NCBI RefSeq assembly: GCF_902713615.1
Contig: NC_052151.1
Coordinates: forward strand, 89,363,304 to 89,427,303
Origin: Scyliorhinus canicula
Lineage: Eukaryota
Direction of reading: 5' to 3'
DNA length: 64,000 nt
In this document: positions 1 through 64,000 of the stretch, in pieces
Numbering within the stretch: position 1 is the stretch's first letter
How the letters are laid out: every line of letters starts with the position of its first letter
Program-made: the position numbers and the translations under genes
The notes under the pieces: model-generated
Databases searched by the model: none
What the model saw: only the letters and a program-made list of their open reading frames with translations
What the model was told of the DNA's origin: nothing

Positions 1-1
1 A

Positions 2-1318
2 GTATTCATTTAGTATCTCGCTTATCTCCTCAGCCTCCACACACAACTTCCCACCACTGTCCTTGACTGGCCCTACTCTTACCCTAGTCATTCTTTTATT
101 CCTGACATACCTATAGAAAGCTTTTGGATTTTCCTTGATCCTACCTGCCAAAGACTTCTCATGTCCCCTCCTTGCTCGTCTTAGCTCTCTCTTTAGATCC
201 TTCCTCGCTTCCCTGTAACTATCAAGCGCCCCAACTGAAACTTCACGCCTCATCTTCACATAGGCCTCCTTTTTCCTCTTAACAAGAGATTCCACTTCTT
301 TGGTAAACCACGGTTCCCTCGCTCTACCCTTTCCTCCCTGTCTGACTTGTACGTACTGATCAAGAACACGCAATAGCTGTTCCTTGAACAAGCTCCACAT
401 TTCCAGTGTGCCCAACCCTTGCAGCCTACTTCTCCAACCTACACATCCTAAGTCATGTCTAATGGCATCATAATTGCCCTTCCCCCAGCTATAACTCTTG
501 CCCTGCGGGGTATACTTATCCCTTTCCATCACTAATGTAAAGGTCACCGAATTGTGGTCACTGTCTCCAAAGTGTTCACCTACCTCCAGATCTAACACCT
601 GGCCTGGTTCATTACCCAAAACCAAATCCAAAGTGGCCTCACCTCTTGTTGGCCTGTCAACATATTGTGTCAGAAAACCCTCCTGCACACATTGTACAAA
701 GAACGACCCATCCAATGTACTCGAACTATATCTTTTCCAGTCAATATTAGGAAACTTAAAGTCTCCCATAACAACTACCCTGTTACTTTCGCTCTTTTCC
801 AGAATCATCTTCGCCATCCTTTCCTCTACATCTCTAGAACTATTAGGTGGCCTATAGAAAACTCCCAGCAGTGTGACCTCTCCTTTCCTGTTTCTAACCT
901 CAGCCCATACTACCTCGGAAGAAGAGTCCCCATCTTGCATCCTTTCTGCCACCGTAATACTGTCCTTGACTAGCAGCGCCACACCTCCCCCTCTTTTGCC
1001 CCCTTCTCTGACCTTACTAAAACACCTAAACCCCGGAACCTGCAACAACCATTCCTGTCCCTGCTCTATCCATGTCTCTGAAATGGCCACAACATCGAAG
1101 TCCCAGGTACCAACCCATGCTGCCAGTTCCCCTACCTTATTTCGTATACTCCTGGCATTGAAATAGACACACTTCAAACCACCGAGCTGAACACTGGAGC
1201 CCTCCTGCGAAGTCAAATCTGTGCTCCTGACCTCTCTACTCTCAATCTCCCGTAACCCAAAACTACAATCCAGGTTCCCATGCCCCTGCTGAATTAGTTT
1301 AAACCCCCCCAAAGAGTA
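2..1318 (-). CDS. CR1 ORF2p N-terminus (APE endonuclease plus linker), open to the window edge; absent from the ORF track
   Basis: Hand translation gives LKCVYFNARSIRNK, ISETW, GGGVALLVK, YRPPN, MGDFK, LDLVL, SDHN and KAFYRYV with no stops. It is in the -1 frame relative to ORF1; the first in-frame ATG is at 940. Confidence 0.9.
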
Positions 1319-1911
1319 CTAACAAATCTCCCCCCCAGGATATTGGTGCCCCTTAGGTTCAGATGTAGACCATCCTGTCTATAGAGGTCCCACCTTCCCC
1401 AGAAAGAGCCCCAGTTATCCAGAAATCTGAATCCCTCCCGCCTGCACCATCCCTGTAGCCACGTGTTTAATTGCTCTCTCTCCCTATTCCTCGTCTCACT
1501 ATCACGTGGCACGGGCAACAACCCAGAGATAACAACTCTGTTTGTTCTCACTCTGAGCTTCCATCCTAGCTCCCTAAAGGCCTGCCTGACATCCTTGTCC
1601 CCTTTCCTACCTATGTCGTTAGTGCCAATGTGGACTACGACTTGGGGCTGCTCCCCTTCCCCCTTAAGGACCCGAAAAACACGATCCGAGACATCACTTA
1701 CCCTTGCACCTGAGAGGCAACATACCAAACGTGAGTCTCTCTCGCTCCCACAAAATCTCCTATCTGTGCCCCTGACTATTGAGTCCCCAATTACTAATGC
1801 TCTGCTCCTCTCCCCCCTTCCCTTCTGAGCAACAGGGACAGACTCCGTGCTAGAGTCCCGTACCCCATGGCTTACCCCTGGTAAGTCCCCCCCCCCCCCA
1901 CAAGTATCCAA
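1294..1911 (-). CDS. CR1 ORF1p C-terminal part (SGNH/GDSL esterase domain)
   Basis: Motifs GDSIVR, GARV, HIGTND and DGLHLN; ends WGGLN*. Confidence 0.9.
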   Translation of the reverse strand: MDTCGGGGDLPGVSHGVRDSSTESVPVAQKGRGERSRALVIGDSIVRGTDRRFCGSERDSRLVCCLSGARVSDVSDRVFRVLKGEGEQPQVVVHIGTNDIGRKGDKDVRQAFRELGWKLRVRTNRVVISGLLPVPRDSETRNREREQLNTWLQGWCRREGFRFLDNWGSFWGRWDLYRQDGLHLNLRGTNILGGRFVSTLWGGLN

Positions 1912-1929
1912 AACGGTATACTTGTTACA

Positions 1930-2084
1930 ATCGACAAAGTTTCATGGTCATCATTCGACTGATTCAGGATTTTTATTGAATTCAAATTCCACCATGGTGG
2001 GTTTCGCACCCAGGTCCCCAAACTAAAATGAAGGGTCGCTGGGTTACTAGTACAGTGACAATACAACTACACCACTGTCTCCCC
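1930..2084 (-). mobile_element. tRNA-derived SINE 5' fragment
   Basis: Minus strand starts GGGAGACAGTGGTGTAGTTG (A box), with a GGGTGCGAAACCC B-box-like motif. Confidence 0.55.
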
Positions 2085-2278
2085 TGAGTGGTGGAGTGCA
2101 CTTTTCGACACATTTTGAGGCCTAGGCCTCATTTAAATTTGCTAAGGGACTGCAGGGCGTCATCTTCATTCGACTCAGCAGATTGAGGACTAAAGATGGA
2201 TAACCACAAGAATTGTGTACAAAGTCACAATGGCTCTACAATGAGAGAAATGTTCTCATTGGCTAAAGGGATGAGAAC

Positions 2279-2680
2279 TGTCATAATATACATCCATCTG
2301 TATAATGGTGTGCAGACAGGCAGTGATTGACACACAGGATGACCAGTAAGCACACAGAACACAGCAGCCAATCACCAGACAGGACACGACCATTATAAAG
2401 CCAGAGGGCACCAGTTTTCCCGCTCTCTAGGGATCCAGCCTCTGAGACAGTCAGAGCGTGTGAGCACAGCCAGTGTAAACACCATGTGGTAGTCAGTAAG
2501 TCTGGTCAGGCTAGCCTCAGGTCTCCAGTCAAGTCAGCATAATGTCAACCCACAGTTGAACATGTAAAATAGTTAGATGTTAAATAAAATTGTGTTGCAT
2601 CTCATCAAGTGTTGGAAGTCTGTCTCTCGCTACACTGCATCCAACGCAGTCCATATAGACCCAGCCTGCCCAACACATCA
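2279..2680 (+). mobile_element. Solo LTR (402 bp) inserted in an old CR1 3' fragment
   Basis: TG...CA ends, TATAAA, AATAAA and TSD AGAAC at 2274-2278/2681-2685. The flanks rejoin as CR1 RT C-terminal RTRGH-like sequence. Confidence 0.9.
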
Positions 2681-3182
2681 AGAACTAGGGCACACAGACT
2701 TGAAGTGATTAGCAAAAGAATCAAAAGGTGACATGCAGAAAACCTTTACACAGTAAGTTATTATAATTGGAATCCACTGCCTAAACGGATAATGGTGGAA
2801 GATTCAATTACGTCTTTCGAAAGCGAACTGGAAAATCACCTGAAGAGAAACAGTTGCAGGGCTATGGGGAAAGAGTGAGGGACTAGCTAAATTGCTCTTG
2901 CTAAGAACCACATAGATCAACATGTTGGATGGCCTACTTCTCTGCTGTAATCTACTCTGTGATTCTACATTATAAATGTTAAACTGACCACTGCTTTTCC
3001 AAGTTATTGGTTAGGCTGAGGCAAAACACAGAGTGGAAGTTTGCAAGAGATGCAGTGACAAACACATTGGCCCTGATATCTGAACCATCGGAGACTAGTA
3101 TTATGATCCCAGTGGATGTTATAACTGGATGGGAAGATCCCAGTTGATGTTATACCTGGAGGAGAGGCTCAAAAGACAGTGA

Positions 3183-3792
3183 ATGGGATTCTCCGGTTGC
3201 CGACACTGAAATCGGCCGGAGAATCCCCGTTTGTGCCGAAATCAGGGACAGCGCAGTTTGCAATGCTCCAACCCCAGAAAACGGAGTATGCCGCATGCCG
3301 TCGGGACGGCCTCAGGACGTCACCTGAGGCCGGCCCCGATGGGCTGAGTTCCCGACGGTGTGGGACTTTTTTCTGTGAACCCAGCATGGAGGCTGCGAAC
3401 TGAGTCCAGCATCATAGTTGGGGGGGAGGGGGGGGGTGGGGGGGGGGGGGGGGGGGGGGGGGACTGGTGAGGGGGTGTTTTGTGGTGTGGTGGTAAGGCT
3501 GATTATAATAGGACAGTTTCTGGCAGGCCGTGTCCGCGCACAGCCAGCACCATGTTGCACAATTCAGCCGCTGCAGGCCGCTGCCATGTTCATGCGCGGC
3601 CATGGATCCATCAATTCTCCGGCCGTATCCGCAGGTACAGCTGGGGGCTTTACGATGCGCGCCTGCTAGCCCCCCCCCCCCCCCCACCGGACTGACAATC
3701 GGGACAGCTTTTGTGCTGTTTTTTCGGGTGTAAAACGCAACTGTTCCCACACCAGTGTCAACACTTAGTCTTCAAACTAGAGAATCCAGCCC
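3183..3792. mobile_element. Non-autonomous Harbinger-like MITE
   Basis: GGGATTCTCC...GAGAATCCAGCCC termini, shared with other GC-rich MITEs in the window. Confidence 0.65.
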
Positions 3793-4190
3793 AGTAACGT
3801 TTGTTATAATGCATGGAGGAAGAGGGTCACAGGACCGCTAATTAGTTTTAACAAGAAAAAAATACTTATTACACATGAAAAAATGTAATTATGATAAAAT
3901 ATGCCTTTACTCCCCACTTATTTTAACAATTACGCAGAGGTTTTAGGATTAACAAAGAGTACATCTTAATCTACAATGGTCTTATTAAGGCAAAGTTAAT
4001 CCATCAAGGTGACTGTGGGCAAATACATTCAAAATTCTAAACCCAAGTGAATGTTTGTGAATATTTTCTCAGACACTCTCCAGATAATTGTCACGTGAGA
4101 GTTTCCAAACTCAACTCCCAAAAACACGCTTTAAAATGTACTGTCACAATAATGTTTTCCCTTCGCGGTTAGCATTCCAAAATCAAGGCC

Positions 4191-5435
4191 GGGGCGGAAT
4201 TCCCGGTGTCCCGAATTCTCCGCCCCCCGAGATTCGGCGGGGGCAGGAATCGCGCCGCGCCGGTCGGCGGGCCCCCCGCGCTGGTCGGCGGGCCCCCCAC
4301 GGCAATTCTCCGGCCTGCAATGGGCCGAGGTCCCACCACTGACAGGCCTCTCCCGCCGTTGGGAATCAAAACACCTACCTGACCGGCGGGATTGGCGATA
4401 CGGGCGGGCTCCGGGGTTCTGGGGGGGGCGTGGGGTGCTCTGACCCCGGGGGGTGCCCCCACGGTGGCCTGGCCCGCGATCGGGGCCCACCGATCGGCGG
4501 GCCGGCCTGTGCCGTGGGGGCACTCTTTTTCTTCCGCCCTGCCATGGCCTTCACCATGGCGGGGACGGAAGAGACCCCTCCCCTGCGCATGCGCCGGTAT
4601 GACATCAGCAGACACTGATGCACCGGGCATGCGCGGACTTACGCCGGCTGGCGAAGGCCTTTCGGCCTCAGCTGGCAGGGCGCCAAAGGCCGTTCGCACC
4701 GGCTGACGGAGCGGGAGCCACTCTGGCACGAACGGCTTTTTCGCACCTTTGGGGAGAATATCACACCTTTAGGGAGGCCCAACACCGGAGTGGTTCACGC
4801 CACTCCGTCCTGCCGGGACCCCACACCCTGCCGGGTAGGGAAGAATCCCATCCCGGATTTCCCAAATGACGATTGCGTTGTGCCCAGCGCAGATAGGGGC
4901 ATGGTCGGTAAATATCGAGAGAGGGCAAAATCAAGATTCGCTCCAGGCATGAACCATTTTGTGATTCACTCAGCCGCCCCGAGTGCAAAATCATGCAGAA
5001 AAATAATGAGAATATCATTAACCCCAACTTACATACATTTGAACCTCATTAACGAGATTGAAGTTGAATGCAGCGGCCACCCGGGAATTACCAGACTCCC
5101 TGTCACGGGGAGCATCGTTCCGTACTCCTTTCCAAAAATGGAAAATTGCCGCAATGGGTACTGAGGGGAAGTGAGGACGTGAGTAGATATTTCCAATTAC
5201 CAACATGCAGCTCAAGGACACTGAAGCTGCGGCCTCAGTGCTTGCATGGGGGAGGGGGGAGGGTGGCGGCGGGGGAAGGTGACCATTCATGGGGTTTGGA
5301 CTTGATCAGGGGGTGAAGCGTTTCAGGTCGGAAGTGGCCCCTGGGCTGGTGGAGTGAAGGGCCTTGTCACTGTCAGGCCTTCAAGCCATCTTTTAATAGT
5401 GTGGAGACCCATAATAGGGGCAACCACAGCTGGAG
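4191..5435. mobile_element. CpG-rich Harbinger-like MITE(s), composite
   Basis: GGGGCGGAATTCCC terminus; internal homology to 22760-23483 and 55646-56210. Confidence 0.65.
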
Positions 5436-5439
5436 CTTG

Positions 5440-6070
5440 TCATAAGACCATAAGACATAGAAGCAGAATTAGGTCACTCAGCCCATCGAGTCTGCTCCGC
5501 CATTCAATCATGGCTGATATTTTCTCATCCCCAGTCTCCTGCCTTCTCCCCATAACCCCTGATCCTCTTATTAATCAAGAACCTATCTATCTCTGTCTTA
5601 AAGACACTCAGTGAATTAGCCTCCACAGCTTCTGCGGCAAAGTGTTCCACAGATTCACCACCCTCTGGCTGTAGAAGTTCCTCCACATCTCTGTTTAAAA
5701 GATCGTCCCTTTAGTCTGAGATGGTGTCCTCTGGTTCTAGTTTTTCCTACAAGTGGAAACATCCTCTCCACGTCCACTCTATTCAGGTCTCACGGGTCCC
5801 AAGTCCAAAGACGTGCAGGTTAGGTGGATTGGCCACGATCAATTGCCCTTAGTGAACAAATAGGCTAGGAGAGGTTATTGGGTTACGGGGATAGGGTGGA
5901 AGTGAAGGCTTAAGTGTGTTGATGCAGACTCGATGGGCCGAATGGCCTCCTTCTGCACTGAATGCTCTATGTTCTATGTTCTATCTTGTAAGTTTCAATA
6001 AGATCCCCTCTCATCCTTCTAAACTCCAACGAGTACAGAGACAGAGTCCTCAAACGTTCCTCATACGACA
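5440..6070 (-). mobile_element. CR1 3' end, interrupted by an HE1-like SINE 3' half (5795-5985, + strand)
   Basis: (CATAAGAC)n tail, RT C-terminal LYSLEFRRMRGDLIETYKI, and the SINE core CCAAAGACGTGCAGGTTAGGTGGATTGGCC. Confidence 0.85.
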
Positions 6071-6254
6071 GTCTGTCTGTCTGTCCTACCAAGCTCTTCC
6101 AGGACACAGCCATACTGAAGCTTCTCTCCTGAAAGTCAATTCCACTCCCTTTGACTGTGAGCAGCCTCAGCTTCACAGTCGAAGGCCATTTCAAATGAGG
6201 AATTAGCCTTGTTAGTTGTGATAGCACTTCATATTCTGAACTCTCGGTTGGATT

Positions 6255-6635
6255 GTTTGCATTTGGTTGGATGTGTTTATTGTCATGTGTACTGAGGTTG
6301 AGTGAAAAGTATTGTCTGCATACAATTCAGACAGATCATTCCATACATGAGAAAAACATAGGGCAAACATAAATACACAATGTAAATACATAAACACAGA
6401 CATCGGGTGAAGCATACAGGAGGTATGTAGCAATACTCAGTTGAGAAGATGCACGAAGCTCGTCCATAAGAAGATTGTTTAGTAGTCTGGTAACAGATGG
6501 GAAGAAGCTGTTTTTGCATCTTTTAGTGCGTGTTCTCAGACTTTTGTCTCTCCTGTCCGATGGAAGAAGTTGGAACAGTGAATAAGCCGAATGTGAGGGG
6601 TCTTTGGTTATGCTGCCTGCTTTCCCAAGACAACA
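6255..6635 (-). mobile_element. Rex1/Babar-type LINE 3' fragment
   Basis: Translation KDPSHSAYSLFQLLPSDRR...KNSFFPSVTRLLN; 3' UTR ends GACAATAAA. Confidence 0.8.
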
Positions 6636-6639
6636 GGAG

Positions 6640-8220
6640 TACCTCCTCAAGCGGCTCCTTGAAGGCGCAGGTGCCATGTCTCAGAGGATGATTAGTGCAC
6701 TGCATGCCCAGTAAACACTGATACCTAAACAGTGTGCCTGTACTCCAGTAGCACCAGCACCATAGAGGCAGCTGCCAACAATAAGACACTAAAGAGTACG
6801 GCTTTATCACTGAGGATCCTCTCGTGGCGAAAGGGTAAGTATCTGATGAGCGGAGGACAGCTAAGAACGACTTCCCTCATGTTCCCAGCAGAGGCCTGGA
6901 TTCCAGGAGCTCCTGATGTGGCTGGGGGTGAATGTGCCGAGCATGGTTTTCCAGCACAACTGGCTTGCTGGATGGCACTCTAAGAAAAGGCAGACCTCAT
7001 GGTAAGGGTGGGCGGAGCTTGGTGATTTGAGGGTCCTGGGATGGAAGCCTGAACAGATTGTCGGTCTTTCTCTTTCTCCAATTTCTTCCTCATGAAAAAT
7101 TGATCTGTGGTGTGAATCCCATGGAGACTGCCCTCATGTTGCTTGTGGCAGCCGAGGGGGGCAGACACCGTAGAAGGCAACAGCAACAATGTAGGCTGGA
7201 CGTGGCTATTGGTGGCAATCCTCAGCTCTCTGGCCAACCTTCCTGTCAGTGACTGCTCTCGCCTTGGGCAACCCCGCGATTTCCAGGACCCATTCCTCAT
7301 GATTTCCAGGATCCATTCCTCAGAGGGTGTGAGACTCGAATCTCTGGGATTCCTCCCCTCATTTAGCCCCTTCCTGTTTATTATGGGCTATCTTCTCCTG
7401 TGGGGATAAAGAGATGGCATTATGAGCCACATGTTTAATGGGTCTGCAGCTTCTGTATTATAGAATTTACAGAGCAGAAGGAGGCCATTCGGCCCATCGA
7501 GTCTACACCGGCCCTTACAAAGAGCAACCTACTGAAGCTCACGTATCTACCCTATCCCCGTCATCCAGTAACCCCCACTTAACATTTTTTGGACACTAAA
7601 GGCAATTTAGCATGGCTAATCCACCTAACCCGCACATCTTTGGACTGTGGGAGGAAACTGAAGCACCCAGAGGAAGCCCACACAAACACAGGGAGAACGT
7701 GCAGACAACGCACAGACAGTGACCAAGCCAGGAATCAAACCTGGGACCCTGGAGCTGTGAAGCAACTGTGCTAACCACTATGCTACCATGCTGCCCGTGA
7801 TGGTTCATGATGGCTCTGAGGTGGCATGTGTGAGCACCACACCTGGACATGAAATGGTTGTGTTGTTGAATGCCAGGGGTTCTGAGGAACAAGCTTGAAG
7901 ATCAGTGGATCGGGGGGGTGGGATTTGGGAATTTGATAAGTGGCAGGCGGAACTGATGCTAGGAGAGAGATAGTACCTTACCCTTGCAGTTCGTTGGAGG
8001 GTGTTGATCTTCTTTTGACATTGGAAGTCAGTTCTCCTTGTCATGTTGTCCGCACTGACAGGCGATACCACTGCCTCCCAGGCAACATTTCTCACCCTGT
8101 TGCTGGTCCTCTGCATCCCTTGGGGGAAGAGGGTGCCCCGCCTCTCATCTACAGCTCCGAAAAACCTTGTGAGGTCACCAACCCTAAGTGAGGAGCAGGT
8201 CTATGCACTGCCATGCTTGA
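6640..8220 (-). mobile_element. Degenerate Harbinger Myb/SANT (trihelix) gene fragments
   Basis: ORF 7805-8116 reads RNVAWEAVVSPVSADNMTRRTDFQCQKKINTL, a Myb/SANT W...RT..QC.KK pattern. Confidence 0.7.
7460..7795 (-). mobile_element. HE1-like V-SINE, full length
   Basis: GGGCAGCATGGTAGCATAGTGG head, B box GGTTTGATTCC, V-domain core and CR1-type tail. Confidence 0.9.
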
Positions 8221-8239
8221 GTATTGACTGGGACTGAGT

Positions 8240-9050
8240 GGTGAGGGAGCGTTTGATAGCAGCTCCCCCTTGACACTGAAGCATGAGTCAGGTGAATCAG
8301 ACAGCAAGGGAACCAGTAGCATTGAGAATCTCATGGGAGCGCTTTTTTGGCACTAAGTACCATTGAAGGCGGGCTGCGACCTCACCAATGCGGCCGTTGT
8401 AGAACTCCCCACCAAACGCACCCAAAACTGCACTTGAACATTTGGTCCGCTGAATCACCCCCAACTCCTTTAAACAAAGCTTCCTCTCCACTTTTAACAG
8501 TGAATCCAGTCCAGCATTTTACACCAACCCCTGAGGATGTTTCTTGTCTTGAGCACCGTGCAAAATGCCCACAATTGTTTTAACTCTCAATTCCCATACA
8601 GTATTAAAATGGCATCAGATATTTAATTTGCCCTTTCAAGGCTGTTGTCCCTCCTTACATATGGTTCCTGCAATTGTCTCTTTAGTACTGGATACTTTGT
8701 TTACTATTTCTTTAATTATTCTGAACAATGCCTTGGTATCTGTTCACTGAACTCCAGTCATCTGCAACATTCTTTCTATCCCAATTTCCTGGGGTTAACT
8801 GGACTTTAACTTGTACTTTTGGAAGGCTGCCTCTTTGCAGCTTCCGCCCTGTTCCGTCTTACTTCTGGCAGGATTGAGAGATGCTCATGCCTGTAGGTCC
8901 TGTCTCCAACTGTCCACAAATTCAGCTAAACTAAAACGTAAAGGTTTCTCTACCTTACAAGGCCCCAGTTGCTAAGCAACACCCACAACACCTCTTATTT
9001 ATTTTCACACTGTAGCCCTCTCTAAGCACAATAGACACACTGTTAGAATT
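8240..9050 (-). mobile_element. Fragment of a long-LTR family
   Basis: Reverse complement aligns by eye to 21790-22330 and 47925-48590 (TTAGCAACTGGGGCCTTG; ACTGGATTCrCTGTTAAAAGT). Confidence 0.7.
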
Positions 9051-9646
9051 ACCCAATCACTCACACTGAACACCCACACCCCCAACAACTCCCCCCTAAC
9101 CCCCTGACTACTCTTCCTGACCACACTTCCCCCTACCATCTAATTATACCCCCATGACAAGATTTGACTCCCTCCCAACATGACTACCTGCCCCGGCCAA
9201 GCATGTCTAGCCCTTAGCCTGATTACCCCTCCTGACCAGACACAACTACCCCTGACTCATCTCCCCACTAACCTACCTATCATCTCACATCTCACTGCCT
9301 GACCTCATGCTCACCTACAATCTCACCCACCTCCCACCCTGTCCAACCACCCACCCTGCTCACCTGCCATCTCCCTCACCTGGCACACAACAAACCTGCT
9401 ACCCAAATAAAAATGATCTGTTGTAATGCTGTTATTCAAAGGGAGAAATGTTGGCCACCCGCCACCTCACCCACCTGCCACCCCACTCACCCTACCACCT
9501 TACCTATGCACTCATTCATCTGCTCACCCATTTGCAAACATTAGTGCCATTAAGAAGGGACATATCCAGTCTGCCTGCTGATGCAATGCTGTTGTCAGAA
9601 GGGTGCTGCATTCTGCATTTCTGGAGAAGCTGGGCTTGGAAGACCT

Positions 9647-10700
9647 GGGACTGTATTCTCCAATGTCGGGATTCTCTGTTGCGATGGCAGCGCACCCGTG
9701 CCTGGGGATTTTCCGATGGCGTGGGGCTGCCCACAATGGGAAACCCCATTGGCCAGCTGGCGAGACAGAGAATCCTGCCACCGGTGGGGGTGTGCTGCAC
9801 CAGAAAACTGGTGCGGCAGGACGGAGAATCCCACCCCTGATGCTAAATGTAGGGCAGCTTTGGGGAATGGAGAGGTTTTAGTGGAGTGACGATCCAACAA
9901 TAATTGTTAAAGATCCGGGCCATCAGATTCGTTTTAGATTGGTTCTGCAAAATTTTAATGAGTAATGGGAAACCCATGATTCGTTTTCCTGCGCTAAAGG
10001 CATCTTCAATTGTGATATATGTTACAGACCAGACTGGAAACATACACTGCTGGCGGTACTTGTATCATGCTGCTCGCCAGGATTCCTGGACATGAGGAGC
10101 ATGATTTAAGGCCCAGAAAACAGAGCACTTTGCGCACAAATAGTAGGGTGTTTCCCAGCACTTGCAGCGCCAAGAATGACCCCGCTATTAAAAAAATTAC
10201 ATTTTTTTGGGGCCTCGATGGGGTGTCATAGGGTGTCAGTGCCAGGGTTCCCAGTGGCACTGCAAGTGTGCCTGGTTTGCAATGCCAAGGTGCCCAGGTG
10301 ACATCAAGAGTGTCATGGTACCACCCGGCCCAACCACCCGGGGGCCTCTGATAACCTGGAAGACACCCCCCCCCACCCCCCCACCACCACCCGCTGCCAT
10401 AAAGCCTGATTTACATTTGTGTGCATCAGTGCTAAGCGGCGCAACGCCTCGGTCTTCCAAGTGCGGGTGTTCATCCCCAGGCATTGGGAGAATCGGGCAC
10501 CAACATATTTAAATGAGTCGAATGATTCATATAAATATGCTCATCTGGATCTCACGCAGCAATTGCTCACAAGGCATTCCATCTGAGGATCGCAAATCTC
10601 ATGAGAGGCCTCTCATGAGATTTAACGGCCTCGTCACGGGTGTGAGGAAGCTGTTCGATCGCGCCAAAGATGACAAGTAAAGCATTTTGTCTGGAATGAT
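9647..10700. mobile_element. Harbinger-like MITEs (about 9647-9838 and 10075-10700)
   Basis: ATTCTCC/GGAGAATCCCACCC termini and shared internal motifs. Confidence 0.55.
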
Positions 10701-12454
10701 TGGTGCCATGACACCCTGGGCTATTGCGCAGTTGTTTCCAGCCCCATAGACCACCGAGTCCCAACACAAGTGAATTAACTAATAATTTGTATAACGTTTC
10801 TGAGATCTTTGGGTCAAGACTGCTCCAATGACCTACAGGTGTCAGATTTGTAAATGAAATACAACTGTTTATTTATAACAAAAATAGAGATAAGGCATGC
10901 AATAATTATAATAGAATAATGGCCAGCTAATCTACTACCCACCTTTTACCATCCCACCGTCTATCAAAACACACACAAGACAGATACACAAGGGAGAGGG
11001 AAGGAGAAAAATAATAGGAATTATGTATGCAATGGAAGATGAGTGTTCTTGCTTTGGCTGTTGAAGTCGTTGCAGCCGTAGGCTGTCCTTCCAGGATACG
11101 GAGTGATTGAATCCGGCGGTTGAAGTGCTAACGATGAATTTCTGGCAGTAAAATTCAGTCAGAACTCCCAGGCTGTGGGGTTCTCTCCGCGGAGTCACTT
11201 CAGCTTTTATTAACCTGGGCCTTCACTCCAAAAAAACAACCTCAGGCCTGTATAATACTTATTTATGTCCAACTCCACCAGAATGTCTAACAGCATTTCT
11301 GAAATAATTCCCCAATTGAGATTTCAAAAAGGATTTTAAATGACTGACCCTGCCTGTAGCTGGTGCTGGACTGGATTTTCTTTGCAGTTCAAATAGGCTG
11401 TGCAGAGAGAAAGGTTTTTACTCTGCACCTTCAGAAAGAATCCATCAGGTGAGAGAGAAATCAGAGCTGTGACTCTACAGCTTCTGTTTAAATTGAAACT
11501 AAATACAAAACATAGTCCCACAGAGGAGGAACAGTCTAGAACGGTCAGCACCAATCAGCATTGAATATCACCTAAGGCCTGACAATTGTAAAACAGTTGG
11601 CCACCAGCCATATCCATCAAGAAATGTCATTATTGAGGTCAGACCAAACAGCCAAACAGCACATCCTGCTGAAGTGCTCTGTTTTTTTAAATTAAAGGTG
11701 ATGTCTATCTGAAAGGCATAGGTCCCATTAATTGTCCAGGCACAAAATTTGAAATAGCCAAATGCAGAAATAACACTGGCATCCAAGATGCTGAGGTCAG
11801 GATTTGAGACATTCTGAACACTGAGATTTTTAGCTCATGTTCCTGAGGCTGATCAAAGGTTTTGGAATATTCAAAATCCAATAATGGAAAGTTAATTCTA
11901 AATAATATTGTTTGCTATTTCTATTATCCATTATCAGGCTTTGTACACAATTGGACACATTGTTTTATCTATAAAAAACAAATTACCTCATATAGAGTTC
12001 AGAAATTCATGCTTTTCTGTTGCTTTTATTGCAAACATAAATTTTAGAACTGTCTTCACATTATTTTCTGTTCCTTGTGATGCTATCTCAATGCTTTTGT
12101 GCCAGCAGTCTTTTCCCATCGTTGGGAAATCTTCAAGACAGAAATAGGAAGCACACACTGTGATAGGCCTGTCTTCTATCAATCATAAAAATACCTTTGG
12201 GTATCATGTGACTTCCCCAAGCACCAAAACATGACATTGTTTATTAAAATCACAAAGCATCACAAAGCAGGCCACCCTCGTCCACAATGCTTGCACTGAT
12301 GTGTTCTGGGAGTTGTAGTCTGTTAAATACTGGCAGAAGCAAAATGCAAATAATCTTTTTCACGCAACAAATGGTTAGAATCTGGAATGCACAGTCTGAG
12401 AGTGTGGTGGAGGCACGTTCAATCAAGGCTTTCATGTGGAAATTAGACTGTTAT

Positions 12455-14085
12455 AAAAGATGAAAATGCTGGAAAAGCACAGCAGGTCTGGCAGTCTGCA
12501 TCTTGTTCTCATGTTTTTGCTTTGAGACAGCGCTGACCCCTTTCCTGCTATGAACATATTCTGAAATTTTTCTTTCAGGCAGTGCTGACCTTTATTCTGC
12601 TATTAATACTCACACAGGACCAAAGCTTTAGGGCAAGATATACCGGCCGCACTGTGCCCAAACAGCGACGCGGCTGGTATATGCTAGGAGATCTTTCTTT
12701 CGGGATCTATCCAGCTCGCCAAGAGCAAGAGTTAACGCGACCTGGCGCGACTTCTCCATTTCAATCTGAATCATTGTGGGTGGGATCATTATCTGGCAAA
12801 TCTGCAAATTAGAGTGAGACAGGTAGTCTCGAGCCCCCAGAATCCCCAACTCACCTATAAGGGGGTTCTCGCCCCCCCCCCCCCCCCCCCCCCTCCCCCA
12901 ATGCCCCATTGCACATGGCTAGGGCACCTCCAGGCCAGATCCCCATTGCAAGAAAATGCCAGCTTGGCACTGTTAGCCTGGCACCCTGTCAGCACCCCGA
13001 GCAGCTGGAAGGACACTGCAAAGGTGCCAGGCTGAGACCAAACCCCTTTGCCATGGAGACCTCAGGCGAGCGCAGTTCAGCACTGCTCCCCACAAACGGA
13101 GGCTAGACAGAACGGCACTTGGGGGTCACCCAGGAGACCTCGCAGGCACCAGGCTGGTGCCTCCCAGGCACCTTGACAGTGCCAGCCTGGCACCTTGGCA
13201 GTGCAGCCTGAGTGCCTGGCATTGCCAAGGTCCTGCTGGCACTGCAATCTGTTGGGGCACTGCCAGGGTGGCATTTTTCCCGATAGCGATCAGGCCCTGG
13301 GGTGCCCTGCCTGGGCGAGGTGAAGTGCAGGGGGTATCCGAGGACCCCCTTATAGGTGAGTTGGAGCTTTGGGGGTCAGTTCAGGGGTTGTGTTGGGGAG
13401 ACCGAGAGATTGGGATGCCATTTAAAAATGGTATCACGATTTCTGCCTGCACTGAGGAATTTGGCGAGTGGAGCTTGTCAGTGCAAGAAACGGGACTAAG
13501 TGCAGCCTCGCCGGGTCCTTCCCCACTGAGGCCCCGAATTGCAACAACATCTCAATAGAACTGTGAGCACCAGGAAATATCCAGCTAAGCGGCTCGTCGC
13601 GGGACTCTGTTGCAATTTGGTTAGATTGCGTCTTTAGTCTTTAATGTTATCAGTACCGTTACCTATGTCTTGTGTTCCACGACATCATTGTTGTTAATCA
13701 CTCCTGCCCCTCAACCTATGCTGATCTTCTATTTTACAACACCTGCCCCTCCCCCTTTTTCAACAGCATAAAACCCATCATATTTCTACCTCCCTCCAGT
13801 TCCGACCAAGAGCCCTATTGGACTCGAAACGTTAACTCTGGGTGGGATTTTCCACGTGAAGGCGGCTTGCTATTGGTGGTGGCAGGATCTTCTGATTCCA
13901 CTGTCGCCGCCAAAAATCCCACAACGGAGGGGCGCTGTCAGTGGGACCGGAAGATCCTGCCAGCGTGAGTGCCCGGAAAGTTCCGGCCACTGTTTCTCTC
14001 TCCACAGATGCTGTCCGACCTGCTGAGCTTTTCCAGCATTTTCTGTCTTTATTTCAGATTTCCAGTATCGGCAGTATTTTGCTTG
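12455..14085. mobile_element. Penelope-like element terminal (pLTR) remnant, interrupted by two MITEs
   Basis: Inverted copies AAAATGCTGGAAAAGCACAGCAGGTC (12472) and GACCTGCTGAGCTTTTCCAGCATTTT (14017); GACTCGAAACGTTAAC hammerhead-like motif. Confidence 0.6.
12631..13632. mobile_element. Non-autonomous Harbinger element
   Basis: GGGCAAGATAT...AGATTGCGTC termini flanked by TTA on both sides (3-bp TWA TSD). Confidence 0.7.
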
Positions 14086-15266
14086 TATGTGCAGGGTTAA
14101 GGGGAAAAGGCTGGAGAACGGGGGGATGCAGGCACAGTCCTGCTTCTGCACAATCCTGTGATTCTGTGACAGCAGTGAACACCCCATGAACTCAATCACT
14201 AGCAAAAAGCAGGAGTCAGAAGGAGTCAATTTCCAAACACTGAAATGACAACTGTGTCGGAATATTTAGTGGGGTTACTCTGAATGAGGTCATTCTTTAA
14301 TGTGCTTTTTTGCGTCACAGGTGTTTGTGTTCGTACAAGATGGCAGCTGGAAGCAGTTGCAACATGCAGTTTGACTGACTTTATTATTTTCCCATTTAAC
14401 TTGCTAGCAGCTTTATGGGTAGAAATTTGCAGATTGGTAGTTGTCAGAATTCTTTAAACTGTTAGTTATTGTACCTGTTTGCTTAATGTTCTTGTGCAAA
14501 TTACTGCACAATTTGATTTGTTGCTATTCTATGGGTATGATATCAGCCAATCAGATGCTAGTCTGACATATATTTTGCATTTGAAAAATGCCCAAGTGTG
14601 ACTGACCAAGATTTAAAAATAAAGAATGCTAAACCTTTTAAACAATTAGCCATTGAAACTGATGTTGCAATGTACAAAAGGACGAAAAGTAGAGTTTCAG
14701 GTTTCTCAGTCATCACCTTTTGTACCCCATTTTGCAGATTGCAAAGTGATCAAGCTGTCCTGCTGTTGCTAACGTGAAGACCCTTGGTGTGTTTGATCAG
14801 CTGCTTTTTAGTCAATTGTGCTAATGACACTCAGTAAATACATCCGTTACAGGGTGGGTCATTTTCTTTGAATGTTACGACAGGCCAACACTGAACTACA
14901 AACTGAAAACTCAACCGGTACAAATTTGTCTACTTTTGATTTACTTGACCGGACTGAGGCTATTTTCCTTTCACCGTTTAAACAGGTAGCAGCCTGCTAT
15001 AGTAATTCCTTCTATCCGAAATGAGTACAGAGTTCTGCGGTGGAATTCACCATTCCTGACACTAAGTGTTGACCCTGACGCAGGATTTGTGGACTTCTAC
15101 GAAACCAACTTGGCGCCTCACCTGGACCAATTCAGCGACCGATGAGGAGCTAGCAATTCCAATGAGAAATGGTGCCGGATTCGCCGGATTTGCAAATGAC
15201 ACTCAGGAAGCTGACAAGCTGCAGCTGCATACACACTTCACTCCTCACACACACCATCCCAACAAG

Positions 15267-15870
15267 ATGGCAGCGAGGAGAGCGGCACTCCATTTTACAG
15301 ACGCCGAACTCGAAACCCTGCTGGACACCGTGGAGGAGAGGTGTGGAGGAGAGGCTGCCAACCGCCGCCGTTTGTCATGCCTGGGCACAGGTGGCAGAGA
15401 CTGAAAGTGCCACTAGCAACACAGTACGGACCAGCCAGCAGTGCCAGAGGAAGCTGCACAACCTACTCAGGTGGCCAGGGTGAGTGGGCAGCGTTTTGCC
15501 CCATGGGACCAACAACTGCCGCACACACCCATAGCCCCACAACCCCCACCTGGAGGGAGGCCGAACCCCCACCCTGCACCCATACGTGGCCATTGAAGCC
15601 ACCAGCTACCCACTCCCTGGGCTGTATGTGTCGGATTGTCTAACACTGAGCATTTTCTGTTTTCCACACCTTGCCCGCCCCTCCCCTTCCCACCACTACC
15701 CCTCTGCGGCCCCAGGAGAAGGCCGCCCATAACCTCCAGGAGCGGGAAAAGACTGGAGGCTGACTGCAGCCCCACACTGTAGAGCAGAAGACACTGGACA
15801 TGGTTGGCGTGCCTGAATAAAGGGCAGTCAATGGGGTGGAGATCGGCGTCAGGGAAGGAAGTGAGACCCT
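15267..15870 (+). pseudogene. Harbinger Myb/SANT DNA-binding gene, exons 1-2
   Basis: MAARRAALHFTDAELETLLDTVEER...AWAQVA...RTSQQCQRKLHNLLR; donor GTGAGT at 15480; acceptor CAG at about 15715, then EKAAHNLQEREKTGG; frameshifted. Confidence 0.75.
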
Positions 15871-15902
15871 GCTGAGTTGCGGTTCTCCGTGATATGTATG
15901 TC

Positions 15903-15937
<35 letters not shown>

Positions 15938-16285
15938 ATGAAGTATCCCAGGGACCATCGGGCACACCGAAAGAGGAAAAGGCATGGAACCCATTCTGGT
16001 GACTCCCGGAGGGGAGGTGCCAGAACACCTCAGCACCTCAGACTTCACCAGCCCCCCCCCCCCCCCCCACCCCCACCCCCAACACTGGTCGAGACAGCAG
16101 CAGGCCTCCAGGATTGGCAGTGCCAGGTGGCAGAGGAGCCTCCAGGGATAGCTCGGCTTGCATCCGCGTCCCATGAAGTATCCCAGGGACCATCGGGCAC
16201 ACCGAAAGAGGAAAAGGCATGGAACCCATTCTGGTGACTCCCGGAGGGGAGGTGCCAGAACACCTCAGCACCTCAGACTTCACCA

Positions 16286-16316
<31 letters not shown>

Positions 16317-16685
16317 CCCCGCCATCCCTGGCACATCTGTTGTGCAGTGGGCAGCACCATGCCACCTAGGACACCCGAGCAGCAGCCGGAACCATCCAGG
16401 CCCGGTCATCCCAGAAGACGCCCGTCAACAGGGACCGAGGGTCACAGCCGGCTGCCTGCACTCCTGAGGTTCCACCTACTCATAGCAAGGCCAGAAAAGT
16501 AGATGGCGGTTAAGTGGGCATGGGTGCCGGGCACAGTTTAGTGATATGGGCTAGGGCACATATCTGTATATATGTTTTCACACTTAAACACCTATGCACA
16601 ATGTTACAACCTGCCTTGGGGCTCTGTCAGAAGTGTGCGAAGGGTGGGCTGGTGGGCTAGCCTGGGCTGGCTGCAGAGGGAGCAT

Positions 16686-16717
<32 letters not shown>

Positions 16718-17044
16718 GGAATGAACGGCCGTTGGAAATTGGCTTGGTTCAGGCACCACAGTTCAACCAGTGCTCGCCGCTCTAGTGTCCCAACCCATTG
16801 CACCACCCCCTGCTCCCCCATCCCCCCTATCCCTATCGTCCCCACCTCCGCCACCCCAGGGATTCAATGGCACCATGTGATGGAATAGCCAGCTCGCATA
16901 GAGGGGTCACCCAGGTAGACAGCGGAAAGTGCTACCGTGGGCAGGTGTCAGACATTGTAGAACAATGCGAAGCACCAGAGCTCATTGCTCCATCCCATGA
17001 TCCATACCCGCTGATAGAGCCAACCCAGGGCCCACACCCCGTAG

Positions 17045-17243
17045 TATGGCAGGTATGTATCACTGATGGGGCCCGCAGTTTAACCAATCACTGTTTGTCG
17101 ATATACCATTTGTTAATGTACTCTATCAATTATTCTTTTTTTTGTCTACTATGGGCGTATTGTGTACGTTTCCTTGGCTGCAGAAAAATACTTTTCACTG
17201 TACTTTGGTACCTATGACAATAAATCAAATCAAATCAAATCAA
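17045..17243 (+). mobile_element. Rex1/Babar-type LINE 3' UTR
   Basis: TACTTTTCACTGTAC...ATGACAATAAA followed by a (ATCAA)n tail; similar to the element at 6255. Confidence 0.65.
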
Positions 17244-17262
17244 AGTGGGGATGTGGTCAGCT

Positions 17263-17402
17263 ATAAGACCATAAGACATAGGAGCAGAATTAGGCCACTT
17301 GGCCCATTGAGTCTACTCCGCCATTCAAGCATGGCTGATATTTCCTCATCTCCATTCTCCTGCCTTCTCCCCATAACCGCTGATCCCCTTATTAATCAAG
17401 AA
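17263..17402 (-). mobile_element. CR1 3' tail
   Basis: (ATAAGAC)n tail; nearly identical to 5441-5580. Confidence 0.85.
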
Positions 17403-17469
17403 GGCCGGGGAAAGGAGTGGGTGGGATGTGGTGTCTGTGCCCCTGGCCAGAACCCCCCTGCCCAGTTGG

Positions 17470-17830
17470 TTAACGGGAGGCGATCTGAGTGTCCTGCGCA
17501 CATTGGCCCGGGCACATTTCCTTCCCATCATCACCCTCACCCACAGCCTCCTTATCGGACAAGGCCTGGCATTCATCCTCCTCCTCCAGAACAATGTGGG
17601 CGACTCTCCCAGTGCCATACTGGAGGGCCCCTCCACAACGGTCCAGGCACCTGAACCGCATCTTCAGGATGCCGAAGCTCCACTCGATCATACTCCTGGT
17701 CGCTTCATGGGCATCACTGGAGCGAGTCTCCACGTCAGTCTGTGGCCTCCAAATAGGCTTCAACAGCCACGGCCTCAGTGAATAATCCTTGTCACCCAGG
17801 AGCCAACATCCAGCCAGAGGGGCGTACAGT
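17470..17830 (-). pseudogene. Harbinger (HARBI1-like) DDE transposase C-terminal fragment
   Basis: WLLGDKDYSLRPWLLKP...HEATRSMIEWSFGILKMRFRCLD. Confidence 0.9.
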
Positions 17831-20800
17831 TGGAGAGGGGGTGGTATGGCGGAGGGTGTGGTGTGGGGTTGCTGGGGTGTGAGAATGGGGGCCAGCCCAA
17901 CTGGGGTGCCCCAATCCCCCCCACCACCCAAGGGAACACTTTGGATGAGAGCTCCAAGGATGCCACCATCGATACATCATGGCTGTCAACCCCACCCTCC
18001 ACCAACACAAAAACACACACCTCGGTGCGCGAACATAGAGGACAGGCTTCTTAGGCACAATCTGGTGCGCACCACAGAGTTCCAGATACACATCAGGTGG
18101 AGGCAGAAGCACCCCGGGAAGGCAACATAGAGGTCTGCTTGATCTCAGTTGAGTCTCAGTCCGATGCTGAGCCTCTGAAACAGGTTATCCCAAAGATTAT
18201 ACAATCGATTCAGAGGGATGTCTGCAACACTCCAATGGGTCCACAGCTGATTGGAGGAGTCCCAAAGGCTACGGGCACAGGTGCTTGCATCGGCAATGCA
18301 TGGCAATAAGGCCAACACTGCTAGGGTGGTGACTGCAGTATAGATCCTGGAGCACGATGCCACCACCATGAGGGGTGGTGTCCATGGCATAGCTCAGTCA
18401 GTGCCAGCCATGGCTGAGCACCTCGACAGCATGTCTAAGTCAGTGGGGGACTGATGCAGATGGACCACGCCGAGGTGCTGCTGAGAATGTGCCAATCTCA
18501 AGTGAGCGTTGCCAAGGCACTCCAGATCATGTCCCAGTCACTCAGGACCTCGTCCCAGATGCAGGCACTGCAGAGCATGGCCTACTCACAGAGGGGCATA
18601 ACTGAGGGCATTGACATCATGGTGCAGACATTGAGGAGCCGTCAGGGTTGGCAGAGCCAGGTGACTCTGGAGCATCCGGAGCTCAATCCAGCTGCCCCTC
18701 CTGCCTGAGGTGACCTCATGGCCCAACGGGCACCGATTGGGAGGCGGGAGTGCTAGAAGCCAACCCGGTGCCTCCCAACGGGATGATGACAGCGGTCACC
18801 AGCTCTCCTAAGTCCACCCCCCTGACAACGGCGTGTCTCGGTGTCACCGTGTGGAACAGGGTGGCACACCAAGACGTGTGCCTCCGCCAAGTTGGATGGA
18901 GCTCTCCAGCTTCAGGTCCTCCACAGGACGCCTGCCATGGGCATCAAAAGACACAGAGTGCGGTAAGCAGCTGGCTGCCCCACCTTGATGTGCATCCTGG
19001 GAAACACCTAAATATAGCGGCAGAGCACGCAGGGCTAAGCAGATAGAGGATCACTGAGTGGGTACTGCGGGCAGTGCCATCGGGATCTGGGACAGTTGGG
19101 ATCTCAATTATACAACATTAAAATGCGTTACACCCGATATATGTGAAGCCCTAGTCACGTTATTCCACAGTGCGGGCCAGCCTGCATCTCCCTCCCCCAA
19201 TTGCCCTACCCCGGCCTCAGGTCCCGAGTCCCAGCTAGTAGACCTGCAAGGCATACCATGTGCAGGTGATTGGTGTAAGCGTGCATTCAGCAGACAGACA
19301 GGAGTCAGACTATGGCATAGACTGAGGAGCAGTACAGCTCAGAGCGGGCTACCATCGCCCTCTTGCCTTGTATATTGACCAGCTGACAGTGCTGACACAG
19401 GCCCATCAACTTGAATTGACGTGACACAGACTCTTACCCTGGAGGTGGAACAGGGTGATGGAGTGGGGTGGGGGGTAGATATGATGGACGAATACATGTC
19501 CTATAACAAGTGGGTGAGTGTGGGGGGTCTCCCAGATCCTCTGGGCATGCGGACCCTCGCTGCTGCCTGTTCTCCATCCTCCCGCTGGCCCCCCTCCCGG
19601 ATTCTTCCAGAGCTCATCCTCCAGCCCTTCCTCGTCTGGCCCTTCCTCGTCCTCCTCGGAGGTGGCTGCAAGTTCCTCCTCCCCTACCTCCAACACTTTG
19701 TCCACTGCTGTGCCAGATTGTGGAGGGCACAGCAGACCAGCTCATTTGGGAGCTGTGAGGTGCTCACATTGCTTGAATTACAAATTTCCCATTAGCAATA
19801 GCCTTCAACTTGCAGCCAGCAGCCACCATGATCATTGCGGGTTAAAGTGACCTTCACCATATTACCACAGAAGGAGCTCTGTCATGGGGGCATTCAGTGT
19901 GACAGACAGGCAGCAGCTGATCCATGATCCAGGGGAGGTATGGCAGACCAGTGGGCGCTGAGCCACATTGCCCCCTCATCCCCCTCAGCCCAGGGATAAC
20001 TCACCCTCCCACAATGGCGGTCCATTCCACCCAACCGAGCCTCCATCCAACCGAGCCTCCACCCCTTCTCCCCAAGCACTGGGGCAGCGGCCTCAGCTCC
20101 GTGCCCCATGGCTGACTGCCTGATTTCGAAGATTGCTACTCATCTCCTCCAAACCCCACAGCAGCCACTGCGCGAGCGTCACATTTTTTAAAAGATGTAC
20201 TAAACGGCGCCCGCGTGTCCGCTCTTTGGGGTGACGATTAGATTATGGGAGGCCACTCAATAGGGCATCCTTCCCATTAATGGGATGGAGATTGGTCTTA
20301 ATTGGTGATTATTGGTTTGTCGCCATGTCACAGCGGGATATCCGATCTCGCTGACGGGAGCGGGCCATTTAGATTGGAAACCGGCGTGGTTCTTGATTTC
20401 AGCTTCTCCCGCTATCTAACTAGCTCGCTCCTATTCACACCCAGTGCAACGCAGCTGATAAATCATGGCCTCCATCTAATTATGACATGTGAAGCTGGAA
20501 ACATCGTGTGAACTTACCTGTTAAAATTGTCTGGCTCCAAAGCAGCATTGCCCCATGTTTCCTGACCCATCTGGCATGATGTGGTTCACACAAGCTTCAG
20601 ACACCTCTCCCCCCCCCCCCCCCCCCCCCCCCCATCCCCCCCACCCCCGCCATCTCTAACTCAAAGGATGCTAAATGGCAGTCCCAATGTTCATTTTCAT
20701 GCATTTGGGGTCACAACCCACCACAATTCACATTCTGGCCAAATGGCAGCCGGGGGAATGCAGTCCCTATTTCAGATTTGTGTTTCCTTTGTCCCCCACC

Positions 20801-20999
20801 TGCATCAAGATGATAATGTCTAGTTCAAAAAAAACTTTGCTCTTCTGTCATCAATCAGTATTCACCAAATGCTTTGCCTCGCTTGCTCCCAGTGGCTTGC
20901 TCAATTATCAAAACTAAAAATGTTTATTTTTTTATTTGCAGATAAACATATGCATCAACCCAGGTTACACCATCAGATTCGTGTATGTAAAATGTACCT

Positions 21000-21480
21000 A
21001 CTTAATACTACTCTTCTTAATGAATTATTCAAACACTTATTTGATATAGTTTCACTTAATCCCTCTGATCCGCAAAATCTATATCGCAGTTTTCTGACAC
21101 TTGCCAAAAAACATCCACCGTTCTCTTCCACAGAAACTAGGTTTCCTTGGTTGATGACATCCACTTACTGACATGAACAGGCCATCTGCTGAAAAGGCAT
21201 ATAGCTATCCCAACTGAAAAGATATTTATTCAATAATGAACAGGAGGTATCTAATATCAGGAATGTCATCGTAGATGTCTGTGCCAATTGCCTAAGCAGT
21301 TCCCATGACTTTTATCCTTGGCAGTTTGGAATTTAACAGGAGGATTATGGATTTTATGGTTATTGGGCACACTGTACTACAAATAAAGTAATGCAGCACA
21401 CATTTGGCATATTAAGAAAGATGTTCAGATGTTTACATTTAACAGGGATCAGATCAGAATACAGCCAAAAATGTCGGAGC
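21000..21480 (+). pseudogene. Ancient AT-rich Harbinger transposase fossil
   Basis: Ordered degenerate motifs: FP, YPN*KD.YS, VDVCA..SSHD, HTFGILRKMFRCL..TG..EYS. Confidence 0.6.
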
Positions 21481-21603
21481 CAAAAACCTTTTCAATCTGT
21501 CGAGGAAGCACAACAGACATGGCCTACTTTGCCTCAGGGCTTAGTTGAAGGGAAAATTTTACCTCTATTGGGGAAAAGAAAATAGTTTTAAGGGATTTAT
21601 ATT

Positions 21604-23556
21604 TGTAATGGTAAACATTGGAAATAAGATGTAATTTTAAGTGGGTTTAATTTAATGTTTCTGTGCCTACAGTTAGATTCATGCTGGACAAAGGTGTTTG
21701 TATTTGTGGGGGTTGGTTAATTCCAACTGTGTCTCTATACTGAGAGAGGGTTATGGCATGATGAATAAATAAAAGGCATAAGCATGTGGGTGTTGGTTAG
21801 CAACTGGGGCCTTGCAAGGTAGGGTAGCTTTTAAGTTTCAGTTTAGCTAATTTGATTATAGTTGAAGATAGGCAGTGAGAGAGAAGGCAACTCTCACAGC
21901 TCTGCAGTTGGTTTTAGAAAACTAAAAAGGGAATATCTCACTCAGCTTTGCTAGAAGAAAATTTATTCTATGGAGTAATGGCTGTGAAAAAAGATGTTGG
22001 ACATGTAAAGTCCAGTTAGTTAATGAAACTAGAGAAATGAAGAGACCTTTCTGGAGTTAAGTAAACAGAGATCAAGGTATGGTTCAGAAGAATTAAAAGA
22101 TGAGTAAACAAAGTATTCTGAGTTAAAGAGACAATTACAGTAAGCATATTTTAAATCTTCAAGGCTAAATCAAATCTCTGATACCATTTTAATGCAGTCT
22201 GAGAATCGAGAATTAAAGCAAATGTGAGCAGTTTGCACAACAGTCAAGACAAAGAAATCCTAAAGGGGTTAATGCAAAATCCTTGACTGGATTCGCTGTT
22301 AAAAGTAAACAAAGCTGTGTTTAAAAGTTCCATTTGGAAAAACTGGTCTGCATTTCTAAATGCAAACAGTTAAGGGAAAACATACTTATGAGAGAATATT
22401 TGAAACTGTGTTTTTGAGAGTGAAGTTTGGGAATCCTCACATGACAATCATCTGAGGGGATTCTGAGGATACATCCACAAATATTCACTTGGGGCTCAAG
22501 GTGAAGAGTATATTTGCCCACAGACACCTTGTGTGCTTAAAGGGGACTTTGTGTTCATGACGCTAATGTAGATTAAGGTGTACTTCGTAATTCATTTTAA
22601 TCCTAAAACCTGTGTGTAGTTGCTAAGATAAGGGGAGAGTAAAGCTATATTGTATCTTCATCCATTTTTCTCATGTTAAATTTTTTTAATTTACTTGCTG
22701 TTAAAACTAATTAGTGATCCAATAACTCTGTTCCCCCTTTATTTAAAAAAAGTAAAAGTGGGCGGAATTCTCCGCTCCCGGGAACAATCGGGAGGGCCGT
22801 CGTGAACTCGGCCGAGTTTCACGACGGCCTCGGAGGCTGCTCCTCGCCCCTTATTCTCCCCTCCTGGCGGGGTTAGGAGCGGCGCTCTGTAACTCTCGGC
22901 CGTGGGGGCGTCGCGCCGAGAATGACGCGGCCGGCGCGCCTAATAACATCAGCCACGCATGCGCAGGTTGGCCGGCTCCAACCCGCACATGTGCGGCTGA
23001 CGTCACGACGCTGACGGCTCGAACCTACGCATGCACGGTGGCCGTCTTTCCCCTCAGCCGCCCCGCAAGATGTGGTGGCTTGATCTTGCGGGGCGGCAGA
23101 GGGGAAATAGTGCGTCCGATTGAGACGCCAGCCCGATGATCGGTGGGCACCGATCGCGGGCCTGTCCCCTCCCAAGCACAGTCATGGTGCTCATTCCCCA
23201 CCAGGCCCCCTACAAGCCCCAAACGGGCATCTCTACACCCGTTTCACGATGGCAGCGACCAGGTGTGGTTGCCGCCGTCGTGAAACGGTTGCGAACGGCA
23301 GGCCGCTCGGCCCATCCGGGTCGGAGAATCGCCGTTCGCCGTGAAAAATGGCGAGCGGCGATTCTTCCGAGCGGGGTTGGGGGGGGGGGGAGAATCGCGG
23401 GGGGCGCCAGGGGGGGCGTGAATTTTGTCAGGGGGCCCTCCCGTGATTCTCCCACGCCGCATGGGGAGCGGAGAATCGCGCCCACTATCTTTTGAGCCAG
23501 AGACCCCATTTTGAGATCTTTCCTGTCCACTTGTCACATCAACAGAGTTTATAACA
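21604..23556 (+). mobile_element. Long solo LTR (about 1.2 kb plus an inserted MITE)
   Basis: TGTAA...TAACA ends; homologous copies at 8240-9050 and 47920-48590. No matching TSD seen. Confidence 0.6.
22760..23483. mobile_element. Young CpG-rich Harbinger-like MITE
   Basis: TIRs GGGCGGAATTCTCCGCTCCC / GGGAGCGGAGAATCGCGCCC. Confidence 0.85.
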
Positions 23557-24971
23557 CCTCTCACCAATGCAGGACAATTTCCTCGAGATGCTACCCAATC
23601 TCCCTATAATCCATTTTTTTCTCAGTGCTTTCAATTTACATCATGTCTTACTTGTGAGAAGGCATTAAATATGGAACATTATCTGCTATGTCAAATAATA
23701 TTTCTTTTTGTATTCAGCATTTATCAAAAGAAAAACACTTTTGAGTCATTGAAATGCATCTGTGCATCTCATGGGATCTGCTCTTGGAATTGGACTTAGG
23801 TTTAGTCCACATTGACGGAAAACCATCAGACATGTTTTGTGGTCTCAATCTAATAACTAGTGGAGGCAAAAATTGTGGAAATAAACCACACATACTTCAG
23901 CACTAATTTTTCTCTAAGTGGTCTTTCTTACAAGAAGCATTAGAGTAGTTGGTGTGTGAAATAGAAATATATTGGGGCAGTAAACTATACTCTTCATATA
24001 TTAGGGAAGGTATCCTGTGTGCTTTCCAGAGAGAGAAATATTATTATGATTTCACAAAGTGCATGAGAATTTGTGATACATATTGCTGTGCAGTTGAGGA
24101 AGAGTAGAGACAGCATCAATTTTACAAATAACTGACTGACTCTCTTTTATAGCTCAACATACATCAATATAATGCATTAGAGTGCCATTTCAGTCCTATT
24201 TACGTTACACAAGATTGGCAGATATACATGTCCAACAACACAGGGAGTAAAATAAACAACATCCAAAAAGATGCATAAGTACAATTTTTATCAGCATATC
24301 ATGATAGATATTGGCCTGAGTGACTAGTACTTGCCTGAACTAAGAAGCCAAAGGGTTAATGCAAATTAATCCACGAGTTTACTGCAGATTTAGGGTGAGC
24401 TACCGGCACCTGCCTCACTCAGCTCTGACAAATTTCTCAATGGGGTCATTAAACAGGCAGTAGGTCCCTAATTTACATATTTAAGGGGCCTAATGCCTGC
24501 TTTTGCAGTCTATGTGGGATACCTAAAACAATAGTCCCAGCATTTAGCAATGGGATACTGCTTCCCTAAATTGGGTGTTGTGGTGCCTTGCTCCTTTAAG
24601 GGGTGATCAGCCAATAGGGTCATATTACCTGGAAAAACCAATCAGGGAACTAGGATGGGGGTTCACCCGAACAAACTGGGGCTTTTTCCTCAGATCAATT
24701 CCAGACGCTGACTGACAGCCATTAAGTTGCAAGACTCTGTAAGGTAGTATGTTGTAAATAAACATCAGTTGTTTCAAGCCAAGCTGGTGAGCCAAAGTTA
24801 TTAGATTGGTGATGAGGGTAAAGCAGAGAACATGTGGTCCCAAGACCGTGAGTATAGAAACCAGCGAGGTGAAAGTCAAGTTGCAAAACAAAAGTGTGCT
24901 GCAGGAAAAATGCCTCTAGTCAATAATATAGATCTCTTTGATGCCTTTGAGAATTAGGTATAGTATTATAT

Positions 24972-25330
24972 GGGCAGCACGGTAGCATTGTGGATAGCAC
25001 AATCGCTTCAGAGCTCCAGGGTCCCAGGTTCGATTCCGGCTTGGGTCACTGTCTGTGCGGAGTCTGCACATCCTCCCCGTGTGTGCATGGGTTTCCTCCG
25101 GGTGCTCCGGTTTCCTCCCAAAGTCCAAAGATGTGCAAGTTAGGTGGATTGGACATGATAAAATTGCCCTTAGTGTCCAAAATTGCCCTTAGTGTTGGGT
25201 GGGGTTACTGGGTTATGGGGATAGGGTGGAGGTGTTAACCTTGGGCAGGGTGCTCTTTCCAGGAGCCGATGCAGACTCGATAGGCCGAATGGCCTCCTTC
25301 TGCACTGTAAATTCTATGATCTTCTATGAC
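24972..25330 (+). mobile_element. HE1-like V-SINE
   Basis: GGGCAGCACGGTAGC head, GGTTCGATTCC B box and CR1-type tail. Confidence 0.9.
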
Positions 25331-38360: not shown

Positions 38361-38974
38361 GGGCGCGATTCTCTGATTGTGGGTCAGAGTGTCCGCTCCA
38401 CCACAGGGGGTCAGCAGGGTGCTGGAGCAGTTCACGCCGCTCCAGCCTCACTTCCTGGCATGCACTGGGGGTGGGGCCAACCCACGCATGCACAGTGGCG
38501 ACACGCCAACCTGCGCATGCATGGTGGCTCTATGGAACGCGCCGGCCCCGACGCAACATGGCGCAGGGGTTCTGGGGCTGGATGCGCAACAAAGTAGGCC
38601 CTGGGGGGGAGAGGCCGGCGCGCCGATCGATGGGCCACGATCGTGGCACCCCATCGGAGCCCCCCCCCCCCCCCCTGGGGACGGAGCCCCCCTCCCACCC
38701 CCACAGGCTGCCGTCCGACCCTTCGCGCAGAGTTCCCGCCAACAGCGACCAGATGTGGATGGCGCCGGCAGGATTCTGCTTTTTCCGTGTGGCCGCTCGG
38801 CCCATCCAGGCCAGAGAATCGGCAGCCCGTGCCAGAGGTACAGCGGCCTGCGACCAGCGCCGTGCCAAACGCGCCGATTCTCTGCACCTCGGAGAATCAC
38901 GCGCCGGCGTTGGGGCGGCGTGGCGCGGTTGCACCGATTCTCCGGCCCAGCACGGGGCTGGGAGAATTTCGCCC
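38361..38974. mobile_element. CpG-rich Harbinger-like MITE
   Basis: GGGCGCGATTCTC / GAGAATTTCGCCC TIRs. Confidence 0.8.
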
Positions 38975-39115
38975 ATTTTTTGCAATCGTTTTTGTAACTT
39001 TTTTGCCAATTGTTCCCACAAACTCTTCTCCCCTCCATGGAAGACATTGGTTCTTTGCTTGGAACTTTGGTACATTTTTCGACAGTTTCATTTTTGTGTG
39101 TAATGAGTTTGTATT

Positions 39116-39400
39116 CTGAGGATACAGGTAGACCATTTCGGACAGAGATGAGGAGAAATTTCTTCACCCAGAGAGTGGTTGGCCTGTGTAATTCGTTACC
39201 ACAGGAAGTAGAGGCCAAAACATTGTACGTTATCAAGGAGCAGTTAGATATAACACTGAGGGTAAAGGGGATCAAAGAATATGGGGGGAAAACGGGATTA
39301 GTCTAATGAGTTGGATGATGAGCCATGATCATAATGAATGGTGGAGCAAGCTCGAGGGGCCGAATGGCCACCTCCTGCTCCTATATTCTATGTTTCTATG
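39116..39400 (+). mobile_element. CR1 3' end
   Basis: RTEMRRNFFTQRVV followed by a (TTCTATGT)n tail. Confidence 0.85.
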
Positions 39401-39821
39401 AATCTCTGTATTGTATGTCGCCAAGGTATTCAACCACAGGAGGAATTACAGCTCTGCCTGGTCTTCACTTTACTTAATGTTCTCCCCAACCTAATAATAA
39501 CCCACCAGTCAAGCTGAGACCATCTAACATATCACAAAGGGATTAATTTCCAATCATGCCCACTATGGGAATCATTGCCGATGGAACGGAAAATTTGACA
39601 GACTATTTAACGGTTCATTGACTGTGGGCGGGAATTTCCAGTCCTGGGATGGGCTCGAATAGAAAATCCCCTTCCCAAAGAATCCAATTTAAGATAGTCC
39701 TCTAGTCAAATCACTGAGTGATGAGGACAACTTTGCTCTCCACACATTTTCCAGCTCATCCAAGTTGAGGAACGTTATTGCTGTGTCCAGTGTCAGCCTC
39801 AGACATTTCCCAGGTCATGGA

Positions 39822-40425
39822 TCATAGAATTTACAGGGCAGAAGGAGGCTATTCGGCCCATTGAGTCTGAACCAGCCCTTGGAAAGAGCACCCTACTGAA
39901 GACCACATGTCCACCCCATCCTCGTAACCCAGTAACCCCACTTTTAACCTTTTTGGACACTAAGGGCAATTTAGCATGGCCAAACCACCTAACAGCACGT
40001 CTTTGGACTGTGGGGGGAAACTAGATCACACGGAGGAAACCCACACAGACACAGGGAGAATATGCAGACTCTGCACAGGCAGTGACCCAAGCCGGGAATC
40101 GAATTTGGGACCATGGAGCTGTGAAGTGTGGTAATACCACTGTATATATATGTGTGTGCCTCTATTAGGGAATGTACAATAGTACCGGCTATTACAGCTT
40201 TGTCGGTAAGCCCCTGCATAGTTTGTCGGTAAGCCCCTGCCGGCTAGCTCCGCCCACAGGAGCAGTATAAATATCCATGAGGTCTCCTGAGCTGCCATTT
40301 TACAGCTCCACTTGAGGTAATAACATCTCACGGTAATAAAGCCTCTTTTGTACCGTTTCGTGTTTCTGTGTGCAATTGTTAGTGCAACATGAAGCAACAT
40401 TGCTAACCACTGTGCTACCCTACCT
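39822..40425 (-). mobile_element. HE1-like SINE split by a solo LTR
   Basis: The SINE sequence resumes seamlessly around 40127-40389. Confidence 0.85.
40127..40389 (+). mobile_element. Short solo LTR (263 bp)
   Basis: TG...CA ends, TATAAAT, AATAAAGCC and TSD TGAAG at 40122-26/40390-94; internal 19-bp duplication. Confidence 0.9.
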
Positions 40426-40639
40426 CCCAGGTCAGCTATATTGCAGCCAGTTGCTGAGAGTTCTCTTTACTCCAACAATCCTTCACAGTAATGCAAGGCA
40501 AATGCTCTGTGCAGCACCAGTGGGACACTTTTTTCCATTCTCCACCTACTCTGTGGCCTTTTTGACTGAGATTGCCTGAGAGGCAGTTTTATGCTATAAA
40601 TCAATGCTCACACAGGACTGGTTTAACTCTGCCCAGGAT

Positions 40640-40905
40640 AGCCCATATTTGATCTTTACAGCCACGCGTAGCCATGCCTTCAGCCTTTAGCTCCTAAGCT
40701 CAGCAATTCCTTTCCTAAACCTCTCCCCTGTGCCACCTCTCTCTCATTCTTTACAGTGATCATTCAGACCTGCCTCTTTGAAAATGCTTTTGGTCCCTTC
40801 TCAATCTCTCCTTTGTCTCTGTGCCAATTTATGTCTGATTACACTGCCATGAATCATCTTATGTCTTACTACCTGTAAGGAGCGAAACAATTCCACATTG
40901 CTGTT
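40640..40905 (+). mobile_element. L2-type LINE 3' remnant
   Basis: GCCTTCAGC...CCTAAGCTC...CCTAAACCTCTC...GCTTTTGGTC pattern. Confidence 0.5.
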
Positions 40906-40926
40906 GCCTTTTACAGAGAGCATACA

Positions 40927-41250
40927 AAGTGTGTTGTTCAATCAGGTTTATTGAACTAATAGCACAGTTCTCTGTGAGTTCGATTCTCTGCTAACTTAAG
41001 TGTGGTTACTCTGTCTGACTAAACCAGACTAGCTCTTAGCCACGTGGTGGAGGTGTGAGATTGTAACAACACCCTTGACTGACTCGCTAGATGTTCATCA
41101 GTGGAAAGAGGCGGAATGTGAGTGTCTCGTGTTTTTTATAGACAGATCCCACCCCTGAGTGTCCTGCCTGCTTATTGGTCATGTCCTGTTCTCTGTATCC
41201 ATTAGCTACTTGTCTGTATATCATTATGTGTGTGTCTGCATATCATGACA
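40927..41250 (-). mobile_element. Truncated LTR related to the 2279/33281 family
   Basis: Minus strand starts TGTCATGATATGCAGAC and contains TATAAAA and AATAAA. Confidence 0.7.
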
Positions 41251-41506
41251 CGGTCTAGTGTGCATCTCAGTCTATCACTCAGTTTCCTCTCTGCATTCGT
41301 TAATCCTCAGCTGAGTTCGAGCAGAAATTACAATAATTACAATCTTGTTAAACCCCCTTTTCACCTCTTTACAGTTCATTTATAAATCCATTGATTTTAA
41401 AAAGGTACAAAATGAAATCTCTTAATGGTAATAATATATATTAGCTCCAGGCATGTAGTCACCTTTTCTTAAAGTTGCAATTAATAAGCCACCCAGAATG
41501 ACCTCT

Positions 41507-41526
41507 GACACTGCCATCTAGTGTTA
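41507..41526 (-). promoter_or_regulatory. CTCF-like motif
   Basis: ACACTAGATGGCAGTGTC closely matches the CTCF core; located in unique sequence. Confidence 0.4.
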
Positions 41527-42319
41527 GTTTCTAACATTCATATAAATTAACTTTTCTTTTGCAATACAGGTAAATGGTACTGAAATTTTATATCGACATC
41601 AAAGGTTTAGCCCTAAATAGAGACAATGGAGGCCTTGTGGGCACTTACTGGCTATTCTGACAAGAAAATGATAATAAAACGTGTGTTCTTGAAAAGTCTG
41701 TACACATGAGTGTCAATCCGTTTGCACTGATGATGAAAAGTGGTACGCATCTTCAGAAGAAAAGTGGCAATCAGTGAGAAGTGATGTTACACAGGTGTTC
41801 CATTTTGATCTGAGTAAGATCAGCTGATCCTTCATAGTTGCAACGAAATGCACCACAAAAGTTAGCTCTGCTCCGCTAGTGGCCGATGTCCATGTGTTGA
41901 AAAAGATTTTGTATGTTGGGCAGAGCTATGCCAATCAAACAGTGTGGTTGTTGACGTCAGTGACTCCCCACACAGTGAGTTGTCAACTTTAGCAGTGTGG
42001 CACTGCAAAGGCTTCCATACAAAGTGGAAAGAAAGAAAATATCAAAAAGAGAGATAGTTGCTCTGGATTTATTTTTACACACCCTCTGTCCCTACTTCCT
42101 TTCCCTTCATTTTGTACAGAGGCGAGGGTATCTGGGGCGCGGTTCTTCGATCGCGGAACAGATTGTCCCGCGTTGTGAACACGTTGCATTTCATGACGGC
42201 GCGAAACGGGCGTGGGCACGAGCGATTCGCATGGTGCTGGAGCGGTTCATGCTGCTCCAGCCTCACTTCCTGGCGCAAAGTGAATGTTGTGAACTGTTTT
42301 AATAATCAGAGTATCCACC

Positions 42320-42357
<38 letters not shown>

Positions 42358-42464
42358 TATATTGGTACTGAGGGGAGGGTACCCTGTTTCTCCAACACAA
42401 AATGAGTGTTTGTACCGTTTGGCCTTGTACAGATTTTTTACTGTTTTAATAAAAAGACATGTCG

Positions 42465-42641
42465 AATTCCACCTAACCTGCACATCTTTGGACTGTGGGA
42501 GGAAACTGGAGCCCCTGGAGGAAACCCACACAGACACAGGGAGAAAATGCAAACTCCATACAGACACTCGTGGTCAGAATTGAGCCTGGGTCCCTGGTGC
42601 TGAGAAGCAGCAGTGCTTAACCACTGTGACACCTTGCCGCC
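42465..42641 (-). mobile_element. HE1-like SINE 5' half
   Basis: CCACCTAACCTGCACATCTTTGGACTGTGGGAGGAAAC core. Confidence 0.85.
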
Positions 42642-43854
42642 CAGTGGCAGCTGCCGAGTGGCCAGTTGTCCAGTGGCGCAGGATTCAACTGTTACCTCTT
42701 CTTGGAGGGGGACAAGGTGCTCTGTTCACAAGCCTTGAAAAAGAGAGAGGAAAGAACAAAATGCCTTTAAAAATTCAACCGTTAACTTCAATCTTTCTCC
42801 ACATGCAGTTTGACATTAATGTTGGAATATAATAAATTTCCTCAAGGTTGGTTCACTACATTTTTAAGACGATTTTTTAAATCTCTCCATATTAAACTAC
42901 AATGTGTGCTTAAAGATGACTGAGAATAAGCCTTTAATATTTTACAATGAGCTGCATCACCCCATCACCACCCCCCCCATTACACGACCAAATTTATAGG
43001 TTGTATCCTGGTATCGTTGCAAGACACAAGAGGATGACAACTGTGCATTTCTAGCTTACACATTTTATCATGGTTTCAAAAGAAAGGGATTGTATATTAT
43101 TTTGTTTTTGCTATTTCACAGTTCTGTAGTTGAATATTTATATTGGATAACTGGACAGTGGATTCCATTTTACACGCAATAGGTTGAATGACACAATGTT
43201 CATGACAAGCATTTCCCATGATCTTACAAAGAACAATCGGGACTGCATATGTCACAATGTTACCAAGAATGTTGTGCCAAGATTTGCTGAAAAAGCATGT
43301 GGTTTTGAGCGTATTTCCAAAGTTAATTCACTGATTAAAATGATAAATATAAGCCTTTACATTCTCACCACAGATCATAACCTCTGAGTTTCCAGCAAAG
43401 CCATAGAGATACACTGTCAGCAATCGCACCCACACTGCAGTGATTTTAACTCGATGCTAACCCCAGTGTAATCTGATGGTTTTGCAGAGCACATCCAAAG
43501 TGGTTTTAAAAAATCCTTAATGATGCAAAGTTAATTAGTATTTTTATACTCATTTCAAATTGCTTTAAATGGCTAAATCAATTGCAGATAATTTTACTGG
43601 CAATAACTTTAGTGCATGGTCTCATTTAATGTGATTACTTGCAAATTCCCCAGGTCAATTTAAGCCGCTGCTGGATTTGAACACTCAAAACAAGCATTAC
43701 TGGAATATTGTAAAAGTGTAAAAGCTTTAATTTCATTCTGTCTTTTCTCTTATCAAATAGTGTTTATTGAAGATTTCTTGATTTTTTTCATATAAACCAT
43801 CATGGTTCTACCAGTAGAGAAGAACATTTGGCATAGAACTTTGATAGTGTAGTG

Positions 43855-45041
43855 CAGGGTTTTTCGAAGTGTGTGTCGCGACCCGTTGATGGGTTGCAGC
43901 TGGGTGTCAGGAGGGTCGTGGAGTGATCAGTTGTGCCTTTCCCACGGTGATCCCGATTGCAGGAGAAACGCCCAACAGCTACTACTGTCTTTAAAATAGA
44001 GAACGGCAGCCGTGGTCACCTTTTAAATGAAAATAAATGAGGCTATGTGCAGTCTTCCGGCCAGAAGTGGCAGCAGTGAGCGGGTCAGCGCCCTGCACAT
44101 ACAGTTGACATCATGCACCCTGAACGTGCTTTGGTGCCAAATAACGGAGGAGAGCTGCTTCCATTTCCTAGCTGCTGGGAAGCAAGTAAGGGTACAGTGA
44201 ATACGTACCATTATCTTACAAGTAGGAGACACAACTAGGCAGTGTGCTTACTTGACAGGCTCTCACAACAGAGTCTGCTGGAAAGAGCTGTTCAGGAGAG
44301 TCCAGCACAGTACAGAATAGTGCTACTGTTAGCTATGTACAGAACTCCAGAGTCACTGCATTACAACCTACAAAGAAGAAACATAACTTGTGAACAAAGC
44401 AGTGTAAAGACGATTTCTTGATGTATGGTTATGTCAATTGTGGCAATGCAAAAAAGGATGCAAATCCCATGCCCATGACTGATATATGCAGGGAAGTACA
44501 GGCAAATGAGAGATGTTTCAGATTTTGAAAGAGATGAGGAGGGTGAAAAATTCCTTTTGAGGTTGAGACCCCAGACCCCAGAGTCAGTTATCAATTTATA
44601 GCTGACTCCAAATTGAAAGATGACACTGCTGTACTTGTCCTGTGATACCACATTAAAAACACACCAAAAGTCGATGTGGCTCTCAGCATTCTGGAGTAGC
44701 ATCTCCCAGGAGTATTAAGTGCTGAGTAAAACAAGCATTTTGTTGCTATTGCCCTTCATAAAGACCTACATGTGCAAGGTTACATCTTTCCAAAAAGATG
44801 AAGACGACATAAAGAACTGAAATCTGCACCTGATATGTGCATTGCCCTCTCCTCCTTTGAACTGGATTCATGTGAGATAGTGAGTACCAAACAGGCTCTC
44901 TTTTTGCATTAAAGGTAAGTGAACATGGCGCCTGTCGTGAAAATCGGCCAGCATGAGTTGCGAAAGTCAAACGGCATGGGTCTCAAAGGTCAACCTTTAT
45001 TCTTTTATAGGGAATTACACGAAAAAAGTTTGAATAAACTG
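43855..45041 (+). mobile_element. Internally deleted hAT (Charlie-like) DNA transposon
   Basis: CAGGGTTTTTCGAA / TTTGAATAAACTG termini; decayed 8-bp TSD GTGTAGTG/GTATAATG; remnants of the N-terminal zinc finger (FLMYGY...ICREVQANE) and dimerisation domain (LLPFIKTYMC). Confidence 0.8.
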
Positions 45042-45749
45042 GTATAATGGTCTTTTGAAAGCATAAAACAAGAGTCAAACCATTGAATATGGTGGGAGAG
45101 GTGGGGGGGGCGGAGGAATTAACACAAATTGGGCAGAATCTTCTCTATTCTGCAGACGCTGACTTGAAGGCAGGACAGGGAGGAAATTAACAAAACATGG
45201 CATCAGGTCAGTGAGCCAAAACCTTTCCATGTCCGGGCAATCTTCTTGGAGGCTGGTCACCGATGACAGAAGCCAACACATTGGCGATGAATGAGCCCTA
45301 AATGGGTGCAAAGCCCAGTGGATGCTTGGAGGCAGTTTTCAGGCAGCTAACCTTGGGGGCTTGTGAGGTCTGCTACTGTTGTTGCGAAAAAATACTATCC
45401 CCAGTTGTAGCCATAACCATCAGTAGATGTGGCTGCTGTCCAACCTTTGTAGGTGTCTCTTCATTGGCTGCCTCTGAGAAGAGTTCCTCGGTGGGTGCCC
45501 TGACGGGCAGTGTTGGATCAGGACCTGAAAATGGTCCTTGAATGTGACTGTCTTTTTAAGGACTCACGACTCCTCCCATTCGGAACCAGAAGTGCATCAA
45601 CCAGCACATTAACATAAGCATCGAAAGAGATACTCAGAGTCCAAGCCTCAGACAGCCGAACCAGTTACCTTCAGGAATACATGATCTGTGTGTAATCGAT
45701 CTAGTTTTTTGCAGGCTGTCACCAAAAAGGTAAAGTAAAACCTTGCCTG

Positions 45750-46932
45750 AACATAAGAACTAGGAGCAGAAGTAGGCTATCTGGCCTTTCGAGCCTGCTC
45801 CGCCATTCAATTAGATCATGGCTGATCTTTTGTGGACTCAGCCCCACTTTCCGGCCCGAACACCATAACCCTTAATCCCTTTATTCTTCAAAAAACTATC
45901 TATCTTTATCTTGAAAACATTTACTGAAGGAGCTTCAACTGCTTCACTGGGCAGGGAATTCCATAGATTCACAACCCTTTGGGTGAAAAAGTTTTTCTGA
46001 AACTCAGTCCTAAATCTACTTCCCCTTATTTTGAGGCTATGCCCCCCAGTTCTGCTTTCACCCGCCAGTGGAAACAAGTTGCCCACATCTATCCTATCTA
46101 CTCCCTTCATAATTTTATATGTTTTTATAAGATCCCCCCCCCCCCCCCCCGCATCCTTCTAAATTACAAAGAGTACAGTCCCAGTCTACTCAACCACTCC
46201 TCGTAATCCAACACCCTCAACTCTGGGATTAACCTAGTGAATCTCCTCTGCATATCCTCCAGTGCCAGTGCATCCTTTCTCAGGTAAGGAGACCAAAACT
46301 GAACACAATACTCCAGGTGTGGCCTCACTAACACCTTATACAGTTGCAGCATAACCTCCCTAGCCTTAAACTCCATCCCTCTAGCAATGAAGGACAAAAC
46401 TCCATTTGCTTTCTCAATCACCTGTTGCACCTGTAAACCAACGTTTTGCGACTCATGCATTAGGACACCCAGGTCCCTCTGCACAGCAGCATGTTTTAAA
46501 ATGTTATCATTTAAATAATAATCCCTTTTGCTGTTATTCCGACCAAAATGGATAACCTCACATTTGTCAACATTGTATTCCATCTGCCAGACCCTAGCCC
46601 ATTCACATAAACTATCCAAATCCCTCTGCAGACTTCCAAAATCCTCTGCACTTTTTGCTTTACCGCTTATCTTAGTGCTGCCTACAAACTTGGACTAATT
46701 GCCCTTGGTCCCCAACTCCAAATCATCTATGTAAATTGTGAACAATTGCGGCCCAACACTGATCCTTGAGGGATACCACTAGCTACTGATTGCCAACCAG
46801 AGAAACACCCATTAATCCCCACTCTTTCCTTTCTATTAATTAACCAATCCTCTATCCACGCTACTACTTTACCCTTAACACCATGCATCTTTTCTTATGC
46901 AGCAACCTTTTGTGTGGCACCTTGTCAAAAGC
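45750..46932 (-). mobile_element. 5'-truncated CR1 (RT C-half and tail)
   Basis: WQMEYNVDKCEVIHFG and RPHLEYCVQFWSP; (AACATAAG) tail. Confidence 0.93.
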
Positions 46933-47528
46933 AAGTGAGCACTGAAAGTAAGCTGCAAGATGCAGCAATGTTCGTACTGGTTCCACATTAAAACCACTGT
47001 TGGCTGCAGAACTCTACTGTTAACATGGATTTCTTCCAACACCTCACTACTTCAAACACTCAGGAATTTAACTATACTCGCAAGTAGAAACTTAAAAAGG
47101 AAGGAAAAACTTGATCTAATGACTATTGTGACACAACTAGAAGAGAAGAAAAATGGCATTGCTTTGAGGAAAGAGCAGGGGACTGAAAATGATTGGAAAG
47201 ATCTTTCAAAGAGCTGCCATAGACAAAATGAACCAAATGGGCTGCATCTGTTGTGTCTGGAATGCAGGATTAAAGAACATGGAATGCACAAATGTTCTAG
47301 CACAGCAATCCTTTATTCCAGCTATATCAAACCTATAAGTGCAATCAGGAAAATGTTTGACTTAAAGAAATTAATTTTACAATAGACGATTATGGCTTGA
47401 TGCTTCAATGTCAAAACCATTGTAAGCTCAACTCCTTGTCTAGAACCAGTTGGATAGCAAATTTAGTTGTGGAACAACAAGTCCAAAGATGTACAGGTTA
47501 GATGGATTGGCCATGATAAATTGCCCTG

Positions 47529-47772
47529 GCTTGAGACAATTCACACCTCTTTAACCTGTGATTATCCCTCTCTCCAGTTGCTCCGTCTGGACCTGTAGAT
47601 TTAATTACCTGTAAAGACTCGCATTCAAATTATCGTATTGCATCTTTGACTGTCGATATATATGTTTCTGGAACCCACCTCTTCATTCACCTGAGGAAGG
47701 AGCAGTGCTCCAAAAGCTAGTGATTCAAAACAAAACTGTTGGACTTTAACCTGGTGTTGTAAGACTTCTTAC
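47529..47772 (+). mobile_element. Penelope-like element pLTR end
   Basis: CACCTGAGGAAGGAGCAGTGCTCC.AAAGC motif and a GTTGGACTTTAACCTGGTGTTGT terminus. Confidence 0.7.
47685..47725 (+). ncRNA. Minimal type I hammerhead ribozyme remnant (G12 mutated to A)
   Basis: TCAC-CTGAGGA-A-GGAGC agt GCTCC-(a)AAA-GCTA-GTGA. Confidence 0.6.
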
Positions 47773-47919
47773 CAAAAAATAACAAACGGGAAACGGAAAC
47801 TTAAAAGCTTCAAATCAGAATGTGAAAACAAGGGTCGATAAAGCAATCCAACCCTCCAACTGTGCTTCTATTATGCTTAGAGAGGAATAAGGCATCAAGA
47901 ATTAATAAAAGGCAGATGC

Positions 47920-48590
47920 ATGCAGGTGTTGCTTAGCAACTGGGGCCTTGGAAGGTAGAGAAGCTTTTAAGTTTTAATTTAGCTAATTTGATTATAGTTG
48001 GAGATAGGTAGTGAGAGAGAAGGCAGCTCTCACAGCCTGCATAGAGCAATTGGTTCAGTAGGTTCGAGAGGGATCATCTCTTAGCTTTGCTAGAAGAGAA
48101 GCCATTCCATAAAGTAATGGTAAGAAAACAAGTTCTGAGATTTGAAGAGCAATTAGTTAAGGAAACTAGAGAAATGTATAGATGTTCCTAGAAGTCTGAG
48201 GTTAAAGGTACGAGAAAAGAGAACTCTTCAGTAAAGGCAGGCAAAGCTTAGAAAAAGCAGAGATGCCAGAAAGATATCTGAAGTAAGTTTCAGATTTATG
48301 AGATTTTACTACAGTATCTGGAACGTGAACTGAAATAAATTTGGAAATTGGTGACTTGATCTTGGAGTATGTGCAAAAGCAGTTGGGACAAAGGAAAAGG
48401 GGTTGGTGTAAAATCATGTACTAGATTCGCTGTTAAAAGTGGAGCGGAAGCTTGGGTTAAAAGAATCGTTTTGTAAAGCCTGGACTGTATTTCAGAATTC
48501 AAACTGCTGAGGGAAAGCATAATAGTGAGAGAAGGTTTTAAAGCATGTTTATGGGAATGGAGTTTGCAAACTCTCATGTGAATATTATCT
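47920..48590 (+). mobile_element. Fragment of the long-LTR family
   Basis: High similarity to 21790-22460. Confidence 0.75.
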
Positions 48591-48737
48591 GGGAGGGCAG
48601 CACAGTGGTGCAGTGGGCAGCACAGTTAAAAATGTTCTTTATTAAAAATTGTTTGATTTGATCTGTTCTACACATGACACACGAGTGTTGATACAGAATA
48701 ACAATTCAATATATTGTAGTAGATGAGGTGACGATTA

Positions 48738-49085
48738 GGGCAGCACGGTAGCATAGTGGTTAGCACAATTACTTCACAGCTCCCAGGTTCGATTCTCGGC
48801 TTGGGTCACTGTCTGCGAGGAGTCTGCACATTCTCCCCGTGTGTGCGTGGGTTTCCTCCGGGTTGCTCCGATTTCCTCCAACAGTCCAAAGATGTGCAGG
48901 TTAGGTGGATTGGCCATGCTAAATTGCCCTTAAGTGTCCAAAATTGCCCTTAGTGTTGGGTGGGGTTACTGGGTTATGGGGATAGGGCGGGGGTGGGGGC
49001 TTGGGTAGGGTGTTCTTTCCAAGAGCCGGTGCAGACTCGATGGGCCGAATGGCCTCCTTCTGCACTGTAAATTCTATGATTCTTT
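48738..49085 (+). mobile_element. HE1-like V-SINE
   Basis: Head, B box, core and CR1-type tail all present. Confidence 0.9.
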
Positions 49086-49311
49086 AAAAAAAATTCTATG
49101 ATAACATAAGGGGAGATGGATGCATTTATAATTTTTTACAATTAATATAATATTAGAAAAAAAATAAAGAAAATGCAGAGCAATGTTTCACTGCAAAATG
49201 ATCCTACAGGATAGCAAATAGTATGAACAAATATATAAATAGTAGTATGGAGGATGATGCTATGGATTTTTTAATGTAACTCCCTAACTGATGAAGGAGA
49301 CATAAACAACT

Positions 49312-49495
49312 GGCGGGATTTACCAACCACCCCGCCACATGTTTTTCGGGAGGTAGGCGACCCGCCAGTGGGACCTACCACTCCTGCTATTGTCAATGGG
49401 ATTTCCCGATGGCAGCACCCTTCGTCACCAGGACCCGTAAGCCGGTGTGGGACCGGAATTTCCCACCAGCGTCAACAGCCGGTAAATCCCACCCA
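49312..49495. mobile_element. Short Harbinger-like MITE (family also at 13841-13988, 39525-39670, 53500-53650)
   Basis: GGCGGGATTTACC / GGTAAATCCCACC TIRs. Confidence 0.65.
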
Positions 49496-51199
49496 ACATG
49501 TTTGGTATTGGCAAGCGTTATGAATGACTATTCTCTGTGCTTTTGAAATTTGGCAGCGTAATACAGGAATACCATTTCCTGCATTCTAACTACCTTCATT
49601 GCCCTTCAGGCCTGTACTTATTATAGTTTAACAACTTATATCAACAGAGAATTAAATAATCAATTAATTGACTTGTTGTTAAATCAAGCAACGATTGCCC
49701 TATGCTTTGCATGTTGGGTTTGGTTATTTTAATTCTATGCTACAGAACTAGTGAACAATGAATCAAAGGATGGAATGTAGACTTTTTCCACAACCAGTAT
49801 ACATACAAAATAAAACACAACCAAGGTTCATTCGGTGTAATGTTACTACATTCCAATGCAAGATGTTGAGCTCGCTCTTAAACAACAAATCCGGTCATTA
49901 CTTGATTACTTTGATTGTGTAAATTGTCTGTTTTTTTGGTAATAGTTTTGATAATTAGTAAAATAGTTCATTTCTAAAGTAATCCATCAATGTAGCCGAG
50001 TGACTCACTCTATGCAGTTGGTTGGTTTGCAATTAAGAATTTGCAGATCTTTTTTACTGCAGCATACATCAAGTTGACTAAATGTGAAAACTAATTTCAT
50101 TGTAACCATCTTTCACAAAGTAAATACGATTAGGATGAGAGAAAGGAATAGTAAGATATCTTTTAACTGTCTGCTTAATCTATCTACACCTTCATCTATC
50201 CTTAAATCAATATAAATGAAGGTGTTTACCAAAGTTTCATCTTTCTTTAAGTGACCAAGATCCCTGACCAAATGTTTAAAAAAATCACATCGCCTATCAG
50301 CTCAAGTCATCAGACACAATTAGTAAGAGAGCAGAGTGCTTGTTTTAACCATTTAATACATGGATTATTACTTCATTATGGGAATTGGATGCAGAGTGCT
50401 TTAAGATTTAATGGGTCTGCTTGAGGCTTCGAGCAATAGTATTCGCATACGCTTTGACCTAATTACCATACCTGTTTAAGCACGAAATACCCCATTATCT
50501 CCTAATCATTGACTTGCAATTTTATGCACTGCCAATATACTTGTTTTCAATAATGAAAGGCAGTTCATGCTACACTTGAAATTGTATTCCTAATTCTAAA
50601 CTGGTGAGAAAATAATCTAAACCACAGAATCAAGAAAAAAGCACATTTTAGATTACACCTTAATTTTTATTTTTGTAATTTTTTTCCAATAATCTTCTTG
50701 TAAATTAATGGCTTACTACTTGATATAGTTGACCATGTTCGATGCAATTTATCTTCTTTTAATTCATTTTTTGAATACACCGCTGTGACGTACCTTGGGA
50801 TATTTTTCTATTAAACGTACTGTATAAATGCAGCTCATGTTGTTATTGTTGTGCTCGCTAAGAATATTTAAAAAACCTGACTGTGAAAGGTGAGATTCAG
50901 AGCTGATTTTCAAGTCGGTCACACTAAGAACAGCTCCATCACTAAAGTAGAATCCAAATGAAATCAAGCTACAGTATTGCTGACCAGTAATATTACATTG
51001 GTCGAGACATTTAGAATTATTTCCGACAAGGACTGAAGGTTGATGGCTTTGGGCTAATACCGTTCTGTATCAAAATGACTGGAGCCATCCTCAAATGCTA
51101 CACTAACTGTAGTTGACAATAATTGAGAGTTCCCATTTCAAAATGGCTGACACTTTATTTTACGTGTTGTATGCATACTGCTAATATCAGCTGCTGCTT

Positions 51200-51512
51200 G
51201 TGGTGGCAGAGTTGTTAACACTATTGCCTCATGGCACCAGGGATCAATTCTGGCCTCGGGTGATTGTGTGGAGTTTGTACTTTCTCCCCGTGTCGGCGTG
51301 AGTTTCCTCCTGGGTGCTCCGGTACCCTCCCACAGTCCATAGATGTACAGGTTAGGTGGATTGGCCATGCTAAATTGCCCCTTGGTGTCCTAAAGGTTAG
51401 GTGGGGTTATGGAGATGAGGTGGAGGCGTGGGCCTTGGTGGATTGCTCTTTCCAAGGGTCAGTGCAGACTCAATGGTCGAATGGCCTCCTTCTGCACTGT
51501 CAGAATTCTATG
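51200..51512 (+). mobile_element. HE1-like SINE (older copy)
   Basis: Core GGTTAGGTGGATTGGCCATGCTAAATTGCCC and tail. Confidence 0.85.
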
Positions 51513-52184
51513 AATTACGAAAGCAGTTTAGAGTGAAGTACTTTAAAGGCAACTCTGTATTGAAGCAGTATGTTATTAAAGCAGTAACCCTTTGAATTCA
51601 AACTGTAAAAAAAGATTTTTATGACACTTATCTGTCGGTATGCAAAGTCATTGCTGACATTATATACACGTCAATAGGTCTGGCCACCTCTGGCACTGTC
51701 CATGCAAGGCTGTAATACATTGTCAGATGCTATTTTCAGTCTAATGAAATGAAGCAGGAAGAACTATTTTTGAGTTTTATCCATTTGGGCATGTTTCAAA
51801 ACCTGTGATGCAACAGAAAAGGAAAAAAAATTTGCAGATGTTTGTGGGATTTTAAAAATTAATAGTCTATCACAGGGCATAATTTAGGGATAATGATCCT
51901 GTTAGGCACACTGATATCATGTAATCTTTCTCTCTACACACACTGGCCTCCACTTATTGTGCAATATTTGGTCCATGGAATTTATCTTCCATTGGTGATA
52001 TGAGGCATGTTTACATAATGCTGTGTGTGAATGACATAGAACAAGCTCCAAGTGACCTCAAAATGAAGTAAACATTTTATGCCTTTTTTCTGAATAATGA
52101 AGGATCTTTAAAATAGAACTGACTTTCTAAAAAAAAACTTAGTCTGCATTTATATCTGATCAATCCTGGCTGACTACAAATCAA

Positions 52185-53470
52185 GGGCGTAATTTAAAGT
52201 TAATGTTTCTACGGGTCATTTCAGGTGGCTTTTGCTAGGAGTTTCTCCCCGGCTCCATCAGCAACTTCCCCACTTCTATCTGACCACACGTCAGTAATTT
52301 CTTTGGGCCCTGAGGAGTTACTCACCGGTTTAGCCTATACTTAGAATTATTTTCATGATTGGGTAGCTGAGCATGCTGACCAGACCGGCTCCTCAGAGAT
52401 CGGGCTATCATTTTGAAAGGGTGCCCTGATCTCCAAGTGGGATTGAGGGTCCCCCACACACCCACCCACAGACAATGTCACCCCTCACACCCCCACCCAC
52501 AGACAATGTCACCCCCTACATGCCTAGGCATTACCTCCCCCCCCCCCCCCCCCCGCGCCCCCAAGAGATGACACACCACTATGTGGTTGCTGAGGGCCCT
52601 CATCCTTTTTCAGGCCTTCACACACCTCTTTTCAGGCACCCCCCCCCCCCCTCCAGGACCCCCACCTTTCATGCCCCCCGACCTTCCGGATGTTACTTAA
52701 TGTCCGCACTGCACCCCCCACCCTTCATACCAGCCATGCATCGTCCTTGTTCCCTCTATGTTCTATGTTTCTATGTTCATGAGCATGGCCCCCTCAGGCC
52801 CTGATCCTTGGCAGTGGCACCTGGTCACTCTGGAACTGCCACCCTTATAACTAGCTGTGCTCCTGCCAGCTTGGCAGTGCCACCCAGGCACATTGGTTGT
52901 GCCCAGGTGGCTGTGCCAAGGTGCCCACATGCCAGGGGGAGAGCCAAGGTGCCACCATGTGCTGACCCTGACCAATTGGGGTCTCCATTTGCCTGGACAA
53001 ACCCCAGGTGCTATTCGACCTGGTCCACATTTGTGTGGACCTGTACTAATTGCCGCCCAGCTAGGGTCTCCCTGGTAGATTCTGGGAGCTGGTTCGGTCT
53101 GGTGTCAGCACATTTTAAACCCACTTATGGCTGTGAAAAATGAAAATCGCTTATTGTCACGAGTAGGCTTCAATGAAGTTACTGTGAAAAGCCCCTAGTC
53201 GCCACATTCCGGCGCCTGTCCGGGGAGGCTGGTACGGGATCAAACCGTGCTGCTGGCCTACTTTAAAAGCCAGCGATTTAGCCGAGTGAGCTAAACCAGC
53301 CCCTGTGAGGATGGATCCCGCCCATTGTATCCGGATCCTAAACGCGAGACGTCGTGAGATCTGTTTAGATCTTGCGATGGGTACTGGCTGTCAGGAAGCC
53401 CGGGGAAGGACTCTCCCAGCATCTCACCGCGCCCCCATTCAGGCACAACGTGGCCAGTAGATCACACCTC
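52185..53470. mobile_element. Non-autonomous Harbinger-like element with small nested insertions
   Basis: GGGCGTAATTT terminus; internal similarity to 12631-13632. Confidence 0.55.
53137..53303 (-). mobile_element. Short tRNA-derived SINE
   Basis: GGGGCTGGTTTAGCTCACTCGG A box, GGTTTGATCCC B box, (TTTTCA) tail and TSD TGTGA. Confidence 0.85.
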
Positions 53471-54444
53471 AACTTTACAGCACCAGACAAGAAGTGAGAT
53501 TTTCCAGTAGGATCTCATCAGTAGGATTTTCCGGTTCCGGCGCACTAGCTGCGAGTTCCCTGGCGGTGAGGGTGACATTCAGTGGAACTCTTTTGACAAT
53601 GGTGGGACCAGAAGATTCCACTGGTGGTGGGTTGTGCAGAAAATCCCGCTCAAGAGCTCTAATCATTTGTACTATATGCTAGTGCTGTGTTTTGGACTAT
53701 TAAACTTTAAATGTTTTGAGAGCACAGCCAGAAGCATTCACATGTCTGTGCTGTTGAAACACTGGTCGCCCTCTTGACTCTGAGTCAAAAGATTGTGGGC
53801 TCAAGATCCCAGCACTGATTGTCACCCACCTCTGGTTGCAGCCTCTCTGCGGAGGCCGAAGAATCGAAGGAGGTCGCTGGATCCATGCAGGTAGGTTGTA
53901 AGTAGGTTCACGACCTACTCCGCGAGTGTCATGAGGTTATGAAGGAGTGAGATAAAGGCAAGTTGTTCCTTTAACATTTTCAGAACATCTTTAAAAACTC
54001 TGCCTAAAATGCAAATCACCTCTGAAAAATTATTTTTGTGTGTCATACAGCTGCTGGAGGTGAAGGGTCTCACACCACGTACGCTAGCAGTCCACTTCAC
54101 ATATCAATTCAAAAATGATTTTCCAACTATGAAAACCGCAGACCAACAGAGCAAAGTTGTTCTTCAACTAGCTGTCAGGACTAATTGCATGTGCTGTCTT
54201 ACCTTTTCAAGGCCTCCGTTAACGTAGAACATAGAACATAGAACAGTACAGCACAGATCAAGCACTGACCATGTTGTTGCTCATGAATCAGAAACGATAT
54301 CCCTGGTTGACAGAATGAGGCAGCAGTGCGCTGCACTCACAACTTATTTTAGTTTAGTTATTTTAGATTTCATGACCAGAAAGCAGATACATATTTACAG
54401 TCGAGTCCCAACATATGAAACATTCCTCAAACATAGAAGTCATA

Positions 54445-54765
54445 GAAGCAGGTCGCATAGTGGTTAGCACAATGGCTTCACAGCGCCAGAGTCCCAGGTT
54501 CGATTCCCGGCTTGGGTTACTGTCTGTGCGGAGTCTGCACGTTCTCCCCGTTTCTGCGTGGGTTTCGTCCCACAGTCCAAAGATGTGCAGGAGTAGGTGG
54601 ATTGGCTATGCTAAATTGCCCCTCGTGTCCAAAAAAAAGATAAGGTGGGGTTAGGGTGGAAGTGTGGGGATAGGGTGGAGGTGTGGGCTTGGGTAGGGTG
54701 CTCTTTTCAAGGGCCGGTGCAGACTCGATAGGCCGAATGGTCTCCTTGTGCACTGTAAATTCTGT
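54445..54765 (+). mobile_element. HE1-like SINE
   Basis: B box, core and tail. Confidence 0.88.
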
Positions 54766-54809
54766 GAAATGATGCATGCATGTTATTTATGCCATGATAT
54801 TTGGCATGT

Positions 54810-55242
54810 GGTAAAGTCACCGTAGACCCAGATGACCAAAGGCTGCTTTTCCCTTTAATGGGAAGAGCTGACTGGTGGTGGTTTAACCTGAGGATCACCA
54901 CACCTCAGGTGAGGGGCAAGGTTGAGAAGGCAAGGCCTTCATTAACAACCTCAGCTGGTACGGGAAATGAACCCACACTGCTGGCCTTGCTCTGCAACCC
55001 AAACCAGCTGGAGGCCGATTTAGCTCACTTGGCTAGACAGCTTGATGCAGAATAAGGCCAGCAGCAGAGGTTGAATTCCTGTATCGGCTGAGGTTATTCA
55101 TGAAGGCCCTGCCTTCTCATCCTTGCTCCTTGCCTGAGGTGTGGTGATCCTCAGGTTAAACCACAACCAGTCAGCTCTCCCCCTCAAAGGGGAAAGCAGC
55201 CGATGGTCATCTGGGACGATAGCAACTTTACCTTTACCTTTA
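54810..55242. repeat. Two head-to-head inverted tRNA-SINE copies with (CTTTAC)n tails
   Basis: GTTTAACCTGAGGATCACCACACCTCAGG versus CCTGAGGTGTGGTGATCCTCAGGTTAAAC. Confidence 0.85.
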
Positions 55243-55428
55243 TTTGACATAAGTCGCATTCTCCTCAACTATCTGGATGTTTAAAATCAACCCACTTCGA
55301 TCAAGTTATGAAATATATGATGAAATAAGCTACAGAACCTTGCCTCGATATGCATCAAGGTTCAACTGTAGCTACGATTAAACCACACAACTACAGGAGA
55401 AAAATTGTTTTATTAAAGCCAAGAAGTG

Positions 55429-55645
55429 TGTGGTGATATGCATCACAGTAAATGCACAAGGGGTTAATATAAATACACGTAGACTAGCTAGACACTAGAG
55501 GGAGCGCCAGAGACATAACACACAGACATTCAACCAATAGGCCAGTAAGATAGGACAGGACCAATGGGCATTCAAGACACGCCGAGATGTGACACTACCA
55601 CAGGAGGGCATTACACCAACCCACATATAAGGACACAGTACACAT
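55429..55645 (+). mobile_element. LTR 5' fragment
   Basis: TGTGGTGATATG start, CCAAT boxes and TATAA; cut off by the following MITE. Confidence 0.55.
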
Positions 55646-56210
55646 GGGGCGAGATTCTCCGCAAATGCGGAGAATCGTAAAGGCTGCCGTGGGACAGGCC
55701 GTGATCCACGGCAGCCTTCACGGCCACTTCCAGGACCGATTCTCCCCCCCGGATGGGGCTAGGAGCGCGGCCCCGTGTGTCACGGCGGCGTGGCCTTGAC
55801 GACGGTCGTCAAGGCCGCACGTCAAGCGTCACGGCCGATGACGTCAGCCGCGTATGCGCAGGTTGGACAATGCCAACCCGCGCATGCGCAGTTGGCGTCT
55901 TTCTCCTCAGCCGCCCGGCAAGACGTGACAGCTTGATCTTGCCGGGCGGCTGAGGGGAAAGAGTGCATCTGTTTTGGACGCTGGCCCGACGATCGGTGGG
56001 CACCGATCACGGGCCTGTCCCCTCCAGTGCATAATCGTGGTGCTCCCGTGCCAATCAGGCCTCTAGATGCCCCAAACGGGCATCTGGCGCCCGTTTCACG
56101 ACGGCAGCAAGCAGGTGTATTTGCTGCCGTGGTGAAACGGGCGTGAAGGCCCGGCCGCTCGGCCTCGGAGAATCGCCGCTCACCGTTTTTCGTGGCGTGG
56201 GTCAGGCATG
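55646..56210. mobile_element. CpG-rich Harbinger-like MITE (homolog of 22760-23483), truncated
   Basis: GGGGCGAGATTCTCCG TIR and collinear internal homology. Confidence 0.8.
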
Positions 56211-56214
56211 GGGG

Positions 56215-57495
56215 GGGGCAATTTAGCATGGCCAATTCACCTAACCCGCACATCTTTGGACTGTGGGAGGAAACCGGAGCACCCGGAGGAAACCCACGCA
56301 CACCCGGGGAGGACGTGCAGACTCCGCACAGACAGTGACCCAGCCGGGAATCGAACCTGGGACCCTGGAGCTGTGAAGCATTGATGCTAACCACCATGCT
56401 ACCGTGCTGCCCAACATTCAATGTGAAATAAAAGCGTAAGTCAACAGTCCTCCATACATTAAAGCTTAAAGAATGAATTTCACCATTAATAACCTTCTAA
56501 AATCAATTAGCCACAGAGAATAATAATTAACATTCCATGGTCCTGTGTAAAAAGAATTAATTCTGTGTCTGAGGGTGGCACAGTGACAGAGTGGTTAGCA
56601 CTGTTACCTCACAGCGCCAGGGACCTGTGTTCGATTTCAGCCTTCGATGACATTCTCACCGTGACTGTGCATATTTCCTCCGGATACACCTGTTTCCTTC
56701 CACAGTCCAAAGATGTGCAGGTTAGGTGAATTGACCATGCCAAATTGCCCCTTAGTGCCCAAGGATGTGAAGGTTAAGTGGATTGGCCATAACCAATGCG
56801 CAGGGTCATGGGGAGAGGGCGGGGGAATGGGGCTACGTAAAGTGCTCTTCAAAAGGTCAGTATGGACACAAATAGCCCTGTCTGCACTGTTGGGGTTGTA
56901 TGGAAAGTGGTAAGTAATGATTAATGGTAGCTTTGAGTTACTGAGTCTGACTATATGGATCTGTGCAGGTTAGAGCACGGTAGCATGGTGGTTAGCATAA
57001 AATGCTTCACAGCTCCAGGGTCCCAGGTTCGATTCCCGGCTGGGTCACTGTCTGTGTGGAGTCTGCACGTCCTCCCCGTGTGTGCGTGGGTTTCCTCCGG
57101 GTGCTCCGGTTTCCTCCCACAGTCCAAAGATGTGCGGGTTAGGTGGATTAGCCATGCTAAATTGCCCGTAGTGTCCTAAAAAGTAAAGGTTGTGGGGGGG
57201 GGGGGGGGGGGGGGTTGTTGGTTTACGGGTATAGGGTGGATACGTGGGCTTGAGTAGGGTGGTCATTGCTCGGCACAACATCGAGGGCCGAGGGGCCTGT
57301 TCTGTGCTGTACTGTTCTATGTTTTAGATAGATTGACCATGATAGAATTTCCCCATTGTGTCCAAAGATGGACAAGTTAGCTGGAGTTATGGGAATAAGG
57401 CAGGGGAGAGGGCATCGGTAGGGTGCTCTTTCAGAGGGTCAGTGCAGACTCGATGTACCAAATGGCCTCTTTCTGCAAAATAGGGATTCTATGGA
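56215..57495. mobile_element. Cluster of HE1-like SINEs (56215-56412 on -, 56572-56900 on +, 56973-57325 on +, 57325-57495 partial on +)
   Basis: Repeated heads, cores and tails. Confidence 0.88.
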
Positions 57496-57812
57496 GCATA
57501 GAAGGAAGCCATTCAGCTCATTTATTTTCGTTCATTTGAAAAGAAACCCAGTCAATCAACCACACTTCTCCACCTGGTCTTTCCCAAAAAGAAATTCTCC
57601 AAGTATTTATCCATTTTCCTTTTAAACACTCTGTTGAATGTCTAACCACTGCAATATCACTGAATATTCCACATTCTTATCATTCATCATGCAAAAGATT
57701 TTCATCAGGTCACCTCCAGTTCTTTTGCCAAGCAGCTTAAACAATGTTACATCTGGACCATTGATCCTTTAGGCATTGGAAGCAGATTCTATTGATTCCA
57801 TCTAGAACATCT

Positions 57813-58091
57813 TGATGTACCATCAATTCGACTCAAGACACAATTAGGATCCGAACTGGCTTTAATCAGCTAGTTGTTAGCCCGGTGGTCGACTACAGAG
57901 AATGGCCGACCGCCGGGAACTCTGGGTAGTTATACCCCGCCTCGGAGGCGGGGCCTACTTGCCTCTCGACCAATTGGAGAGCAGTCACATAACTAGTTCC
58001 AACCAATCGGACGAGAGGCACATGACCAGCCAGAGCCAATGGGAAGCCAGTGCTCTGCACCAATGGCAGTGCTCATATCCATACCACCACA
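57813..58091 (-). mobile_element. Short solo LTR (279 bp) in an old CR1 3' fragment
   Basis: TG...CA ends and TSD CATCT at 57808-12/58092-96; the end AATTGATGGTACATCA resembles the LTR at 62781. Confidence 0.9.
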
Positions 58092-58739
58092 CATCTATAA
58101 TTTTATAAACCTCAATCAAATGCCCTCAGGCTTCTTGGCTCTCAGGAGAACAACTCCAGCTTCCTTGTAATCCCTCATCCCTGGATACTCAACAAAGTTT
58201 CTACATCCATTGGGTGCTCAGATGCTCAGAGTTGGAAACCATTGTCACAGTGAGGTCAAACTGTTTTCTATAGGTTCAGAAAACCCTCTTGGCTTTTGTA
58301 ATCTGTGCTTCTGTTTATAAAGCCCATCAAAAGCACAGGTTTCAGTTCAATACATTTTACAATTACTGCTTTGTCAGGCAGTCACACACAACGTAGTCAT
58401 TCATATTATACAACCAGCTCTGCTTCTTTGAACCCAGCCCTATGCAATATCTGGACAACAACATCCAAAATATTTGAACCTCATAAGAAACGCAAACAAC
58501 AATCCTATCTACAAATAAGACGATCTTGAACTAACAGTGACGTATTCTATTGGCGCATGACTTCTCATTACACTTCCAAGTTAAAAAAATGGCAAACTTG
58601 CATACCTGACCAGGACACACATGAGCGGGTTCTACCCGGCAGACAAATGTGAGCAGTGTTATACAATCATAGAATTTACAGTGCAGACGGAGGCCATTCG
58701 GCTGATTAAGTCTGCACTGGCCCTTGGAAAGAACACCCT

Positions 58740-59880
58740 AGAGTGGTCCGGCCAACCACACCCACATGTTCTGGTCCTGCCCCAATTTGATCAGGTTCTC
58801 GACCGCCTTCTTCGAGCCCATGTCCAAGGTTGTGAGGCCCTTTAGTGGCGGTCCTCGGGGTCTCAGAGCATCCAGAGTTCTTCATGGGAAGTGGGCCGAC
58901 ACCCTGGCCTTCGCCTCCTTGATAGCCTGCTGGAGATTCATGCTCAGATCGTGGTCAGCAGCGCCATCCAAGGCCGCAGGTTGGCTATCCAACCGAGTGG
59001 AATTCCTGAAACTAGCTGACCAACATCTTCAAAGACCTATTTGTGACCAGCAACAAGGCTTTTGGGGGCGGGGGGGGGGGGGGGGGGGGGGGGGTGACGA
59101 GCAGAGTTTGGGGGGGGTGAAGAGCAGAGGTTGGGGGGGGGGGGGGATACAGGAAGAGGGAAACCCAGAAGAGAGGGACTTGGGTAGGGGGGGGAAAAGA
59201 GTGTGAGGGAGGGGAGGTAGTAACACCCATAACCAATATACAGTACAACAGGGGCCTGGGGCCCATGAGCAAGACTACAGCAACACACAGAGTCCCCAGA
59301 TGAGGCCTCAGCACCTTTGGTTGTCCTGCCTTGAGGTGCTGTACCCTGGGAATACCAGCTACCACCCGCACCTCAGGTGACATTGGTGTGAGTTCTCTTT
59401 TTTTTCCTGTTAATCTACCGTACCTGTAAATATTAACCACTCTGGCAAGATGCATACCACAAGTTTTTAATAAAAGTAATTATCTTTATTGTCACAAGTA
59501 GGCTTACGGGAGGAAGAATTCAGAATATCCAATTCACCTAACAGCACGCCTTTCAGGACTTGTAGGAGGAAACCGGAGCACCCGGAGGAAACCCACGCAG
59601 ACAGAGGGAGAATGTGCAGCCTCCATACATGACCCAAGCCGGGAATCGAACCTGGGACCCTGGGGCTGTGAAGCAACAGTGCTACCCACTGTGCTACCGT
59701 GCTGTCCCAAATTAGAAGCACTTGATATTTCTGCCCGGTGTCTAGGTTAAATTCAAAGAAGTATTATATTTAATCCTGTTATTTTGGTAGAAAACAACTA
59801 TATAGTCAGACCATGTGTGGGGTATGTTTGTTATAAAACGAAAATCTTTCAATAAAAATAATATATTTTTTTTAAATGGC
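58740..59880 (+). mobile_element. L1/Tx1-clade LINE 3' remnant, interrupted by a SINE at 59470-59708 (-)
   Basis: ANHTHMFWSCP zinc-knuckle end, G-rich 3' UTR and AATAAAAA. Confidence 0.7.
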
Positions 59881-60139
59881 AAACCTTCCAGTAAATTAAC
59901 ACCATCTATAACACCTGCAATAATTTGCTACTTCTATCCACACAAGTGGATAGAAACTAACCACACTTACTGATGCCCAGCATGGAGCATATAATAGGAG
60001 AGCAAAGTGGTGAAGATGCCAGAAATCTGAATGAAAAATGCTGGAAATACTCAGCAGATCCAACATAATAATAATCTTTATTGTCACAAGTAGGCTTACA
60101 TTAACACTGCAATGAAGTTACTGTGAAAAGCCCCTAGTC

Positions 60140-63010
60140 GGATGGAGTGGAGCGCGTCAGGAGGACCTCCTGCCAGCGGGAGACCGGAAGATTTTTAGAC
60201 CACAGGGCCAGCAGGAAGGCCTTCCAGACTGTCCCATTCTCCCTCTCCACCTGTCCGTTTCCCCGGGGGTTGTAGCTGGTCGTCCTGCTCGAGGCAATGC
60301 CCTTGCTGAGCAGGAACTGACGCAGCTCATCACTCATAAAAGAGGATCAACGATCGCTGTGGACGTAGGTGGGGAAACCGAATAGTGTGAAGATGCCGTG
60401 GAGGGCTTTAATGACCGTGGCAGAAGTCATGTCGGGCCTTCCCCTTATTTTGAGGCGATGCCCCCTAGTTCTGCTTTCACCCGCCAGTGGAAACAACCTG
60501 CCCACATATATTCTATCTATTCCCTTCATAATTTTATATGTTTCTATAAGATCCCCCCTCATCCTTCTAAATTCCAACTAGTACAGTCCCAGTCTACACA
60601 ACATCTCCTCGTAATCCAACCCCTTCAACTCTGGGATTAACCTAGTGAATCTCCTCTGTACACCCTCCTGATCTCCCATTATTAAATCTCCCTTCTCATC
60701 CTCTAAAGGACCAATATTTACCTAAGCCACTCTTTTATGTTTTATATATTTATAAAAACTTTTACTATCTTTTTATATTCTGAGCAAGTTTACTCTCATA
60801 ATCTATTTTACTCTTTATAGCTATTTTAGTAGCTTTCTGTTGCCCCCTAAAGATTTCCCAGTCCTCTAGTCTCCCACTAATCTTTGCCACTTTGTATGCT
60901 TTTTCCTTCAATTTGATACTCTCCCTTATTTCCTTAGATATCCACAGTCGATTTTCACTCTTTCTACCGTCCTTCCTTTTTGTTTGTGTAAATCTTTGCT
61001 GGGCACTGTGAAAAATCGCTTGGAAGGTTCTCCACTGTTCCTCAACTGTTTCACCATAAAGTCTTTGCTCCCACTCTACCTTGGCTAGTTCTTCTCTCAT
61101 CCCAATGTAACCTCCTTTGTTTAAGCACAAAACACTAGTGTTTGATTTGACCTTCCCACCCACCATCTGTATTTTAAATTCCACCATATTGTGATCGCTC
61201 CTTCCGAGAGGATCCCTAACTATGAGATCATTAATCAATCTTGTCTCATTACACAGGACCAGATCTAGGACCGCTTGTTCCCTCGTGGGTTCCATTACAT
61301 ACTGTTCTCGGAAACTATCGCGGAGATATTCTATAAACTCCTCCTCAAGGCTGCCTTGACCGACCTGGTTAAACCAATCGACATGTAGATTAAAATCCCC
61401 CATGATAACTGCTGTACCATTTCTACATGCATCAGTTATTTCTCTGTTTATTGCCTGCCCCACCATAATATTATTATTTGGTGGCCTAAGGACTACTCCT
61501 ATCAGTGACTTTTTCGCTTTACTATTCCTGATTTCCACCCAAATGGATTCAACCTCATCCTACACAGCACCGATGTCATCCTTTACTATTGCCCGGATGT
61601 CATTCTTAAATAACAGAGCTACACAACCTTCTTTACCATCCACTCTGTCCTCCCAAATACTTTGATTCCCTCGGATATTTAACTCCCAGTTGTGACCAAT
61701 CTGATTGACCATGTGAGATATGGGTGAGAGGGGGTACACGTCGAGCTGGGTGTACCGATTGATGGTCTGACTGTAGTCAATGACTATCCTGTGCTTCTCC
61801 CCAGTCTCTACTACTACCACTTGAGCTCTCCAGGGGCTGTTGCTGGCCTCAATGACCCCTTCCTGCAGAAGCCGTTGGACCTCCGACCTGATGAAGGTCC
61901 TGTCCTGGGCACTGTACCATTTGCTCCTGGTGGCGACGGTTTTGCAATCCAGGGTGAGGTTAGCAAACAAGGAAGGTGGATCGACCTTGAGGGTCATGAG
62001 ACCGCATACGGTGAGGGGGGGTAGGGGTCCGCCGAATTTTAAGGTTAAGCTTTGGAGGTGGCACTGGAAGTCCAGGCCAAGTAACAGGGCAGCGCAGAGG
62101 TGGGGGAGGATGTAGAGCCGGAAGTTGCTAAACTCTACGCCTTGGACTGTGAGGGTCGTGATGCAGTACCCCCGGATTTCCACGGAATGGGATCCGGAGG
62201 TCAGAGAGATTTTCTGGGTAACAGGGTGTACTCTGAGGGAGAAGCACCTTACCGTACTGGGGTGGATGAAGCTCTGTGTGCTCCCGGAGTCAAAAAGGCA
62301 GGTCGTCTCGTGCCCATAGATTTTCACCATCGTTGTTGCGTTCGCAAGTTTGCGGGACCGAGACTGATCCAGAGTGATCGAGACGAGCTGCGGCAGATGC
62401 TGGGAGGTCCCGGGCTGGTCAGCGGTGGTGGAGGTAGCGGCAGGTGATGAACGGCCAGACGAGCAGGGGTCCTGAGGCGCCGTCCAAAATGGCTTGCGAG
62501 GAGGAAAATGGCGGTGCCCCTGGGTCGCATGTGGGGGATGTAGGAATGCCGGGCCTGGAAACAGCAGCGACCAACCGGGCAAACAGAAACAAAGTGTCCC
62601 TTCTTTCCACATCCGTTGTAGGTGGCGCTCCGCACTGGGCAGTGTTGCCGGGGTTGCCCGCAAAAATAGCACTTGTGCCCCCCTGGTGTTGGCTGGCTGC
62701 CGTGTGGCTTGAGGGCTCAGCTGCAGGCGATCAGGCTTGATGGGAAGATTAATCGTTTTAAAAATCTTTGCTCAATAAATTGATGCACTATCAATTACCA
62801 CAAAGACGAGAGTAATAGAATAATCGAGGCTTTATTGAGCAAAGATGTTGTGCCTCCTGTAGCTGCTACCAGAATGGCTGCAGCACCGGCGAGCACACAC
62901 ATTTATACGCCGCCTACTGGGCGGAGCCAGCAGGCAGGGATTTACCCATGTACCTCTAGTATACGTGCCTTACCGTAATACATATAATACTGCTAGTGGT
63001 GACTACCACA
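60140..63010 (-). mobile_element. Rearranged Gypsy element: 5' LTR 62781-63010, gag/PR/RT 61697-62755, integrase 60140-60437
   Basis: Gag CGKKGHF..VC, protease LFDSGS, RT SPWRAQV...IDYSQTIN and integrase HSDR...YNPRGNGQVER. Confidence 0.88.
60438..61696 (-). mobile_element. CR1 EN fragment joined to a CR1 RT C-terminus, embedded in the Gypsy
   Basis: RPPN, MGDFN, LDLVL and SDHN; internal deletion at about 60670; EFRRMRGDLIETYKI. Confidence 0.9.
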
Positions 63011-63159
63011 CTACCCAAAGCGTCTGTACAGAGAGAAAAAGATTCAATGCTTCCATCTGTAATAGGTCTGACAAAAGGTCACTGACCTCTGTTTCTATCT
63101 GCACAGATGCCGTCAAATGTGCTGAGCGTTTCCAACACTGAGATCAAAAATATGAACAG

Positions 63160-63870
63160 AGAAACAAGGAGCAGGATTAGACCATTCATCCCCTCGAGCC
63201 TGCTTCACCATTTAATAAGATCATGGCCGATCAGATAGGAAGCTCACAACCTGCATCCCGTCCACCCCTGATAACCTATCACCCCTTTGTTTACCAAGAA
63301 TCTCTTCACATTTTGGAAGACTCTGCCCCAAACAACTTTTCAGAAAAAGAGTTCCACAGACTCACGACTCTGAATGAGAAAATATTGCCTCATCTCCATT
63401 TTAAATGGGTGACCCCTTACTTTTAAACAGTGACCACTAGTTCTAGATTTTCCCACAAGATGAAACATCCTCGCCTTATCTACCCTGTTAAGATCCCTCA
63501 GGATCTTATAAATTTCAATCAAGCCCTCTTATTCTTCTAAACTCCAGTTGATAAAGGCCTAGCCTGTCCAACCTTTCTTCATAAGACAATCTACCCATTC
63601 CAGGCATTAGTCTGGTAAATCATCTCTGAATTGCTTCCAATGCATTTATGTCTTTCCTTAAAGAAGGTACTAACTGTATGCAGTACTCCAAATGTTGTCT
63701 TAACCGTGCCCTATATAACTGAAGCATAACCTCCCTACTTTTATATTCATTTCCCTACGCAATAAACAATAGCATTCTATTAGCTTTCCTAATTGCTTGC
63801 TGTACCTGCATACCAGACTTTTGTGACTCATGCAATAGGACACACAGATTCCGTGGCACCTCAAATAGCC
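63160..63870 (-). mobile_element. Old CR1 3' fragment
   Basis: IEIYKILRDLNRVD...SRTSGHCLK followed by the tail. Confidence 0.85.
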
Positions 63871-64000
63871 CATTTTTCCAGCCCTCCGTAAAACAATCAA
63901 AGTTTTTTTCTCATTCCCCTTCAGCAAGAAATCCAGAGCTGCTGCCTGAGATCTGATTTGACACAACATTAAACATTAATTTCAAAAGACAAAATGAAGG

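Follow-up and report, generated by a model that had tools for sequence, protein, structure and literature searches.

A slippery heptamer abutting the ORF1 stop of esterase-type CR1 LINEs and its probable use in -1 frameshifting

Esterase-type CR1 LINEs probably express their second open reading frame as an ORF1-ORF2 (esterase-endonuclease-RT) fusion, which would be made by -1 programmed ribosomal frameshifting (PRF) in a manner comparable to retroviral Gag-Pol. The ORF1/ORF2 junction carries what we consider a real and conserved recoding-type signal: judged from sequence, it resembles a canonical -1 site by all tests except 3' structure. Frameshifting at this place had been proposed in a preliminary description of the DNA, and the proposal now gains comparative support and is partly supported, as three highly shifty heptamers appear to interchange directly before the ORF1 stop.

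Two CR1 junctions within one window

The window, i.e. the whole stretch of 64,000 nucleotides of Scyliorhinus canicula DNA that was analyzed, starts with a CR1 LINE on the minus strand (copy A), which extends past the window edge. Its ORF1 remnant (1297-1926, minus strand) corresponds to residues 99-307 of the full CR1 ORF1 and was recognized by homology and by its domain match as SGNH/GDSL esterase (PF13472, 1.6e-14). ORF2 follows in the -1 frame (2-1318, minus strand) with a variable linker and then an APE endonuclease (PF03372, 1.7e-17), and leaves the window. With an esterase ORF1 followed by an APE endonuclease ORF2, copy A has the arrangement of an esterase-type CR1 LINE. Its own RT lies outside the window, RVT_1 is carried by P0215, which is 81% identical to copy A, and the nearest named relatives are sharks and rays. 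Copy A is 5'-truncated at about 1926, where the match to a full-length 307-aa shark ORF1 begins at residue 99. Consequently, it lacks an ORF1 start and the frameshift claim can concern the family only. The sequence just upstream of the truncation point (1927-2075, minus strand) has no second copy within the window and resembles the head of a tRNA-derived SINE.

On the minus strand, ORF1 of copy A ends CTT TGG GGG GGT TTA AAC TAA, with Gly-Leu-Asn as its last codons. As stated in the preliminary description, U_UUA_AAC (1297-1303) is in frame with ORF1 and is directly abutted by the stop codon (1294-1296), which is UAA here and UAG in copy B and in the distant element L001. The description of ORF2 was confirmed as well: its -1 frame is closed upstream by a UAG (1319-1321) and has no stop between 1318 and the window edge, while its first in-frame AUG, at 940, is residue 127 of the open frame and lies past both endonuclease motifs, NARS and SETW. 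The closing UAG is retained by nearly all of the read depth in three DNA runs, and its position is not conserved in other subfamilies. Two other features turned out to be narrower than first thought. The 22-nt overlap of both frames is true of copy A if the stop is excluded, but it is subfamily-specific; including the stop, the overlap amounts to 25 nt in copy A, 148 nt in the decayed copy B and 58 nt in L001. Likewise, a second heptamer that overlaps the first, G_GGU_UUA (1300-1306, minus strand), is present in copy A but is not kept family-wide, being absent from copy B (G_GAU_UUA) and in lineages with ALN, YLN and TLN endings.

Copy B (26395-27304, plus strand) is a CR1 of a different subfamily that, though decayed, shows homology to ORF1 over its full length; both copies share 47% ORF1 identity over the shared part and are 71% identical in DNA. 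Its ORF1 ends GAG GAT TTA AAC TAG, so that U_UUA_AAC is again abutted by a stop, here UAG (27298-27307), and 16/17 nt of a G-rich stretch of copy A follow at 27312-27328. Beyond this stretch the similarity to copy A collapses. Of the 5894 stop triplets in the window, 41 (0.7%) are immediately preceded by a canonical heptamer, and both CR1 ORF1 ends belong to these. The pattern heptamer+stop+N4+GCAGGGG, which was derived from copies A and B themselves, occurs in just two places of the window, namely the two copies. Taken alone, both copies provide modest or even weak evidence, since many of their synonymous sites are identical anyway (19/42 four-fold sites, 45%; 25/34 two-fold sites, 74%).

Further observations concern the surroundings of these elements. 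In copy B, the linker jumps at 27390-27410 (plus strand) to about ORF2 residue 99, which represents an internal deletion of the first part of the endonuclease. Nested in its RT region is a 5'-truncated CR1 3' end (29080-30230, plus strand) near copy A's family (84% identical to P0215), which is ended by short GTTCTAT repeats near 30210-30230; the tail of copy A itself is not visible. Another 5'-truncated CR1 fragment, from the endonuclease region, breaks a Ty3/gypsy-type LTR element (60440-62771, minus strand) with zinc knuckle, aspartyl protease and RT start, and integrase-like sequence resumes beyond it, as in an ordinary nested insertion. The ORF at 60765-62771 was thus rejected as a new protease-endonuclease fusion.

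Slippery endings among the relatives

A third junction was read as DNA in L001, a distant intact element with 35% ORF1 and 31% ORF2 identity to copy A. Its ORF1 ends CAG GGA AAC TAG, i.e. with G_GGA_AAC and a stop, and ORF2 lies once more in the -1 frame, which stays open for 946 codons. Hence the same pre-stop site is occupied by U_UUA_AAC in copies A and B and by G_GGA_AAC in L001. Like canonical -1 PRF signals, all three junctions have an X_XXY_YYZ heptamer in the zero frame, and past the heptamer the -1 frame remains open and runs into a conserved ORF. L001 was the only one of 24 metagenome or genome loci where an intact CR1-type ORF2 follows the esterase, while the other 23 were different esterase elements, decayed copies or truncated ones. 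L004 was rejected, its endonuclease-like frame being of another type and lacking a heptamer, and L025 and L026, which match the junction DNA pattern, are chance matches without ORF1 or ORF2 similarity. Three protein scans yielded no CR1 relative among viral contigs, and there was no match among plasmids.

For the remaining relatives the breadth of the arrangement was deduced from the C-termini of ORF1 proteins. A first homologue search gave an LN ending in 38/76 proteins. Among the 150 representatives (50% identity) listed by a profile search, the C-terminus was complete in 96, of which 60 end in a tripeptide that fits X_XXY_YYZ, compared to 1097/29368 (3.7%) of internal tripeptides; the profile was built from 37 sequences, 35 of them chosen as LN-ending, and therefore favours LN among the top matches. 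The 91 representatives outside the profile comprise 42 LN, 11 GN, 2 KN and 36 other endings. If both searches are pooled, the C-terminus is complete in 136/214 proteins, and 94 of the 136 end in Asn (75 LN, 13 GN, 2 KN, 4 others). Thus 90/94 have L, G or K before Asn, which are the residues of UUA, GGA and AAA. Most relatives with a complete C-terminus would, by this reasoning, share the arrangement, including A_AAA_AAC.

The residue at position -3 changes along with the ending. Residues with NNY-only and NNR-only codons stand there at 23:1 before LN and at 0:11 before GN, while the control position -4 gave 8:31 and 2:2, respectively. K, E, Q, M or W occupies position -3 in 1/75 cases, versus 110/675 at -4 to -12. 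The Fisher p of 3e-8 overstates independence, since the sequences are related; on a quick tree with long branches, for which the careful search was incomplete, 11 LN and 8 GN changes are needed. Since the -3 residue fits the base that each heptamer needs, these counts point to an RNA signal rather than to a protein need.

It is hardly probable that the ORF1 protein itself needs a C-terminal x-Leu-Asn, for packing or as a C-end signal, with the heptamer as a by-product of codon use. The breadth of the pattern is indeed mostly seen at the protein level, and copy A uses the codons AAC and GGU often. However, LN, GN and KN are chemically unlike and yet interchangeable, the -3 residue follows the third-base class, and the tail from the DGLHL motif to the end of ORF1 varies from 22 to 39 aa while the LN-type motif stays at the stop. 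In addition, only 3/13 conserved Leu pairs of copies A and B use the same codon, but both have UUA at the heptamer. Judging from these sequences, the ending tracks the stop codon and not the protein fold. Through the exchange of heptamer classes and the covariation at -3, with DNA from three junctions, the heptamer appears conserved beyond coding need. Against this, 42/136 complete C-termini end without Asn, some of them as whole clades.

Two such clades (P0066-P0068/P0152/P0155/P0156 and P0070/P0072/P0214) vary in their tails and lack any ending that would fit a slippery site, and therefore probably express ORF2 another way. SN endings (P0127, P0160) and an FFN ending (P0173) occur within LN clades; they are near-canonical and may represent mismatch-tolerant slippery sites. 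The named LN-ending matches include sharks, rays, a chimaera, a snake and a lizard. Three shark-type CR1 proteins (P0003, P0038, P0217) stand under bacterial names (Pseudomonas, Proteus, Carnobacterium) in public databases, which is likely host contamination.

Variation within copy A's family was followed in contigs of four public runs (four studies, organisms A-D), which were placed on 1190-1480. Among the 40 of 59 variants that were listed, none falls in 1259-1306 and 35 fall in 1307-1444, many of them at third codon positions. Since every A>G and G>T place is among these, the changes UUA>CUA, GGU>GGC and CUG>AUG (1273) are excluded at 2% or more in each of the four runs; this exclusion reaches A>G and G>T only, with AAC>AAU and UUA>UUG beyond it. 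The listed variants also bear on a slim chance that the frames are joined at the RNA level, by transcriptional slippage, editing or splicing, or that lineages differ in their use of frameshifting and AUG reinitiation. Natural copies with indels fuse the frames (P0038, P0052), and L001 has both the heptamer and AUGs. On the other hand, neither an indel at the heptamer nor a splice-like joint is among the variants listed from the four runs, whose contigs drop rare forms. Furthermore, three-base runs are poor sites for slippage of a polymerase.

The more serious alternative is termination-reinitiation, in which ribosomes that have terminated at the ORF1 stop start again shortly after it, at a non-AUG or variable codon, and make ORF2 as a separate protein, with the conserved junction serving reinitiation. 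According to the preliminary description, AUG reinitiation would give a truncated endonuclease. This does not necessarily follow: an in-frame CUG (1271-1273, minus strand) lies 21 nt downstream in good context, with A at -3 and G at +4, and some relatives have Met residues in the linker. At the position of this CUG, P0052 has Met, and P0215, P0219 and L001 have an in-frame Met before the endonuclease. Moreover, the stop always abuts the conserved motif, and in copy A it overlaps AUU, which gives a geometry like that of SART1 (UA-AUU). There are LINE precedents too: the covered parts of two papers describe for SART1 a UAAUG stop-start, at which ORF2 lies in the -1 frame (PMC3708506), and for mammalian L1 an unconventional, AUG-independent initiation of ORF2 (PMC5009743). 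While these elements have a bicistronic RNA as CR1 does, CR1 has the slippery heptamer and no conserved start codon. The CUG site is occupied by CUG, AUG, CAG (copy B) or an Arg codon, and no G>T at 1273 reaches 2% in any of the four runs. In place of the overlapping AUG of SART1, the -1-frame codon at the stop is AUU, GUA or GGU, and a Thr codon in P0052, unlike a fixed stop-start. UGGGA is the calicivirus-type (TURBS-like) reinitiation motif. As an upstream signal it was rejected, since it would need W-D/E in the ORF1 protein, which is found in only 24/90. Finally, reinitiation leaves unexplained why X_XXA_AAC heptamers are switched along with matching -3 codons. Taken together, we regard this alternative as unlikely, and frameshifting as the probable explanation.

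The downstream element and the proposed slippage

If ORF2 is reached by frameshifting, a fraction of the ribosomes would slip back by one base at the conserved heptamer directly before the ORF1 stop. Following the standard model, tRNA-Leu and tRNA-Asn would slip in tandem on UUA AAC, the next codon would be read as CUA, and the junction peptide would be GGLN-LIQQG. The junction peptides GGLK and GGFK that the preliminary description expected would need single-tRNA or earlier slippage, whereas standard tandem slippage keeps Leu and Asn. Most ribosomes would stop at the next codon, and the ORF1 protein would be in large excess over the fusion. What could make ribosomes pause is our guess: the adjacent stop together with a short G-rich element, itself conserved, that lies 8 nt past the heptamer, with no pseudoknot involved. 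A role for a nearby stop codon has been reported in pea enation mosaic virus, where it is needed for -1 shifting (covered part of PMC5009743).

The G-rich element (1273-1289, minus strand; 16/17 nt common to copy B) has the spacing expected of a stimulator, yet it also encodes the conserved peptide QGxGN; it is thus a candidate stimulator, a coding sequence or both, and forms at most a weak hairpin. A CAGG/CCTG stem had been suggested here in the preliminary description. Its position is right, as the CAGG...CCTG stretch of copy A begins at 1288, 8 nt past the heptamer, but the fold is weak (-6.6 kcal/mol, z 0.30, no better than shuffles) and the stem is broken in copy B (CCAG). Across six pseudoknot-free folds of the three junctions, no stable stem-loop appeared 5-9 nt downstream (z 0.30 to 1.61), and a local hairpin was rejected as stimulator, being no better than shuffles in copy A, copy B and L001. 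Rfam had nothing at threshold. The best partner of the element is, in both copies, an ORF1 stretch about 240 nt upstream that encodes SGLLPVPR (1505-1530 and 27065-27095). With -24.7 and -18.3 kcal/mol, the latter for the weak pairing of copy B, and with 1/40 composition-matched controls being equal, this modeled long-range pairing is a lead of marginal strength.

A bolder reading goes beyond the junction itself. In this reading a deep lineage of LINEs with esterase ORF1, to which the CR1 elements of sharks, rays and squamates belong, has no other source of endonuclease-RT than a Gag-Pol-like fusion. The -1 frameshifting behind it would rely on the adjacent stop and the short G-rich 3' element, with no pseudoknot. 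The element would then possibly be bound by a protein or engaged in long-range pairing. We put this forward as a tentative idea that is somewhat more likely to fail than to hold.

Known systems and meaning

U_UUA_AAC, G_GGA_AAC and A_AAA_AAC are three of four heptamers that the covered part of a frameshifting review counts among the most shifty in mammalian ribosomes (PMC5009743). CR1 junctions resemble viral -1 PRF signals in having the same heptamers, in frame at the end of a structural ORF and with the polymerase ORF in the -1 frame, and in a candidate 3' element at a distance of about 8 nt. In contrast, CR1 is a non-LTR element for which no pseudoknot or stable hairpin was found, it has no protease to process a fusion, and its stop abuts the heptamer in every lineage. 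A precedent among LINEs is given by the APE-type non-LTR elements TRE5-A and TRE3-A of Dictyostelium, which according to a figure legend in a review require a -1 frameshift for ORF2 (PMC5911963), although host and ORF1 differ from those of CR1. For Paramecium elements, +1 shifting or readthrough has been suggested (covered part of PMC5405496), and the covered parts of PMC6609765, PMC1925062, PMC13405545 and PMC11835228 treat frameshifts in other contexts only.

The esterase ORF1 is shared with CR1 subgroup 7, whose ORF1 type IVB combines zinc finger/leucine zipper and esterase (Metcalfe and Casane, 2014). The homologues found here carry N-terminal Cys motifs, and vertebrate hosts are named among the matches. 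The words 'frameshift' and 'overlap' are absent from the main text of that ORF1 survey (PMC4120745), as is 'frameshift' from the esterase structure paper (PMC3905857), and CR1 is not mentioned in the covered part of the frameshifting review (PMC5009743). The searchable text of the supplements of PMC4316615, PMC4120745 and PMC4255032 holds no ORF1/ORF2 junction DNA. A report of a CR1 slippery site was not found in the literature searched, which was mostly open-access; the original full-length CR1 descriptions lie outside it and may mention the overlap.

It has long been asked how LINEs obtain the ORF2 protein from a bicistronic RNA. As far as the covered parts of PMC3708506 and PMC5009743 tell, the question is solved for SART1 only and partly for L1; the mechanism was called unclear in the former. 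With the conserved slippery site, it can be tested precisely and at low cost in a major family of vertebrate LINEs. Frameshifting predicts a mechanism that would set the ORF1:ORF2 ratio, and a membrane-binding esterase that would be covalently joined to endonuclease-RT. Annotations of CR1 ORF2 that start at the first AUG would, on the frameshift reading, be N-terminally truncated. If the signal works without a pseudoknot, a different kind of -1 stimulator would have one more example in nature. And if endonuclease-RT were indeed made only as this fusion, vertebrate genomes would each hold very many copies of a cellular, structure-poor -1 signal.
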